Shown here: positions 1-64,000 of the stretch, piece after piece
Layout of the letters: every line of letters begins with the position of its first letter
How positions within the stretch are numbered: position 1 is the first letter of the stretch
IMG/VR virus record: IMGVR_UViG_3300028797_000103
Location: 87,685-151,684 of that record
Length of the DNA stretch: 64,000 nucleotides
Source of the DNA: a virus
Taxonomy: Duplodnaviria; Heunggongvirae; Uroviricota; Caudoviricetes
Strand: one strand, 5' to 3'
Notes under the pieces: generated by a model
Told to the model about the DNA's origin: nothing
Seen by the model: the letters and a program-made list of their open reading frames with translations, nothing else
Databases searched by the model: none
Translations under genes and position numbers: made by a program

Positions 1-828
1 TTTTCTGTGAAGAACCCAATCAGGGTGTGCATAGACATGGCTAATGGTCATATGGTCGACGCAATCAACACTGTAAAGGAAATAAAAGATGTTTACGGAG
101 ACAATTCGCTTGTTATGGCTGGTAACATTGCAAATCCAAAAACGTATGAACTGTACGAAAACGCAGGGTGCGATTATTTGAGAGTTGGAATTGGTGGCGG
201 TTCGGCTTGCTTGACAAGCTCCAACGGAGGCATACATTATCCATATTTCTCTCTTATAAAGGAACTTTATGAGGAGAAAGAGCGTCTTCGCGGAAAGTGC
301 AAAATCATAGCCGATGGCGGAATACGCGGGTTCGGTGATATACAGAAAGCTCTCATATACGCAGATGCCGTAATGATTGGCGGTTTGTTTAATAAGGCGA
401 TTGAGAGTTCTGCAAAAACGATGTATGGAAACTTCTTTTTCAATATACGTGGAAAGAAGATAATAAGACCATTAAAGACTCTTTTAATGTATGGTAGAGA
501 GGTTAGAAAAGCCGACTATTCTTGGGTTGTTGATCTCATAAAGAAAAACAAATTGAGTGTATGGAAAGAGTTTTATGGCATGTCAACTAAAAAAGCTCAG
601 GCTAATATAATAAATGCCAAGGCTCGTGTTGGAAATGAAGCAAGACGCGTATTCAAAACATCTGAGGGTCTTGTAAAATATCAGAAAGTAGAATATTCTA
701 TTGCCGGTTGGGTAAGAAACGAAATTGATTATTTGAGGAGTGCAATGAGTTATACAAACTCAAGAACGCTCGAAGAATATAAGAATTCGGAGTGGTATCC
801 AACAAATCAATTGAAATATAATAAGTAA
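1..828 (+). CDS. IMP dehydrogenase/GMP reductase family protein, C-terminal part (5' end lies outside the window)
   Basis: The open frame runs to window position 1. Motifs RVGIGGGSACLTS and IADGGIRGFGDIQKALIYADAVMIGGLF match the IMPDH/GuaC catalytic loop and nucleotide-binding region. Confidence 0.6.
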   Translation, partial: FSVKNPIRVCIDMANGHMVDAINTVKEIKDVYGDNSLVMAGNIANPKTYELYENAGCDYLRVGIGGGSACLTSSNGGIHYPYFSLIKELYEEKERLRGKCKIIADGGIRGFGDIQKALIYADAVMIGGLFNKAIESSAKTMYGNFFFNIRGKKIIRPLKTLLMYGREVRKADYSWVVDLIKKNKLSVWKEFYGMSTKKAQANIINAKARVGNEARRVFKTSEGLVKYQKVEYSIAGWVRNEIDYLRSAMSYTNSRTLEEYKNSEWYPTNQLKYNK

Positions 829-831
829 GAA

Positions 832-1227
832 ATGGCGAATATCAAAAAACTGTCAGACGAAGAATTCGAATACGATATAGTCAACAAGGAACTCGAAAAA
901 TACGGAGTTACCGTTGACGACATCAAGAAACTTCCGAGAATGCCGGAGGACAGATCCTTTGTTGATGATAGTGTAATATACTGGGAAAACTGGTTCCAGA
1001 AATATTCGTTTGATTCCTTTGAAGAATTCATTGCTTGGAAAGAATATTATTTCGAGAGATATAAGGATTGGCAACCAAAGAGAAAGTGGAGACGGTCAGA
1101 CGTTGAAGGATATTTTAACTGGCATAACATGCAGATTGGTTTGAGATATAATTATGACTTCGATGAACATATGAAAAGAAACAAAGAAATCGATATGTTC
1201 AAAAAGGTTTTTGGAAAGAACAAATAA
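832..1227 (+). CDS. hypothetical protein
   Basis: 131-aa ORF tightly packed after the upstream gene, with no recognisable motif. Confidence 0.4.
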   Translation: MANIKKLSDEEFEYDIVNKELEKYGVTVDDIKKLPRMPEDRSFVDDSVIYWENWFQKYSFDSFEEFIAWKEYYFERYKDWQPKRKWRRSDVEGYFNWHNMQIGLRYNYDFDEHMKRNKEIDMFKKVFGKNK

Positions 1228-1259
1228 AGTAGTAAAGAATAATTAAAAATTTTTAAGAA

Positions 1260-2459
1260 ATGGCTAACGTAATTTCAAGTGTATCAAACAAGATTGTTGA
1301 CGAAAACGGTAAAATCTACAATTCCATTCGTCAGCTCGCAAAGGAACTCGGCGTTTCGAGAAAGAGAATCAGCCGCTGTCTTAAACGTGACAACTATGTA
1401 AAGATAAACGGAATGACATATGTCCTCGAAACCTTCGGGTTTGCAACCCCGATTGTAAAAGAACCAACACTGTTCGACGACGTAGAAACCGAAGTTCCTG
1501 CTGCACCAAGAGTTATCGAGGTTGTGAAGCCGAGAGAAGACGAGAAGGAATATCAGGAGTTCAAGAAGATGAAGGAGGACATCAAGAGTGTCAACGATCT
1601 TCCTGTAACTGATTACGATTTCCATCTTGCAAACCATAAAAATGGCACGAGATATTGTGTCGCTTTGTTCAGCGATGTTCATCTTGAACAGACAATCGAA
1701 AAGGAATCTGTTCTCGGAAAGAACGAATACAACATAGACATTGCGGAAAAGAGGGTTCGCAACTATTTCAACAATCTGGTTCTTTGTCTCAAAGACGACC
1801 GTGTTGAGAATCTCATCTTCGCTTGTCTCGGAGATATAATAAACGGTCTCATTCATGAGTCATACCTTGCATCGAACTCTATGATGCCAATGGATGCGGT
1901 TATAAAAGGACAGAGTCTAATTTACAGCGGTCTTAAGTTCATTCTTAAGAACACCAAAATCAAGAAGCTTCTTTTTGTTGGCGTTATCGGAAATCACTCC
2001 AGAACAACAAAGAAGGTTTGGAGTTCAGGTGCATACAAGATGAGCTACGAATATCTTATGTATAAGAACATTGAAAGCTTCTGCAAGGCAGAGGGTCTTC
2101 CAATCGAGTTTGTTATTCCTAACTCTGATAAGGCAATCATCAATATGGAAGACGGAAACGTGTTCCTGTTCGAGCACGGTGATGCTGTTCGCAGCACCGG
2201 ACAGGGTGTTTGCGGAATATATCCGGCACTTGGAAGATATCGTCTTAAGACTCATGAGAACTTCGGGCAGACCAAACTTTTCATCGGTCATTATCATCAG
2301 TGCTGCCAGATGAAGGGTGTTGTTGTTAACGGAAGTATCGTCGGACAGGATAACTATGCGCTCCGCAACGGGTTTGCATATGAACCACCGGCACAGATGT
2401 ACGAGGTCTATGACTCCAAGATTGGTCTCTTGAATACAAGACAAATCTACTGCGACTAA
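1260..2459 (+). CDS. calcineurin-like metallophosphoesterase with N-terminal HTH-like segment
   Basis: Phosphoesterase motifs DVHL, GDIING, GNHS, EHGD and GHYH are present. The N-terminus (LAKELGVSRKRISRCLKR) is HTH-like. Confidence 0.6.
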   Translation: MANVISSVSNKIVDENGKIYNSIRQLAKELGVSRKRISRCLKRDNYVKINGMTYVLETFGFATPIVKEPTLFDDVETEVPAAPRVIEVVKPREDEKEYQEFKKMKEDIKSVNDLPVTDYDFHLANHKNGTRYCVALFSDVHLEQTIEKESVLGKNEYNIDIAEKRVRNYFNNLVLCLKDDRVENLIFACLGDIINGLIHESYLASNSMMPMDAVIKGQSLIYSGLKFILKNTKIKKLLFVGVIGNHSRTTKKVWSSGAYKMSYEYLMYKNIESFCKAEGLPIEFVIPNSDKAIINMEDGNVFLFEHGDAVRSTGQGVCGIYPALGRYRLKTHENFGQTKLFIGHYHQCCQMKGVVVNGSIVGQDNYALRNGFAYEPPAQMYEVYDSKIGLLNTRQIYCD

Positions 2460-2460
2460 T

Positions 2461-3195
2461 ATGGGAATGAAAATAGCATTTATGAGCGATCTTCACGGGT
2501 CGCTCATAGACTTTAAAGAAAAGGTTGATCTTGTTTGTATAGCCGGTGACATCGTTCCGCTTGAAATACAGAACGATGTGTTCAAATCTATAGCTTGGTT
2601 TAGCGGAAAGTTTGTTCCTTGGGCTGAAGGACTGGATTGTGCTAAAGTTATATTCATAGGTGGAAATCACGACTTCTTTTTACAGAGAATTGTAAACCAA
2701 TATTTTTCTGGAAGAAACATTGACTATTCTTTATATGAAAAAGAAAGCGCGGCGGCTGATGTGATAAAGGATAAATTGATGCTTCCGAAGAAAATTGTTT
2801 ATCTTCAGGATACAGTTTATAACTATAACCACAAAAAGATTTATGGAACACCGTGGATTCCGGAATTGAGCAGATGGGCGTTTTACAAGTCAAGCGAAGA
2901 CCTGAAAGAAGTGTTTGAAAAAATACCGGAAGACGTTGACGTCCTATTAACGCATAGTCCTGGAAAATATGTAAATGACACTGGTGTAAGTTTGCAGGAT
3001 TATAGACTTCCTGAATATGGGTCACAAGAATTGAGCGAAGCTGTATTCAAAAAGAAACCGAAATATTGGTTTTGCGGACACGTTCATTCTGGAAATCACA
3101 TTATGACAGAATATGGAGCAACGACGGTAGCAAACGTAAGCATAAAGGATGAAAACTATAGAGTTAGTTACGTCCCGCTTATAATTGAAATTTAA
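2461..3195 (+). CDS. calcineurin-like metallophosphoesterase
   Basis: Motifs SDLHG, GDIV, GGNHDF, THSPG and GHVHSGNH are present. The start overlaps the previous stop by 1 nt. Confidence 0.6.
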   Translation: MGMKIAFMSDLHGSLIDFKEKVDLVCIAGDIVPLEIQNDVFKSIAWFSGKFVPWAEGLDCAKVIFIGGNHDFFLQRIVNQYFSGRNIDYSLYEKESAAADVIKDKLMLPKKIVYLQDTVYNYNHKKIYGTPWIPELSRWAFYKSSEDLKEVFEKIPEDVDVLLTHSPGKYVNDTGVSLQDYRLPEYGSQELSEAVFKKKPKYWFCGHVHSGNHIMTEYGATTVANVSIKDENYRVSYVPLIIEI

Positions 3196-3201
3196 TTATT
3201 A

Positions 3202-3233
3202 AAGGCGTCTATAATAGACGCCTATTTTATTTT
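3202..3233. terminator. bidirectional rho-independent terminator between convergent genes
   Basis: Hairpin aggcgtcta-taa-tagacgcct followed by a T-run. Confidence 0.6.
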
Positions 3234-3323
3234 AAACAAACAGTGTAAAGTAAAAGGTGCTGGTGTGGATACAACCACCAATGGTGATGTCGCAGGCTTA
3301 GCCTTTTTGGGCTTGGATACATT

Positions 3324-5300
3324 TTATACTAATTTTGTCCAATCTATGGTTACTCCAAGCCCCTCCAAAACCTTTTGCAGAGAGTTCACCCGCGTCGTGG
3401 GATTAGTACCATCATAGCCGCCGACACCACAAATGTAAATCTCACCATTAGACGTAACTTCAAATGCATTCTTTCTATTTGTGCCAGATGTACCGATACC
3501 TATAGAATGACGTGTACTTGTGTTGGATTTATTGTATGAGCCTTCAGCATGTTCGGCTTCATTAGTAGTTCTTGTATGCACGCCTTCTGTATGAGAGCAC
3601 TGTCCATCTGCTTGTGTACCATTACCTTCTGCATGAGAGCACTGTCCATCTGCTTGTGTACCATTACCTTCTGCATGAGAGCACTGTCCATCTGCTTGTG
3701 TACCATTACCTTCTGCATGAGATGCAAATCTGGTTGCCTCTGTCTGATATCCTTCAGTATGAGATGATGCTCCACTTGCGGCTGTTTGATATCCTTCTGC
3801 ATGAGAATTATCACCACCTGCCGACGTGCCGTTTCCTTCAGCATGAGATGCAACACCAATTGCAGTAGTAGAGTAGCCTTCTGCATGTGCAGCTTGTGCA
3901 GATGCGGTTGTTCGTCCACCTTCTGAATGAGCTTGTATTGCACTCGCTATTGTACTATATCCTTCAGCATGACTTGCTCTCGCTAATGACTCAGAAGCCA
4001 CTCCCTCAGCATGACTTGCATTACCTTTTGCCAATGTTCCATTACCTTCAGCATGCGTAAACGCACCATCATTAGTGTTGGTGTGAATTGATTGTTTACT
4101 ACCTGTTCCAGCTCTTGTATTTGCACCTTCTGCGTGAGAAGTTACACCATCGGCTATAGTTCCAAGACCTTCTGCGTGTGATGCATATTGAGTTGCTTGC
4201 GTGCCTTTACCTTCAGCGTGTGATGAGTTACCGCTTGCAAGAGTTCCATTGCCCTCCGCGTGAGAAAAATATCCAGCCGTGTTTGTGTTATTTGGGTCTT
4301 TCTTCTCTCTGTTACCAGCTACTGTATTGATACCCTCAGCATGAGCTGCTTGACCAGATGCAATCGTGCCAAATCCTTCACTATGAGAAGAAATTGCACT
4401 GGCTGTTGTATTGTAACCTTCTGCATGGGATGCACGACCTAACGATTCAGAAGATATTCCCTCTGCATGGCTTGAATTACCTTTTGCTAAAGTGCCATTA
4501 CCTTCTGCGTGTGTGAATGTTCCTTCACTAGTATTGGTATGTGCTTCTTGTTTGCTACCTGTTCCAGCTCTTGTGTTTGCTCCTTCTGCATGGCTGGTGA
4601 TTCCACTGGCAATAGTGCTTAGTCCTTCAGCGTGAGCTGTGTATTGAGTGGCCTGTGTATCCCTTCCTTCAGTGTGCGAAGAATTACCACTTGCAAGAGT
4701 TCCGTTGCCTTCAGCATGAGAGAAGTCTCCGGGAGTGTTTGTGTTGTCGTGTTGTTTTTTATCTCCGTTGCCAGCTACTGTATTGATACCCTCAGCATGA
4801 GCTGCCACACCTTTAGCTAAAGTATTGTGACCTTCAGCGAAACTATTAACTCCTTCTGCTTTCGTATCTTCCCCAGTTGCTACGGCATTTTTTGCAGTGG
4901 CACTAGCCCCAGTATCTTTCTGCTGGACACTGTTATCACCGCTAGAACCTGTTTCAAATGGAGAAAATTGAAATTCTTTAGAAATGTCTACATAATCACT
5001 TTCTTGTGTTCCATCACCAGAATTGCACATATAAGTTTTATATATTCCGTCTCCTGTGTGGAATGTCAGTTTTATTCCGGCGTGTTTATGTATAACCGGA
5101 AGTTTTTCGATTGCTGTGGCTAGAGTGTATACGCTGGAATCAGTAGCCCCCGGATAAAGACGGTTTACATTGTATTCCGCTATATACTTGTCGAGAGTTT
5201 TTTCATTATCATCAACAACGGCAAAATGCTTTGTTCTTGGATATACGGAAGCGTCGTTATTTAACCTGTCCTTAAATTGTAGTATGTTGTTTTCGCTCAT
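3324..5300 (-). CDS. tail-fibre-like protein with tandem xHAEG(N/Y)xT repeats (paralog 1)
   Basis: 658 aa with about 35 SHAEG-type repeats. Its N-terminus and C-terminus (NAFEVTSNGEIYICGVGGYDG) are conserved with the ORFs at 17378-18994 and 21111-22013. Confidence 0.55.
   Translation of the reverse strand: MSENNILQFKDRLNNDASVYPRTKHFAVVDDNEKTLDKYIAEYNVNRLYPGATDSSVYTLATAIEKLPVIHKHAGIKLTFHTGDGIYKTYMCNSGDGTQESDYVDISKEFQFSPFETGSSGDNSVQQKDTGASATAKNAVATGEDTKAEGVNSFAEGHNTLAKGVAAHAEGINTVAGNGDKKQHDNTNTPGDFSHAEGNGTLASGNSSHTEGRDTQATQYTAHAEGLSTIASGITSHAEGANTRAGTGSKQEAHTNTSEGTFTHAEGNGTLAKGNSSHAEGISSESLGRASHAEGYNTTASAISSHSEGFGTIASGQAAHAEGINTVAGNREKKDPNNTNTAGYFSHAEGNGTLASGNSSHAEGKGTQATQYASHAEGLGTIADGVTSHAEGANTRAGTGSKQSIHTNTNDGAFTHAEGNGTLAKGNASHAEGVASESLARASHAEGYSTIASAIQAHSEGGRTTASAQAAHAEGYSTTAIGVASHAEGNGTSAGGDNSHAEGYQTAASGASSHTEGYQTEATRFASHAEGNGTQADGQCSHAEGNGTQADGQCSHAEGNGTQADGQCSHTEGVHTRTTNEAEHAEGSYNKSNTSTRHSIGIGTSGTNRKNAFEVTSNGEIYICGVGGYDGTNPTTRVNSLQKVLEGLGVTIDWTKLV
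3594..3722. repeat. three near-perfect 42-nt tandem DNA repeats inside the fibre gene
   Basis: The unit ...ctgtccatctgcttgtgtaccattaccttctgcatgagagca... occurs three times and encodes GNGTQADGQCSHAE three times. Confidence 0.8.
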
Positions 5301-5325
5301 TGTGTTTCAACTGTTTTTCTATTTA

Positions 5326-8300
5326 TTAGTACCAGTTCTGTTCGTATTGAACAGCTATTACATTGTTATTGCGTATTGAATCGTAGTTATCTGCATTAGT
5401 ACAGTTGTAGCAATATCCGCTTATGCCCTGTGACGATGAGTGGTCTATAGCTGAGAATGCAGCAGCCATATCAACTCTAGGCATGTTTCCATCAATCGTT
5501 GGACAGTCGTAGAACATTTTACCTGCGTATTTGAGTTTTCTATTTGTTGCGGAGCTTCCCGTTCTTAGGAACTGTTCGCTTACGCCTGTTATCTTTGTTC
5601 TTGAGAACGCACCGAATGCATTAACAAGTGATGTTAGTGAATTCTTGAACCAAGTGTTAGATATCGTTCCACCGAGACCTGGGTTGTAACAGAACATCTG
5701 CTGTATCGTTTCAAGTTTATACAACCCGTCGAATGTATTGTTTGATATAGGATAAGGTTGTGTCCATGTGTGGTTGTCAACGTTTGCTCTGAAACTATAT
5801 GTCAAACGGAACATAAACGATACATCAGCTACGGAAACTAGCTTTGAGAAGAATTCTGGGTGGACAAAGTAGTCAATGTTTTCGTATTTTGTTGGCTCGT
5901 TTAGTCCACAATCAAAGAACATTTCAGATATATTTGTTAATGTCGTGTATCTTCTGTCGCTCGTTTCTGTCCAGAACATATCCCATGGTATCTTTCCGGA
6001 AAGTTTGTTACAGTTTTTGAACATTGCTTTCGCCGTTGTCAATTTCACACACTCTGCAAGAAGACCGAGTTTTGGATTTTCAGGATCAATGTCTTCTGTT
6101 CCAACGTCTATACCAGTCATATTTTTACAGTTTTCGAACATGCTCGATGTGTTTATCAATGTACTTCTGCAAGAATCAAATAGTGTTGATTGCAATCTTC
6201 CAGTTATTCCTTCACAACCCTTAAAGCATGATGAAACGTTTTCCAATTTCTCACACCCGTCGAACACATCAAGTTCACTTGCATCTATATCCAAACTTGA
6301 ACAGCCGTTGAAGGCGTCGTACGCGTATACGAGTTTTGTCATTCCAGATAGAATGTCATTGCTAAATCCGGATATGCTAGTACAGCCTTTAAATAGTTCT
6401 GATGCATCTGTTATTTTTGTTTTTGAACCCTCAAAGAAATTTGGCATTACGCTGATGTTTAAACTTGTACATCCATTAAACAAACCCTTTACGTTGTTTA
6501 TGTTTGTGTGCGTACTGAACAAATCTTTCGTTACGGTTCCATCTTGTGTAGAGTAAGCAGTTAATGATGTACAATCTTTGAAAACTTGACTTACATTTTG
6601 AAGCAACGGCATTGTTTTAAATACATCAGGATTTATAAGTATAATTCCAACACAACCCTCAAACAATCCTCCTGAATTATATGATCCTCCTGTATAGGTC
6701 GACGTACTCTTATTTCCAATAGATGTAACTTTGCTTGCGCCAGCAAACAAATTTGCAGTTGGAACAAAAACAAGAGAGCTACAATTTGCAAACATTCCGC
6801 TCAAATTTGTAAGTTTGCTAAAGACTGTAGTTGTGTCTCCGGATGCTCTGAATATTGAGTTTTCCGTCAACGATTGTATTTTTGTTGATTTGAATGCGGC
6901 TGCTGCCGTCTCAAGTAAAGTGTTACTTGAGAAAAATCCTTCAGGAACGATTCCGGTTATTGATGTACAACCATTAAAAATACCGTCTATATTTTTTAGT
7001 TTTGTGTTACTTGCAAATATTTTTGCTATAACGTTGTCTGTTTTTGCTATAGTAATCTTTGTACATCCAGAGAACATTGCTGCTGCGTTTTCTAAGTCTG
7101 GGCAAGAATTAAATATTGTACTTGTTAAAGTGAAAACGAGATTCGTATCTCCACTGAACATCGCGTTCGCTGTTTTCAATTTTGGGAAGAACGTAAATAT
7201 GTTGGAAGGAATAGATGTTAATGTTGCACTGTTTCCACCAAATGCCGTACTAGCCGTTGTGCATTCTGACAACCCTGTAGACCCGCTTGAATTTTTAAAC
7301 GCGTTCGCATGAATCGATGTTATTCCAGCCCCCCAGAAACAGGATGACATCGAAGTAACTTTTTTACAATTTCCGAAAAAGTTTGCCGGTATAACCGTGT
7401 ATTCATCACCAGTTTTAGTCCCTTTCTTTGAATGACATAATGATGATATGTCTGTTAATGATTCTCCACAAGAATCAAGAAATCTTTTTATTTGAGCAAG
7501 AGGAACATCGTAACAAGAGTTGAATGCACTAGATAAGCTTGTACAATTTACAAAATTTAACACCAACCCGCTTGTGTCAGCCAACACATAACAATAAGCA
7601 AACATTGAGCTCGCGCTACCGTTACAAGTTAAGCTTCCAGAAACGCTTTGTAATTTGTTGCAGCTTCTGAATAAATTTGCGCAAGATCCTGTATAATTTA
7701 GATTAAGTATCTTTTCAATGTTGACGCAGTTATAGAAAGATAGAGATGTTAAAGATCCAAGGTTTAACATATCAACACCGTCGAATTCATTCGTATCGTA
7801 CGCAATGTTCTTTATGTTTGATTGTGACATTGAGAGCGTTCGTAGCGTATCTCCGATGTTGCTCGCGAACCTTATATTTTCTATAACTGAACCGGTTAAA
7901 ACAATTGTTTTAAGCCCGTCAATTGCACTAAGGTTTAGTGTTCTCAAACCGGCGCTTCTGTTATTATTAAAGTACAATTCTTCCAGAGATGAGCATCTGT
8001 CTATAACAAGGGTATCTATTCTTGAATTTGATTTCAATGAAATACTCTTTATAGAATCGCAGTCTGTTATATTAACAGTAACTATTGGAAGTTCATCAGC
8101 AACAATCGATGTCAATGAAGGACAGTTATCGATAACATAGCTTGAAATGTATTCACAACCGCTAACATCAACAGATGAAAGGAATTGACATGAACTCAAT
8201 CCTATACCAGTTATGTTTGAATTCTTTGCGCTAACTGTCTTGAGTGCTCCACCAACAGGGAACGCTATTGATGTGAGTTTTGTATCATCGAGATATACTT

Positions 8301-11300
8301 CCTTTAAGTTTTCGCAGTTAGAAAGGTTGAGCTGCGCACCAGACGCTTCCGTTCCCAAACGAGTGCATCCGTTGCAGTTCAAATATCTTAAGAATTTGTT
8401 CTTTAATAGGGATAGTGTTGTAAGTTTAACCGTTCCCGAAAGATCAAGTCTTGTCAATCTTGTTGCAGCACCAAGGATAAGTGATGACGGTTTTATTTCA
8501 GACAGGTTCTCAAACTCGCGTATTCCACCAGCACCGCTGATGAACATTTCCTTATTACCAGATGTTATTGGTATCTGGAAAAGAAGACCTTCCTTTATTT
8601 CCTGCGTATATGGGTCTCTATATCTTGAGTCTCGGCTGCAATATCCTTCAAGATCGGCTTCGTCCGTACCAACGGTTATTCTGACGTATTGTGGAGAATA
8701 TGTCTTAACACCAAGGAACACATATGTTCCTGTTGTTCCGGTAACGGCATCTGAACGAAAACCTATACTACCGTTCAACGAGTCCGTTTCGTTGTGGTAG
8801 TCGAACAATGTATCGCAATAAATGAGTCTGTTTTTCATCCAAGACTTGAACTTCTGAACGCGGTTTCCGTGCATACGAGAAATATATTCTCCGATATCTG
8901 ACAACTTATAGAATTTGGTTGTCATGTCTCTGTTGTAGTATGCTTCTCCTATAATATCAGAAGTATTCGCAAGATATTTTGCAGATATATTGTCTATTGA
9001 ATAAATTCCGTAATTTCTGATCTTTCCGTAAAGAGCATTGATTTCTGTTCTAAATGCAGTTGCAAATGCTATCCAGAATTTAGATGTTCTTGTGTTATAG
9101 CTCAAATATCTTTCCTTAGCGTTTGCCGCGATGTTATCGAAATATTTTCCAGCTATAGGAGTGTTGTTTATGTTCTTGAACGGGGAAAGGTCTTCTATCA
9201 GCTCAGCGTCTTCTTTTATTATTTCGAAACCTGTGTTATCCAATCCGGCTTGTGAGTCAAGGTCATATGGACGTGGTATCCAATGAAGCCCATCCCAAGT
9301 GTCCCACATAGAGTTCTTTCCGGCGTTGTCAACCTGACCGAACAACATCATCTGCAAGTAGTATATTGCGCAATATTCAAATATGAAATAATTAGAGAAT
9401 TCGTTCTTGAACGTTGTCAGGTTTTTGGATGCTTCAGAAACCCAGTCTATCATTCTTTTCAATCCCCAAGTTGAGTCTCCCCAGAACTCTTTTTCACCTT
9501 CTTCTATATCATCCCAGTCGTATCTCATTTCATAGTCTTGGGCGAAATATTCATACTCGTCCTTATAAGGAACTTCGTAATCTTCTTCTGCCAAGAGATA
9601 AAGATTGTTTGTCCCCTCACGCTTATATGGTGACTCTCCTTCGTAATTCTCAACGAATGGCGTATCTTGTCCAGCGTATGTTTCTATGAATGCGTCGAGG
9701 TCCATAGCTGGATAATTCTCGTCGACATATTGTTTTAGCGTAACCTCTGTTCCAAGATGAGAACGTTTCCATGCCTCATATTGCTCCTCGTGCGATGGAT
9801 ACCAATAATATTCTAACCAGAGGTTATATGCAGTCAAACAATAGTCGTCTCTATAAGCCGTAGCGCAGTAATCAGCAAAACTGTAGAAACATCCAGCTGA
9901 ATTTGATTTGTTTGCAACACCTTCAAAAGATTGCATTATGTTTGATACTCTCGGAGAAACTGGTCCCCATTCTTCAGGATCAAATTCACCGGCAGTCGTT
10001 TCATCAGCGGCTTCATAAACAGCGCCGTCATATGTACAACGCTCACCTTCTTCATATGATTTAGATGGATCATAATTTGGATATACTCCAGCAACAGCTC
10101 TTGGGTTATCAACTTGTATTTCTGTCTCTCCGTCTGTATCGTATTTTGCTGGAGCGTCAAATCCAAGAGATTTTCCGGATTTATCGATGTTGAACATATA
10201 TGTTCCAACATATACACCCTTATCAGTATCAGTGTCGTAATAATCAGCTTCACTTTCGTAGTATTTTACTATACAAGGGAACCCTTTGATTGCGTCGAAC
10301 ATTCCGTCTCGTCTAGCCGGGCTTCTGTGGTCATTTGCGGCTGTATATACTGTATGATCGCTGTTCCATCCTGTTGCGATGTCTCCAGTTTCAACAAGAG
10401 CATCAATCATATCATTATAGAACATACAGGTTGGAGTGTTGTTAAGGTGGGCGGCTTCCATGAAGTCACATTTTAAAGTAAATTTACTTTCCTTTTTCCA
10501 ACCGTCTTGAACTTTAACCTTATACTTATCTTTATAGTTCTCGTCTGTGTATAGTGTTATTTTATAGTTCTTTACTGGATATGCAAGCGAAGACGTTCCC
10601 TGTGTCTGAACGAAACAATGTGGCCACACAACACTATCTTCCCCAGGCTCTTTATATACTATTTTTGCGTGAGCATATCTTTTTTTCTGCTCAGCTTTAA
10701 TTTTCATCTTGTTCAGTTCTGAGAATGGAACAAGCTCTATATTATCTTTAATTTCTTTCGCCGTTCTTCCCTCGGTTGCGTTAATGTTAATGAACTCAAC
10801 TATTGGGAGAACATCGAGGTTTCTTCCGTTTATTCTCTCCTTTTCTTCATCTGTATAGTGAGAAACAATGTAATTGTTATTTACTTCAGATGCTCTAAGC
10901 GCTCTATTATAGAAACGAATAGCCTTTATTTCACACTGCCCGAAATAATCAATGTTGTTGTTTGTTGGATTTGTTGCAGAATTAAGAAGAACTGTAGGAG
11001 CAAAACTTTCGAATATCATTTCGTTCGTAAGTATTGCCGCTGTACACATTGAACCGTTTACGTATATCGTCATCAATCTCTCAGGAGCATAATCCTGAAC
11101 ATCTGAAACTTCGGTGTGAATTTGCTTATCGATGACAAATGTTGCGTGAATCCATTCGTCTTCCGAAACGTCATATTTTATTTGTGCTGATGTGTTACCA
11201 AGGCTCAAGGTGTCGTATGACGCTGAAAAACCGGCAGAGTTCGTTCCGTTTCCAATGTGCGACGTCATGACCTTGTTTTCTAGTTCACCTATACATCTTG

Positions 11301-12870
11301 TTCTAAATATTATTTCAGCTGTAAATCCATCCTGAAGTGAATTTATTTGACTTAGAGGATTATAGTTAACGCCATTTCTCTTCAATATGCCGTAAGATTC
11401 TCCAGTGAACTTAAGCATTTTTTCACCTTCTTGATCGTCTGGAAGAGTTTCATCTACATTTTTCCAGCCATTCGTTGTATAGTTTAAGTTGTGAAGTTCG
11501 AAATATATTCCATTCCCGTGAGGGCTACTATTTTCCCATATTCCGGTTTTGTCTCGGTCGTTTGCGTTACTCTTACCGTCTGCTTCAAAATCGCAAATTA
11601 GAGAGTCATCTGAAATCAAGTTCCAGTTTGTTGTATATACATCTACCTTTACATGGATTTCAACACTATCGTGAGTTATAGGAGATGGGGTTCCTTCTCT
11701 TGATGTTGCCCACATTCTTATGATATAATCGCCCGCTTCTGTTATTTTACCAAGCGACCAATAGTTTGTCTGGTTTACATTAACATCTCTTGCAAGTGAT
11801 ACGCCTTCAACGATTGTCGTTGCTTCCCATTTTTTAAGACTTGAATTGTATACTGCGTGATACAAGCTTCCGTTAGCTTTAAGTGTATTTGTGTGTACAT
11901 CACCACAAACTATCGTAAATGGAACAGAAACAACGGTGTTTGTATCGGCGGTCTTTTCCGTTACGGTGCTGTTCAAAACGAAGTCATTTGCGTTAAGCAA
12001 TGAGAATGGGTAGACAATGTTTGTCGTCAATTCGCCCTCACTTTCATCGTCCGGCGTGTCTCCAGTAAACGCAAACAATCTTAAAGCATAATTACCCCAG
12101 TTCGGTATGACTCCTATATCCCAGCTTTGTGCGGTAAGACTATATGGCACTTCACCACTTCCTTCTTTAGTGAAACTTAATAATCTTCCGGCTGCGTTTG
12201 TTATTATGTTTCCTTGAGAATCAACAACCTCACCGTAAACTTTTATAACCTTTGATGTATCAGCAACAGACGCGTTATACACTATGGATATTTCGCTTTG
12301 AGTGTTTAAATGCTCGTGTTCTAATATATAATCAAAGTTTGATGATAATTTGATTCCACCGGTGATGACAGTAAATGAGAGAATTTCTGGTGCAGGAACG
12401 CCAAATCCATCGACGGCTGTAACTGTAAACGTTGATGTTCCCTCTATGTTCATTTCACCAAGATTGAGAGTAACGTAACCTTTTGGGGATGAAAACTCTT
12501 TTGTCGTTCCCATTCCTTCGACTTTAACCGTACAGTTACCAAAGTTTGGAGATTTAAAGAATACTGTTATCGTTAAAACCTCTCCGGTATCTTTTTTTAT
12601 TGTTACTCCCTCTGGATTTATATCTGTATATTTTAGTTGTGGTTGTTCACCAACAAGTTTCTTAACGAGACCGGAATCCGTTACGTCTTCTTTCCACCAA
12701 TACTCTACAACACCATCTTCTGTCAGTATTGCGACCGTTCTTCCTAAAACTCTTCGTTGAGCAGGTATCTGTGTACACGCTTCCTGAACACTTTCAAATG
12801 GACCATACAATGCGTCAATATTTGCGCATTTGCTTCTTACATCAAGACGTTGAGAAAAATTTGTTGACAT
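5326..12870 (-). CDS. giant virion-associated protein (2514 aa) with LamG/concanavalin-like, leucine-rich-repeat and BspA-type repeat regions
   Basis: A single ORF. The motif AIRFYNRALRASEV is typical of LamG-like jelly-roll domains. Classic LRRs are present (LxxLxLSxN...). Many repeats of the form F(K/N/E)(G/N)C(T/S)S(I/L)(T/S)G resemble BspA-like LRR_5. Confidence 0.55.
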   Translation of the reverse strand: MSTNFSQRLDVRSKCANIDALYGPFESVQEACTQIPAQRRVLGRTVAILTEDGVVEYWWKEDVTDSGLVKKLVGEQPQLKYTDINPEGVTIKKDTGEVLTITVFFKSPNFGNCTVKVEGMGTTKEFSSPKGYVTLNLGEMNIEGTSTFTVTAVDGFGVPAPEILSFTVITGGIKLSSNFDYILEHEHLNTQSEISIVYNASVADTSKVIKVYGEVVDSQGNIITNAAGRLLSFTKEGSGEVPYSLTAQSWDIGVIPNWGNYALRLFAFTGDTPDDESEGELTTNIVYPFSLLNANDFVLNSTVTEKTADTNTVVSVPFTIVCGDVHTNTLKANGSLYHAVYNSSLKKWEATTIVEGVSLARDVNVNQTNYWSLGKITEAGDYIIRMWATSREGTPSPITHDSVEIHVKVDVYTTNWNLISDDSLICDFEADGKSNANDRDKTGIWENSSPHGNGIYFELHNLNYTTNGWKNVDETLPDDQEGEKMLKFTGESYGILKRNGVNYNPLSQINSLQDGFTAEIIFRTRCIGELENKVMTSHIGNGTNSAGFSASYDTLSLGNTSAQIKYDVSEDEWIHATFVIDKQIHTEVSDVQDYAPERLMTIYVNGSMCTAAILTNEMIFESFAPTVLLNSATNPTNNNIDYFGQCEIKAIRFYNRALRASEVNNNYIVSHYTDEEKERINGRNLDVLPIVEFININATEGRTAKEIKDNIELVPFSELNKMKIKAEQKKRYAHAKIVYKEPGEDSVVWPHCFVQTQGTSSLAYPVKNYKITLYTDENYKDKYKVKVQDGWKKESKFTLKCDFMEAAHLNNTPTCMFYNDMIDALVETGDIATGWNSDHTVYTAANDHRSPARRDGMFDAIKGFPCIVKYYESEADYYDTDTDKGVYVGTYMFNIDKSGKSLGFDAPAKYDTDGETEIQVDNPRAVAGVYPNYDPSKSYEEGERCTYDGAVYEAADETTAGEFDPEEWGPVSPRVSNIMQSFEGVANKSNSAGCFYSFADYCATAYRDDYCLTAYNLWLEYYWYPSHEEQYEAWKRSHLGTEVTLKQYVDENYPAMDLDAFIETYAGQDTPFVENYEGESPYKREGTNNLYLLAEEDYEVPYKDEYEYFAQDYEMRYDWDDIEEGEKEFWGDSTWGLKRMIDWVSEASKNLTTFKNEFSNYFIFEYCAIYYLQMMLFGQVDNAGKNSMWDTWDGLHWIPRPYDLDSQAGLDNTGFEIIKEDAELIEDLSPFKNINNTPIAGKYFDNIAANAKERYLSYNTRTSKFWIAFATAFRTEINALYGKIRNYGIYSIDNISAKYLANTSDIIGEAYYNRDMTTKFYKLSDIGEYISRMHGNRVQKFKSWMKNRLIYCDTLFDYHNETDSLNGSIGFRSDAVTGTTGTYVFLGVKTYSPQYVRITVGTDEADLEGYCSRDSRYRDPYTQEIKEGLLFQIPITSGNKEMFISGAGGIREFENLSEIKPSSLILGAATRLTRLDLSGTVKLTTLSLLKNKFLRYLNCNGCTRLGTEASGAQLNLSNCENLKEVYLDDTKLTSIAFPVGGALKTVSAKNSNITGIGLSSCQFLSSVDVSGCEYISSYVIDNCPSLTSIVADELPIVTVNITDCDSIKSISLKSNSRIDTLVIDRCSSLEELYFNNNRSAGLRTLNLSAIDGLKTIVLTGSVIENIRFASNIGDTLRTLSMSQSNIKNIAYDTNEFDGVDMLNLGSLTSLSFYNCVNIEKILNLNYTGSCANLFRSCNKLQSVSGSLTCNGSASSMFAYCYVLADTSGLVLNFVNCTSLSSAFNSCYDVPLAQIKRFLDSCGESLTDISSLCHSKKGTKTGDEYTVIPANFFGNCKKVTSMSSCFWGAGITSIHANAFKNSSGSTGLSECTTASTAFGGNSATLTSIPSNIFTFFPKLKTANAMFSGDTNLVFTLTSTIFNSCPDLENAAAMFSGCTKITIAKTDNVIAKIFASNTKLKNIDGIFNGCTSITGIVPEGFFSSNTLLETAAAAFKSTKIQSLTENSIFRASGDTTTVFSKLTNLSGMFANCSSLVFVPTANLFAGASKVTSIGNKSTSTYTGGSYNSGGLFEGCVGIILINPDVFKTMPLLQNVSQVFKDCTSLTAYSTQDGTVTKDLFSTHTNINNVKGLFNGCTSLNISVMPNFFEGSKTKITDASELFKGCTSISGFSNDILSGMTKLVYAYDAFNGCSSLDIDASELDVFDGCEKLENVSSCFKGCEGITGRLQSTLFDSCRSTLINTSSMFENCKNMTGIDVGTEDIDPENPKLGLLAECVKLTTAKAMFKNCNKLSGKIPWDMFWTETSDRRYTTLTNISEMFFDCGLNEPTKYENIDYFVHPEFFSKLVSVADVSFMFRLTYSFRANVDNHTWTQPYPISNNTFDGLYKLETIQQMFCYNPGLGGTISNTWFKNSLTSLVNAFGAFSRTKITGVSEQFLRTGSSATNRKLKYAGKMFYDCPTIDGNMPRVDMAAAFSAIDHSSSQGISGYCYNCTNADNYDSIRNNNVIAVQYEQNWY

Positions 12871-12871
12871 A

Positions 12872-13642
12872 TTATTTTGTTGTTCCTGTTACTTTTATTG
12901 TGCATTGCATATCCAAAGGAATTCCAGAATCGAGAGTATATTCGAGAACTTTATAGGTTATGCCGTTTATAGATGTTGTTGCTAACTGTGTGAATAGTTC
13001 GGTCTGGTGTTCCTGTGTGACAACGGCAACAACGTCTGATAATGTTTGATCGGATGCAATTGCTATGTAATGATAAACTTTGTTGAAATTTGAGTTTACT
13101 GACAACTTATCTGTTGATGGTAATCCCATAACTCTGCTTCTTAAGTTCCCATCGTTTACAAATTTAGTATCAGATCCTCCGTAATAATATACGTTTACAA
13201 GTTTCTTTTCTGTTGGTGTAGGAGTCACGCCGCCCTCGTCTATTATCTTTTGAATCGCATCTACTTGATTTTTTAAAGCTACGAATTCTGGTCTCGTCAC
13301 ATAATTTGCCGGATCCAAGCTTTCAGGCGTTGCGTCTGGTATCGGAGATTCTTCTGAGCCTTCGCACAAGACAGCGTAATATCTTCTGTCTGCAACTTGC
13401 ATACTTAAAGAGTCGCAATGTATTTTCCAGCCAGCGTTTAGAGTAAAAGCTTTAACTAAGTTTCTTTCGTCGAGCTCAACTTCACAAGGAGCGAGTTTGT
13501 TACCAGAAACTGTTGATATAAACGCACTCCCATAGTATGTTACGATATTATATATAGAATAGCCGGAACCGTTGTTATAGCCGTCTACCCAATCTCCGAC
13601 ATAAACCGGAAGATTTCCCAAGTCTATTTGATTTACAGCCAT
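12872..13642 (-). CDS. hypothetical protein (structural gene neighbourhood)
   Basis: 256-aa ORF directly downstream of the giant gene on the same strand. Confidence 0.4.
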   Translation of the reverse strand: MAVNQIDLGNLPVYVGDWVDGYNNGSGYSIYNIVTYYGSAFISTVSGNKLAPCEVELDERNLVKAFTLNAGWKIHCDSLSMQVADRRYYAVLCEGSEESPIPDATPESLDPANYVTRPEFVALKNQVDAIQKIIDEGGVTPTPTEKKLVNVYYYGGSDTKFVNDGNLRSRVMGLPSTDKLSVNSNFNKVYHYIAIASDQTLSDVVAVVTQEHQTELFTQLATTSINGITYKVLEYTLDSGIPLDMQCTIKVTGTTK

Positions 13643-13643
13643 G

Positions 13644-14156
13644 TTATTGTGTTGTTATATATACATTTTTTTCTGTTATCTTTCCTCCGGTAATACCAGA
13701 TTTATCGTTGGTGTTTAAAAGAAGTTTTCCACTGTTTGATATTCCTCCGCACCTGTTGTCTTCAATGTGTAACGCTTCGTTTTCTTTTATGTCTGACTCA
13801 TCTCTAGACGATGCGTAGACTTTTCCGGTTAGTACATCGAAGTTTAATTTGAATTCGGTTCTATCAGATATTTGTTGCTGGTGTTCTTCTTGTTCGGACT
13901 CTTCTCGTTTTCGTTCTTCAACATATGCTTTTTCAACATACGTTAGTCCAACAGTATCTAGAAATATTTTTCTATTTACACTAACGTCGTATTTCCCCCA
14001 GTCTATCTGAGCTCCGGGATTTTTCCAAGCGTCTCCAACAATTTGCAAACCATCATCATTAAGATACTTGCTGGAATCCCAATCTACATCACTTGGATTT
14101 CCATTTACAATGTATCTTAACCCTCCAGTATTGAGAAACGTTGAAGCATCTTGCAT
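13644..14156 (-). CDS. hypothetical protein
   Basis: 170-aa ORF in the same operon-like run. Confidence 0.4.
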   Translation of the reverse strand: MQDASTFLNTGGLRYIVNGNPSDVDWDSSKYLNDDGLQIVGDAWKNPGAQIDWGKYDVSVNRKIFLDTVGLTYVEKAYVEERKREESEQEEHQQQISDRTEFKLNFDVLTGKVYASSRDESDIKENEALHIEDNRCGGISNSGKLLLNTNDKSGITGGKITEKNVYITTQ

Positions 14157-14175
14157 CAGTTAAATAAAGTTGTTT

Positions 14176-14961
14176 TTATTCAGATGGTTCTTCTTCTATT
14201 TCTGCTACAGGAAGTCTATCGTCTAATATCTGACAGATTCCATTAAATGTGCTTGAGTCTGCAACAAGCGTTTCTTTCAGTTCTGCAAGAGTGCTAGAAT
14301 CTGCAATAGCAACATCTTTCATTTCTGCAAGAGTGCTAGAGTCTGTCGCCAACGTCTCTTTTATCTCGGATAGCGTGCTTGAGTCTGCAACAGCAGCATC
14401 TTTCAGTTCTGAAAGCACACTTGAATCGGCAGCGAGGATTTCTTTTATCTCGGATAGCGTACTTGAGTCTGCAACAGCAGCATCTTTCATATCCGATAGA
14501 GATTGATTGATTCCCTCATAAATGCTTGAGTCAGATGCAAGTGTTTCCTTTAATTCAGAAACCTCATTAACAAGAGACTCCAGAACAGAAACTAGTGTTT
14601 TTCCACCAGAGATATCTTCTATCGCTTCATCTACGATTTTTATCGCATCTTTAAGAGAGATCTCTCCGTAAGTTTCACCGTTGAATTCAAAGTCTTTTAT
14701 TGTAGCCTGATCAAGAATGGTGTCGCTTGTGAGAAGGTTACTCGTGAATAGAACAGAACCGTTCATAGAACCAGTTCCCATCAAAGTGTAAACGTCTCTT
14801 GATGTTACAGACGGGTCGCTTTTAGCTGGATACCAGAAAGGAACAATTGCGCTCTCACCATAAGCAAGCTTCATGTTATAGATTATGCTTCTGGCAACGT
14901 CTATGCTGTCAACGATTTCTCTATATGCGTTGTATTTTAAGTTATCACATCTATTATCCAT
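14176..14961 (-). CDS. hypothetical protein with internal 13-aa tandem repeats (DSSTLSEIKETLA-like)
   Basis: About eight repeats of ADSSTLSE(I/L/M)K(D/E)xxA are visible in the translation. Confidence 0.45.
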   Translation of the reverse strand: MDNRCDNLKYNAYREIVDSIDVARSIIYNMKLAYGESAIVPFWYPAKSDPSVTSRDVYTLMGTGSMNGSVLFTSNLLTSDTILDQATIKDFEFNGETYGEISLKDAIKIVDEAIEDISGGKTLVSVLESLVNEVSELKETLASDSSIYEGINQSLSDMKDAAVADSSTLSEIKEILAADSSVLSELKDAAVADSSTLSEIKETLATDSSTLAEMKDVAIADSSTLAELKETLVADSSTFNGICQILDDRLPVAEIEEEPSE

Positions 14962-14980
14962 AGTATAATCTTAGTTGTTT

Positions 14981-15847
14981 TTAAGCTGTCAATTCGCTTG
15001 CAATTTCGTCTATGATGATATTGTCAAATGTAAGTACACCGTAGTCGAAGTATTTCTTGAAGTTTACGATTTCGCTAAGGTTGTATAGTGGGGCATATTC
15101 GTGAATATCATCTTCGTCTGGTTCTCCAAATATAATTCCATTCTCATCAAAGAATACGAGCGTTTCTTCTCCGGCATCTCCGTCTTCAATAGCCTTTTCT
15201 ATTGCACTCTTAATAAGTTCGGCGGCTTCCTTTGGTGAACTCAATGCGAAATCTTGTTCAACCGTTACGCTTTCGTCAAGTCCTTCGTCATCATAATCGT
15301 CTTCATCATCTGTTGATGATGTTTCGAGGTCGATTTCAATATTAACGAACGCTTTCTTAAAGGCTGGATCCCATATATCATTACCGCTCTCTGCGTTTCC
15401 AACGAGAATAACTCTCCACCCCGGAGCTACAAACAATTTGTCAGATGTACCAACAGCCATAGCAATAAGAGCTTTTGCTAGCTCTTTCTGCTCTATTGTT
15501 GTTGTTCTGATGCTAATAAGAAGTACGCCTTCGCTATCATCTTCTGCCGCGAGGTCGTCGCTGTCATAGATGTGAGTTGCGTCAGAAAGCAAATTGTCAA
15601 TAGTAGTGTTCCAACCGATTGAAACTAATCCTAATCCAACGCTTCCATATTTTTCGGTTACGAAATTTTCTATATAAGACGTGGTTCTGTTGCCAGACAT
15701 CTGCCATATAAACAAAGGAGTGGTTGTTTTCCCTTCGATATATGATGCCAATAATTTTTGGAATTTATCTTCTTTCTTGATGTATTTGAAGCTATCCAAA
15801 CGTTCGTCATCGAATGACTTTACAGCTGATTCAAAAATGCTTTTCAT
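14981..15847 (-). CDS. acidic hypothetical protein
   Basis: 288 aa with an Asp/Glu-rich C-terminal half. Confidence 0.4.
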   Translation of the reverse strand: MKSIFESAVKSFDDERLDSFKYIKKEDKFQKLLASYIEGKTTTPLFIWQMSGNRTTSYIENFVTEKYGSVGLGLVSIGWNTTIDNLLSDATHIYDSDDLAAEDDSEGVLLISIRTTTIEQKELAKALIAMAVGTSDKLFVAPGWRVILVGNAESGNDIWDPAFKKAFVNIEIDLETSSTDDEDDYDDEGLDESVTVEQDFALSSPKEAAELIKSAIEKAIEDGDAGEETLVFFDENGIIFGEPDEDDIHEYAPLYNLSEIVNFKKYFDYGVLTFDNIIIDEIASELTA

Positions 15848-15954
15848 TATTTTATTAAACTATAGTTTTCCTTTATCTATTTATTTTGAACTTTGTCTGG
15901 CATTTGTCCGAAGCGTAAGTTTTCAAAAATGTTTTTATATTACAAAGTTTTTCA

Positions 15955-15967
15955 GTATATTTGCAAA
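15955..15967 (+). promoter_or_regulatory. conserved promoter box gTATATTTGcaa (Bacteroides -7 TAnnTTTG type)
   Basis: Identical 13-mers recur upstream of many genes. This copy lies 23 nt upstream of the Dam start codon. Confidence 0.6.
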
Positions 15968-15989
15968 TGAAATTTACAACATTGATTAT

Positions 15990-16913
15990 ATGTCAAAACC
16001 TTTTCTAAAGTGGGCTGGTGGAAAAACGCAGCTGCTTCCGGAAATAACAGCAATAGTAGATTCAATGAGAGATTCATCTGAATCTTTTATATATGTCGAG
16101 CCTTTTGTTGGTGGAGGTTCAGTGCTTTTTAATCTTCTCGATAACTGTTCAAATTTAAAGTTCGCAATCATAAACGACATGAACAGAGATTTGATGAACT
16201 GTTACAGAATCATCGCAGACAATGACAAATACATACATCTAAAAAACAGGCTCCTTGAGATAGAAACTGAATACAACCATAAGACGTATGATGAAAAGAA
16301 ACAGATGTATTCCGACATTAGGGACGAATATAACAAAAGAAATTCGAGCGATATTGTTGATCCTGTTGAAATTTCTGCAATGTTTATATTCCTTAATAAG
16401 TGTGGATTCAACGGAATGTATAGGGAGAACAAGTCTGGAGAATATAACATTCCTTGGGGACAGAAAGATTACATAAACCTTTTCGATGAATATAATTTTG
16501 ACAGATGTCACGTCCTCCTGAACGAAAAGGTTGTAATTCTTGATGGAGATTATTCTAAAACGGGTGTAGCATTCGACTTAGCAAGGGTTAACGGAGCAGA
16601 CCTCATCTTTTACATTGACCCTCCATATAGACCAGTGTCGTCGTCGAGTTCTTTTACGAGTTATGTTTCAGGTGGATTTGGAGACAAAGAACAGGAAGAA
16701 TTGAAACTGTTTTGTGACAATATAGATTCATTCGGTGGAAAGTTTATAGTCAGCAATTCAAAATCGGAGGACTTTTTCGATAAACTTTATTCCGGTTATC
16801 ACATTGATGTTGTTGAGGCTAGACGAAACATAAATTCGATAGGTAGTAAGAGAGGTAAGGTTGAAGAGATCCTTATATATAACGAGGAAAAGAAAAGCAA
16901 CGCGTTGTTCTAA
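15990..16913 (+). CDS. dam: DNA adenine methyltransferase (Dam-like, GATC family)
   Basis: MSKPFLKWAGGKTQLL at the N-terminus, FVGGGSV (SAM-binding) and DPPY. The start was chosen at 15990, downstream of the promoter box, rather than at the longer track ORF. Confidence 0.75.
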   Translation: MSKPFLKWAGGKTQLLPEITAIVDSMRDSSESFIYVEPFVGGGSVLFNLLDNCSNLKFAIINDMNRDLMNCYRIIADNDKYIHLKNRLLEIETEYNHKTYDEKKQMYSDIRDEYNKRNSSDIVDPVEISAMFIFLNKCGFNGMYRENKSGEYNIPWGQKDYINLFDEYNFDRCHVLLNEKVVILDGDYSKTGVAFDLARVNGADLIFYIDPPYRPVSSSSSFTSYVSGGFGDKEQEELKLFCDNIDSFGGKFIVSNSKSEDFFDKLYSGYHIDVVEARRNINSIGSKRGKVEEILIYNEEKKSNALF

Positions 16914-17353
16914 TGGCAGATACAAAGGCAAAGAAACTGAAGGGTCAAAAGAAAGAAGCCCCGGACTCAAACAAAATAGATGAGAATCCGCTATTGAGGG
17001 TTGACAACAGGGTTGATTTTGAAATAGAAACCGGGAATCTTCTTCAAGACCCCGGTAAATTGATATATAATGGATTTGATAACTTTGATTTAAAGAAAGA
17101 AAAGGATCACTTCGACCTCAGTAAACTTTCTGATGATACGAAAATAGTTGTAGTTTTAAGGTATTACGAATATCTAAGTATAGCTACATTCAAATTCTCG
17201 TTCGTTGTCCCTATATTGCAATCTGGATTAAGCATGAGGGATTGCTTCGAAATGATAAAACATTCGTTGAGGAACAAACTTCTATTAAACGCTCCTTCAT
17301 TCGATACTATATTTGAACCAGAGTTTCAGTATATAGGTAAAATAAAATATTGA
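16913..17353 (+). CDS. hypothetical protein
   Basis: 146-aa ORF translationally coupled to dam. Confidence 0.4.
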   Translation: MADTKAKKLKGQKKEAPDSNKIDENPLLRVDNRVDFEIETGNLLQDPGKLIYNGFDNFDLKKEKDHFDLSKLSDDTKIVVVLRYYEYLSIATFKFSFVVPILQSGLSMRDCFEMIKHSLRNKLLLNAPSFDTIFEPEFQYIGKIKY

Positions 17354-17380
17354 GTGTCAACCTGACACTCAATATTTTTA
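17345..17380. terminator. bidirectional terminator / 16-bp perfect inverted repeat
   Basis: aaaatattgagtgtca-acc-tgacactcaatatttt lies between convergent genes. Confidence 0.6.
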
Positions 17381-18994
17381 GAACGGTTCAAATTCAAGTC
17401 TAATTCCTGTTCCACCGGATCCGCCATAATAAATGTCTAAATAATACAAGTTTTCTGTATTATCTTCTCTTGCAAACGTAAAATGGGCGTTTTCGTTTAC
17501 AGTGTCAACACCATATTCCCTACATTGGTATAAATTATGAGTTATAGTTCCATCACTTGTTGTAAAAAGATCAAAGGTTGCGTTTGAAAAATAATTAACA
17601 ATATCGTTGTAAATTCCATCTAGGTCTGACTGCTGTTTTATACTTTGACCTAAAGAATTCATAATGTTGGTATATAAAGTATATATTATATTTTGACCGT
17701 CGTGGTCGTATATATGAACAACAGCACTGTCTAATCCGAATCTTCCGTTATACAAATCCAAATTAAGGGTGATTGGTGTGCCCCATCCGGTGTAAACATT
17801 TAGCGATGTTACTATTCTTCTTGGCCCGGTTCCACCAACAAGAGAGTTTAAATATGTGGCTAAGTCGGTTTTTTGTGATAATGCCGATGCTGTCCCTTCC
17901 GTTCCATCGACACCTCCTATTCCCGGAATGTAATGTTTTCCATCAGCTGTAATGACATGAGCATTTTTTCTTACACTCAATGATGAGCCTATGCCAACAG
18001 TATGGCGAGTCACGTTTGGTATCGATATATTAAAGGATCCTTCAGCGTGTTCGTAATCGTTGAGTGCTTTTGTGAAATTTCCTTCTGCGTGGCTTTGTGT
18101 GCCAATAGCTTCCCCACCAGCGCCCTCAACGTGAGAATAGTTACCAATCGCAAGAGAATTAAAACCTTCAGCGTGAGCCGCGTTTCCCTTAGCAAGAGTA
18201 TACTTGTTGTTGGCTGTTTCCCAGTTTAATATTATGGATGCATCCGGACTACCAGCTATTGCATCTGACACCTTTGCTTTTGAACGTCCTTCAGTGTGAG
18301 AATTTGCACCAAAAGCATATGTTTGGAGTCCTTCTGCGTGGGATTCTAAACCATATGCCGTGTTTGTGCTGCCTTCAGAATGGCTTTGTGACCCCCATGC
18401 GATATTGTTTGCGCCCTCAACGTGCGAGTAGTCTCCGAGGGAAAGTCCGTTGAATCCTTCTGCGTGGCTTGAATGACCTTTAGCCATAGCGAATTTTGTC
18501 GAATTCCAATCCGATACAACACCAGACGCATCTTTTGCTGCTGTTGTTTCAGATGCCTTTGACTGTGACCGCCCCTCTATATGTGAATTCGCTCCGAATG
18601 CATATGTTTTATAACCTTCTGCATGAGAGTTTTCTCCCTCAGATGTTGCATTATCACCCTCTGCGTGCGAATCATCACCAACGGCATACGTGTAATTTCC
18701 TTCAGCATGGGAATTGTTTCCTTCGGCTACGGTGTCAAGACCTTCTGAATGAGAGGAATCACCGGTAGCATGTGTTGTGTCTCCTTCAGCATGAGATGCA
18801 AACCCACCGGAATCTGTATCAGATCCTTCTGAAACAGATAGTTCCCCGTGCGCATCATTCGAACCATGTTTTTGTTGAGCGCTGTCCGTTCCGCGTCCCT
18901 TTTCAAAAACAACATCAGCTTTGCGTGCAAATAAATTATCTACGTTATAAAAGAAACGTGATAATGCGGCTAAAAGTGTTTCTTTTGTTATCAT
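17378..18994 (-). CDS. tail-fibre-like protein with xHAEG repeats (paralog 2)
   Basis: SHAEG/SHVEG repeats. The C-terminus (RKNAHVITADGKHYIPGIGGVDG) is conserved with the 3324-5300 product. Confidence 0.5.
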   Translation of the reverse strand: MITKETLLAALSRFFYNVDNLFARKADVVFEKGRGTDSAQQKHGSNDAHGELSVSEGSDTDSGGFASHAEGDTTHATGDSSHSEGLDTVAEGNNSHAEGNYTYAVGDDSHAEGDNATSEGENSHAEGYKTYAFGANSHIEGRSQSKASETTAAKDASGVVSDWNSTKFAMAKGHSSHAEGFNGLSLGDYSHVEGANNIAWGSQSHSEGSTNTAYGLESHAEGLQTYAFGANSHTEGRSKAKVSDAIAGSPDASIILNWETANNKYTLAKGNAAHAEGFNSLAIGNYSHVEGAGGEAIGTQSHAEGNFTKALNDYEHAEGSFNISIPNVTRHTVGIGSSLSVRKNAHVITADGKHYIPGIGGVDGTEGTASALSQKTDLATYLNSLVGGTGPRRIVTSLNVYTGWGTPITLNLDLYNGRFGLDSAVVHIYDHDGQNIIYTLYTNIMNSLGQSIKQQSDLDGIYNDIVNYFSNATFDLFTTSDGTITHNLYQCREYGVDTVNENAHFTFAREDNTENLYYLDIYYGGSGGTGIRLEFEPF

Positions 18995-18995
18995 A

Positions 18996-19829
18996 TTATA
19001 TTAAGCTTATTGCGCTTTTATAGTTTTCGTTTATCAAAACGTTGTCATCTTTTGTTAACATATTTGATATTTTGTTTATAACAGGAATTGTCCATTTTGA
19101 TTTTGAATGAAAGTGTGCAAATCCGATTTGTTCGTCACAAAAATATCTTATGTTTTTATCGTCTGTCGGATATTTATAGTTCGTTGCTTTTTGTTCTGCC
19201 ACAAAATCCGATCTATATCCATATTTATCAACAAGAGACGGAAGAAATGACTGTTCAAGCAAGAAATCAATCGTACATCTTATGTTTTTATTGCTATATA
19301 TGTCAATCGCTTCAAAATAATTGTCAATAAACTCTTTTTTGAGCGATTCGTTGTTAAAACCAATTACGCCAACACAATATGGATGCATCGATAAATCAAT
19401 TTCCCTCATTCTAGACGGGGTCCCGTTTTCGATTAAGATTTTTCTCTCTTTAGAATATCTTACAATCTCATCGTGTCTCATTTGGACCAAAACATCCCAC
19501 CCGTCTTTTGGACATATACATGGTTTGTCTATGATGATGTCATAATCAAGATGAATTGTTCCAAGCTCCTCGTTTCTTAGTGCAAAATATTTTATTGCGG
19601 CAAACATTTCTGGATTTACCTTGTCTGGAATATCAAGAACGACGACATCATCGTAAGGAAACCCTTTTACTATTTTTGAACCAAGCGCGTCTGTATACAG
19701 AACAAGATCATATCCTTGTTTTTTTATTGATTTTGCAGACGCATACATCATTTTCATCGTTAGATACAAATGAGATTTGTTCATTGGTTTTGTCCAAAAC
19801 GTTTGTATTATTTTATTCGTCTCGTTCAT
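18996..19829 (-). CDS. hypothetical protein (possible glycosyltransferase-like)
   Basis: 277 aa with a DYD motif. It lies between fibre paralogs next to a methyltransferase. Confidence 0.3.
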   Translation of the reverse strand: MNETNKIIQTFWTKPMNKSHLYLTMKMMYASAKSIKKQGYDLVLYTDALGSKIVKGFPYDDVVVLDIPDKVNPEMFAAIKYFALRNEELGTIHLDYDIIIDKPCICPKDGWDVLVQMRHDEIVRYSKERKILIENGTPSRMREIDLSMHPYCVGVIGFNNESLKKEFIDNYFEAIDIYSNKNIRCTIDFLLEQSFLPSLVDKYGYRSDFVAEQKATNYKYPTDDKNIRYFCDEQIGFAHFHSKSKWTIPVINKISNMLTKDDNVLINENYKSAISLI

Positions 19830-20341
19830 TGTTCATCACATTTGATATAATATCCGTATAAATTGTTTCCGTATAGAAGTTTTAGTTTCGGGTATCTATC
19901 GGCTACAACATCTTTCGTCAAGTCGTTTTGTATGTGTATTTCATGAACATTTTGGTTTCCTGCTCCACTGCTTAATAGATAAGGGACGGCTACAATAAGA
20001 TTTTTACATCTATCATATGCATAATCAATAACTTTTTGAGCATCTTGAACTGTCATATGTTCAATCACATCGCCGAATATAATCAAATCATAAAACGAAT
20101 ATTCAAAATTTATGATATCAACATTAAAGCAACGTCTATATTTTTCTAAGAGATTGTAATAATATATGTTAGACTCATATATCTCTACCGCGTCAATGTT
20201 TTTATACCATTTACCTAGAAGATTGTAATATGTTCCGCTTCCAGCACCAACGTCTAAAATTTCTGAATCTTTTTTAAAATTCTTATAAATCCAAGACGCT
20301 ACATTTGGCTTAAAGAAATTGTATGAGGATGCTCTATCCAC
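19826..20341 (-). CDS. class I SAM-dependent methyltransferase
   Basis: Motif I ILDVGAGSG and motif post-II IIFGDVIEH are present. Confidence 0.6.
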   Translation of the reverse strand: MDRASSYNFFKPNVASWIYKNFKKDSEILDVGAGSGTYYNLLGKWYKNIDAVEIYESNIYYYNLLEKYRRCFNVDIINFEYSFYDLIIFGDVIEHMTVQDAQKVIDYAYDRCKNLIVAVPYLLSSGAGNQNVHEIHIQNDLTKDVVADRYPKLKLLYGNNLYGYYIKCDEQ

Positions 20342-21093
20342 TATATTTCGTATTTTGATTTTTTAGTATATAGTCCATCCATAAGAGTATATAGTCCACT
20401 TTTTAAATCGAATGAAGCCGTACTAAAAACGTTGCTGTATTTTGGGTTTGATTTCCACCACTCGGATGCTTTGTTTATTCGTACATCTTCAACAAATTCT
20501 GGTGAACACAATCCATTTAAAAACGCATAGTTGTTTATAAGAACAAACGCTTCAAACGGATAAAAGTTTTTCATGTTTTCGTCTATTATTTGACGACATC
20601 CATCTATCGCGTCTCTTGATATTCTCATATTTCGATGAAGCGTAAAATGAAATGTCGGGAGACCAAGTTCATCGAGACGATTTTTACAATCAACCAGCCA
20701 TTTTGTATATTCGTTCATTTTTGGAGTTTTGACCTCAGGTAAAAATGGTGAGTTTGTGTACTTCACATAATATGGATATTCGTTAAAATCAACATCCTTT
20801 GTGTAAAAGTGGTCATCCATTGAAACAAGGAATTCAGAACCAATGTCAGAATTATCGACAGCGTATAAGAGTTTATTTGCTATATTCTGTGCTTTTTGTG
20901 TTGGATGGATGGTATCTTTATTTATATCATCGCAAGGAATTTTTATTACTTCATCGGACAACCATTGCGGACATTCGCCACATACATAAACTCGATCTAC
21001 CCCAATCCCATACTTATCAATCGACCGTAAACCCCAACGCAACTCCATGTTGTCACATTTAGAATCCTTTCCAACTATATATAAAATATCCAT
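20341..21093 (-). CDS. hypothetical protein (possible sugar/polysaccharide-modifying enzyme)
   Basis: 250-aa ORF that ends in TAG. Confidence 0.3.
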   Translation of the reverse strand: MDILYIVGKDSKCDNMELRWGLRSIDKYGIGVDRVYVCGECPQWLSDEVIKIPCDDINKDTIHPTQKAQNIANKLLYAVDNSDIGSEFLVSMDDHFYTKDVDFNEYPYYVKYTNSPFLPEVKTPKMNEYTKWLVDCKNRLDELGLPTFHFTLHRNMRISRDAIDGCRQIIDENMKNFYPFEAFVLINNYAFLNGLCSPEFVEDVRINKASEWWKSNPKYSNVFSTASFDLKSGLYTLMDGLYTKKSKYEI

Positions 21094-21110
21094 TTTGTTG
21101 TTTTGTTACT

Positions 21111-22013
21111 TTAAAGGTTTGTTGATAAATTTGAATCAAGTGCGCTGCCGCTTTCAGATCCTCCTCCTCCACCACCGCCGCTGAACAGTGCATCTATCTC
21201 CGCCGTCGATACTTGTTGATCTTCTAGCATATCTTGAAGCGTATGTGCGCCGCTTCCTTGATTTTTTCCATTATAATTTCCAACACCAATGAGATATGCG
21301 TCACCACTTTGCATTATTTCAAATGCATTCGTTCTGTCATCGTTTGATGTTCCTATACCAATAGAGTAAAGTGTCTTTCCTGCTGGAACAGAAGATGTGT
21401 GCGTTTGATTATATTTTCCTTGAGCTCGTTCATAGTCGTTTGATGTTTTTGTCCCCAATCCAGACACAAAACTTCCTCTTGTTGAGGCGTTGCTGCTTTC
21501 TCCAAGAGATATGCTTCCATATGCCCCAGCTACAGAACCAGTTGCCCTTGCTAATTTTACAGAATTTATGCTGCTCCCTGTTGTTATTGGCGAGACTCTG
21601 GCGTAGTTGAGAGTTCTAATTATGTCTATCCAGTTTTTCTTTAAAGGTGGGACTTCGGCAGATGAAATATCATTGCCCATAGCGTCAATTTGCGTTCCAC
21701 ACACCCATATATGAGACTCGACAAGATCTGATGATGATAAAAATGAAAGTGTGAGTCCTCTTTTGTTTCTGTATGCATTGGGGACCCTCGCAATCGCCCC
21801 GGAAAGCGTATATATCGTTGTTGGACCGGCAGATGGATCCAGACTGTTTACGTTATATTCATATAAATAGTCGTCCAATTCTTTATTATTTTCATCTATA
21901 ACCGAATAGTGTCTTGTATACGGATAAACCGGAGTGTCGTTTCGTGCCCTGTCTTTAAACTGAACAACTCTTTTGTCGATATCGCTCATTTTTACATTGT
22001 TTATTTTATACAT
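21111..22013 (-). CDS. tail-fibre-like protein, short paralog (paralog 3)
   Basis: The N-terminal ~100 aa align with the 3324-5300 product (VQFKDRARND.PVYP.TRH..VIDENNKELD.Y..EYNVN.L). The C-terminus NAFEIMQSGDAYLIGVGNYNG is also shared. Confidence 0.5.
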   Translation of the reverse strand: MYKINNVKMSDIDKRVVQFKDRARNDTPVYPYTRHYSVIDENNKELDDYLYEYNVNSLDPSAGPTTIYTLSGAIARVPNAYRNKRGLTLSFLSSSDLVESHIWVCGTQIDAMGNDISSAEVPPLKKNWIDIIRTLNYARVSPITTGSSINSVKLARATGSVAGAYGSISLGESSNASTRGSFVSGLGTKTSNDYERAQGKYNQTHTSSVPAGKTLYSIGIGTSNDDRTNAFEIMQSGDAYLIGVGNYNGKNQGSGAHTLQDMLEDQQVSTAEIDALFSGGGGGGGSESGSALDSNLSTNL

Positions 22014-22060
22014 TATTTATTTTAATAAGCCGTCTGATTTGGAATTCTCGATTATTTTCC

Positions 22061-22073
22061 GTACATTTGCAAC
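22061..22073 (+). promoter_or_regulatory. promoter box variant gTACATTTGcaac
   Basis: Located upstream of dnaJ. The same variant occurs at 34233 and 49225. Confidence 0.45.
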
Positions 22074-22093
22074 GTAATTTGTGAAATGTACAT

Positions 22094-23143
22094 TTGATTA
22101 TGGAAAATAAAAATTATTACGACATTTTGGGGGTTCCAAAAACAGCAACTGATGCCGAGATAAAAGCGGCGTTCAGGAACCTGTCTAAAAAATATCATCC
22201 GGACATATCAAAGGAACCAAACGCTGAGGAAAAATTTAAGGAAATAAATGAAGCGTATTCCGTGCTTTCCGACGAAAAGAAGCGAAAGATGTATGATACA
22301 TACGGTACCGCAGACGAACAGGCGTTTGGAAACGGAGGTGGATTTGATTTCAGAGGTGGATTTGATGATTTCTTCAATAGATTCAAACGAGAAACAAGAC
22401 GAGTTGAAAGAGGGGATGACCTCAAGGTTGACATCACGTTAACATTTGAAGAAGCGTTCTACGGCGTAAAGAAAACAATATCCGTGTCTAAGATGTGCAC
22501 CTGTCATCGGTGCAGCGGCTCTGGAAGTGAAACGAACGAGGAAGAGATTTGCCCGGTTTGTAACGGTACTGGACAAGAATACAGATCATATCGTCAGGGA
22601 AACACAATTTTTCAACAGGGCACGACGTGCTCGAATTGCCACGGAACAGGTAGAGTAATCCTTCATCCTTGTGAAAACTGTAACGGAACCGGACTTGAGA
22701 AACGGACGGTTAATGTTGACGTTGATATTCCGGCCGGCGTTTCCGGAGATTCATATATGGTTGTTCAAGGAAAGGGGAATGACGGAGAGCATCGCGGAAT
22801 TCCGGGAGACCTTATTGTTGTAATATCCGTAAAGGAGTCAAAAGACGGACTCAAGAGAGATGGAAACTCGTTAAGATATACGGCAAAGATGAAATTCCCG
22901 GATATGGTATTCGGAAAGGATATCGAAATACCTTACCTCACCGGAAAAAAGAAAATCCACGTAGACAGCGGAACTCAGAGCGGAAAGGAATTCACACTTT
23001 ACGGAATGGGATTCAGGGATCCGAACAATCCGGGTAATAGCAGGCTTGTCGGAGATTACATAGTCACAGTCGAATGTGATATTCCGAAAAAGAAAGATTT
23101 GAAAAAAGAAGACATTGACTTACTAAAAAAATTATTTAAATGA
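22094..23143 (+). CDS. dnaJ: DnaJ-type co-chaperone (J domain + four CxxCxGxG zinc-finger repeats)
   Basis: [30 protein letters not shown] (HPD motif). Repeats [24 protein letters not shown] and CENCNGTG. Confidence 0.8.
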
Positions 23144-23144
23144 T

Positions 23145-23492
23145 ATGACTAGCTTATTGATAACTCTTCCGAAGCATATATCTTGGAAAGATTATGAAAA
23201 GGAGTTGGAAACCGTCAAGGACGGTGAAATGCAGATGAACTTCAAGGTCAGCAGTAGACCGAAAAGAGTATCTGCTGGAGACAGATGTTATATTTGTCAC
23301 AACGGATACATTGTTGGCTGGATGAAAATTGTCGACATATTTTATGGAGACAGATTCAAATGTTCTACAACGGGTTGTGATTGGGATGAAGGCTGGTACG
23401 TTGCGAGGTCAGGAGAATTTCACTATATAACGCCTATCCCATGCAAGGGGTTTCAGGGATACCGTTATATTGATTCTGACAACCTTGAATAA
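23145..23492 (+). CDS. hypothetical protein
   Basis: 115-aa ORF immediately after dnaJ. Confidence 0.4.
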   Translation: MTSLLITLPKHISWKDYEKELETVKDGEMQMNFKVSSRPKRVSAGDRCYICHNGYIVGWMKIVDIFYGDRFKCSTTGCDWDEGWYVARSGEFHYITPIPCKGFQGYRYIDSDNLE

Positions 23493-23537
23493 AATATTAT
23501 AAATAAAATTTGCAAATCTGAAAAAATATCCGTACAT

Positions 23538-24803
23538 TTGCGGAGAAATGATAAAACGACAATAATGGAACCAATCGAAGGAAAAGAAATAGTAGGAGTA
23601 CAGGAAGATTCTAACAATTACACAAAGATGTCCTCGTTTCAGGAAGGGTATCCGATTGTGGCATTCTGCCCGGAAAAGCTTTACGTTGACAGATTCAAAC
23701 TTATACCATCTGCCAAGTATGTAAGGTTTTATATGAATGATGACAGGACTGAGTTTGATTTCAAATCGATAAACGGAGAAGTCCTGAAAGCTGCTTATCT
23801 TAAAACAGATTTCTGCAAGGATTCCGGTGCAGACGTTGATAGCATCGACGTGATAGAACGCATTTCGAGGTCAACGTTTGCCGAAAACAAAGGCGGAAAA
23901 CGAGTCAAGAAGACAACATACAACACGGCGTATGTCAATGATAGGTGCGTTGATTCATCTATGACACTTATAGATAATCTCAACCGTATCATATTCACTT
24001 TTGATAACTGCTCGATGGAAGTGTATTACCCCTCGACAAAAGCAGACGTCGATGGTGTATTCTACAAACTTTGCGATCAGCTTTGGAAATTTATACCTAC
24101 AAAGGATTCAAAGGAGAAATCAAAGGCTGAGATTGAACTCATAACCTACGCAAACCGCAGGCTTGATACAACAACAGGCGAGATTGAGGCAACGACAATT
24201 GATGTCAACAAGACATACAACGACGACTTCAAGGACGTTTATAAGAAGATTAACGACTTTGTCAACGACGAGGAGAAAGGTTGCGGAATAGTCATATTGA
24301 ACGGTGAGCCGGGAACAGGAAAAACGACGTTCATCCGTGACATCGTTACCCACAGTAAGAAGAAATTCCTTTTTATATCTCCTGAACTGGCTAATAATAT
24401 TTCTTCTCCTGATTTCACACAACTTCTTCTGGAAAACGCAAACAGCGTTTTAATTATGGAAGATTGTGAGAAGGCAATTGAGAAACGGTCTGACGGTGGG
24501 TTTATGTCAAGCGTAGCTTCGATTCTCAATATGAGCGATGGTCTGCTTGGTGACATATACAACATCAGGTTCATATGTACGTTCAACTCAGACCTTGAGC
24601 GGGTTGATGACGCCCTGTTGAGAAAGGGACGATGCAAGGCTATGTACACATTTAAGAAACTCGCGAAAGAAAAGGCGACCGCCATTTTGAAAGAACGCGG
24701 ATTCGATGTAGTCGCAGACGAAGATATGTCTCTTGCAGACATATTCCACTATGGAGAAGACAACGGAGTAGAAACATCAGAAAAAAGAAAAATAGGTTTT
24801 TAA
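23538..24803 (+). CDS. AAA+ ATPase
   Basis: Walker A GEPGTGKTT and Walker B VLIMEDCE. A promoter box gtacatttgcgg lies upstream at 23532. Confidence 0.65.
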   Translation: MRRNDKTTIMEPIEGKEIVGVQEDSNNYTKMSSFQEGYPIVAFCPEKLYVDRFKLIPSAKYVRFYMNDDRTEFDFKSINGEVLKAAYLKTDFCKDSGADVDSIDVIERISRSTFAENKGGKRVKKTTYNTAYVNDRCVDSSMTLIDNLNRIIFTFDNCSMEVYYPSTKADVDGVFYKLCDQLWKFIPTKDSKEKSKAEIELITYANRRLDTTTGEIEATTIDVNKTYNDDFKDVYKKINDFVNDEEKGCGIVILNGEPGTGKTTFIRDIVTHSKKKFLFISPELANNISSPDFTQLLLENANSVLIMEDCEKAIEKRSDGGFMSSVASILNMSDGLLGDIYNIRFICTFNSDLERVDDALLRKGRCKAMYTFKKLAKEKATAILKERGFDVVADEDMSLADIFHYGEDNGVETSEKRKIGF

Positions 24804-24824
24804 CAAATATTAAAATATTAAAAT

Positions 24825-25739
24825 ATGAAAACACAAACGTATACCAAGATTCAGACATTGTATAAAAGGTATGTGCTTAAAGGCGTTGACCTCCCCAACA
24901 AGGATTGGATTGTTTTCCAGAACAAAATCATCCTCGGAGGATATTCCGATGATCACATGAAATATGTGAAGAATCTTCTTTTCGATTGCACGGAGAAGGT
25001 TGACGGAACAAACTCAAAGATTGTATATCTTCCTTCTACCGGAGAATGCTTCTGCGGAGGAAAGACTGATAACGCGGATATTGTTGGGACTGGTCAGAAA
25101 GTGTTTCTCGATGCTGTAATTGAAAGAATCAAACCAATTCTTGCAGAGCTTTTCCCTCCAGAGTCCGCCAAGTTTACTCCTAAAGTGAACGACAAGAATC
25201 AGATTCAGTATTATAACATTTCTTCTGATGTTAATGGAGCCATTCTTTCAGATGTCAATCCAATCGCACCGGGTGTTTATGGTGTAGAGCTTGAGGAGGT
25301 TCCTGTTTACATTTACGGCGAGTTCTACGGAAAGAAGATTCAGAAAGGAGGAAATTACGACAAGGACAACAACCGTTTCGCCGTGTTCGATATTTGTCAG
25401 CAGGGATGGTGGGTTCCTCTCGATATGCTTTCTGAATATACTCAGAAGCTTGGTCTCGATTTGGTTCCTTACATCGGGCAGATGACAATCGACGAAGCCG
25501 AAGAAATTGTGAAGAATGGGTTCAAAACGACGGTTCCGAATGTCAGCAATCCGGATTACCTTGCCGAAGGAATCGTAGCTCGCCCCGTTGTTCCAATCAA
25601 GGATCCTCGTGGTCGCAGGATAATTGTAAAAATAAAGACTTGTGATTACAATGATCTTCGGGTTGCTATAAACAAAGTTGGTGAAGAAGAGTACAGAAAA
25701 TTCGACGCGTGGTATAAAGAAAATGTAGAATCTGTATAA
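24825..25739 (+). CDS. RNA-ligase-like nucleotidyltransferase (ligase superfamily)
   Basis: Motif I KVDGTN, motif III-like YIYGEFYGKKIQ, motif IV/V AEGIVARP and FDI. Confidence 0.55.
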   Translation: MKTQTYTKIQTLYKRYVLKGVDLPNKDWIVFQNKIILGGYSDDHMKYVKNLLFDCTEKVDGTNSKIVYLPSTGECFCGGKTDNADIVGTGQKVFLDAVIERIKPILAELFPPESAKFTPKVNDKNQIQYYNISSDVNGAILSDVNPIAPGVYGVELEEVPVYIYGEFYGKKIQKGGNYDKDNNRFAVFDICQQGWWVPLDMLSEYTQKLGLDLVPYIGQMTIDEAEEIVKNGFKTTVPNVSNPDYLAEGIVARPVVPIKDPRGRRIIVKIKTCDYNDLRVAINKVGEEEYRKFDAWYKENVESV

Positions 25740-26380
25740 TGTACACAAGGGTTCCACTACAGAAACTTACACATAAGCTTGACAAGTTCAAGCTTTGTTA
25801 CGTTGATACCATACCGGAAACTGTGTGGGCTCTTCCTCCAGAACTACAGGAAGAATATGATAAAATACCTTATGAAGAATTTAAGAATAACCCATGGTTA
25901 TATGATAAATTCAGATTTAAGGATCTTCCGAATCCGGAATACTTAAAGGGAGAAAGAGAGTATCTCGCTTACTTCACTCCAAGAACATTGGATGAACAGA
26001 CCGGCGACGATTGGGATGATACCCCGTATGAGTGCAACGCTGGAATACCATACGATGATTTTATCGTTTCTTCGAAGGAGGAGAATGGTATAAAAGTCGC
26101 AACTGAAATCGAGAAATATGAGATTATTGTTGTTCCTTTTTCTACGAGGAGTTTTAATACCTCTATTCCGAAAGATTATAACGATGGATACAATTCTCAT
26201 TTCTGTGTGAATGACATCAACGCTGGGGCTGTAGCATGGATATATGATTTCAACGCGACCGAAAAGAAACACGGTGCTATTTATGCGGGGTGCACTCCGT
26301 TTGAGTTCAAAAAGACAATAAATTACATAAGAGATTACAATAAGAAACAATTTGATAATTACATGAGTTATGAAGATTAA
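25739..26380 (+). CDS. hypothetical protein
   Basis: 213-aa ORF with no motif recognised. Confidence 0.4.
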   Translation: MYTRVPLQKLTHKLDKFKLCYVDTIPETVWALPPELQEEYDKIPYEEFKNNPWLYDKFRFKDLPNPEYLKGEREYLAYFTPRTLDEQTGDDWDDTPYECNAGIPYDDFIVSSKEENGIKVATEIEKYEIIVVPFSTRSFNTSIPKDYNDGYNSHFCVNDINAGAVAWIYDFNATEKKHGAIYAGCTPFEFKKTINYIRDYNKKQFDNYMSYED

Positions 26381-27971
26381 ATTCAATACAATCTATCTCA
26401 AGAATTTCCGAAGAGGGCTTGCAACAAACAGTTCATCAACACACTCTCTAATTTACAGAAACGATAATGAAGTTTTTGAAGATCTTGGTGTGTTTGATAA
26501 CGACTATTATGGTCGTCATACAAAAACAATTGCTGCAACACGCGAGGCTAAAATCAAATATGTCCTCGCAAACATAATGTATAACGACGCTCTCGTTGAG
26601 GTGATGTCAAAATTTTATCCGGAAATGGAACAATATTTTCCGGACATAAAAGCTACGTTAATCAACGAAGAAAAATCTCCATATGCTACATGTGATGATA
26701 ACGGATTCGGATGTTGCTACCGTGGTTCGATGACGTCAGATGACCTTAAATTTAATATAGATTATCTGAGAAACATAATCGACAATCCGGATATCGTAAT
26801 CGTCGGAGGTTCAGATGAGACCGATTTTGTTTATGATACAATCGAAGGACACGATAAAGAGCCTCTTCCTGACGATCATTATTGTTCCGCATATTCCCAC
26901 ATAAGCACAACTCCAATCAAAAATGGAAATTATTATACTTGCTATGGGGAAAAGAATTCTTCGAGGTATAGCGGTCATTACAGGCTTCGTTTTTCAACAA
27001 CCCCAAATGCTCCAGTTCCTGAATATCCTGAACTTATCGATATCAGAATAACGAACCGTTGCGAAAATGGTTGTCCGTTCTGCTTTATGGATTCCAATCT
27101 GAATGAGCCGGATGCAGACTTTAACTTCCTTAAGCAGATTGCAAACCAGCTCAAAATTAGGACGGAGTTTTCTATTGGCGGAGGAAACGTTCTTCTGTAT
27201 CCTCATTTTGAAGAGTTCGTAAAGCTTCTTCACGAAAACGGACACGTTGTTAATGTAACAATAAACGCAAAGAACGCTAAAGATATAATTTCTGACGAAC
27301 ATATGATTGAAGTGTTCAGAAAATATGTCGATGGCTGCGGAGTTTCAGTTTTCAACGACACCGATATAGACGAGCTTGATAGACTGAAGAGGATTATAAA
27401 TAAAGAAGACGGAAAGACGTGGAATCCTAAACGCGTATATTTTGTAGCACATCTTATTCCTGAGCTTCTTGGTGTCGGCGGAACGATTAACGTTATTAAT
27501 AGGATTCGGAAGAAAAACCAATGGGTGGACTATCTTTTCCTCGGCTACAAGACAAATGGTCGCGGAAAGAATTTAAACTACAGGCATTTCACTGATCATG
27601 AGCTTGATCAGATATTTAAAGAATTCAGTCACAGCGTAGCAATTGATACTACATTTGCAAATAGATACGAGAAATATATAAAGAAACATTTCTCTCACAA
27701 ATATAGCATCACTATGAACGAGGGAGAGTTTTCGATGTACATCGACGGAATAACGAAGTCTGCGTATAAATCATCATACCAAACCGACAAGCCGTATCTT
27801 ATGTGGGTCGATTATTCAAAATATCAAAATTACAGGGATATGCCAGACACATATAATGTAAAGGAAGCGTTCACGAAGATACGGGAAGATGGTGGATTCG
27901 AGGTGTATGACAAAATAAAAAGAAGCGTTTATGATAATGTCGAGCCGAGAGGAACTGAGGAAGAAGATTAA
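26370..27971 (+). CDS. radical SAM domain protein
   Basis: CxxxCxxC cluster ITNRCENGCPFCF at about aa 225. A ~220-aa N-terminal extension is present. Confidence 0.55.
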   Translation: MKIKFNTIYLKNFRRGLATNSSSTHSLIYRNDNEVFEDLGVFDNDYYGRHTKTIAATREAKIKYVLANIMYNDALVEVMSKFYPEMEQYFPDIKATLINEEKSPYATCDDNGFGCCYRGSMTSDDLKFNIDYLRNIIDNPDIVIVGGSDETDFVYDTIEGHDKEPLPDDHYCSAYSHISTTPIKNGNYYTCYGEKNSSRYSGHYRLRFSTTPNAPVPEYPELIDIRITNRCENGCPFCFMDSNLNEPDADFNFLKQIANQLKIRTEFSIGGGNVLLYPHFEEFVKLLHENGHVVNVTINAKNAKDIISDEHMIEVFRKYVDGCGVSVFNDTDIDELDRLKRIINKEDGKTWNPKRVYFVAHLIPELLGVGGTINVINRIRKKNQWVDYLFLGYKTNGRGKNLNYRHFTDHELDQIFKEFSHSVAIDTTFANRYEKYIKKHFSHKYSITMNEGEFSMYIDGITKSAYKSSYQTDKPYLMWVDYSKYQNYRDMPDTYNVKEAFTKIREDGGFEVYDKIKRSVYDNVEPRGTEEED

Positions 27972-28515
27972 AACGGCTTGGATTAACATCCGGTTTCCGT
28001 TTTTTGCTCCAAGGGATCACAAAACCGATAAGATTGTTTGGGAAAAGATTTTCAAACAGTCATATTGGTGGTCTATTCCAGACGGATGGAGAACGGCGTT
28101 CGGAATCAGGTTTGCAAAAGACTTTAAAAGAGCGATTCGTCATTCAAAGAAATCACTGTTTTTCGTTAGCATAAAGGAAAAGTTCGGAATACTCGACTTG
28201 ACGTTGAATGCATATACTGACGAAATATTCAAACTGATTTCAAAATATGTGAAGCTGTCTTCCACAACATGTATAAAGTGTGGAAAGAAAGCTGACGGAA
28301 AAACCCACCCTTGGATATTTCCATTGTGTTATAGTTGCTATATTGATCCAAAAAATAATTATGTTAATCGTAAATTGGGTTTCAAATCATTTGAATTTGA
28401 GAAGTTATCAGATGAGGCAAAGCGAGAATATTTGCTTGAGGCGCAAAACGATGAATATAATTATGGGCACAATGTTCAGCATAAGTATACAAATGATGAA
28501 GGAGATGACATCTAG
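27931..28515 (+). CDS. hypothetical protein with C-terminal Cys-rich (zinc-ribbon-like) segment
   Basis: CIKCGKK...CYSCY. The ORF ends in TAG. Confidence 0.4.
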   Translation: MIMSSREELRKKIKTAWINIRFPFFAPRDHKTDKIVWEKIFKQSYWWSIPDGWRTAFGIRFAKDFKRAIRHSKKSLFFVSIKEKFGILDLTLNAYTDEIFKLISKYVKLSSTTCIKCGKKADGKTHPWIFPLCYSCYIDPKNNYVNRKLGFKSFEFEKLSDEAKREYLLEAQNDEYNYGHNVQHKYTNDEGDDI

Positions 28516-28544
28516 TCATCTCTTTCTTTTTCTTTATTTTTTCA

Positions 28545-28557
28545 GTATATTTGCAAA
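28545..28557 (+). promoter_or_regulatory. conserved promoter box gTATATTTGcaaa
   Basis: Located 35 nt upstream of the 28592 start. Confidence 0.55.
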
Positions 28558-28591
28558 AGCAATTAAACGTTATACTTAATTCGTTGATTTT

Positions 28592-29584
28592 ATGATTATA
28601 TGCAAAGCCGGTAAATCCGATGTAGAAACTATTGTTAACCTGTTCGTTAATCACGTTTCATCTCATCCAGAATACATTTCACACGGGGAGATCCAAATGG
28701 GAGTTGGAATAAGACATTTCGATAACGGTTACTTTACATCAAGATTGTCGGAAGATGCTGCAAAGAATTGGACAAAATATATCGAATCAAAAATAGAAAG
28801 TCAACGTTCGTCAGTTTGGAAACTTGTAGACGGAGACAATATAAATGGATTTTGTGTTGCAGAAATACAGGAGGATGGCTCCGATCCGTTTGGAGTTGTT
28901 TGTGATTTATTCGTTAAGGAAAAATTTCGCCGTGTAGGAATAGGAGAGAAACTTCTGAATGTTGCAATATCTTGGTTGGATGACCACAACGTGTCTGGAA
29001 TTTATATAGAATCTGGAATTGACAATAACGCTGCACATAGATTTTATGAAAACAGAGGGTTTGTTAATATTAGTAAAACATATAAACTTGAAAGGATGAA
29101 TAATAATATTGGAAGTTTGGACGCGAATATCAAAGGATTAAGACAAGGCGTTCCGGTGAAATTTCTTAAATTGAGTGAAAACGCGGTTGTTCCTGAATAT
29201 AAAACTCTTGGTAGCTCTGGAATGGATGTCAGGAGCACAATAGATTGTGAACTTAACCCCGGAGAAAGAAAACTGATTCCGACTGGATGGGCGGCTGAAA
29301 TTCCAGAAGGATATGAAATTCAAGTGAGAAGTAGAAGTGGACTTGCTGCAAATTACGGTGTTATTGTATTAAACGAGCCAGGAACGGTTGATTCTGATTA
29401 CAGGGGAGAGATAAAGGTTATACTTTACAATAGCGGAAGCGAAGTCTTCCCCGTCAGCGCTGGAGATAGAATCGCGCAGCTGGTGCTCGCAAAATGTGAA
29501 CATGCTGATGTAGTTGTTGTGGACACGATTCAATCATCAACCGAAAGAGGTGATGGTGGGTTCGGTCACACTGGTGTGAAATAA
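28592..29584 (+). CDS. dut: GNAT acetyltransferase - dUTP diphosphatase fusion protein
   Basis: N-terminal GNAT motifs (RRVGIGEKLL...AHRFYENRGF). C-terminal dUTPase motifs (SSGMDVRS, LIPTG, RSGLA, GTVDSDYRGEI, GDRIAQLV). Confidence 0.7.
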   Translation: MIICKAGKSDVETIVNLFVNHVSSHPEYISHGEIQMGVGIRHFDNGYFTSRLSEDAAKNWTKYIESKIESQRSSVWKLVDGDNINGFCVAEIQEDGSDPFGVVCDLFVKEKFRRVGIGEKLLNVAISWLDDHNVSGIYIESGIDNNAAHRFYENRGFVNISKTYKLERMNNNIGSLDANIKGLRQGVPVKFLKLSENAVVPEYKTLGSSGMDVRSTIDCELNPGERKLIPTGWAAEIPEGYEIQVRSRSGLAANYGVIVLNEPGTVDSDYRGEIKVILYNSGSEVFPVSAGDRIAQLVLAKCEHADVVVVDTIQSSTERGDGGFGHTGVK

Positions 29585-29585
29585 T

Positions 29586-30026
29586 ATGAAGATAATTTTT
29601 CTAGACATAGATGGGGTGATGAACAAACTCTCTGAACTCGGAGGAGTTGTTGGTCCAACCATAAACAAGAAAAAGGTTGCTTTGCTGAATCAACTTTCAG
29701 ATATAAAAGATATAGCAATCGTCATATCTTCCTCTTGGAGAAATGAGGCGGTAAAGCCGCTGAAAGATGCAGGTCTTGAAATTCCTATACTTGGGTGTAC
29801 TCCACAATTGTTTTATCCATGGGCTTGCCGAGGTAACGAGATAGAGAAATACATGACCGACACATATAATTACGAAAATGCTGATTTTGAATATGTTATA
29901 CTTGATGATGTAGAATATATCCTCTATTCACAGATTGACAATTTCGTGAAAGTTAATATGTATGATGGTCTTACACAGGAAAATGTAGATAAAGTTAGAG
30001 AAATACTTACTAAATACGATGAATGA
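29586..30026 (+). CDS. HAD-like hydrolase (motif I DxDGV)
   Basis: The N-terminus MKIIFLDIDGVMN matches HAD motif I. Confidence 0.4.
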   Translation: MKIIFLDIDGVMNKLSELGGVVGPTINKKKVALLNQLSDIKDIAIVISSSWRNEAVKPLKDAGLEIPILGCTPQLFYPWACRGNEIEKYMTDTYNYENADFEYVILDDVEYILYSQIDNFVKVNMYDGLTQENVDKVREILTKYDE

Positions 30027-30684
30027 TTTTAATAAATTTGCGAAATCGCAGGGAATATCCGATTTGACGCTTGACGGATACACAAAAATGACAAGCGGGT
30101 ATATAAATCCAACAATCATCGAGGAAAGAAAACTGAATGTAGCCGCAATGGACGTTTTCAGCCGATTGCAGATGGACAGGATTATATTCCTCGGTTCAGA
30201 AATAAATGACGACGTTGCCAATATAATACAGGCACAGCTTCTTTATCTTTCGTCTATGAGTAAAGATCCAATTTCGCTGTACATTAACAGTCCCGGCGGT
30301 GTTGTCACATCTGGAATGGCAATATACGATACAATTCAACTAATAGAGCCTGAGGTCAGCACAATATGTACAGGGATGGCAGCTTCAATGGCGGCAGTTC
30401 TTTTCTGTTCCGGAGAGCACGGAAAACGGTCAATTCTTCCTCATTCAAGAGTTCTGATTCACCAGCCTCTTGGCGGAGCAAGCGGGCAGGCATCCGATAT
30501 TCTTATTGCGGCGAAAGAAATCGAAAGGACAAAGGAAGAACTTATAAGAATTATAGCTGAACATACAGGTCAGCCGTATGAAAAGGTTCTTACTGATGCA
30601 GATAGAGATTATTGGATGAACGCAAAGGAGGCTCTTGACTATGGCATTTGCGATAAGATACTTGACAAAAAGGCGAATAAATAA
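30019..30684 (+). CDS. clpP: ClpP-family serine protease
   Basis: The Ser region GMAASMAAV and His region LIHQPLGG are collinear with ClpP. Confidence 0.75.
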   Translation: MNDFNKFAKSQGISDLTLDGYTKMTSGYINPTIIEERKLNVAAMDVFSRLQMDRIIFLGSEINDDVANIIQAQLLYLSSMSKDPISLYINSPGGVVTSGMAIYDTIQLIEPEVSTICTGMAASMAAVLFCSGEHGKRSILPHSRVLIHQPLGGASGQASDILIAAKEIERTKEELIRIIAEHTGQPYEKVLTDADRDYWMNAKEALDYGICDKILDKKANK

Positions 30685-30711
30685 TCAAAAGTAAAACGCA
30701 AAAGCAAATAA

Positions 30712-31254
30712 TTGATTATGAAAAAGTACAATGAAGATGAAGTTAAGAGTTTGACAAAGGCTCAGATTTCTGAAAAACTTACTGAAGAGGGTGTTCTTTT
30801 CGATCCAGCATCAAAGAAGGATGAGCTTATTGCAAAGCTTCTTGATATAGAGCTTCCTGAACCAGAACAGGAACCAGAACCAGAAAATGAAGAAGGTCCG
30901 TCTGGTGTAGATGTCGAAGAAACATCAGGAGAAGAAGATGTTGATTCAACATCTGGCGATGATGATGAATCTGAAGAGGAACCAGATCAGCCGGAAGAAA
31001 CCGAGACTGTAGAAGAAACAGAGGCTGTAGAAGAAACCGGAGAGGAAGAAGTTGCCACGGAATCCGCCGGTGAAGAAGAGGATGAGCGATTCTCAAAGAT
31101 TGAAGACCTTGCCGAAGGATACTTGGCGGCGATTGACAATCTTCCTACAGGAAAGACGGAACAGGAACCAGAAGGCGCAGTTAAAGCTGTGTTTGCTGCA
31201 AGAGCAAAGGAAAGGGTTGGAACGGTTGCAGTGAGAGCCGCAAAGAGGTTCTAA
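30712..31254 (+). CDS. highly acidic protein (scaffold-like?)
   Basis: A Glu/Asp/Pro-rich central region follows the ClpP-family protease. Confidence 0.4.
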   Translation: MIMKKYNEDEVKSLTKAQISEKLTEEGVLFDPASKKDELIAKLLDIELPEPEQEPEPENEEGPSGVDVEETSGEEDVDSTSGDDDESEEEPDQPEETETVEETEAVEETGEEEVATESAGEEEDERFSKIEDLAEGYLAAIDNLPTGKTEQEPEGAVKAVFAARAKERVGTVAVRAAKRF

Positions 31255-31324
31255 TCAAAACTTAATCTTAATCATAGGACTTCCAGAAGGGAGTCCTATT
31301 TTCATATACGGATAAATAAGCTAT

Positions 31325-32515
31325 ATGAAGGATTATGAAATCGGAGCGTCGGTTGTAGAAACGAAACAACTGTCAGCCAAAGAAATAGAAGATAAACTTC
31401 TCGAAGCACTTAAGGCAACTTTTAACATCGAGGAGAGGATAGAGAATATCCAACAGGCGGTGTCCGATTTATTAAAGGAAGAGTGTGACGTCTGTAAGAT
31501 ACTTGAGTATATAGACAAGATAAAAAATATCATATCCGAAATAACCGGAATAGGTGATGACCTTGTAAACGGAATATCAAAGATATTGACCGAGGCGACG
31601 GCTGCTGTAAACAAGGCGATTGAAGCCGCAAAAGAAAAGGCACAAGAAGCGATAAACAAAGGAATTGAAGCTGCAAAAGATAAAGTGTCTGAAGGAAAAG
31701 ATGCTGCGAAGAATACTGTTGATTCTGAAACATCTGGAACGGAAGATGCAAACGCAGCTCTAGATAAAGATGCGCAAATACCAAGTGGTCTTGAAGATTT
31801 TAATGCATTTGGTATAATAATGAAACGCTTCCAGATATTAAAGCTCAGGATAAAGAGAATAATTCTTGTTCTTAAGCGTCTGGTTGCATTGACGTGCAGG
31901 GATACTCTTATTTGGGTTTTGTCTGGTGCTGGCTCAACAATGACGGCTCCAATAAACTCTGTCCTCTCAGCATTATCCGCAGTAGGCGCTGCGGCACAAA
32001 CTGTTCTAACAGCACTCGGACTTCTTCTTATGATTATACAGCCAATATTGGATATATTTGGAATAGAAGGTGGAGGAATGTCATTCTTTATGACACCAAA
32101 ATCACTGATAACCGCACCCGGATTGGCAGTTAGAATAAGTCAGATAAACGCCGGAATAACAACTCAGATACCTGAGCCTGTACAAAAGGTTGCAGATAAC
32201 GCCGTTCTTGCTGTAAAACAGGCGTACTCAAAAACAAAATTCGCAAAGATTGCGGCAATCGCAACGCAGGGTGCGGCCGCAGCAGCATCTGACGCTGGGT
32301 TCTCTGTTCCAAGTTTCGGTCCTGCGGAGGCATTTGATCCTAATAATATAAAGAAGGTAATACATATGGCGATAGAAGTTTTATTGATGGCGTATGCTGA
32401 GCCGTTACCAAGATATGAAAAACTGACGCCTGTAAATGTCAGATTCATGATGCATTTGGCATTAGCTTGGGAACCGACAGCCAAAAAGTGTTTCGGAATA
32501 CCGGGATTTCCATAA
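31325..32515 (+). CDS. hypothetical protein with coiled-coil N-half and hydrophobic C-half
   Basis: 396 aa. The N-terminal half is Ala/Lys/Glu-rich and the C-terminal half is Gly/Ala-rich and hydrophobic. Confidence 0.4.
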   Translation: MKDYEIGASVVETKQLSAKEIEDKLLEALKATFNIEERIENIQQAVSDLLKEECDVCKILEYIDKIKNIISEITGIGDDLVNGISKILTEATAAVNKAIEAAKEKAQEAINKGIEAAKDKVSEGKDAAKNTVDSETSGTEDANAALDKDAQIPSGLEDFNAFGIIMKRFQILKLRIKRIILVLKRLVALTCRDTLIWVLSGAGSTMTAPINSVLSALSAVGAAAQTVLTALGLLLMIIQPILDIFGIEGGGMSFFMTPKSLITAPGLAVRISQINAGITTQIPEPVQKVADNAVLAVKQAYSKTKFAKIAAIATQGAAAAASDAGFSVPSFGPAEAFDPNNIKKVIHMAIEVLLMAYAEPLPRYEKLTPVNVRFMMHLALAWEPTAKKCFGIPGFP

Positions 32516-32520
32516 TAAAA

Positions 32521-32548
32521 AAAGAGACCAACGCGGTCTCTTTTTATT
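32521..32548. terminator. rho-independent terminator
   Basis: agagacc-aacgc-ggtctct followed by TTTTT. Confidence 0.6.
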
Positions 32549-33050
32549 TGTATATTCTATAAACCTTTCCTTCTTTATCAGCCCATTTCTCCCACGGCTG
32601 ATTGTAATACCATTTAGAAGATTTGACGTAATCCCATTTTGAATGAAACAATCTGTCATATATGTTTCCGCATAAAGATGGTAGACCTATTACTATTAAA
32701 TATAACCATCCTAATTTTTTAGATTGTATTGTGTGTCCGTATTCGTGTTTGAAAGAATTCGATTCTTCCCTGTATTCATATTTGAATATAACATATTTAC
32801 CCAATGATATTCCGGAAGGCATCGACGGTGAAACCCAATATTCTATTCCATTGTAGTCATCATATTTGTAGCATCTGTCTCCGTCGATCATCTTATAATA
32901 CCAGATGAGAATCAAACCAAGAAGGTTTTGTGGTAGTTGCCAGATATAAAGTAATATGTTTTTCAGAGTTTTCACAACAGTTTGTTTTCTTTTATTATTT
33001 ATTTTCAGTATATTTGCAAAGTAAAACACCAGATCATAAAAATGACTCAA
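32544..33050 (-). CDS. hypothetical protein
   Basis: 168-aa ORF on the minus strand. Confidence 0.4.
   Translation of the reverse strand: MSHFYDLVFYFANILKINNKRKQTVVKTLKNILLYIWQLPQNLLGLILIWYYKMIDGDRCYKYDDYNGIEYWVSPSMPSGISLGKYVIFKYEYREESNSFKHEYGHTIQSKKLGWLYLIVIGLPSLCGNIYDRLFHSKWDYVKSSKWYYNQPWEKWADKEGKVYRIYK
33008..33020 (+). promoter_or_regulatory. conserved promoter box gTATATTTGcaaa
   Basis: Located 22 nt upstream of ATG 33042. Confidence 0.5.
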
Positions 33051-33224
33051 ACAATGACGTTAATAATAGTGTTGTCTGTTGCTATAGTCGTGGCATTTGT
33101 AGCAGGAATAATTCTTGGAAAGCAGGTAACTTCTAGAATCGCTTATCTTGAAGGAGTTAGTGATGGAAAATCTGGCATGTACATATACGCAAAAAGAAGA
33201 AACGTAAAAGAATATTATGAATAG
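33042..33224 (+). CDS. small single-pass membrane protein
   Basis: MTQTMTLIIVLSVAIVVAFVAGIILG forms a TM helix. The start was chosen after the promoter box. Confidence 0.4.
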   Translation: MTQTMTLIIVLSVAIVVAFVAGIILGKQVTSRIAYLEGVSDGKSGMYIYAKRRNVKEYYE

Positions 33225-33678
33225 AGCTCAAGCCGTTGAGATAGTAAAGGCTAAACTTTCTGGATACGCTGACGTAAACGATTTCAATTATTTTCATGCG
33301 CTGTCAACTCTTGTCCCAGAACTTATAGATAAGGAGACTGAGGAGACATCTGACGGATTTCACACCTTCGGCGAATTGTATAAATATCGTCTTTTATACA
33401 ATGCTGCGTTTTTCAACAGCATATCAAACTTTTATGACGTACATAAGAGTTGGAGACACAGCGATGGCGAAGAATGCTTTGGTGGAGGATGGTTCATTGT
33501 AATGGCTGAACTTCCAACCGGACAAATTTCCAACCACTATGAAGCGAAATATTGGGATCTGTTTAAGATTCCTGTGAAAGAAAACGCCAACATATGGGAT
33601 GGTCATACACCAAACGATGCGGCAAATAGACTTCAAAAATTCATAGAAGGATATGTTGAGGTGGAGAATTTGCAGTAA
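33217..33678 (+). CDS. hypothetical protein
   Basis: 153-aa ORF. Confidence 0.4.
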   Translation: MNRAQAVEIVKAKLSGYADVNDFNYFHALSTLVPELIDKETEETSDGFHTFGELYKYRLLYNAAFFNSISNFYDVHKSWRHSDGEECFGGGWFIVMAELPTGQISNHYEAKYWDLFKIPVKENANIWDGHTPNDAANRLQKFIEGYVEVENLQ

Positions 33679-33929
33679 TTTCTAAAAAGTTTCAAAAATT
33701 TTGTAATAAATAGTAAAAACCACGTTAAATTATTTTCAGCAATGATGCGTTCAAATCTATATGTTTCCCTTAAACCGGTCAAGAATGATTGGTTTAGAGG
33801 AGCATCATATGATATAGAACCAGCTAGGATAAGTTAACGGAAGGCAATTCGTGCTTGGGCACTCAAACATATAAAACTAACAACAGGCATCCTTCCGACC
33901 AAAAAATCAGGAGGATGTTTTTATTTTAA

Positions 33930-34202
33930 ATGAATTATTTGTTTAATATGAAAGAGTTGATTATAATAGCAGCATCGTTTGCTTTGCTTGTAATGATAGT
34001 AGATTATTACTATGTGAAGCTCGGCGATAAGTTCAGAAAGGATCCCTTTACATACAGGGTTGTGAAGAAAGGAAAGATATTTTCTGAAATCGAATTGCTG
34101 AGGAATAATTCGGACGAGGGAACCGGGCAGAAAAGCAAAATTTCAAACGTAAGACTTTCAATGACTTACCTGAAAGTTGACGAAAAGCAAGAAAAAAAGT
34201 AA
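33930..34202 (+). CDS. small membrane protein
   Basis: 90 aa with an N-terminal hydrophobic helix. Confidence 0.35.
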   Translation: MNYLFNMKELIIIAASFALLVMIVDYYYVKLGDKFRKDPFTYRVVKKGKIFSEIELLRNNSDEGTGQKSKISNVRLSMTYLKVDEKQEKK

Positions 34203-34328
34203 ACCATTTTCTTGCATAAATGAAAAATTAGTTGTACATTTGCAACGTCAAACACACAGACATTGTAGATGACAACAAAAAAATAAAAAACATTTTCGCA
34301 AAATATTTGCAAGTTTCAAAACTTTGCC

Positions 34329-34341
34329 GTATATTTGCAAA
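34329..34341 (+). promoter_or_regulatory. conserved promoter box (plus variants at 34233 and 34301)
   Basis: Three tandem boxes lie upstream of the tRNA array. Confidence 0.5.
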
Positions 34342-34641
34342 AAACTTCGGGGTAACCCGTAAGGTCTTTGACAATACTGACAAAACGAATCAATCGCGAT
34401 TTGATATGTGAATTGATAATCGCAAAACAATAGACGTCGGGGAGAGGGAACGATGGTGAGTCCCAACGGACAGTCACCCTCTCCCCAGTCGATAAGGAAA
34501 TTGAATCGTCCACTGTGAAGATAACTTCTGCTAGGAGCTTGAGTTTATCGCTTCCGCCGGAACGCTCTGTCTTTACAGCCGTCCTATTTGGTCGATATCA
34601 TTTTATTTTAAGAGATTATTTGGTTTCCTTTTATTTTTAAT

Positions 34642-34714
34642 CGGGGTGTAGCTCAGTTGGTAGAGTACGTGGTTTGGGACCATGGGGTCGCAGGTTCGAG
34701 CCCTGTCACCCCGA
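34642..34714 (+). tRNA. tRNA-Pro(TGG)
   Basis: Hand-folded cloverleaf. Acceptor CGGGGTG/CACCCCG and anticodon loop TTTGGGA. Confidence 0.7.
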
Positions 34715-34938
34715 CAAAGCATAGAGAGGTCAGAAAGATTCTTCGCATCGAGTTGAGGTTAACTTTAAACTCATTTTGCGACGTTTGGACTATTCGCTAA
34801 GCGTTTGTCGGTTACGAAAAAACAGAATCAGGTATGGTATAGGATGTAGGGGAAATACGAAATCCGTCCCCGAACCAAGGTGAGTTCCTGCTGAATATGA
34901 AGGATCGTGTAGACAGGAACGAGTATCTGTGCTTTAAT

Positions 34939-35023
34939 GGGGAGGCTGCTCAGATGGCGGATGGGCGCCGGACTGTAAATCCGGTACAAGGAAACACAGT
35001 GGGTTCGAATCCCACCCTCCCCA
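34939..35023 (+). tRNA. tRNA-Tyr(GTA), long variable arm; D-arm atypical
   Basis: Acceptor GGGGAGG/CCTCCCC, anticodon stem CCGGA/TCCGG with loop CTGTAAA, and T-arm GTGGGTTCGAATCCCAC. Confidence 0.55.
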
Positions 35024-35264
35024 CTTGCGACTTGGTGAAAAATGTGCCTGTAAAAAGTCTAATCAGTGTAGTATGTGAGGCTAGCATATGATGGTTTAGC
35101 TGGGTCCTTTAGTATGAAATCCTGATGGTGCGGCCGCAACTGACGGAAAGTAAAAAACAGGTTTGGAGTCATCACGCCCCGTATCATAGTGGGGTATTTA
35201 CGTGGAAGTCGTAGGTCGCTACCATTACGAGACTTAGGTCTTGATAAAAACAAACTAAACAAAA

Positions 35265-35510
35265 ATGAATAGCACCAACAAAGAAACTTTGAAGGAGTTT
35301 GGTAAAGCAGCGCTTCTCATAATTTTGGGTCTCGTTGTAATCATCACTTCAGCCGGTGTTTGGAACGGTGTTGCTTCACACACAATCGATTCATTCTACG
35401 GTTGGGTAGCAGGTCTTAACTTAGTTGCCGAGGGCTTCGGAATCTGGAGTCTTTACAAATGGCTGTTCAAAAAGAAAGTCGAAGACAAGGAGAAGAAGGA
35501 TGGGAACTGA
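35265..35510 (+). CDS. small membrane protein
   Basis: 81 aa with two hydrophobic helices, embedded in the tRNA region. Confidence 0.35.
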   Translation: MNSTNKETLKEFGKAALLIILGLVVIITSAGVWNGVASHTIDSFYGWVAGLNLVAEGFGIWSLYKWLFKKKVEDKEKKDGN

Positions 35511-35587
35511 TGCCTAAAGAACAAAATCGGTTAATCTCGACTGTTGTCGAGCTTCGGGATTTATGACAGGGTCCTTAACCGATAAAT

Positions 35588-35666
35588 GCGGACGTATCGC
35601 CACTGTCTTATACACAGTCATTAACAGCGTAATTGGGGTATGGGAGTTCGAGTCTCTCCGTCCGTA
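35588..35666 (+). tRNA. tRNA-like element with anticodon-like hairpin ACTGT-CTTATAC-ACAGT (TAT) but no canonical D-arm
   Basis: Acceptor GCGGACG/CGTCCGT and T-arm GGGAGTTCGAGTCTCTC. Possibly degenerate. Confidence 0.3.
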
Positions 35667-35673
35667 CTAATAT

Positions 35674-35761
35674 CGCGGGTTAGAGAAGTTGGTCATCTCG
35701 CCGGTCTCATAAGCCGGAACTGGACAAAATCTGGTCGGGGGTTCGAATCCTTCACCCGCTA
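35674..35761 (+). tRNA. tRNA-Met(CAT)-like with ~14-nt insertion in variable region
   Basis: The anticodon arm CCGGT-CTCATAA-GCCGG is identical to the tRNA at 42693. D-arm GAGA/TCTC. The variable region is unusually long. Confidence 0.45.
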
Positions 35762-36748
35762 CAAAACAAATCGGTATCCGTCTGGTCGGAAAAGTAAGGT
35801 GAGGTTGGAAGAGTCCTCGCAAAACGTCGATCCGTACGCCTGAAAAAACAAAACAGCACTACCGGTTAGACTTATAGAGAGGTGAAATGATATATCCTCC
35901 GATGTAGCCGAATCACTCTGGGATTGGAAGACAACAGAGCGGCGAACTTCCAGCGAGCAGTGCTCGCCTCGACGTAGTGTCGATATTGCTAGACAGGTCT
36001 TCTCACAAGATGCTCGAAGTGTTATTTATTGGGAGAGAGAGCCCCAAGAAGTCCAAAGGGAACGCGTTTAACTTCAGAACGCAGAGGACCGATGCAAGAC
36101 AGTCACGAAGCGATAACTTTTCACGAGAGTGGCAAATCACAACAAAAATTTTTCTGGTCAAGTTCTATGGGAAAAGTAAAGCCCGTGACGATGCCACAGT
36201 TGATCGGTGTTCGTTCTACCGGATACAGGAACGTTCGTAGCGGATGTACCGTTACGTTGACAGATTAGACAATCAATTGCTGGATACGGGATACGCAGAA
36301 AGAGGAAGACCGCTCGTCATAATGACGGGAATTTCTTTACGGTGGTTATACTTTTACACCTTTTTCGATCTTCTTGCGTTGTGATTTTTTTATGATTAAT
36401 GTTGATTTAAAAATATATGCAGGATTAGCCTCATGGCGAACTTGCGCAAAAACGGTTTACGCCGACCTTAAAGCGCGTCGTGGAGATATGCGTCAATATC
36501 GGTGGCACGGTGCAAGACCACGGATGTACAGCCGCAACAAAGCACTAAGGGAGAGGTAACGTTACTCCTTAAAACTATATTTTTGGAGTAGGCATGTGAA
36601 CGCCGAGGGACCAAGTTTTGAAACGTTAATAGAAACTGGGGAACGGTGTCTGTGGCAAATCGTGAAGGAAGTGAGGGTGCAAATCCCCTACCACATTTAT
36701 TTGTGGTGTCAATAGTAGCGTTTTACACAGATACAAAAATCACCAAAT

Positions 36749-36820
36749 GGGGCGGTAGCTCAGTGGTAGAGCACTGGACTGAAAATCCAGGTGTCGGCAG
36801 TTCAACTCTGCCCCGCCCCA
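36749..36820 (+). tRNA. tRNA-Phe(GAA)
   Basis: GGGGCGG...CTGGA-CTGAAAA-TCCAG...TTCAACT...CCGCCCC A. Confidence 0.8.
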
Positions 36821-37302
36821 CAAAGTCTTGATTTTACACAAACCGAAAGGGTCGGTCACTGTGTTGACATCTTGTGACAATGAGCGCTACCAAGTATAAA
36901 ATTGCCGTGACGTGCACTCATGTGAAATGGTATAGTAGGAGCAATGGTAAGTCCGGTGCCTCAATATCTCTTAAAGATGCTGTCGGTTCGAAACGGCGGC
37001 GGAGTGGCTAGAAAGACGGAACCCACCTTGAGAGGTGCAAATCTAAGGTAAGCCTGCAAGAATAATCAAGACATCGGTACAGCTTTATCCCGAACAGTAG
37101 TAGGGTCCGGTTGGGCGTGAGTTCGAATCTGCAAGCGGCGAAGTGTAACTCTTCAACGCGATGGTTTTCCAAAAACCGGGTATAGCTTAGGGGTTGTGTA
37201 CAGACTCCGTTCAGTTATGATTGAATAACCAAAGCGAGGTGTCGCAGGAAGTCGCATCGGGGAGTGAAGTTGCTATTCTCCCCTTTTTTAGAAATTTGGA
37301 TC

Positions 37303-37375
37303 GACCTCGTAGCTCAGTTGGTAGAGCACGACACTTTTAATGTCGGGGTCACGGGTTCGAGCCCCGTCGGGGTCA
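37303..37375 (+). tRNA. tRNA-Lys(TTT)
   Basis: GACCTCG TA GCTC...CGACA-CTTTTAA-TGTCG...TTCGAGC...CGGGGTC A. Confidence 0.8.
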
Positions 37376-37463
37376 CAGCAATTGTCGCAGTCAGAAAATG
37401 TACAAGGAACATGCTTGCTTAACAGCAGATACAATAATGGTGTTCTGGAGATTGTGACCTTTG

Positions 37464-37536
37464 CTCTCTTAGCTCAGTTGGTAGAGCACGACACTCTTAA
37501 TGTTGGGGTCCAGGGTTCGAGCCCCTGAGGGAGCAC
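37464..37536 (+). tRNA. tRNA-Lys(CTT)
   Basis: GCTCTCT TA GCTC...CGACA-CTCTTAA-TGTTG...TTCGAGC...AGGGAGC A. Confidence 0.8.
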
Positions 37537-38115
37537 GAGGTGTAAGTTTCATCGGGTTGGCGCACGCAGGCGAATTCCTGCGCATACGAAAAGAAAGCGA
37601 ACTCGGTCTAATCCATTGAGAGAATGGTAATATGAATGTCCAATAGCTCAGAGGAAGAGCAGCGGGACCACCGTTTGTCGGGATTTCGAAATTCCCTTGG
37701 GCATCAACACCTATGCGAACACATAAGTTTAGGCGGGCTGGCATTGCGGGTTGCAAACCCTTTGTCGGTTTATGTCGCGTTGAACGATCGGGGATAGTCA
37801 ACGATTCCAAACTGGATGAAAGCTGTTTAATACGGTACCTAAAACTTCAGCTTAGCGTTTAAGTGGATAGTTGCAAAAGTTGCCTCTGACACAGAGCGAA
37901 GAAGTGGGTTCGACTCCCGCACGCGATACAAAATAGCATTTGCAAAAGACGTCGTGCATCTAAAAGCAAGCGATACGCCAAAGTCTACGTACCTTTTGAG
38001 ATGACTACTGCGCAGTTAAAGTCGCTCACCTGTGTGTCGGAACTGGTCTGGGATTGTACCAGAGTTTAAGCTGATGGAAACACTGTATAAGAGATATTGT
38101 TTGTGCTATTATATT

Positions 38116-38187
38116 GGGGCAGTAGCTCAGCGGTAGAGCAGCGGACTGTTAATCCGCTGGTCGTAGGTTCGAATCCTACCTGCCCCG
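38116..38187 (+). tRNA. tRNA-Asn(GTT)
   Basis: GGGGCAG TA GCTC...GCGGA-CTGTTAA-TCCGC...TTCGAAT...CTGCCCC G. Confidence 0.8.
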
Positions 38188-39023
38188 CGAAACTTATTAC
38201 CATATTATCTTTCGGAGAAATGGTTGGATAAAGCTCGCGTGGAAGACGGCAATTGTCCGTAAAAGTTCAGTTAAAGGTTATCTTCCTTCATCAAGACGCT
38301 GAGTGTCGGTCACTCACCCAATCCCACACTGGGAATCCGCAGAATAGGCTTAATTGTGCATCGCTAATATGCGGACGGAATCTTGTAGCACAACATTGGT
38401 TTCGGAGGAAGTTCGAATCTTCCCGTCTTGGCAACAGCAGGCATCGGAAGGAATGCGACGGGATCCCCATTAGAGAGCTGACTGCTCTAGATGGTTCTTA
38501 TTCTAAATGTAGACCTTGAAGCCACGGAGATTGGTAGAAGAATAATGCGAATCTGGCGGTATCTCCACAACGCGTCGTTCGCAAAATGGTTGGGTTTAGT
38601 CGCTGATGTCGCCATAATGTATAAGTCCTGCTGACGTAAAAGTCGTTGATTCCGGCTGACCACTTTGCTGAGTAGGCGTCAAATTGGAGAAGTGATGCTG
38701 AGGGGGCATAGTAAAAGAACCGCGTAGTATGCGAAGAGAAATTCCGTCATTAACTCCAAATATAAGTCGGGGTGGCTAGCAAAGGGAACGGTTCCGGTCC
38801 AATATCATAAAAATCCTTATGAAATCTGAGACAATCACGAGTCGGAATGGGTACAATTTGAAAAAATTGGGTTGCGGAGAAGATAACTCTTCATGCATTT
38901 ACATCGGAAGAACACAGTAGCAAAATTAACCTGAGGTGGGCTCACCCTCTTGAAAAAATAGAGGATAAGCAAGAACAGAGAGTACATAGTTTATTTAAAA
39001 CATCCGATGACCAACATTATAAC

Positions 39024-39098
39024 GTGCCATTAGCTCAGGTAGAAGAGCCGAGGGGCTTTGCCCCACACGTGTCGGCGGTGCAAATCCGTCATGGTGCG
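39024..39098 (+). tRNA. tRNA-like, atypical anticodon arm (possible Lys-TTT-like; C33, 6-bp stem/5-nt loop alternative)
   Basis: Acceptor GTGCCAT/ATGGTGC with a canonical D-arm. The anticodon region is GAGGG-GCTTTGC-CCCAC and the T-loop is TGCAAAT. Confidence 0.3.
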
Positions 39099-39104
39099 TA
39101 TTTC

Positions 39105-39179
39105 GGGAGGTTAGCTCAGTTGGTTTAGAGCATCTGCCTTACAAGCAGAGGGTCACTGGTTCGAATCCAGTACCTCCCA
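39105..39179 (+). tRNA. tRNA-Val(TAC)
   Basis: GGGAGGT TA GCTC...TCTGC-CTTACAA-GCAGA...TTCGAAT...ACCTCCC A. Confidence 0.8.
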
Positions 39180-39507
39180 CTAGAGATACTTGAGGTTCTC
39201 GACAAATGAACAAAGTACACGTTCACCAGAGATAAACACAGGAACTGACGTGGTGTATAAACAGGAAAAGCACGCAAGTAACAACATAGGCGATTTCGAA
39301 TACCCTATGGCTCTACCCAAACGGCGTTGTTTCGCCGTTATAAAAACAACTAATCAATTACTATGAAAAAGAATTATTTCTTTGGGTAGGTTTCTTCGGA
39401 TTCCTCCATTGTTCTTGAGAAAGTGATGCCTCCTTAATGTTTCGTTTTATTTTTACCTTTAATCTTTTACCAAAATCTTTAATCTTAAAACTAAAACGAA
39501 AACAATT

Positions 39508-39837
39508 ATGAAAGCAAATATCTTAAAATTCAAGAACGACATTAAGGCTCTCGTTGAAGAGCAGAAAGTTAACAAACTCAACAGGAAGACCGACAGGCTT
39601 CCGGAAAACTTTGTCCGCACAAAACCAGCATGGCAAGCAGCCGAGGACGCAAAGTCTCTCAAATACACACTTGAATGTGCGTATATGGCTTATGCAATCC
39701 TTCGCGGAAAGGATGATGAATTTCTTTCTAAGATCGATAATGACTGGGAATACATCAAGTCTTGTTATCAAACTAGAAAGTTCGTTGACAAGTATGCGGA
39801 CGAAAATCCAGAATCAGTTGCAGGAGAAGCAGCATAA
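39508..39837 (+). CDS. hypothetical protein
   Basis: 109-aa ORF inside the tRNA array. Confidence 0.4.
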   Translation: MKANILKFKNDIKALVEEQKVNKLNRKTDRLPENFVRTKPAWQAAEDAKSLKYTLECAYMAYAILRGKDDEFLSKIDNDWEYIKSCYQTRKFVDKYADENPESVAGEAA

Positions 39838-40117
39838 TCGGCTTTATATAATAGTCGATAAAAGTCTAGACCCAGTTTATGGGTGCGTTCAAGGCGGTCA
39901 TGCTGCTTGTCAGTTTTTACTGGAACATCCTGACAGTGATTGGAAAAACGATTATTTGATTTATCTGTACGGAGACGTTGAGAAAGTCAGATATAAGTTG
40001 AGTCGCACCGACAAACGATTCTCTGAGTTTAAGGAACCCGATCTCGGTGGCATGTTGACTTCACTTGCTGTGGAGGATGATGGAAGGATGTTCAGGAACT
40101 ATAAATTAGTTTCCTGA
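39799..40117 (+). CDS. PTH2-like (peptidyl-tRNA hydrolase 2 family?) small protein
   Basis: The motif VYGCVQGGHAACQF resembles the PTH2 G-x-AAQC-HAA region. The start is uncertain because the frame is open from 39554 and overlaps the upstream gene. Confidence 0.3.
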
Positions 40118-40165
40118 CGTCTTGTTGTTTAGACCTTTTCCGGCTGTGGGTAACAACCGGATTCT

Positions 40166-40238
40166 GATCCTGTGAGACATTTGGTAGTCTGGCCGTCCCT
40201 AAAACGGTTTTATGCGGGTTCGATTCCTGTCAGGATCA
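40166..40238 (+). tRNA. putative amber-suppressor tRNA, anticodon CTA (C33 atypical)
   Basis: GATCCTG TG AGAC-ATTTGGTA-GTCT G GCCGT-CCCTAAA-ACGGT TTTAT GCGGG-TTCGATT-CCTGT CAGGATC A. Confidence 0.45.
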
Positions 40239-40245
40239 CAATAAA

Positions 40246-40318
40246 GGGAGTATGGTTGAATGGCTACAATGCAGGCTTGTCACGCCTCGTGGTACGGGTT
40301 CGAATCCCGTTATTCCCG
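40246..40318 (+). tRNA. tRNA-Asp(GTC) copy 1 (C27:C43 mismatch)
   Basis: GGGAGTA...CAGGC-TTGTCAC-GCCTC...TTCGAAT...TATTCCC G. Confidence 0.6.
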
Positions 40319-40323
40319 CAATT

Positions 40324-40397
40324 GGTGCAGTAGTTCAGCTGGTTAGAATGCCGGCCTGTCACGCCGGAGGTCGTGGGTTCGAGCCCCATCTGCACCG
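40324..40397 (+). tRNA. tRNA-Asp(GTC) copy 2
   Basis: GGTGCAG TA GTTC...CCGGC-CTGTCAC-GCCGG...TTCGAGC...CTGCACC G. Confidence 0.8.
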
Positions 40398-40677
40398 CGT
40401 TTATCTTTATATCGATTGACGAATACAGAACAGTCGTTGCGCCAAATGAAACGATCAAGAGGCAAAGTAGTATTAAGAACTCTACGAGTTGGTTTAACTC
40501 CAACATCGATATATAAGATATACAAAAGGCGTTGTTGACGAGAGAACGAAGTCCCTCAGGAGATGATATCAAATGCTGGTTAATTGTAAATTCACATTCG
40601 ATGTGAATACCTTAATGGTCAACGAAGGTTTGAATCCTTCCAACGCCTCAAATACCAATTTAAACCAAAATCAATTT

Positions 40678-41139
40678 ATGCGTAAGTTTATTACAATTAT
40701 TCTTGCTGCTGTCACAATGTTGTTTGCAGCATCTTGCACTTCGTGCAACAATGATGTCAAGTTTGGCATCGAGTATGATCTTGCTGTCAACGGCAGCACA
40801 GATGCAGCTGTTTCTGTAGAATTTGTAGGCGGACATTTCTCCGTCGACGGTGCAGCAAAGTTTGACTTTGACTGGACAAATGTTCTAAAGGACGCAAAGT
40901 TCGAATCTGCACAGGCTCTCGCTCTCGACGAAGCTCTTGTATCAAATGACGCAAAGGTCGCCGAAGCTGCTGCTCGCGTTAACGAATGGCTTGAAACTGA
41001 GGTTGCTGTGAAGGATTTCACTGGTCATTACGACATTTATATCAAGGGCTATGTGAAAGAAACTCTAACTGGACTGAAGTTCGAGATTGATCGTCGCATC
41101 ACAAATCTTCCAGAGACTACAGAGGATCAGGCTCAGTAA
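40678..41139 (+). CDS. putative lipoprotein
   Basis: MRKFITIILAAVTMLFAASC is a signal peptide with a lipobox Cys. The start was trimmed from the track ORF 40573. Confidence 0.45.
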   Translation: MRKFITIILAAVTMLFAASCTSCNNDVKFGIEYDLAVNGSTDAAVSVEFVGGHFSVDGAAKFDFDWTNVLKDAKFESAQALALDEALVSNDAKVAEAAARVNEWLETEVAVKDFTGHYDIYIKGYVKETLTGLKFEIDRRITNLPETTEDQAQ

Positions 41140-41254
41140 TTAAGCAAATTCCGGAACGTATGCCGGATCGTAGCTCATATTGACCTCTGGTTTCAAGTCA
41201 ATATCTCTTCAACGTATAAGAGTAACAAGTTAGACCTCTTGGTGAGTTGATAAA

Positions 41255-41326
41255 AGGTCACACGCCCGGTTCGTCTAAAGGTCAGGACACAAGATTTTCA
41301 TTCTTGTAATAGCAGTTCGATTCTGC
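41255..41326 (+). tRNA. tRNA-Glu(TTC)
   Basis: GCCCGGT TC GTCT...CAAGA-TTTTCAT-TCTTG...AGCAG-TTCGATT-CTGCT ACCGGGT A. Confidence 0.7.
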
Positions 41327-41420
41327 TACCGGGTACAACCTTTTTTGATGGAGAACGAGGTATGGTAATCCTCGCAGGGACGCCGTTGCCCCCTGAAGCT
41401 TTGAACCCCATTGAAGCCCA

Positions 41421-42347
41421 TTGTTTTTTGAAAAACAACTAAAATACAATATGAGTAATATCGATATGAAACTTCCGGCATTTAGGAAGCGCCCTCAACC
41501 GACAAAGAGTGAAATATTGAAAATGGATCTTTCTGAATACTTTCAGTTTATAATAGATCCAAAAGCTTTTTCAAGGGCAGTCTACGAAAATATGAAAGAA
41601 TATTACGGAGACTATTTGACTGAAGATGTTGTAAATAAATTCAAGTTGTCACCAAAGATTGACTACGTTCTTGAAAATCTTAACACACACGATTCCGATA
41701 CATTCTTAAGAAAGCTTAAGGAACATTTCCATCAATTTAGAATAATGGAATTCAGAACAACTGACAGAGAAAAAAGATATATAAAACTAACAATATATGA
41801 TTCTGAAGGTGAGAGCGCAGAACATTTTGCAAACAGTAAGCGATTTGTTGATTTCTGCAATTTCTTCGGATACACAATATCTAAAGTGCTTCAGGGAACA
41901 GAAAATTGTGCAGTGAAACTAGAACCTAGATTTGCAGAATCTGCAAACGATTTGGTGTATAATAAATGTTTTGGAAAAATATATCATATAACGTCAAAAT
42001 CCAATGCTGAAAAAATTCTGAAAAGCGGGTTAAGGGTGAGAAGCGGTAAGTATAGGGATTTTCCAAACAGAATATATTTTGTTGCGATACCACCAAAAAA
42101 GCAGAGTATTGAAACTAGAGAGGAGATTGTTGATGCTATAGATTTGTATATTCCATATGCTGAAGTATTAAGCGGATTTTGCATATTAAAAATTGATATT
42201 TATGGAACGAATTTAAACTTTTATATGGATTCAGTTTCAGAAGACGATGCAAAATATATGGATAAAGAGAACGTTGCGGTGTATACATACAACAACATTC
42301 CTCCGAAATTTATATCTGTTGCATACGACAGCACAGAAGACAAATAA
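41421..42347 (+). CDS. hypothetical protein
   Basis: 308-aa ORF. Confidence 0.45.
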   Translation: MFFEKQLKYNMSNIDMKLPAFRKRPQPTKSEILKMDLSEYFQFIIDPKAFSRAVYENMKEYYGDYLTEDVVNKFKLSPKIDYVLENLNTHDSDTFLRKLKEHFHQFRIMEFRTTDREKRYIKLTIYDSEGESAEHFANSKRFVDFCNFFGYTISKVLQGTENCAVKLEPRFAESANDLVYNKCFGKIYHITSKSNAEKILKSGLRVRSGKYRDFPNRIYFVAIPPKKQSIETREEIVDAIDLYIPYAEVLSGFCILKIDIYGTNLNFYMDSVSEDDAKYMDKENVAVYTYNNIPPKFISVAYDSTEDK

Positions 42348-42692
42348 ATCCCTAGTGTACCCAGAGCTAGCGTGGACGTGGCTAGGTCGGATGCGATCAT
42401 CAAGTCGCAGACGAAAGAAACCCCATTGATGTAATGGCAGCATACCTGACGCGAATTCAGGAAGTTCGAGTTCGAATCTCGATGGTTTGGGTTCAAAAAA
42501 AAAAACAACGGAACCTTGCTGGTGCGAAAACTTCCGAAAATTCGGCTCTAACCACCAGAAAAAACCGTGAGGACCAAGGGGCACCAACCAGGAAGGCTGC
42601 ATCTTAGTTGTACATACGATGTAGTTGACGTGCTGGGAGAAGTAGATCCATAGGAGCGGAGAAACGTTGTTTTTTAGAAATTTGCGGCGTGG

Positions 42693-42756
42693 AGCAGAGG
42701 TCAGCTTGCCGGTCTCATAAGCCGGAGGTCGTAGGTTCGAATCCTACCGCACGCAA
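42693..42756 (+). tRNA. tRNA-Met(CAT), initiator-like body
   Basis: The sequence TGCGGCG TG GAGC AGAGGTCA GCTT G CCGGT-CTCATAA-GCCGG AGGTC GTAGG-TTCGAAT-CCTAC is closely collinear with E. coli tRNA-fMet. The 3' acceptor strand CGC(A)CGCA carries a one-nucleotide bulge. Confidence 0.6.
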
Positions 42757-43204
42757 CAAGGAAATGTTTGGAAATCCAACGGGCATTTCAATAGAGCAAA
42801 CAGAACATGATAATGAGTCCTGCTGACGGATAAGGCAAGGTGAAGATATGGGTTCAATGAGGTCGAAACGGAGTATACACGGAGTAGGCAATATATAAAG
42901 CTCGAATATAAGATGGAGGCTTCTAGGGAAGTACCACGTGTAGGGGTGTTCGAATCACCACTCCATCTCCCCTTTCCCGTGATGGGCAATAGTAGCGGGA
43001 ATCTCTGCGGCGAGCCCCAACGTCCCGGCAGAGTCGGTCAGGTTCACACATAACGGCAAAAACGGAAGTTGTCCAACTATCGGCTTATGTTTCGATTAAA
43101 TAGTGGCAATGGATGCAGTCAATAAGACCGTTTATAGTTGTGATTAAAAAGGTAGTTGTAAGCCTGATACAGAGTACCGAAGCGTATCCTAAATCTCTGT
43201 AAAT

Positions 43205-43287
43205 GCGGCAGTGGCGGAATGGTAGACGCGCCAGCTTGAGGGGCTGGTGGGAGCAATCCCGTGGGAGTTCGAGTCTCCCCTGCCGCA
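43205..43287 (+). tRNA. tRNA-Leu(GAG)
   Basis: GCGGCAG TG GCGGAATGGTAGACGCG CCAGC-TTGAGGG-GCTGG with a long variable arm, then GGGAG-TTCGAGT-CTCCC CTGCCGC A. Confidence 0.8.
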
Positions 43288-43464
43288 CTAATTCACGACA
43301 GTATTTGCAGGTTCAAGTCCTGTTCTGAGGCGGATGACGACGAACTGGTATGTAGCTTAATGGTGTTAAATCCCGTGCCAGCCTTTGTTAGGGAGTTGCT
43401 GTTAAGTAAGGTCGGCTGTTGATAAATCTGCTGTCATAGCGCTGTGGCAGTACGTGAATGATAT

Positions 43465-43550
43465 AGGTCGGTCGCCTAGCGGTTGATGGCATCAGTCTCC
43501 AAAACTGACGAGGTTATTCCTCCACGTGGGTTCGAATCCTACCCGGCCTG
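43465..43550 (+). tRNA. type-II (long variable arm, Ser-like body) tRNA with anticodon CCA (Trp codon), discriminator G73
   Basis: AGGTCGG TC GCCTAGCGGTTGATGGC A TCAGT-CTCCAAA-ACTGA with variable stem GAGG/CCTC, then GTGGG-TTCGAAT-CCTAC CCGGCCT G. The anticodon stem has five perfect base pairs. Confidence 0.55.
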
Positions 43551-43700
43551 CTGTTTTTCTTAGACCGCATCCGAAATGTCGACGTCGGAATGAAATTTAA
43601 AAAACAAGAATTTTCCCTGAATGTCGGTTGTATCTGGGAACGTCGGTTCGGGACGTAATATCCAATAGTCGTGACGTATAAGCCGAACAACGACTAGTCT

Positions 43701-43774
43701 GGCCCCTTAGCTCAGTTGGACAGAGCAACAGTCTTCTAAACTGTGGGTCCCGCGTTCGAATCGCGGAGGGGTCA
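43701..43774 (+). tRNA. tRNA-Arg(TCT)
   Basis: GGCCCCT TA GCTC...ACAGT-CTTCTAA-ACTGT...CCGCG-TTCGAAT-CGCGG AGGGGTC A. Confidence 0.8.
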
Positions 43775-43976
43775 CAAATATGAGAGGATGGACAAATGGT
43801 AAAGTCGCCCCCGTTGGTGTGGGGAGGCGCCTAATAAACCTATTCATTAAGAGGATAAACGGTACGTCGCGAGTCCGCCGAATTCTGAATATTATGGTAA
43901 ATAAGCGCAGAGCTGTTTCACTGTCGCGATTTGAAACAGCCGATTGGAGGTTCGAGCCCTTCTCGCTCTCACACAT

Positions 43977-44106
43977 GGTGGTATAGTTTAATGGAGTATG
44001 GCTAGCCGATTAAAGAGCTTCGACAGTATGCAAGTTCCGTTTCCGTACCTTGAGAATGCCTTCCATGGGCAGGAAGGTGATCAACGTTCGATTCGTTGTA
44101 CCACCG
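43977..44106 (+). tRNA. ~130-nt tRNA-like element (matching acceptor ends GGTGGTA/TACCACC and canonical T-arm CAACG-TTCGATT-CGTTG); possibly intron/insert-containing tRNA
   Basis: The terminal acceptor pairing and T-arm are clear. The interior is too long for a standard cloverleaf. Confidence 0.3.
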
Positions 44107-44111
44107 CAAAT

Positions 44112-44183
44112 GCCCCTATAGTGTAATGGATCGCACGAGATGCTACGGACATCTTAGTAGGGGTTCGAATCCTCTTAGGGGTA
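44112..44183 (+). tRNA. tRNA-Arg(ACG)
   Basis: GCCCCTA TA GTGT-AATGGATC-GCAC G AGATG-CTACGGA-CATCT TAGT AGGGG-TTCGAAT-CCTCT TAGGGGT A. Confidence 0.75.
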
Positions 44184-44240
44184 CACAAAGATTCATCTTA
44201 TAAATCCATAGAATAAATAGCATATCAAAATTATGCTTAA

Positions 44241-45887
44241 ATGATGAATTCTGAAATCTTAATAGTGTCGTTGACATCATACCCGAAACGAATACATTGT
44301 GTATATGATGTTTTGATTTCATTGCTAAATCAGACCGTAGACAGGGCTTTATATCATGTTGTGCTTGTTTTATGCTCATCTGAATTTCCGAATGGAATCA
44401 AGGATGTTCCTGAAAATATAAAACATCTTGTCGATTCTGGCGATGTTGAGATAATATGGCATCCAACTAATATAAGGTCTCATAAAAAACTTATCCCTAC
44501 ATTGAAAAAATATCCAAACGATCCTATACTTGTTGTGGATGATGACTCTATAAGGGATCCGAAATGGATAGAAGTTTTCTTGAACGATCATAAAAAATAT
44601 CCAAATGACATCATAGGAGGAAATTTTGCTTGGTTCTTTGGAAGCGGACTTGAACTTTCTCGGTTATCATCAAGAAAGCGCAAATGCGGTTCTTATATGA
44701 ACGGAATAGCCGGAATGGTTTTAAACTTTGCTAAGCCAGCAAACGGAGACGGTGGGTGTTTATATCCAGCTGGAACATTTACAGATTCCAGATTCTTTGA
44801 TGAAAACTTATTCATGAAGCTTTCTCCAACGTCGGATGAATCGTGGCAGTTTTGTTTCAATATTATAGAGAACAGAACTTTTCGTCAGACCAGTGTAGTT
44901 TTTGATGCCAGTGAACGATTTATAGAAGGGACGCAGGAAATGCCAACGGCATTACACAGAGTAAACAACTACACAGATATAAACAAAAGATTGTTTTCGG
45001 AGTTTCCAGAATTCAAATCAAATCTACTGAAAAGACAAAGAAAAATAGTAGTGTCTTTGACAACATATGGAAACAGACTAAAAAGCGGAGCTGTTGACAA
45101 AACAATACAAAGCATATTGAATCAGAGTATAAAACCAAGTAAAATTGTTTTGAACATAGATTCAGGTGATGAGGTATATTTCTCTGATTGGCTCAAAGAT
45201 AAAATAAAACATGGTGTCGTTGAGTTAATATCAACGAAAGATGTATTCAAGCCTCACAAAAAATATTTTTATGTGATGCAGAAATACAGGGACTATGCGA
45301 TAATAACTTTTGATGACGATCAAGTCTATTCAAAGGATGCTATAAAGGAATTGTTTGAATCTTATTTAAAACATCCAGATTGCGTTTCAGCAAGACGAGT
45401 TCATCTGATGAAGAAAGGTATAAACGGAAAAATTTCTTCATATTCAAATTGGACGAAAGAATACACCGGAATGGTTGATGTTCCGTCTGATGCTTTGTTT
45501 GCTACAGGCGTTGGTGGTGTATTATATCCACCAGACATATTAGGTATAAACGATGACAATATAAAAGAAATCGAAAAATACTTAAACGTGGATGACATTT
45601 ATCTTAAAGTCCTCGAACAAAGAAAAGGAATAAAGGTGGTGAAATGTAAAACGGGGAATTTATATGAATCATCTATCGTTGATAAAGTTACGCAAATGAA
45701 TGCTTTGCAAAATAGAAATGTTAGAAACAATGAAAACGATCTTTATCTTGGAGAGTTGGTGGTTGATAACGTTTCTGACGTTTGTTCAAATGTATCATCT
45801 GTAATATCTAAGAGGTGCGCATCTTATTGGAGAACTAAAATTTCTGAGCCGGTTGGAACACGCACAGCAAAATTTACCAGAAGATGA
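44241..45887 (+). CDS. tandem-domain glycosyltransferase-like protein
   Basis: Two internal repeats each begin I(L/V)VSLT(S/T)Y(P/G)(K/N)R and carry a DDD/DXD-like motif (ILVVDDDS; ITFDDDQ). Confidence 0.4.
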   Translation: MMNSEILIVSLTSYPKRIHCVYDVLISLLNQTVDRALYHVVLVLCSSEFPNGIKDVPENIKHLVDSGDVEIIWHPTNIRSHKKLIPTLKKYPNDPILVVDDDSIRDPKWIEVFLNDHKKYPNDIIGGNFAWFFGSGLELSRLSSRKRKCGSYMNGIAGMVLNFAKPANGDGGCLYPAGTFTDSRFFDENLFMKLSPTSDESWQFCFNIIENRTFRQTSVVFDASERFIEGTQEMPTALHRVNNYTDINKRLFSEFPEFKSNLLKRQRKIVVSLTTYGNRLKSGAVDKTIQSILNQSIKPSKIVLNIDSGDEVYFSDWLKDKIKHGVVELISTKDVFKPHKKYFYVMQKYRDYAIITFDDDQVYSKDAIKELFESYLKHPDCVSARRVHLMKKGINGKISSYSNWTKEYTGMVDVPSDALFATGVGGVLYPPDILGINDDNIKEIEKYLNVDDIYLKVLEQRKGIKVVKCKTGNLYESSIVDKVTQMNALQNRNVRNNENDLYLGELVVDNVSDVCSNVSSVISKRCASYWRTKISEPVGTRTAKFTRR

Positions 45888-45909
45888 TTTCAAATAATTA
45901 AAAAATTCT

Positions 45910-45922
45910 GTATATTTGCAAA
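45910..45922 (+). promoter_or_regulatory. conserved promoter box gTATATTTGcaaa
   Basis: Located 8 nt upstream of tRNA-Ser. Confidence 0.55.
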
Positions 45923-45929
45923 ACATATT

Positions 45930-46017
45930 GGAGGGTTGGCAGAGTGGTCTATCGCGTCGGTCTTGAAAACCGAAGATCTTCACGGGTCCGGGGGTTCGAA
46001 TCCCTCACTCTCCGCCA
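45930..46017 (+). tRNA. tRNA-Ser(TGA) with genomically encoded 3' CCA
   Basis: GGAGGGT TG GCAGAGTGGTCTATCGC G TCGGT-CTTGAAA-ACCGA with a long variable arm, then GGGGG-TTCGAAT-CCCTC ACTCTCC G CCA. Confidence 0.75.
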
Positions 46018-46585
46018 TTAAATTTGAGCACGTGTCGATGACATCGCTGGGTGTACAGACGAGAAGGACAACTCTTAAGGTAACGGGTGTGTTAAACCAG
46101 CCCGCGAGTGCTCTTTTCAAATCAATCTAGAACTCCGAGGAAACTTCACAAGCATTAAGTTTGCCTCTGTGATGCCAAGTTCGAAATTGATGAGAAAAAT
46201 ACATCAACGTTATGGTGGTGGGATTGGAAGCGTCCATCCTTAATGAGTGACTGAGCACCGGATCTATTAACGCCTTTCGGAATCGTCACGTTGATGCAGA
46301 TGAGATAAAACTCTGCAAAGCTTATATCTGTGTGGATATATCGACAAAAACAAGGAATGCTTTGCGGTACGGAAAAACGAGGTGTCACATAAACCTTTCG
46401 TAAGAATCATCTGTTTTGCGCATCATCGACGTGAGCAAACGTGCAGAAAGAAACGCAACTTAGTCGGATAAATGCAATAAGAAACTTTATGTTCGAACTA
46501 ATAAGACTTCCTGAAGTGAAAAGCTAATTGTTTTATTAGTTGTATTTGTCTTTGGCGTAAAAGCACGCCGTACGTTAGATGTTTT

Positions 46586-46658
46586 GCGGGATTAGCTCAG
46601 TTGGCAGAGCGTCTGCTTGCCATGCAGAAGGTCGAGAGTTCGAATCTCTTATCCCGCT
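46586..46658 (+). tRNA. tRNA-Gly(GCC)
   Basis: GCGGGAT TA GCTC...TCTGC-TTGCCAT-GCAGA...TTCGAAT...ATCCCGC T. Confidence 0.8.
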
Positions 46659-46712
46659 CAAGTAAGGGTGCAACAGAGCTGGGACACTGGTTGTATCCCG
46701 AAAGTCCCCCAA

Positions 46713-46785
46713 GCGGAACTAGCTCAGTTGGTAGAGCGGCGGCTTCCCAAGCCGCAGGTCACGAGTTCGAACCTCGCGTTCCGCT
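46713..46785 (+). tRNA. tRNA-Gly(CCC)
   Basis: GCGGAAC TA GCTC...GCGGC-TTCCCAA-GCCGC...TTCGAAC...GTTCCGC T. Confidence 0.8.
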
Positions 46786-46862
46786 CAGATTTTTACGGAT
46801 TTATTTGTTTTATTGGAAAATTCTTCATACCTTTGCAAAAGAAACAAATAAATTATAAAGAT

Positions 46863-47255
46863 ATGAACGATTGGCATAACAAAATTATGAAATTGGACCT
46901 CACCAAATGGGTTGTTACGAAGTTTTATCACTACGCTTCGATTTGTCAAGACATTTTTGCGGAATATGATGAAGTTTGGAACAACAAACCTGTTGGTGAT
47001 CCATACATAAAAGAGTTGTATATTCATTTTTTGTCTATAGCAAATCTTTATTATAAAGAATACACCGGAAGGAAGTACAGCGACATTCGTGATAATAAGA
47101 CCACAATAGAAATCACGAATGTGGAAACTGGGGAAAAGCTTTACATCACTTCCAAAGATGGTAGATTCCTTATAGGAAGGAGTGTGTGGAGTGAGTTCGG
47201 AATTGTTACAAATTTTGGAGTTTGCCAATATGAGTCAAAGATAGATAAAAAATAA
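46863..47255 (+). CDS. hypothetical protein
   Basis: Track ORF 46617..47255 was trimmed to the first ATG after the two tRNA-Gly genes. Confidence 0.4.
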   Translation: MNDWHNKIMKLDLTKWVVTKFYHYASICQDIFAEYDEVWNNKPVGDPYIKELYIHFLSIANLYYKEYTGRKYSDIRDNKTTIEITNVETGEKLYITSKDGRFLIGRSVWSEFGIVTNFGVCQYESKIDKK

Positions 47256-47259
47256 AGAT

Positions 47260-47331
47260 GCGGGAGTAACTCAGTGGTAGAGCGTCAGCCTTCCAAGCTG
47301 AAAGTCGCGGGTTCGAATCCCGTCTCCCGCT
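47260..47331 (+). tRNA. tRNA-Gly(TCC)
   Basis: GCGGGAG TA ACTC...TCAGC-CTTCCAA-GCTGA...TTCGAAT...CTCCCGC T. Confidence 0.8.
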
Positions 47332-47341
47332 CCATTCACAA

Positions 47342-47459
47342 ACAGAAATGGTGAAATTGGTAACCACAGTGGACCAACCCAATATTCCTACTCATGGGGT
47401 AACCCACGGCGAAGCGCAGTAGGTTGTACGTAGCTTGTCGGTTCGAGTCCGGCTTTCTG
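47342..47459 (+). tRNA. ~118-nt tRNA-like element (acceptor ACAGAAA/TTTCTGT, T-arm GTCGG-TTCGAGT-CCGGC) with oversized interior
   Basis: The terminal helix and T-arm are canonical, with a ~40-nt excess between the D-arm region and T-arm. Confidence 0.3.
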
Positions 47460-47478
47460 TATGTGATATTGATTTAAT

Positions 47479-47931
47479 ATGAAAAGGATAGTTTCATTTA
47501 TTTTAATTGATATCGCTGCAATATTGTCTTTCGGTTGTATAAAAGCTGAAACAGACAACCAATGCTTTAAGGTTGGAAACTTTAATGAAGTGATAGAAAT
47601 AAAAGTAGACGATATCACATCAATAGAATATCTTGTTTCATTTAACTTTAATCAAAGATATGTGAAATATCAATGTTGTAAACAGGAAATAACTGTTATA
47701 CAAGAAAGTCCGAAAGAATTTGAAACAATAATTATCTATCCTGTGACAAGAAGAGTAAAAACCTTGCTCATAAATGAGATAACGTTTACAAGAAATTCAT
47801 TTTTATATAACTTAAAAGAGTGGGACAATCTAAGAAGCAACGGAGAAGATTATTTCTGCATATATAATAATAGGGATGCAGTTTGTTCATTTGAACTTCT
47901 TGATGAGATAATTGAACATTGTAACGAATAA
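47479..47931 (+). CDS. secreted hypothetical protein (signal peptide)
   Basis: MKRIVSFILIDIAAILSFGC. Confidence 0.4.
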   Translation: MKRIVSFILIDIAAILSFGCIKAETDNQCFKVGNFNEVIEIKVDDITSIEYLVSFNFNQRYVKYQCCKQEITVIQESPKEFETIIIYPVTRRVKTLLINEITFTRNSFLYNLKEWDNLRSNGEDYFCIYNNRDAVCSFELLDEIIEHCNE

Positions 47932-48084
47932 ACATAAATCGTGAGCACGTTGTGTGCAGAGAGGAGACGTCCCACCACAACGGTCACCGCGATGAAGATG
48001 CGGCTCAAGCTTTAGTCTAGACGATAGAGCCTCGGTCAAAGCCCGACGCAGCCTTGGGGAGAAGCGATAAAGCCTCCCTCGTAT

Positions 48085-48157
48085 GGGGGTATAGCTCAGT
48101 TGGTAGAGCATCTGATTTGCATTCAGAAGGTCGCCGGTTCGAACCCGACTACCTCCA
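48085..48157 (+). tRNA. tRNA-Ala(TGC)
   Basis: GGGGGTA TA GCTC...TCTGA-TTTGCAT-TCAGA...TTCGAAC...TACCTCC A. Confidence 0.75.
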
Positions 48158-48163
48158 CAATCC

Positions 48164-48237
48164 GCTCTCATCTTACTAATGGCTTAGGTGGCCAGCCTCT
48201 CACGCTGGAGATATGGGTTCGAGTCCCGTTGGGAGTA
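48164..48237 (+). tRNA. tRNA-Glu(CTC)-like, weak D-arm
   Basis: Acceptor GCTCTCA/TGGGAGT, anticodon arm CCAGC-CTCTCAC-GCTGG and T-arm ATGGG-TTCGAGT-CCCGT. Confidence 0.4.
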
Positions 48238-48247
48238 CAACCGAATT

Positions 48248-48328
48248 GCGGGTGTGGCGGAATGGTAGACGCGTCAGACTTAGGATCTGGTGTCGCAAGG
48301 CGTATGGGTTCGAGTCCCTTCACCCGCA
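48248..48328 (+). tRNA. tRNA-Leu(TAG)
   Basis: GCGGGTG TG GCGGAATGGTAGACGCG TCAGA-CTTAGGA-TCTGG with a long variable arm, then ATGGG-TTCGAGT-CCCTT CACCCGC A. Confidence 0.8.
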
Positions 48329-48523
48329 CGAATAAATATTATGAACACCGAGGGGAAAGAGATACTGCTTACACAGACTCACCGTAAGCACTCTGGAATT
48401 CGATTTATTCGTAGGTGTGGACGTCGGAAGGGTGAGCCCGCCGTTCTTAGGTTGTCCTGTGTCGCCAGGATCGCGTAGGTGTTTTTTATAAGGCGTATGA
48501 TCACTTTATAATTCACCGTCATC

Positions 48524-48594
48524 GCCCGATTAGTTCAACGGTAGAACAGGACCTTCGTAACGTTCAGATGTTGGTTCGATTCCGACATCGGGCT
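48524..48594 (+). tRNA. tRNA-Thr(CGT)
   Basis: GCCCGAT TA GTTC AACGGTA GAAC A GGACC-TTCGTAA-CGTTC AGAT GTTGG-TTCGATT-CCGAC ATCGGGC T. The anticodon stem has one mismatch. Confidence 0.55.
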
Positions 48595-48610
48595 CTTTAA
48601 GATTATAGAT

Positions 48611-48682
48611 TGCGCTGTAGCTCAGAGGCAGAGCAGGAGATTCATATCCTCCAGGTCGGCATTTCGAAATTGCCCAGCGCAA
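48611..48682 (+). tRNA. tRNA with CAT anticodon (elongator Met or Ile2/lysidine-type)
   Basis: TGCGCTG TA GCTC AGAGGCA GAGC A GGAGA-TTCATAT-CCTCC AGGTC GGCAT-TTCGAAA-TTGCC CAGCGCA A. Confidence 0.6.
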
Positions 48683-49224
48683 CAAATAAAATACAAATTT
48701 AATTTTCATGAAAACAAGAGAAATTGATGAATAATAATTTGGGGACGATATAGAATTTGACTCAAGTTGTCGAACATAATAAGCACGTCGTGCGCCGGTC
48801 ATTTAGCACGTTAATCTCGATGATCAAGAAATAGCTGACAACAGCAACTACAGACTCGCTGCTTAATCAACCGTGTTGGTTAACTTAATTCATCGGAGCC
48901 AAGGCAGCTTCGGAACGAGTGCTTCAGCAGAAGTTTTCTGTCTTCGGTATATTCTGCAACACGAAGCATCATCATTAACCGGAGAGCAGCATCGAAACCC
49001 TTCGTATCGATGTTCGCTAAATCGAAGGAAGGCTGTTCAGGTTTTGTTTCTCTTTTTCTGCCAGCAAATTATAAGAGAAAATAAACGTGTAGAAAGTTGT
49101 GTAAGAGATTTGAACACGGCGGGGCGGTTCCGCCCGTCTCCACAAATTTTGGTTCGTTTTGTCACTTTTGTTAAGTTTTTTGAAAATTTTTGCAAAAATA
49201 CTTTTTTATTTCAAATAAATACAG

Positions 49225-49237
49225 TACATTTGCAACA
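49225..49237 (+). promoter_or_regulatory. promoter box variant gTACATTTGcaac
   Basis: Followed by tcaaactgaaacgg, which also follows the box at 49338. Confidence 0.4.
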
Positions 49238-49337
49238 CCAAACTGAAACGGAAACGTTTCTTAGGTGACAAAGTTCATTGAAATGCAAAAATATTGAAAA
49301 TTTTTCGAAATTTATTTTGAAGTTTCAAAAATTATCC

Positions 49338-49350
49338 GTATATTTGCAAT
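49338..49350 (+). promoter_or_regulatory. conserved promoter box gTATATTTGcaat
   Basis: Located upstream of a ~0.9-kb non-coding stretch. Confidence 0.5.
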
Positions 49351-49354
49351 GTCA

Positions 49355-50220
49355 AACTGAAACGGTCACTCGTTGATGGTTGAAAAGTTCTTTGAAAATA
49401 AGAAATGGCGGGCTTCCCGTCAATAGGATAACTTGCGAATCCATAAGCAAGTAAAGTCGTCTCGGTGTTCACAAGATTACTGACTCGGCGGAGGAGAAAT
49501 CCTCTCCATGTGAAAGCCATTCCTCAAGCCTTTAGTGGTTTGTAAGTCCGGGCAGGGCTGATAGCTAAAGGTGCAGGCGTTGACCGCGTCTGCTTGGGAG
49601 GTAACTCCGACACAGTGGGAATGCACATGCTCAGAAAGATTGCCAATCTTACAGAGCATGTGAGGAATTTTCTAGTCCTATATGGTATGCCAATACCATG
49701 TATCAGGTGGCACTGGTATCAGAAATGGTAGGATTAACGTGAGAAGTACAGTGAGTAGTCTTGGCAGACAAAAGCAGAAAGGCGTACATACCTAATCCAG
49801 TCAAAAGCTGGTATGGTATTGGAGCACAGCCACGTCTTTCAAACGGTCAAATCTTGTGCGATGATATCTCTTATGGATGAGACAAAACATCTTAAAAGTA
49901 TTAAATCAATCAAGCAAAAGTGCTGTGCACGCTGTGTGACAATGCAGTTATCCACCTGTGATATGGTGGCTACCGAAAGTACCGCAAGGAAATCGTAGAA
50001 GCGAAAGAAGTATGCAACTAATAGGAGGGTCGCGCCTTCGAATCTCGCAAGGAGTTAGGGCAGAAACAAGTACCTTATATAACACAGTGTAGTGGTTGCG
50101 GAACCTAAATCCGTCTGCATCTTGCCTATCTCTAGAAGTAGGGATGTGTTCTAGGTCCGAAAAGGAACGAAAATGGCAAGCGATGTGGGTCACGACTCAG
50201 CCCAACTCATCAGAAAATTA
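49355..50220 (+). ncRNA. candidate structured non-coding RNA (promoter-to-terminator transcript; local resemblance to RNase P RNA conserved motifs)
   Basis: No ORF over 80 aa in any frame. The motifs GTAAGTCCGGGCAGGG, GGTAACTCC and ACAGTGGGAATG...CAGAAAGATTGCC resemble RNase P CR-I and the P8-P10 region. The transcript is bounded by a promoter box and a terminator. Confidence 0.3.
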
Positions 50221-50248
50221 AGACCGCTCAATCGAGCGGTCTTTTTTC
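50221..50248. terminator. rho-independent terminator (bidirectional)
   Basis: agaccgctc-aatc-gagcggtct followed by TTTTTT. Confidence 0.7.
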
Positions 50249-50273
50249 GTTTATATACGTTTGTAAAGTTTTA

Positions 50274-51362
50274 TTATCCGAGAGAGTCTTCTTTCATAAT
50301 CTTCATTATATATTCTTTGGACTTCTCGTCAGTGTCATAGCAAACTAATCCGGATGTTTCTCCGTGCATGTATTTGCTGTACCATACATAGAATGTGCAG
50401 GGCTTTCCTTTATATTCGCAGGAATATTTTCCCGGTTTAACAAACCCAGTTGTGTTGTATAGATTTTCTTCAAATCTCTTTTCTATTGAGAACACGTCGA
50501 AGTTCATATCCATTTCGAGTTCGCCATCTGCATAGCAGAACGCCGGTCTTACTGTAGGAACACCCTGAGTTTCATCGTAGTCTCCGAATATTACATACGC
50601 CTTTTGTTTCGGTTCCTGTTTTTCTGCTTCTATTCTTTCTGCTTGTTCGCGGCGACGCTTTGCTATTATGTTCATTGCAAATTTCTTCGCTGCTGCTGGA
50701 GAAAGATCCGGTCTTTTCTTACAAACCCAGTTGTATGTATCATAATAGTCGACGCCGAATTCTTCATTAAGATTTTCTTCTATTGATTCTCTCTTTGCTT
50801 TGTCTTTGCTCCACTTTGCGACTATCCTCTTTGCATACTGTATCTGTTCGCGCCTTGAAAGGTTACGTCTGTGTTTGGCTACCCAATCGATAGTATCGTT
50901 AAGATCATATCCGAACTTTTCGTTCATTGTTGATTCTGATTCTTGGAGCTGTTCATCGTAATCAAAGTCATCAACAATTTCTCCGGTTTCGTCGTAATAA
51001 TGATCAATCGTTGAATCATCATCAAGAAGTCTGATGAAAGGAATATCGGTGTGATTTATCTTTCCCTGTTTTCCGTCGCCCCTTCTTGCGTAACCTTCTT
51101 CTATCTCAAGTTTATGTATAAAGTTCCAGAAGTCATGACACTTATTTTCTATTGCACCGGAAAGTTCTTTTCCGCCACGTTCTCCATTGAATATGTCCAT
51201 AACAGAATCAATGGCTTTCTGTAGATTAAGTATTCTTGATTTTATTTCTTTTGGTTCGAGATACCAATCGTATTCACCGTCTGGAAGTTTTATTCCTCTT
51301 GTTTTTGAGAAATCGATATCTTCGTTCATCTGTTTTCCAGTTTTGTACAAAATAGTTTTCAT
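50274..51362 (-). CDS. hypothetical protein
   Basis: 362-aa ORF, the only minus-strand gene in the right half of the window. Confidence 0.45.
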   Translation of the reverse strand: MKTILYKTGKQMNEDIDFSKTRGIKLPDGEYDWYLEPKEIKSRILNLQKAIDSVMDIFNGERGGKELSGAIENKCHDFWNFIHKLEIEEGYARRGDGKQGKINHTDIPFIRLLDDDSTIDHYYDETGEIVDDFDYDEQLQESESTMNEKFGYDLNDTIDWVAKHRRNLSRREQIQYAKRIVAKWSKDKAKRESIEENLNEEFGVDYYDTYNWVCKKRPDLSPAAAKKFAMNIIAKRRREQAERIEAEKQEPKQKAYVIFGDYDETQGVPTVRPAFCYADGELEMDMNFDVFSIEKRFEENLYNTTGFVKPGKYSCEYKGKPCTFYVWYSKYMHGETSGLVCYDTDEKSKEYIMKIMKEDSLG

Positions 51363-51460
51363 ATACTAATTTAACATTTTTATATTTATTTGAAAAATAC
51401 CGGTCTAAAACAATTTTGCGTGTTACCGTCAGATATATTTTTTATTCTGAATAAAAAGTA

Positions 51461-51473
51461 GTATATTTGCAAA
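51461..51473 (+). promoter_or_regulatory. conserved promoter box gTATATTTGcaaa
   Basis: Located upstream of the tRNA at 51618. Confidence 0.5.
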
Positions 51474-51617
51474 GCGATAAATATAGTATATCTCCCAAAA
51501 GGATATTGCGAGAGAGTGGACAATTCCATCTGTATCCAATTAAATACAGGATAGTGAGTATGTAGCTACGAAACAAAATGAACCTCGCACTCGCGGAATA
51601 TTTGAGGGGGATGCTCC

Positions 51618-51702
51618 GTCGGGGTGGCCGAGTGGCTAGGCAACGGTCTGCAAAACCGTATGGGTGTAAAAGCCTACGCAGGTTCGAATCCTGTCCCCGA
51701 CT
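51618..51702 (+). tRNA. type-II (long variable arm, Ser-like body) tRNA with anticodon GCA (Cys codons), discriminator U73
   Basis: GTCGGGG TG GCC GAGTGGCTA GGC A ACGGT-CTGCAAA-ACCGT with a long variable arm, then GCAGG-TTCGAAT-CCTGT CCCCGAC T. The anticodon stem is identical to tRNA-Ser(GCT) at 57101. Confidence 0.55.
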
Positions 51703-51735
51703 CTAAGCAAACTAACAGTTTGCTTTTTTAGTGTT

Positions 51736-52890
51736 ATGATGAAACTACTTAAAGTTCTCATAGTTATAGCATTGATGCTGTTTGGACAAGTTGACGCTTA
51801 TTCACAAGACGGAAATGATATGTCGTTGACGGTTGAGTTCGTTATAAATTCTAGCGAGTTCGTGAAGAATAAAAACTATGACAAATTCATAGAAGAATTT
51901 GTTCCTTATATAAATTTACATGCGGACGAAATAGACAACATTCTTCTTGTTGGGTCTGCGTCTCCAGAAGGAAACAGAAATAATAATGTGCGTCTTGCAA
52001 ACTTAAGGGCTGAAAAAATATATTCCTACGTAAACGAATATATTCCTAAGAGAAAAATCATAGTTAACAACGACTATAATTTGTTTTTGGAGAAGACGGG
52101 GTTGGATGAGAGCGATTATAAAAAACTTAGGGCAACATATATTGAAGTTCATTTGAAATCGCAGAAGAAAGACGAACCAAAACTGGATACCGTATATATA
52201 GAAAAGATTGATACTGTATATAAGGAAAAAGAAACCATAAACAACTACTATAAAGAAACAGTTACAGGTTTACACAGTAAACCAATTATTTCAATTTATA
52301 ACAATCTTCTTGAGGATCTTTTAATAAGACCAAACATTGGAATAGAGGTTTACTTTCATAAGATGTCTTTCTTTGTTGAGGGGTCATTTTCTCATCGTGA
52401 ACTTTTTGGGAAGACATATAATATAGATTTGTGGAACACTGGATTTAGAAAATATTTCAACGATGACTATGATAAAGTGTTCGTGGAATTATATGGAAAT
52501 GCCGGATATTTTGATACAGATTTGTTTACAAAGATCGGAAAGATTGGCATAATATATGGCGGAGGACTTGGAGTTGGGTATGTGTTCAATCTTTGTCCGC
52601 ACTGGAAAATTTCTCCAGTTGTTAGAATTGGGTTGTTCGAAAGGATTTATTTTGCAGATTATTATCGCTCAGAACAGGGTTCAATAAATATATTTTTCGG
52701 AAATTATAGCAACGGGAACATAAATAATGAGATTGGCGATCAGTCTGGTGAAACAACAAGCAGAGTCGTCGAAACAGATAAAATAATAACTAAAGAATTT
52801 TTTGAAAACAGCAATAAAGCATTTTACATTGGTCCGACATATGTTGGAGTTGTATTGAAACGGGACTTTTGTATAGGCAAGAAAAAATAA
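51736..52890 (+). CDS. outer-membrane-type protein with OmpA-like motif
   Basis: Signal peptide MMKLLKVLIVIALMLFGQVDA. The motif GSASPEGNRNNNVRLANLRAEKI resembles the OmpA C-terminal domain signature. Confidence 0.4.
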   Translation: MMKLLKVLIVIALMLFGQVDAYSQDGNDMSLTVEFVINSSEFVKNKNYDKFIEEFVPYINLHADEIDNILLVGSASPEGNRNNNVRLANLRAEKIYSYVNEYIPKRKIIVNNDYNLFLEKTGLDESDYKKLRATYIEVHLKSQKKDEPKLDTVYIEKIDTVYKEKETINNYYKETVTGLHSKPIISIYNNLLEDLLIRPNIGIEVYFHKMSFFVEGSFSHRELFGKTYNIDLWNTGFRKYFNDDYDKVFVELYGNAGYFDTDLFTKIGKIGIIYGGGLGVGYVFNLCPHWKISPVVRIGLFERIYFADYYRSEQGSINIFFGNYSNGNINNEIGDQSGETTSRVVETDKIITKEFFENSNKAFYIGPTYVGVVLKRDFCIGKKK

Positions 52891-52901
52891 AGAACAAAAC
52901 T

Positions 52902-54614
52902 ATGAAGAAAAAATTTCTATGGGCAATCGCGTGTATACTAGCGTTGCTTGTTTCATGTGTTAAATTTGAGGACACATTTAACTACAAAACTCAAACAAAT
53001 TCGAATGGCGAATACGCTATAGTGTTTAGCAATCGCTCCAAAATGACAAAGGCATCGGTATCCAGCGTAGCTGGGACAGGATATGACACGTTCAGCTTAT
53101 TTGCTTGGAACTCTATCAACGACACAATTATGAAACCATATTCTGTCGTTGCTGACGGGTTGAATTCATATCAGTACGAGGATGTGACCGGACAGGAACT
53201 CAAATACTTTAAAAGAGTGGCAGATTGGTATGATTTCATTGGAATAATCCCAACCGATCATAACATGACACTCTCAAACGGTGAAGTTAAAGTCGAAGGA
53301 GTAAAATCTTTTGTTGTCGACGACAAGAGGGCTGAGAAGGCTGTTAATCTTACGGACACTCTTTATTGGAGCGCTGGTCTTTCTGCTGATTCTCCAGAAG
53401 AGTTTTTAACAGCTTATAAGAGAGTTGAAAAGGCTGACTATGGTAACGTTGTCAATCTTCCTTTCAACCATCAGAACGCTCTTATATTTTTAGGATTCAG
53501 CTCAGATAAGACTGACACAAGAATCATTGATTACGCTCCGGGCACGCCAGATGTTCCAGAGGTTCCTGCTGTAAATGACACTGTGGACACTTGGGTAAAC
53601 CTTAAGAGAAGCTATAGTGCTGTTGGTTCTTCAACGAAATTGAAAGGTCCGGGAGAAACTACATATACAAACGCAGCCGCACTTCCAGACAATCTCGTTG
53701 CAGAAATCAAGTCATATTATTCAATCAACGGCGGAACACCGGGAGATTATGACCTTCATCTTGGAAACACAGTATGGCCAAGTAGCGAAATCAAACAATT
53801 GAGAGTTGTTAAGGCTATTCCAGACGAGTACAAAATAACTTTCGAAATGTATAACTCTGGAGAAACTATGGATTTCTTCAACGGCTGGAAGTATCTTCAG
53901 GACAACGGTTATGATATTCAGCCGGGAACGACTGGTGGAAAGCCTGACGTTTGGAATTACGTTTTGATTGACGCGTTTGTAAACGGTTCGGCTTACACTG
54001 TTGTTGGACTCAACTGTGGAGACTTAAATGCAGTTCCTCAGTATACAATCAATGTAACTCCGGGAGCACCGGCAATTCCGGGAACACCAGGATTGGAAGG
54101 AGTCAGAGTTTTTAGCGCAGATTCTCTTGGTGTAAACAATGTTCCAACGGATACGCTATATTGTATACACGTTCCTCATACAGTAACGGCTGATGCAACG
54201 GTTAGCGCAAGCGGTACTGTTCTTTCAAACAGAGTTACAACTGATGACGTTATACAGTTCTCGCTTCCTTCAACAACAACCTTGAGCGAAACTCCAGTTT
54301 GGTCCTCAAGCACTTTCTATGCTCTTCCGGGTGATACAAATTTCAATTTCATAGTTGTGAAACTCTCGTATGTATATAATGGTGTAACCGCATACGATGT
54401 TAGAGTTCCTATCCATCTTCCAGACGGGGGTCTTCAGCCGGGCAAATATTACAAGTACGAGCTTTATATTACAAGTACGAGTAATGGAACAAATGATCCT
54501 GCTGAGGCAACTGATGAAAAGGACGAGATTATAATCGAAGACAATCCTGTAATTCAGGTAAGACTTGTAGAAAACGGTTATACTCAGGGCGACGAAAGAA
54601 GATTTACAATCTAA
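52902..54614 (+). CDS. lipoprotein (cell-surface, Bacteroides-like)
   Basis: MKKKFLWAIACILALLVSC is a lipoprotein signal. The start was trimmed from track ORF 52869. Confidence 0.45.
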   Translation: MKKKFLWAIACILALLVSCVKFEDTFNYKTQTNSNGEYAIVFSNRSKMTKASVSSVAGTGYDTFSLFAWNSINDTIMKPYSVVADGLNSYQYEDVTGQELKYFKRVADWYDFIGIIPTDHNMTLSNGEVKVEGVKSFVVDDKRAEKAVNLTDTLYWSAGLSADSPEEFLTAYKRVEKADYGNVVNLPFNHQNALIFLGFSSDKTDTRIIDYAPGTPDVPEVPAVNDTVDTWVNLKRSYSAVGSSTKLKGPGETTYTNAAALPDNLVAEIKSYYSINGGTPGDYDLHLGNTVWPSSEIKQLRVVKAIPDEYKITFEMYNSGETMDFFNGWKYLQDNGYDIQPGTTGGKPDVWNYVLIDAFVNGSAYTVVGLNCGDLNAVPQYTINVTPGAPAIPGTPGLEGVRVFSADSLGVNNVPTDTLYCIHVPHTVTADATVSASGTVLSNRVTTDDVIQFSLPSTTTLSETPVWSSSTFYALPGDTNFNFIVVKLSYVYNGVTAYDVRVPIHLPDGGLQPGKYYKYELYITSTSNGTNDPAEATDEKDEIIIEDNPVIQVRLVENGYTQGDERRFTI

Positions 54615-54636
54615 AAATCGTTGGTTCAATTGAAGA

Positions 54637-54676
54637 AAAGTTTCGGTGATGTAAAAATCATCGAAACTTTTTTGTT
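54637..54676 (+). terminator. rho-independent terminator
   Basis: aagtttcggtgat...atcatcgaaactt followed by TTTTT. Confidence 0.55.
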
Positions 54677-54704
54677 GAAATATTTGTTTTATCCAAAATT
54701 ATTC

Positions 54705-54717
54705 GTATATTTGCACC
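54705..54717 (+). promoter_or_regulatory. promoter box gTATATTTGcacc
   Basis: Located upstream of the 54755 ORF. Confidence 0.45.
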
Positions 54718-54754
54718 GTGAAACAAAAAGAACACATTATAAATTAACAAAAAT

Positions 54755-54976
54755 ATGATTTACAAAATTATTATTGGTCTATTAGTTCTGGCGGCAGCGC
54801 TTTACTACATTTTCTGTTTCCTTGAAATTTTCGATGTGATTAAGTTCACTTCAAAGGAAACTACAATTACTTTCCCTAAGGCGTTCATTCCTTTCTATTA
54901 TCTCATCCACGACGATAAAAAGAAGAAAGATGAGCCGAAGAAACGCGTCAAGCCAATCAAAACAAGTGCGGAATAA
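54755..54976 (+). CDS. small membrane protein
   Basis: MIYKIIIGLLVLAAALYYIFCFLEIF. Confidence 0.35.
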   Translation: MIYKIIIGLLVLAAALYYIFCFLEIFDVIKFTSKETTITFPKAFIPFYYLIHDDKKKKDEPKKRVKPIKTSAE

Positions 54977-55008
54977 CATTCATTAACCATTTATAAACAA
55001 ACAACAAA

Positions 55009-56196
55009 ATGATTCAATTAACAAAAAAGAAGGTCACCGCTATCATTCTCGGTGTGTTTACCATTGTCGTGCTCTGCCTCCTCGGTAGCGTAGCAGAAGA
55101 CGTTAAGAATGAGCAGATTGTCGTCAACCAGTATCCGATTTCCGGTAAGCTCGTCTACTGGACAGATTCCGGACTCAAGTGGCAGTGGTTCGGTCGCACA
55201 ACCAAATACTACAAGACCCAGCAGTTCTGGTTCGGCGGTAAGGATGTCGACGGAAACTCTCACGGTTCTCCAATCAAGGTTGTGTTCAACGACGCCTCCG
55301 TCGGTTACATTTATGGTTCACTAAGGGTCGTGCTTCCGACAGACGTAGAACACCTAAAACTCATTCAGACCGCATACGCAGGAATGGATCGTCTTATGAA
55401 CGACTTGGTTGCCCAGAACGTCGTCAAGGTAATCTATGCATCTGGTCCTCTGATGTCCGCGTTCGAGTCATACGCTGAGAAGAAAAACGATATGGTATTT
55501 TATATTACAGACCAGCTTACGAACGGCGTATACAAGACAACTACACGCGAGGAAGATGTCGTTGATTCGTTTACAGGAGAAACAAAGAAGGTCAAGGTCG
55601 CGTCCCTCATTGCAGACGAGAATGCGCCTAACGGATACATTCGTTCAGAGAAATCTCCATTCACTTCATACGGTGTGATTATCGATCAGGTGTCCATCAC
55701 TGAAATTACATATGACGATAAGGTAAACCAGCAGATTCAGACCCAGCAGCAGGCTAACATGTCTATCCAGACAAAGAAGGCTGAGGCACTTGCCGCACAG
55801 CAGGATGCTATTAAGGCTGAAGCGGAAGGTAAGGCAGCTGCTGCAAAGGCTAAGTGGGAGCAGGAGCGAATCAAGGCTACTGAGGTTACCAAAGCCGAAC
55901 AGGAGCGCGAAGTTGCTCGCCTTGCCGCAGAAAAGGCTGAATTCGACAAGAAGCGCATCATCGCTGAAGGTGAAGCAGAAGCAGCAGCTAATAGGGCTAA
56001 GGTCGCAGCAGGTCTGACTCCTCAGGAACGTGCAGAGTGGGAATATAAGACTAAGGTTGGTGTTGCCGAAGCATTCTCCAAGATTGAGCTTCCGAGGGTC
56101 ATTATGGGAGGAGCTTCCGGAAGTTCCGGCTCAACAGCTATGGACGCGATGGGTCTAAAGTTCCTTCTCGATTTATCTGAGAAATATTCCAAGTAA
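55009..56196 (+). CDS. SPFH/band-7 (prohibitin/HflK-like) membrane protein
   Basis: An N-terminal TM helix, then a band-7-like core, then a long Ala/Glu/Lys/Gln-rich coiled coil. Confidence 0.55.
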   Translation: MIQLTKKKVTAIILGVFTIVVLCLLGSVAEDVKNEQIVVNQYPISGKLVYWTDSGLKWQWFGRTTKYYKTQQFWFGGKDVDGNSHGSPIKVVFNDASVGYIYGSLRVVLPTDVEHLKLIQTAYAGMDRLMNDLVAQNVVKVIYASGPLMSAFESYAEKKNDMVFYITDQLTNGVYKTTTREEDVVDSFTGETKKVKVASLIADENAPNGYIRSEKSPFTSYGVIIDQVSITEITYDDKVNQQIQTQQQANMSIQTKKAEALAAQQDAIKAEAEGKAAAAKAKWEQERIKATEVTKAEQEREVARLAAEKAEFDKKRIIAEGEAEAAANRAKVAAGLTPQERAEWEYKTKVGVAEAFSKIELPRVIMGGASGSSGSTAMDAMGLKFLLDLSEKYSK

Positions 56197-56220
56197 GGAT
56201 ATAAGCAGATAAAAATTAAA

Positions 56221-56253
56221 GCACGCTGAAATAACAACAGCGTGCTTTTTTAA
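56221..56253 (+). terminator. rho-independent terminator
   Basis: agcacgctg-aaataacaa-cagcgtgct followed by TTTTTT. Confidence 0.65.
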
Positions 56254-56263
56254 TAAATACTAT

Positions 56264-56614
56264 ATGACAACAAAGGAAGAAATAACAGATTTTGGAAAAC
56301 GTTGGTATATAGAAGACGATGATAAAACGTTTCATTTTGCTCTATATATCTATGACGATGATCCAGATGCGCTTTATCTTTCTAATGTTTATGTAAGTGA
56401 AGAGAACAGAAGAAAGGGGTTTGGAAATCTGATTCTTAAAATTGCAGACGACATAGCGAAGAATATGAACGTTTCCGTTATTATGCTTAAAGCGAGACGA
56501 AACAGTTTTATTCACGATTGGTACGAAAGAAACGGCTTTGTTGATTTTCAGATCGATTCCGAGGACGATGGGTTCATATGGATGAAAAAATCGTTGCAAC
56601 AATCAATTAAATAA
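56264..56614 (+). CDS. GNAT family N-acetyltransferase
   Basis: RRKGFGNLILKIADDIAKNMNVSVIMLKARRNSFIHDWYERNGF. Confidence 0.55.
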   Translation: MTTKEEITDFGKRWYIEDDDKTFHFALYIYDDDPDALYLSNVYVSEENRRKGFGNLILKIADDIAKNMNVSVIMLKARRNSFIHDWYERNGFVDFQIDSEDDGFIWMKKSLQQSIK

Positions 56615-56648
56615 ATAGATTAAATATTTGGAATTTGAAATAAATTCC

Positions 56649-56661
56649 GTATATTTGCAAA
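56649..56661 (+). promoter_or_regulatory. conserved promoter box gTATATTTGcaaa
   Basis: Located 10 nt upstream of tRNA-Ile. Confidence 0.55.
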
Positions 56662-56670
56662 AGGATTTAT

Positions 56671-56744
56671 AGGCGATTAGCTCAGTTGGTCAGAGCACCG
56701 CCCTGATAAGGCGGGGGTCCGCAGTTCAAATCTGCGATCGCCTA
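56671..56744 (+). tRNA. tRNA-Ile(GAT)
   Basis: AGGCGAT TA GCTC...CCGCC-CTGATAA-GGCGG...CGCAG-TTCAAAT-CTGCG ATCGCCT A. Confidence 0.8.
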
Positions 56745-57100
56745 CGAGATTACTCGAAGAGCAATTCTCTTGGACCGATTGAGTCGCGGTATCCGAAGAA
56801 GTACGATTCAGTTCTTTGAAATATAATAGGAAGTTCCAGCATGAAAAGGCTTCCGACGTATGGGCGGAGCATACCTAGTGAGCGAAGCGGTTATAGTACC
56901 GGCCGGTGCGCTGCAAGCAAGAGTCTAAGTTGGCGGGAATATATTGAATACCGCACGGACGCAGTATTACGAGGTCGAGCTGATGTGAAAACCATAGGAG
57001 TGATGTGAAATTCATCGTAGCGGAAAAGGTGGGATAACCCTGACGTGGTACCCTGCTGCGGGGGTGGAAAATAATGTTGGATTACACTTCCTATTTTTTC

Positions 57101-57189
57101 GGAGGCTTACCCAAGTGGCTGAAGGGGACGGTTTGCTAAACCGTTAGTGCGTTAATAGCGCAGCGGGCGTTCGAATCGCCCAGCCTCCG
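57101..57189 (+). tRNA. tRNA-Ser(GCT)
   Basis: GGAGGCT TA CCC AAGTGGCTGAAGGGG A CGGTT-TGCTAAA-ACCGT with a long variable arm, then GGGCG-TTCGAAT-CGCCC AGCCTCC G. Confidence 0.75.
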
Positions 57190-57213
57190 CAAAGGAAAAA
57201 CAAATAAAATTAA

Positions 57214-57585
57214 ATGAGTAAAGAAAGATATAGACGCGGACAATTCATCAATGCGATTATTAAAGAAACCGGAAATGAAGTCGTGTTGAGGAAAGAGCCG
57301 GACGGAACAATATTTCAGGATATGTATTCCGATTATGACGGTAGTCACTACTATTCAGAAGATGAAATAAAAAAGATAGAAAAGGTTGATCCTATAAAAA
57401 TCGAATTAACAGAAAAGCAAACGATTGAATATAATAATTTTTGCAGAGAGCATGCGCATCCGGATTTTAAGGCAGGTGGAGTGCATTCACTTATCATAAC
57501 GTATCATGGAATAGGTATGGGGGTTACTGCGAAGTGTGAGTTTTGTAAGCAAACAAAAGATATAACTGATTACGACACTTGGTGA
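57214..57585 (+). CDS. hypothetical protein with C-terminal Cys/His cluster
   Basis: 123 aa with CREHAHPDF...CEFCKQ. Confidence 0.4.
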   Translation: MSKERYRRGQFINAIIKETGNEVVLRKEPDGTIFQDMYSDYDGSHYYSEDEIKKIEKVDPIKIELTEKQTIEYNNFCREHAHPDFKAGGVHSLIITYHGIGMGVTAKCEFCKQTKDITDYDTW

Positions 57586-57586
57586 A

Positions 57587-57612
57587 ATCGGAACGATGTT
57601 CCGATTTTTTTG
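57587..57612 (+). terminator. rho-independent terminator
   Basis: atcggaac-gat-gttccgat followed by TTTTTTT. Confidence 0.65.
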
Positions 57613-57633
57613 TTTTTATTGAAAAATAATCAG

Positions 57634-57646
57634 TATATTTGCAAAG
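57634..57646 (+). promoter_or_regulatory. conserved promoter box gTATATTTGcaaa
   Basis: Located upstream of the 57639 and 57866 genes. Confidence 0.5.
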
Positions 57647-57863
57647 TAAAACTTTATTAGAACAAATGATTGATATTTTTTCAGGATGCCTTTTAGCTAT
57701 TAGTGTTTTCTTCATAATGCTCATAGCATTATTAAAACGTCTAATGAATAAAGCGGTTGAAGATTTTTATAATGAATATGGGAGATATCCAACACCTGAA
57801 GAGAACAATGCGATTTTTCAAATGTTGATATCGAATATATTTTCAAAGAACAAAAACGAATAA
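57639..57863 (+). CDS. small membrane protein
   Basis: 74 aa with a central hydrophobic helix. The start overlaps the promoter box, so it is uncertain. Confidence 0.3.
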   Translation: MQSKTLLEQMIDIFSGCLLAISVFFIMLIALLKRLMNKAVEDFYNEYGRYPTPEENNAIFQMLISNIFSKNKNE

Positions 57864-57865
57864 TT

Positions 57866-58477
57866 ATGATAACTAAATTTACAGGCGACGGTCTTTTCTT
57901 TACGTCTGATACACACTTCAACCACAAGAAGATTCTTGATTTCACAAAGCGTCCGTATTCCAGCATAGAGGAACACGATGAGGCTCTTATTGAGAACTGG
58001 AATTCTGTTGTCGGATTAAACGACACCGTGTTCCATCTCGGAGATTTCTGCTTCGGTAATCCTTCAAAGGTTGAGGAAATCGCAAAGCGGTTGAATGGAC
58101 ACATAATTCTTATTCGTGGGAACCACGATGACAAAAACCTTCAGAAAAGTTTGTGGGGGCTGTTTGAAGACGTGCTGTATCAGGCTAGGATAAGCGTTGA
58201 TGGACGAAGCGTCTATTTGAATCATTTTCCGTTTCTCTGTTTTGCTCACGGAGATCCGAAGATTTATAGGGATGCGTACCATTACAATCTTTTTGGACAC
58301 GTTCACTCCGGAACACAATCTACGTCGTCCGATGTAAGCAGACTGCGTTATCTTTATCCTACACAGTATGATGTCGGTGTTGACAACAACAACATGACTC
58401 CTGTATCTTGGGAGTGGATTGACAATCATCTTCAGGAAAAGATTAAAAAGTATCTGGAGGAAAACGAGAATAACTAA
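57866..58477 (+). CDS. calcineurin-like metallophosphoesterase (third copy in window)
   Basis: SDTHFNH, HLGDF, IRGNHDD, AHGD and GHVHSG. Confidence 0.6.
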   Translation: MITKFTGDGLFFTSDTHFNHKKILDFTKRPYSSIEEHDEALIENWNSVVGLNDTVFHLGDFCFGNPSKVEEIAKRLNGHIILIRGNHDDKNLQKSLWGLFEDVLYQARISVDGRSVYLNHFPFLCFAHGDPKIYRDAYHYNLFGHVHSGTQSTSSDVSRLRYLYPTQYDVGVDNNNMTPVSWEWIDNHLQEKIKKYLEENENN

Positions 58478-58548
58478 AGAAAACTCTTTCTTAGTTATGT
58501 ATGATTCTGGTTGGTTAAATTATATAGAAAGTAGAAATACAAGAACAT

Positions 58549-58776
58549 ATGAAGACAATATTGATAGTAGTAATAGTGATAGTTCTGCTGATTGCAGCGT
58601 GTTATGCGACGTACAAGACGACGGAGATTCACGAACTCCACAAGATGAGAGCCGCGTTTGAACACTATCTCGACGCTCATCCGTTGATGAATGAAGGATT
58701 TAAAAACGGAATTGAGAAGGCTGAGAGTATGGTAGACGCGGAGGAAGAGAAGGTCAAACACGAAATATTCAGTTAA
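58549..58776 (+). CDS. small protein
   Basis: 75 aa with an N-terminal hydrophobic helix. Confidence 0.3.
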   Translation: MKTILIVVIVIVLLIAACYATYKTTEIHELHKMRAAFEHYLDAHPLMNEGFKNGIEKAESMVDAEEEKVKHEIFS

Positions 58777-58800
58777 AGAGTCTTAACGACTCTTTTTCTT
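58776..58800 (+). terminator. rho-independent terminator
   Basis: aagagtc-ttaac-gactctt followed by TTTTT. Confidence 0.6.
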
Positions 58801-58815
58801 TTCTAATTTTATCAG

Positions 58816-58828
58816 TATATTTGCAAAA
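58816..58828 (+). promoter_or_regulatory. conserved promoter box gTATATTTGcaaa
   Basis: Located upstream of the polB fragment. Confidence 0.5.
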
Positions 58829-60353
58829 AAATTACAAGTCTTACATGATAATCAATACAGAAATAAAGGATCTGACAAAAAACGGAATGCCGGTGCTGGA
58901 CAGTTATGGTCGTTGCAAACGGTTTCTTTTAATTTCATATGTTGATAAAAACGGAACCATTAAAAAATTCGTCTGGGTGATACCTGAGGAATTTATGTAT
59001 CAGTGGAAATATGCAACAAGAAACGACGTTCCGGATCCTGTATACAAGTCTTGGGATTTTAAAAACGTTGTTAAGGAACCAATAGTTGGAAACTTTTCAG
59101 AGCAGCGTGTACATGAAATGATGCTTGATTTGGTTGCATCAAATCCAGATAATCCTGAACTGAAAGAAATGTTCGAGCTGAACATACCAGAAACGACATA
59201 TGCTGATATTGAGGTAGATGTTGGAGAAGACGGGTTCCCGCTAGCGGAAGAAGCAGCTAACACTGTAAACACTTGTTCATTCGTAAGGGGAAACGATGCT
59301 TGGTGCGTTGGTCTTGCGCAGTTGACAAACGATGACATCGAGTGGATTCAGAAAGAAATTGACAAGCACGTTTCCAAACTTGGAGTAAAATATAATTTCC
59401 ATTATAGATATCATGAAAATGAGCTCAGTCTGTTGAATGATATTTTCCAGAATTTCATAGGTACATCAGAGTGTGTTACTGGGTGGAACTGGTTTGGATA
59501 TGACTGGATATATTTGACAAACAGATCAAATCTTTATGGAATGGATATAAGTTATCTATCGCCAACAAAGTCATTTACAACTTACAGACCGATGGATGCA
59601 AAAGGAAAAGATGATAACATCAGGGTTCCTATGCACAGGGGGATGTACGATTATCTAGAAATTTACAGGAAGTGGGACAAGAGAATAACTCCAAAGATTA
59701 GCAACAAGCTTGACTGGGTAGCAGAGACTGTGCTTGGAATCAAGAAGGTAGCCCATCAGCTCGGATTCCGTGACATGTGGAGACAGCAGAAAAAGGAATA
59801 TGTTTTCTATAATGTAATCGATAGCATTCTTGTGCGGGAGATTGATAAGAAACTGAAGACATCATCAACATTTTTCGGTCTCGCAAACATCATGCACACT
59901 CCGGCTTTGACCGCATTCAGTTCTACGAAGAGTATCGAAATTGTTCAGTCTGAATATCTTTACAGAGAAAAAAGAATATTCCCGAAGGCGAAACAGAACA
60001 ATAACGTTCAGGAGTATGAGGGCGCATTTGTGTATGAACCCATTCCGGGTGTTTATATTCAGGTTTGGACTGTTGACTACGCGTCTCTTTATCCTACAAC
60101 TATGAGGCAATTTAATATGTCTCCTGACACATTTATAAAGAAAGACAAGAATCATAGGAGACAGCCAGATGAGATAGTTTGTGTCAACGGTTCTGTTTAT
60201 ACTAAAAAATTCCGTGGATTCATTCCAAAAATATTGGATGACTTCTACGCTAAGAGAAAGTCGTATAAAAAGAAGATGATTGAGGCTGAAGAAACCAAGT
60301 ACGAATTGCAGGAAATATTAAAAAGCAGAAAAGAAAAAGCAACAGTCGCATAA
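58821..60353 (+). CDS. family-B DNA polymerase, N-terminal fragment (3'-5' exonuclease region through polymerase motif A); gene is split/truncated
   Basis: Exo-I-like YADIEVD and motif A VDYASLYPTTM. The ORF stops ~100 aa after motif A, and motifs B and C are absent. The listed start 58821 probably over-extends, since the promoter box lies at 58816-58828. Confidence 0.55.
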   Translation: MQKNYKSYMIINTEIKDLTKNGMPVLDSYGRCKRFLLISYVDKNGTIKKFVWVIPEEFMYQWKYATRNDVPDPVYKSWDFKNVVKEPIVGNFSEQRVHEMMLDLVASNPDNPELKEMFELNIPETTYADIEVDVGEDGFPLAEEAANTVNTCSFVRGNDAWCVGLAQLTNDDIEWIQKEIDKHVSKLGVKYNFHYRYHENELSLLNDIFQNFIGTSECVTGWNWFGYDWIYLTNRSNLYGMDISYLSPTKSFTTYRPMDAKGKDDNIRVPMHRGMYDYLEIYRKWDKRITPKISNKLDWVAETVLGIKKVAHQLGFRDMWRQQKKEYVFYNVIDSILVREIDKKLKTSSTFFGLANIMHTPALTAFSSTKSIEIVQSEYLYREKRIFPKAKQNNNVQEYEGAFVYEPIPGVYIQVWTVDYASLYPTTMRQFNMSPDTFIKKDKNHRRQPDEIVCVNGSVYTKKFRGFIPKILDDFYAKRKSYKKKMIEAEETKYELQEILKSRKEKATVA

Positions 60354-60563
60354 ATAGTTAAAACAAAAACTATTTAAAATGGCGATCAAGCAGCAGGCAG
60401 TTCGTGCATTCATTGCAACTCCAAGAAAAAAGAGACCCGGTGTTATATCAAAGAAGCGCACATCAAAGATAAAAACATCGAAACACTACGTCAAGGCGTA
60501 TAGGGGTCAGGGAAGATAATTAAAAATTTTTCCGGTTTTATTTGGATTTTAAAAAAAATCGTC

Positions 60564-60576
60564 GTATATTTGCGAC
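60564..60576 (+). promoter_or_regulatory. promoter box gTATATTTGcgac
   Basis: Located 8 nt upstream of tRNA-His. Confidence 0.5.
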
Positions 60577-60583
60577 GTAATAT

Positions 60584-60657
60584 GGAGGGTGTAGCTCAGT
60601 TGGAAGAGCGCTAGATTGTGGCTCTAGAGGTCACGGGTTCGAACCCCGTCTCTCTCC
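60584..60657 (+). tRNA. tRNA-His(GTG) with encoded G-1
   Basis: G-1 GAGGGTG TA GCTC AGTTGGAA GAGC G CTAGA-TTGTGGC-TCTAG AGGTC ACGGG-TTCGAAC-CCCGT CTCTCTC C. G-1 pairs with C73. Confidence 0.7.
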
Positions 60658-60688
60658 CTTAGATAAAATATAGTTCATTGAAAAGTTT

Positions 60689-61398
60689 GCGCTCGTGGCG
60701 GAATGGTAGACGCAAGGGACTTAAATAAATTGAGTGCATACCGCAGGACGCTTAATGCGTGATAGATAAGATAAACAACCCAATTGGGAAGTAGCCTGTG
60801 GACGCTGGGAAACCAGTTATGTAGAACCTCCCTAAGTCGGCGAAACCTTAGCTAGTTAATGTTCAAAGAAGCGTTGAAGTAGTTGTGAAACATTGGAAGT
60901 ATAGTACCAATGGGCTGAATTCTACGGAGTGGAGAAGATTAACTTTGGTGGCAACGCCGAGCAATGTGATGGTGGTTGTAGACGGGAGCTTGTCAAAAAG
61001 GCAGGCGTAATGGTGAATTAACACTCGGAAAGAGCCGTGACCATTTAAGCAGTGTGTAGAGATCATCGAAACATTATGGAGTAGAGTAAGCCAGATATGA
61101 GTAAGTGCAGAGCTTAACGTCTGGTTGAAACAGGAGGAACCTAAGTTGAAATTATTGTATGAATGTTCCCAGTGAACCCGGAACCGAATAAACAGGCTGT
61201 GCAACTCAGCAAACCTCTTCATACAGTACCTTGCAAGATTTCAATATGGTTAAGACATGATCCAGACCACGAACAGACGTGCAGCCATAATAGTCGGGGC
61301 AGTTAAACCGAATTAGCGTGTCTGGCAGCGAAAGTTGTAGTGGTACGAAAATCCCTCGACCCGAAAGGGTCGTGTGGGTTCGACTCCCACCGGGCGCA
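60689..61398 (+). tRNA. tRNA-Leu(TAA) interrupted in the anticodon loop by a ~625-nt group-I-type intron (exons 60689-60722 and 61348-61398)
   Basis: 5' exon GCGCTCG TG GCGGAATGGTAGACGC A AGGGA CTT. 3' exon AAAA TCCCT CGACCC-GAAA-GGGTCG T GTGGG-TTCGACT-CCCAC CGGGCGC A. The intron begins AAATAAATTGAG, like the cyanobacterial tRNA-Leu intron, and ends in G. Confidence 0.7.
60723..61347 (+). other. putative group I self-splicing intron inserted between U34 and A35 of tRNA-Leu(UAA)
   Basis: The insert sits at the canonical tRNA-Leu(UAA) position with a U before the 5' splice site and a terminal G. No convincing internal ORF is present on the sense strand. Confidence 0.55.
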
Positions 61399-61402
61399 CA
61401 AT

Positions 61403-61486
61403 GCAGATGTGGCGGAATGGTAGACGCAGCAGACTCAAAATCTGCCGGGCGATGAGCCCGTGGGGGTTCGACTCCCCCCATCTGCA
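61403..61486 (+). tRNA. tRNA-Leu(CAA)
   Basis: GCAGATG TG GCGGAATGGTAGACGC A GCAGA-CTCAAAA-TCTGC with a long variable arm, then GGGGG-TTCGACT-CCCCC CATCTGC A. Confidence 0.75.
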
Positions 61487-61490
61487 CATT

Positions 61491-61922
61491 ATGAAAACTA
61501 TTAGATTTTCTTCGTATGAATCATTTAAAAAATGGTTTTATAGAAATAAAAGAGAATGCGATTTTCCTCTTATAGAGAGGAACAATTGGTGGTTGAGGCG
61601 TCAAGAAAATCTCGACATGTTTAGATATGTCACACCAAACGGAAAATGTTTAGGGATAGCAGCAGTAACTCCGTATGAATCTGATTGGAAAGATGACAAA
61701 CGAAAATACATAAGTCTGTTTGAAATTCATAGAAAATTTCATAGAAAGGGATATGGGTATTGGATGTTTCGTTCAATAGAGAATTATTATAAAAGCCGAG
61801 GCTCTACCCATTTTGCGTTGATGAGCGTAGATGATGAAAGCGATCGCTTCTGGAGAAAGTTAGGTTTCCGCCGTGGAAATCTAAGTGTAGAAGAAAATGA
61901 TTTGCAATATAGAATAAAATAA
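61491..61922 (+). CDS. GNAT family N-acetyltransferase
   Basis: RKGYGYWMFRSIENYY...FALMSVDDESDRFWRKLGF. Track ORF 61374 was trimmed to the ATG after tRNA-Leu(CAA). Confidence 0.5.
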   Translation: MKTIRFSSYESFKKWFYRNKRECDFPLIERNNWWLRRQENLDMFRYVTPNGKCLGIAAVTPYESDWKDDKRKYISLFEIHRKFHRKGYGYWMFRSIENYYKSRGSTHFALMSVDDESDRFWRKLGFRRGNLSVEENDLQYRIK

Positions 61923-61951
61923 GGAGAGTGAATTAACACTCTCCTTTTTTG
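61923..61951 (+). terminator. rho-independent terminator
   Basis: ggagagtg-aattaa-cactctcc followed by TTTTTT. Confidence 0.7.
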
Positions 61952-61968
61952 TTTTTAATATAAATTCA

Positions 61969-61980
61969 GTATATTTGCAA
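61969..61980 (+). promoter_or_regulatory. conserved promoter box gTATATTTGcaa
   Basis: Located upstream of the methyltransferase. Confidence 0.5.
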
Positions 61981-61996
61981 AAATAGTTTTAATTGT

Positions 61997-62935
61997 ATGC
62001 CGAGATTAGGAAATAACTTTTTAATAAATGCGAGACGAGAACGAAATGATGAATTCTATACTCAGTATTGTGATATTGAATCTGAGATGAAAAAATTTGA
62101 AAAATTTTTATCCGGAAAAATTATATATTGTCCAACAGATCATCACACGAAATCGAATTTTCCTGTCTTCTTTAGAAATAACTTCGAACGATTAGGCATT
62201 CGAGGGTTATATACTAGTGATATAGATGACGGGGCATATTATTATGACGGAAAAAATGAAACAAGAATAGGAGGACCGGTTGATATTAGAGGGGACAGGT
62301 TCATAGAATATATGTGTCTTTCTGATGTTATAATAACAAACCCGCCGTTTAGCTTATTTGTTAAGTTTCTAGACAATATCATCAACTATGAAAAGGATTT
62401 CATAATAATAGGTCAACAAAATACAATATCAACAAAATCTGTATTCTCATATATAATGGAAAATAAAGTTTATGTTGATTATGGATTTAAAGGAATAGCC
62501 GGTTGGTTTGATGTTCCAGATGATTATGTTGATTCTGCTTCTGCTGGCGAACACATAAAAGGAAAAATAAGGGTGTCTGGCGTTGTTTGGTATACATCAT
62601 ATAACGTTACGGAAGACAACGATTCAATAGAATTAACAAAATCTCATTTGAAAGAAAACGGCGAGCATGATTATGAAAAGTATCCAGTGTTTGATAATTT
62701 TAGGAAAATATCTGGGTTGTCTGAGGATGCAATATGTGTAGATAAAGTAAAAGACATACCTTATGATTGGAACGGGTATATGGGAGTTCCTATTTCTTTT
62801 TTCGGAAAATATAATCCAAATCAATTTGAGTTAATACAGTTAGATCATTACGGACCGCTTGGAAATCAAGATAATTGCATAAATGGGAAACAAAAATATA
62901 GAAGGATTTATATAAAATTAAAAAAACAATGTTAA
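61997..62935 (+). CDS. N6-adenine (or N4-cytosine) DNA methyltransferase
   Basis: Motif IV VIITNPPFS, plus a SAM-binding-like N-terminal region. Confidence 0.55.
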   Translation: MPRLGNNFLINARRERNDEFYTQYCDIESEMKKFEKFLSGKIIYCPTDHHTKSNFPVFFRNNFERLGIRGLYTSDIDDGAYYYDGKNETRIGGPVDIRGDRFIEYMCLSDVIITNPPFSLFVKFLDNIINYEKDFIIIGQQNTISTKSVFSYIMENKVYVDYGFKGIAGWFDVPDDYVDSASAGEHIKGKIRVSGVVWYTSYNVTEDNDSIELTKSHLKENGEHDYEKYPVFDNFRKISGLSEDAICVDKVKDIPYDWNGYMGVPISFFGKYNPNQFELIQLDHYGPLGNQDNCINGKQKYRRIYIKLKKQC

Positions 62936-63609
62936 CTGATATAGAAGTTCGTAACATCGAAAGAGATTTAATTGAAACAATAAATCTCGTTGGAGGAATA
63001 CCAAAGTGGGGAAGCGTTCAATGTGATAAGAACGACGATATAATAAAAAACATATTTAGCATAAAAACATATAAAGAACTTTGTGAAACATTTGATAATT
63101 TACACATAGATGATATTTATAAACGAAACTATTTGACAAGAAAATGGTTTAAAATTATAATATCAAAAGTAGATGAAGAACTTTTATTTGACAACGGTTC
63201 TAAAAACGCTATATGGAATTTATCGGCATATGACAAATCGTTCGACGGAACGCTGTGTGGGGTAAACGTCGATTTAAAATCAACTATAATCCCAGAGAGT
63301 CTTTTTAGATCAGAATGGTGGAACCCAAACACTATAATAAATTGGTTTTATTCAAATCAATCTAAAGAAAGAAGGTTTGGAACAAATAACAGAGTATTTA
63401 TAGTTTGTGGTTCAGAAAACGGAGAAAAATCTACAGATATACTACAAAGTTCATTTACTATTAAACAAAGTATTCTGAAAGATTTCTCAGAAAATATAGG
63501 GATAACGATACCATGGGTTCATATAAACTTTAACGGAAATAATATTTTATCTCAAGTTATATATTTTTGGGAAACTAAATCAAACGGAGTTCAATATAAA
63601 TTTGGATAA
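62929..63609 (+). CDS. hypothetical protein adjacent to MTase
   Basis: 226 aa, overlapping the MTase stop by 7 nt. Confidence 0.4.
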   Translation: MLTDIEVRNIERDLIETINLVGGIPKWGSVQCDKNDDIIKNIFSIKTYKELCETFDNLHIDDIYKRNYLTRKWFKIIISKVDEELLFDNGSKNAIWNLSAYDKSFDGTLCGVNVDLKSTIIPESLFRSEWWNPNTIINWFYSNQSKERRFGTNNRVFIVCGSENGEKSTDILQSSFTIKQSILKDFSENIGITIPWVHINFNGNNILSQVIYFWETKSNGVQYKFG

Positions 63610-63612
63610 CAA

Positions 63613-64000
63613 ATGAAATACAAATTTGCGTTTAAGAAATTTACAGGAGAGAAAATCGAAGATGTTGTTGAATATGCAAAGGATTGGATAAACTCTCATG
63701 AAAATATAGAGATCTTAATAGGAACAGATTCTCAAAGCCGTGGTGAACGGACATATTTTTCAACCGTTATTGCATTTTACAATAAAGGAAGTGACGGTCA
63801 TGGACACGGTGGTCATTGCATATACAGAAGATGGTTTACGAAAAGATATAACGTTGACCAGAAAATAGAACGACTATTTAAAGAAGTAGTAGAATCTGTA
63901 GAACTTGCTCTGTATTTTAAAGAAAACGGAATAGACGTTGATTTCATTGACTTGGATGTGAATCCAAAGGCTGGCGAAAAACAGCGTAATAAATCGAACG
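63613..64000 (+). CDS. hypothetical protein (3' end outside window)
   Basis: The frame starting at ATG 63613 stays open to the window end. Confidence 0.35.
   Translation, partial: MKYKFAFKKFTGEKIEDVVEYAKDWINSHENIEILIGTDSQSRGERTYFSTVIAFYNKGSDGHGHGGHCIYRRWFTKRYNVDQKIERLFKEVVESVELALYFKENGIDVDFIDLDVNPKAGEKQRNKSN

Follow-up and report, generated by a model that had tools for sequence, protein, structure and literature searches.

The sole tRNA-Leu(UAA) gene in the tRNA array of a 329-kb phage is split by 625 nt of additional sequence, which raises the question of what kind of element the insert is and where its unusual length comes from. The locus lies in a window of 64,000 nt (the whole stretch of DNA analysed, to which all positions refer) taken from a source contig of 328,867 bp. 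The T4-type PolB of the phage has its nearest relatives in the Lak megaphages, at 36% identity, and this, together with the length of the contig, led us to abandon the crAss-like framing of the initial annotation; the phage is instead a relative of the Lak megaphages. Among 71 IMG/VR loci of PolB relatives, the closest (61-66% identity) have no tRNA-Leu locus and the intron occurs in none.

The split tRNA-Leu(UAA) gene

Both exons lie on the + strand and are complete. The 5' exon (60689-60722), whose 3' end reads ...AGGGACUU, supplies the 5' strand of the acceptor stem, the D arm, the 5' strand of the anticodon stem and C32, U33 and U34, with all stems pairing, and the 3' exon (61348-61398), which begins AAAAUCCCU, supplies A35, A36, A37 and A38, the 3' strand of the anticodon stem, the long variable arm, the T arm, the 3' strand of the acceptor stem and the discriminator A. 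Joined, they form a canonical 85-nt cloverleaf that ARAGORN calls tRNA-Leu(taa), with an acceptor stem of 7 bp that includes one G.U, D and anticodon stems (the latter AGGGA/UCCCU) composed entirely of standard pairs, and a variable arm reading CGACCC-GAAA-GGGUCG; the earlier claim that the two halves rebuild a type II tRNA-Leu is correct to the base. The insert itself occupies 60723-61347, starts with AAAUAAAUUGAG and ends in ...GUGGUACG, its final base being G.

The insertion junction (CUU/AAAA) falls between U34 and A35 of the type II tRNA-Leu(UAA), and is defined because uninterrupted homologues exist: the joined exons align colinearly with phage tRNA-Leu(UAA) genes that lack an insert and bear an identical anticodon arm, of which there are at least 120 on viral contigs. 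Neither default ARAGORN nor the Rfam tRNA model found the split gene. When run with its intron option, ARAGORN did report it, at 60689-61399, with shifted boundaries and miscalled as Ser(aga). No nested tRNA, as has been suggested for Lak phages, was found inside the intron.

An IC3 core at the U34/A35 junction

Judged from its sequence and pairing potential, the insert belongs to subgroup IC3 of the group I introns and shares ancestry with the classical tRNA-Leu(UAA) intron of bacteria and plastids. From 27 bona fide tRNA-Leu introns of subgroup IC3, with the phage sequence left out, a profile HMM was built. Searched against 1.46 Mb (the 64-kb window plus 85 loci), it matched the window at 61228-61354 (nhmmer, E = 3.7e-9) and 60803-60860 (E = 2.8e-5) and nowhere else in it. 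The profile was required because nhmmer with the insert alone as query found nothing at E<=1e-3 in 120 IC3-bearing loci. Two covariance models, based on IMG/VR IC3 introns and on bacterial ones already published (PMC13011429 supplement) and likewise without the phage sequence, each produced a single match in the window, model R1 at 61198-61354 (36.9 bits, E = 2e-7) and model R2 at 60717-60889 (29.2 bits, E = 6e-5). The structures of these models are supported by covariation in the source introns, in which 96.6% and 94.0% of cells pair, versus 19.6-48.5% with slid partners. Across the 64-kb window, the HMM and both covariance models matched the insert only, on the correct strand and in the correct order, and the covariance-model matches begin and finish within the exon flanks, each model aligning correctly over just part of its half because the insertions are larger than the models permit.

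The initial annotation had proposed the Rfam group I model RF00028 as a check. When run, it returned no match at its gathering score, nor at E<=10 on 1.1 kb. Applied to other members of the family, RF00028 recovered the short relative L086 (56.9 bits against a gathering score of 50) but, in one test, did not detect L088, the intron of phage Atu_ph07 or the long relatives L209, L210 and L229. The model thus detects only some family members, and its failure here, which is likely due to the six large insertions, is read as a limit of the model rather than as absence, leaving the intron claim unrefuted.

Other intron classes fit the insert poorly. It starts AAAUAA, not GUGYG, and no Rfam group II family matched it at E<=10. 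Protein-spliced tRNA introns are short, usually lie at 37/38 and are flanked by a bulge-helix-bulge motif; an intron of that type was rejected for a 625-nt insert at 34/35 whose flanks are P1 and P9, the bulge-helix-bulge being judged by inspection only.

The core pairs almost throughout. On the alignment of the family core, 40 of the 44 consensus pairs, which span P2-P9 and take in the P3/P7 pseudoknot, form in the phage intron, versus 9-19 with slid partners; the four exceptions are the final pair of P3, the initial pair of P4 and two basal pairs of P2, and all helices proposed in window coordinates are made of standard pairs. Eleven core pairs carry two-sided changes relative to the family, and within P7 these convert a C-G to U-A and a U-A to C-G, both at pairs that show no variation among the remaining 37 sequences.

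At the 5' boundary, P1 (60720-60734, +) pairs exon CUU and intron AA with UUGAG, as placed by the R2 alignment and a pairing check, so that the 5' splice site has a U60722.G60732 wobble and the internal guide GAG occupies 60732-60734. Among relatives this guide tracks the exon, GAG occurring with CUU and GUG with CAU. The core pairings, all on the + strand, comprise P3, in which CCUCC (60827-60831) pairs with GGAGG (61133-61137) in a pseudoknot with P7 through five standard pairs, of which one is a compensatory change with respect to the short family; P4 (60837-60842 with 60955-60960), followed by J4/5 AAA; P5 (60846-47 with 60950-51); and P6 (CA/UG) with P6a (60968-60973 with 61040-61045), which together span 60962-61054.

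In P7, the 5' strand GAGAUCAU (61059-61066, +), with a bulged A61060, forms seven standard pairs with AUGAUCC (61257-61263, +), the latter also positioned by the R1 alignment. Its guanosine-site columns, G61059-C61263, bulged A61060 and G61061-C61262, are the same as the invariant G-C, bulge and G-C of the family, and the G61061-C61262 column, which is G-C in 38/38 sequences, is expected to be the guanosine-binding pair. Two P7 candidates picked by eye, GCUUAAC/GUUAAG-C and GUCUGG/CCAGAC, were dropped, because GAGAUCAU/AUGAUCC is in register with the family and has the bulged A.

On the 3' side, a pairing check places P8 (AACC/GGUU) with a CCUAAG...UAUGG receptor motif, read as AACCUAAG...UAUGGUU, within 61138-61251 (+). 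The P9 domain (61266-61347, +; R1 alignment) comprises an outer helix (61266-70 with 61340-44), an expanded P9a (61275-82 with 61316-23) and a GAAA-capped P9b (61325-38), and its terminal G61347 aligns with the family's invariant terminal G. The marks of IC3 introns are present, namely a GAAA-capped P2 (L2, 60809-60812), an 11-nt-type P8 receptor and a GAAA-capped P9 (L9b, 61330-61333). Where a receptor for the L9 tetraloop might lie, the greatly extended P5 reads CCUUAGC...UUGGUGG, the canonical form being CCUAAG/UAUGG. The P1 and P7 elements that the initial annotation had named as the structural check are thus both found, within a complete P1-P9 scheme, and its central claim of a group I intron at U34/A35 of a phage tRNA-Leu(UAA) is borne out by the profile and covariance-model matches, the pairing and compensatory changes, the U.G wobble and the terminal G.

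Splicing, modelled on the standard group I pathway, would begin with a pre-tRNA transcribed together with the neighbouring tRNA-His and tRNA-Leu(CAA), within which the intron would fold into its P3-P9 core. The internal guide GAG would pair with exon CUU so that the wobble pair U34.G marks the point of cleavage, and a free guanosine, docked in P7 at the G-C pair beside the bulged A, would attack after U34. Terminal G61347 would then take the same site, the 3'-OH of U34 would attack after G61347, and ligation of the exons would yield a functional 85-nt tRNA-Leu(UAA).

Relatives among bacterial and phage introns

The closest classical counterpart is the tRNA-Leu intron of Nostoc/Anabaena PCC 7120 (249 nt, IC3, type Leu.3Ug), which occupies the same site of the same gene (CUU/...g/AAAA) and shares with the phage intron its P1 (CUU with GAG, and an A-rich loop from AAAUAA), core blocks, helix order and freedom from ORFs. 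The earlier observation that the insert starts like the classic tRNA-Leu intron and ends in G therefore stands. However, the phage intron is 2.5 times longer, with expanded P2, P5, P6, P7/P3', P8 and P9a, has a different P7 sequence with compensation, is negative for RF00028 and resides in a phage genome.

Similarly, the L2 GAAA, 11-nt-type P8 receptor and GAAA-capped P9 are those of the Azoarcus tRNA-Ile(CAU) IC3 intron, for which structures have been solved and whose P7 also has the form seen in the phage, G-A(bulge)-G-A-N-N-N with N-N-N-U-C-C. Family alignment confirmed this shared architecture. The Azoarcus intron interrupts a different tRNA at 36/37, is 205 nt long and is free of expansions. 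Cyanobacterial tRNA-Arg(CCU) IC3 introns, like that of the phage, carry an insertion or a LAGLIDADG gene just after the P7 5' strand, but lie in a different tRNA at 36/37, have that single insertion only and are bacterial.

The IC3 introns at 34/35 of tRNA-Leu(UAA) in Bacteroidota and Acidobacteriota are compact (211-259 nt; PMC13011429 supplement), have a 3' end near-identical to that of the phage (UCCAGACCACGAAC ... GCAGCGAAAGyUGUAGUkGGUACG/AAAAUCC) and have J2/3 GUAGAAC and the P4/J4-5 block in common with it. Across 4,934 complete bacterial genomes, every tRNA intron >500 bp carried an endonuclease gene (PMC13011429), whereas the phage intron reaches 625 nt with none. In very large phages, tRNA introns have been counted in jumbo phages (PMC13037316), and those of Lak megaphages were called 'enigmatic' (Devoto et al. 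2019, PMC6784885); neither set was classified, Rfam having been uninformative for the authors. These share with the present intron their residence in tRNA genes of very large phages; BLAST with the phage intron and the subfamily core described below gave no Lak match.

Short IC3 introns in tRNA-Leu(UAA) proved common on viral contigs, and one is present, unannotated, in the cultured jumbo phage Atu_ph07. In addition, a long IC3 subfamily of 339-663 nt with no evident endonuclease gene was found on large IMG/VR phage contigs (L209, L210, L213, L229, L231, L235, L236, L240 and others); its members interrupt no fewer than five tRNA species, and almost none occur in 185,579 prokaryotic genomes. 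The phage intron belongs to this subfamily and has in common with it the hallmark sequence blocks GUAGAACCUCCCUAA, ACAGGAGGAACCUAAGUUGAAAU and CUUGCAAGAUUUCAAUAUGGUUAAGA and expansions in P5, P6, P8 and P9a. In contrast, overall identity to the subfamily is just 40-61%, the P4 and P7 sequences of the phage intron are its own and its P7/P3' insertion is shared only with L231, while in other members the interrupted tRNA is Arg(UCU), Lys(UUU), Ser(UGA) or one with a CAU anticodon, or the site is 33/34. Individual members also depart from the family, L230 having A in place of the terminal G and L235 having chimeric Ser/Lys exons.

A 24-mer from the P8 region, TTGCAAGATTTCAATATGGTTAAG, recovered 30 viral loci. 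Exact-pattern scans with GGGACTTAAATAAATTGAG and with GCGAAAGYTGTAGTKGGTACGAAAATCC gave 0 matches each, and the pattern TCGGCGAAACC...CAACGCCGA gave 14, all of them chance matches in GC-rich coding DNA. Against GenBank phages, BLAST of the insert returned tRNA matches only and BLAST of the subfamily core generic IC3 matches only, and two metagenome scans found no close relative of the whole intron.

Peripheral expansions, rival readings and implications

Six peripheral RNA expansions, in P2, P5, P6, the P7-P3' interval, P8 and P9a, add ~385 nt and account for the length of the intron. The expanded P2 domain (60735-60823, +) forms a three-way junction, one part of which is the GAAA-capped P2 hairpin of the family (60804-60817); the domain aligns with the family P2 and, folded alone, closes on itself (z = -3.3). 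The ~90-nt P5 extension (P5a, 60854-60860 with 60938-60944, +, within 60837-60960) is near-identical in relative L213 and is only as stable as shuffled sequence (z = -0.55). Folding z-scores were -2.0 for both the ~65-nt P6a extension and the P9 domain. The 66-nt insertion between P7 and P3' (61067-61132, +), at a site also used in L231, holds a P7.1-like hairpin (61089-61126), within which falls a GUGCAGAG string at 61106 that was considered, and set aside, as P7. The P8 extension (~100 nt, z = -2.1) is ~90% identical to L235 over 147 nt and presents an invariant, unpaired CUUGCAAG bulge at 61229-61236 that has no identified RNA partner. Most likely, these expansions act as a folding scaffold; the P7-P3' insertion and the growth of nearly every arm could also slow or block folding.

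The initial annotation had seen no obvious homing-endonuclease ORF on the sense strand, and that strand of the intron indeed holds no ORF at all, even with TAG or TGA read as sense (codes 11, 15 and 4). The antisense ORF of 119 aa that it reported is present, but has no Pfam or PHROG family match and was rejected as a gene.

It is unlikely that splicing needs a phage or host protein, with the expansions serving to dock proteins and not as RNA scaffolds. Protein cofactors, for example CYT-18, are required by many large group I introns (review PMC3984707), and the invariant unpaired CUUGCAAG would be consistent with such a dependence, but no maturase-like ORF lies in or adjoining the intron, and the self-folding elements of compact IC3 introns (L2 GAAA, P8 CCUAAG/UAUGG, L9b GAAA) have been retained.

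A shade less probable is that a true IC3 intron by descent has lost splicing and left a dead tRNA, UUA/UUG being read by a host tRNA or by the phage Leu(CAA). In favour of such decay are the six large expansions, one of them between P7 and P3', and the four lost consensus pairs; the A-ending L230 suggests that inactive copies may exist, and L235 has chimeric exons. However, the double compensation in P7 and ten other two-sided, pair-keeping changes argue for continued selection on the fold. The U.G wobble, terminal G, bulged A, J4/5 and J8/7 are all intact, the exons are free of defects, and the gene is the only Leu(UAA) in the array.

The degenerate endonuclease gene that the initial annotation had raised as a source of the length is very improbable. 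The idea takes its appeal from the ten related viral tRNA-Leu introns of 688-713 nt, nine of which contain an HNH ORF on one strand or the other, and from the rule for bacterial tRNA introns >500 bp (PMC13011429). Here, by contrast, the extra sequence is divided among six separate sites between conserved core blocks, every segment folds back as a helix extension, tblastn of seven HNH proteins of related introns against the 625-nt target gave a best E of 0.26, the sense strand has no ORF in any code, and the antisense ORF is without a family match.

An insert outside group I altogether (be it a group II intron, an inserted IS or MITE, a tRNA intron spliced by proteins or a pair of unrelated tRNA fragments) would suit the silence of the curated Rfam group I model, but is effectively refuted by the HMM and covariance-model matches, which are unique, ordered, on the same strand and start and end at the exon junctions, and by the 40/44 core pairing, alongside the 34/35 site, the U at -1, the terminal G, exons colinear with intact homologues and the lack of matches to any other Rfam family. 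The preferred reading, with a probability of roughly 0.85, is therefore of an IC3 intron by homology that would be removed by group I splicing, owes its length to six RNA expansions and belongs to the long subfamily.

Group I introns were long believed not to occur in phage tRNA genes; according to a 2014 review (PMC3984707), every phage intron then known lay in a protein gene. Classical IC3 introns are now seen to be common in viral tRNA-Leu(UAA), and large phages carry a much larger, endonuclease-free form that is missed by RF00028 and default tRNA finders. The tRNA complements of big phages are consequently under-counted; in this case the sole Leu(UAA) gene is missed, and ribozymes come to be overlaid with spurious ORF annotations. 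A natural IC3 core bearing up to ~400 nt of peripheral RNA also offers a series for studying how the periphery affects folding and catalysis. The case further prompts one to ask why introns of this type are retained, and spread over several tRNA species, without an endonuclease.

We tentatively suggest, as a possibility that remains rather doubtful, that these introns form a lineage specific to large phages whose conserved peripheral domains have functions beyond scaffolding the ribozyme; the P8 extension, in which CUUGCAAG is invariant and unpaired, is the clearest candidate for such an extra role. If so, the expansions could control whether or when phage tRNAs mature in the course of infection, and the anticodon loop could stay split, and thus invisible to host anticodon nucleases, until splicing. 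Endonuclease-free spread between tRNA genes, by recombination or reverse splicing, would also be possible, and is hinted at by the chimeric Ser/Lys exons of L235 and by the way in which the P8 extension is shared as a module.

The split tRNA gene and the type of its intron

The tRNA-Leu(UAA) gene lies on the plus strand between tRNA-His (60585-60658) and tRNA-Leu(CAA) (61403-61487), and comprises a 5′ exon (60689-60722, its 3′ end reading AGGGACUU), a 625-nt insert (60723-61347, beginning AAAUAAAUUGAG and terminating GUGGUACG) and a 3′ exon (61348-61398, beginning AAAAUCCCU), as the initial annotation described it. Checked in window coordinates, the tRNA stems consist of standard pairs throughout, and ARAGORN reads the joined exons as a tRNA-Leu(taa) of 85 nt whose variable arm is long. 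The split gene was found by neither default ARAGORN nor the Rfam tRNA model; with introns allowed, ARAGORN reports a gene at 60689-61399 with shifted boundaries, called Ser(aga), and similar boundary ambiguity was described in a 2026 survey of bacterial tRNA introns (PMC13011429). No second Leu(UAA) gene occurs among the 31 ARAGORN-called tRNA genes in the window. The Logan contigs L207 and L208, which derive from this phage, both start at 61419, inside tRNA-Leu(CAA), which is probably an assembly break, likely caused by the near-identity of the two neighbouring tRNA-Leu genes in their 5′ halves.

The Rfam group I intron model (RF00028), proposed as a check in the initial annotation, gave no match to the insert even at E ≤ 10 when a 1.1-kb stretch was searched. 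The model scored L086, a compact tRNA intron of subgroup IC3, at 56.9 bits against a gathering score of 50, and missed locus L088, the Atu_ph07 intron and the long members L209, L210 and L229. The supplementary table of PMC13011429, a list of bona fide bacterial IC3 tRNA introns, supplied the key clue. Comparison by eye revealed short blocks common to the insert and IC3 introns; UCCAGACCACGAAC ... GCAGCGAAAGnUGUAGUnGGUACG/AAAAUCC occurs both in the insert and in tRNA-Leu(UAA) introns from Bacteroidota and Acidobacteriota, and in an alignment with 18 published introns all core blocks of the insert were in register.

As a reference set, IMG/VR was scanned for the canonical P7...P7′ motif, yielding at least 120 loci. 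Among the matches listed, ARAGORN called 66 of 121 as tRNA-Leu(UAA), and the 63 Leu(UAA) introns with unambiguous boundaries measured 191-263 nt (53) or 688-713 nt (10). A profile HMM built from 27 non-redundant family members, excluding the phage intron, matched only two places in 1.46 Mb (the window plus 85 other loci): 61228-61354 (E = 3.7e-9) and 60803-60860 (E = 2.8e-5). Two covariance models, one per intron half and again excluding the phage intron, were built from alignments in which 96.6% and 94.0% of cells pair, versus 19.6-48.5% with partners slid, and in which covariation exceeded all 500 shuffles. Each gave a single match in the window, at 60717-60889 for the 5′ half (29.2 bits, E = 6e-5) and 61198-61354 for the 3′ half (36.9 bits, E = 2e-7), with only parts of the intron aligned correctly; the matches start in the 5′ exon flank and finish in the 3′ exon flank. 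The group I assignment of the initial annotation is thus borne out by unique profile and covariance matches confined to the insert locus and by core pairs that form, and by sequence criteria the insert is a Leu.3Ug-type group I intron of subgroup IC3, the bacterial intron type known longest. Given this conservation, splicing should proceed by the standard group I pathway, in which guanosine would attack after U34, the terminal G (61347) would then replace the guanosine, and the exons would be ligated to form tRNA-Leu(UAA).

Predicted fold and source of the extra length

When 38 sequences are aligned over the core, after deletion of the insert columns, the phage intron forms 40 of the 44 consensus pairs in P2-P9, the P3/P7 pseudoknot included, against 9-19 in slid controls. 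Eleven pairs are changed on both sides relative to the short-family consensus with pairing kept, the strongest case being P7, where U-A and C-G replace a C-G and a U-A pair found in 37/37 other sequences. The P1 and P7 elements anticipated by the initial annotation are present in the predicted fold, whose helices are all standard pairs: P1 (60720-24 with 60730-34, including U60722.G60732), P3 (60827-31 with 61133-37), P4 (60837-42 with 60955-60), P5 (60846-47 with 60950-51), P6 (60962-63 with 61053-54), P7 (61059 and 61061-66 with 61257-63, A61060 bulged), P8 (61138-41 with 61248-51, with a CCUAAG/UAUGG receptor motif), P9 (61266-70 with 61340-44), P9a (61275-82 with 61316-23) and the GAAA-capped P9b (61325-38).

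Alignment with the 18 published introns spreads the extra ~385 nt over six places, and every expanded segment, folded alone, closes on the helix predicted for it by the model. Fold z-scores are modest (P2 -3.3, P5 -0.55, P6 -2.0, P7-to-P3′ -1.5, P8 -2.1, P9 -2.0), and the P5 extension is indistinguishable from shuffled sequence. The P7/P3′ insertion is also present in locus L231 and has a precedent in published cyanobacterial tRNA-Arg(CCU) introns (PMC13011429). A palindromic CUUGCAAG (61229-61236) is invariant at the same position in the 11 aligned long-subfamily members; it is predicted to bulge out, unpaired, from the 3′ strand of the P8 extension, with no pairing partner identified.

The length might otherwise be the remnant of an endonuclease gene. 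Among the matches listed, HNH ORFs of 144-189 aa, sense in some and antisense in others, occur in 9/10 viral tRNA-Leu(UAA) introns of 688-713 nt (L099, L125, L143, L147, L150, L167, L181, L186 and L195); L136, with a 707-nt intron, has no ORF of at least 60 aa. In complete bacterial genomes, every tRNA intron >500 bp carried an endonuclease gene (PMC13011429), whereas the phage intron has none. The insert contains no sense ORF under code 11, 15 or 4, in agreement with the initial annotation, and the degenerate remnant it suggested seeking was not found: as tblastn queries, seven HNH proteins of related introns gave only noise. A remnant origin is made very unlikely by these two results, by dispersal of the length over six sites (P2, P5, P6, P7-to-P3′, P8 and P9a) instead of one loop, and by the lack of any Pfam or PHROG match for the antisense 119-aa ORF.

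A long subfamily on phage contigs

An IC3 scan for an enlarged P9 recovered long relatives without endonuclease-sized ORFs, which share with the phage intron an exact 26-mer on the 3′ side of P8. Part of this segment, a 24-mer, occurs at 30 loci in IMG/VR, whose contigs are predicted phages, mostly on contigs of 74-364 kb, several with two copies; in 185,579 prokaryotic species genomes it has one match, in a rumen MAG (contig of 2.8 kb). This match (L241, RUG11200, a Lachnospiraceae bin) sits at the end of the short contig and probably represents a phage fragment binned in error. The subfamily hallmark is absent from GenBank phage records. With boundaries set by ARAGORN and the U(-1)/terminal-G rule, subfamily introns measure 339-663 nt, and their sites are Leu(UAA) 34/35 and 33/34, Arg(UCU), Lys(UUU), Ser(UGA) and CAU-anticodon tRNAs 36/37. 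The internal guide tracks the exon in these relatives (GAG with CUU, GUG with CAU). Overall identity to the phage intron is 40-61%, but single modules are much closer: L213 has a P5 extension like that of the phage intron, and the P8 extension is ~90% identical to L235 over 147 nt. In L235 (reverse strand, IMG/VR 3300028048_000103), the intron has a 5′ half resembling tRNA-Ser on one side and a 3′ half resembling tRNA-Lys on the other, an arrangement suggestive of recombination between copies of the intron in separate tRNA genes. Another copy, L230, has A at the terminal-G position (GTGGTACA/AAAATCCCC), and may be inactive or have a shifted boundary.

Host phage and position among known introns

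The initial annotation took the host to be crAss-like. The window is, however, identical to part of a 328,867-bp ENA contig, among GenBank phages, Lak megaphages have the best match to its T4-type PolB fragment (36% identity), and large ORFs match PHROG families; the host is a huge phage and not crAss-like. The family B DNA polymerase ORF (58845-60353, 502 aa) spans only positions 22-145 of the 453 in the Pfam polymerase domain, ending after motif A, and the 6.9 kb that follow do not contain the remainder, which leaves the polymerase split or truncated just ahead of the tRNA cluster. Between this fragment and tRNA-His lies a very basic 46-aa ORF (MAIKQQAVRAFIATPRKKRPGVISKKRTSKIKTSKHYVKAYRGQGR, 60379-60519) with no Pfam or PHROG match. 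The very large translation-related cluster (34642-61487) holds 31 ARAGORN tRNA genes and one found by Rfam only (42684-42755), together with a tmRNA (48741-49145) and a CUA-anticodon, suppressor-type tRNA (40166-40239); ORFs gain only modest length when TAG is read as sense. Among the genes that follow the tRNA-Leu pair, just past the 3′ end of the window (locus L206, 10628-12815), are those for an EcoRI-like methylase, an RNase H-like protein, a 5′-nucleotidase, a UvrD helicase and a T4 Rnl1-type RNA ligase. The Rnl1 family is known for repair of cleaved tRNA anticodon loops.

According to a 2014 review, phage introns known by then were all in protein genes (PMC3984707); tRNA introns of Lak phages were termed enigmatic and given no classification (PMC6784885), and a 2026 jumbo-phage survey counted tRNA introns, leaving them unclassified (PMC13037316). 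The cultured 490-kb jumbo Agrobacterium phage Atu_ph07 carries an unannotated 278-nt IC3 intron in tRNA-Leu(UAA) (L362 594-955 = MF403008 112890-113251; profile E = 3.3e-43), with a 'hypothetical protein' CDS annotated across part of it. Within the searchable literature, the new aspects are the phage setting and the long form without an endonuclease gene: the phage intron is 2.5-3x the usual size, and its subfamily is found almost only on phage contigs.
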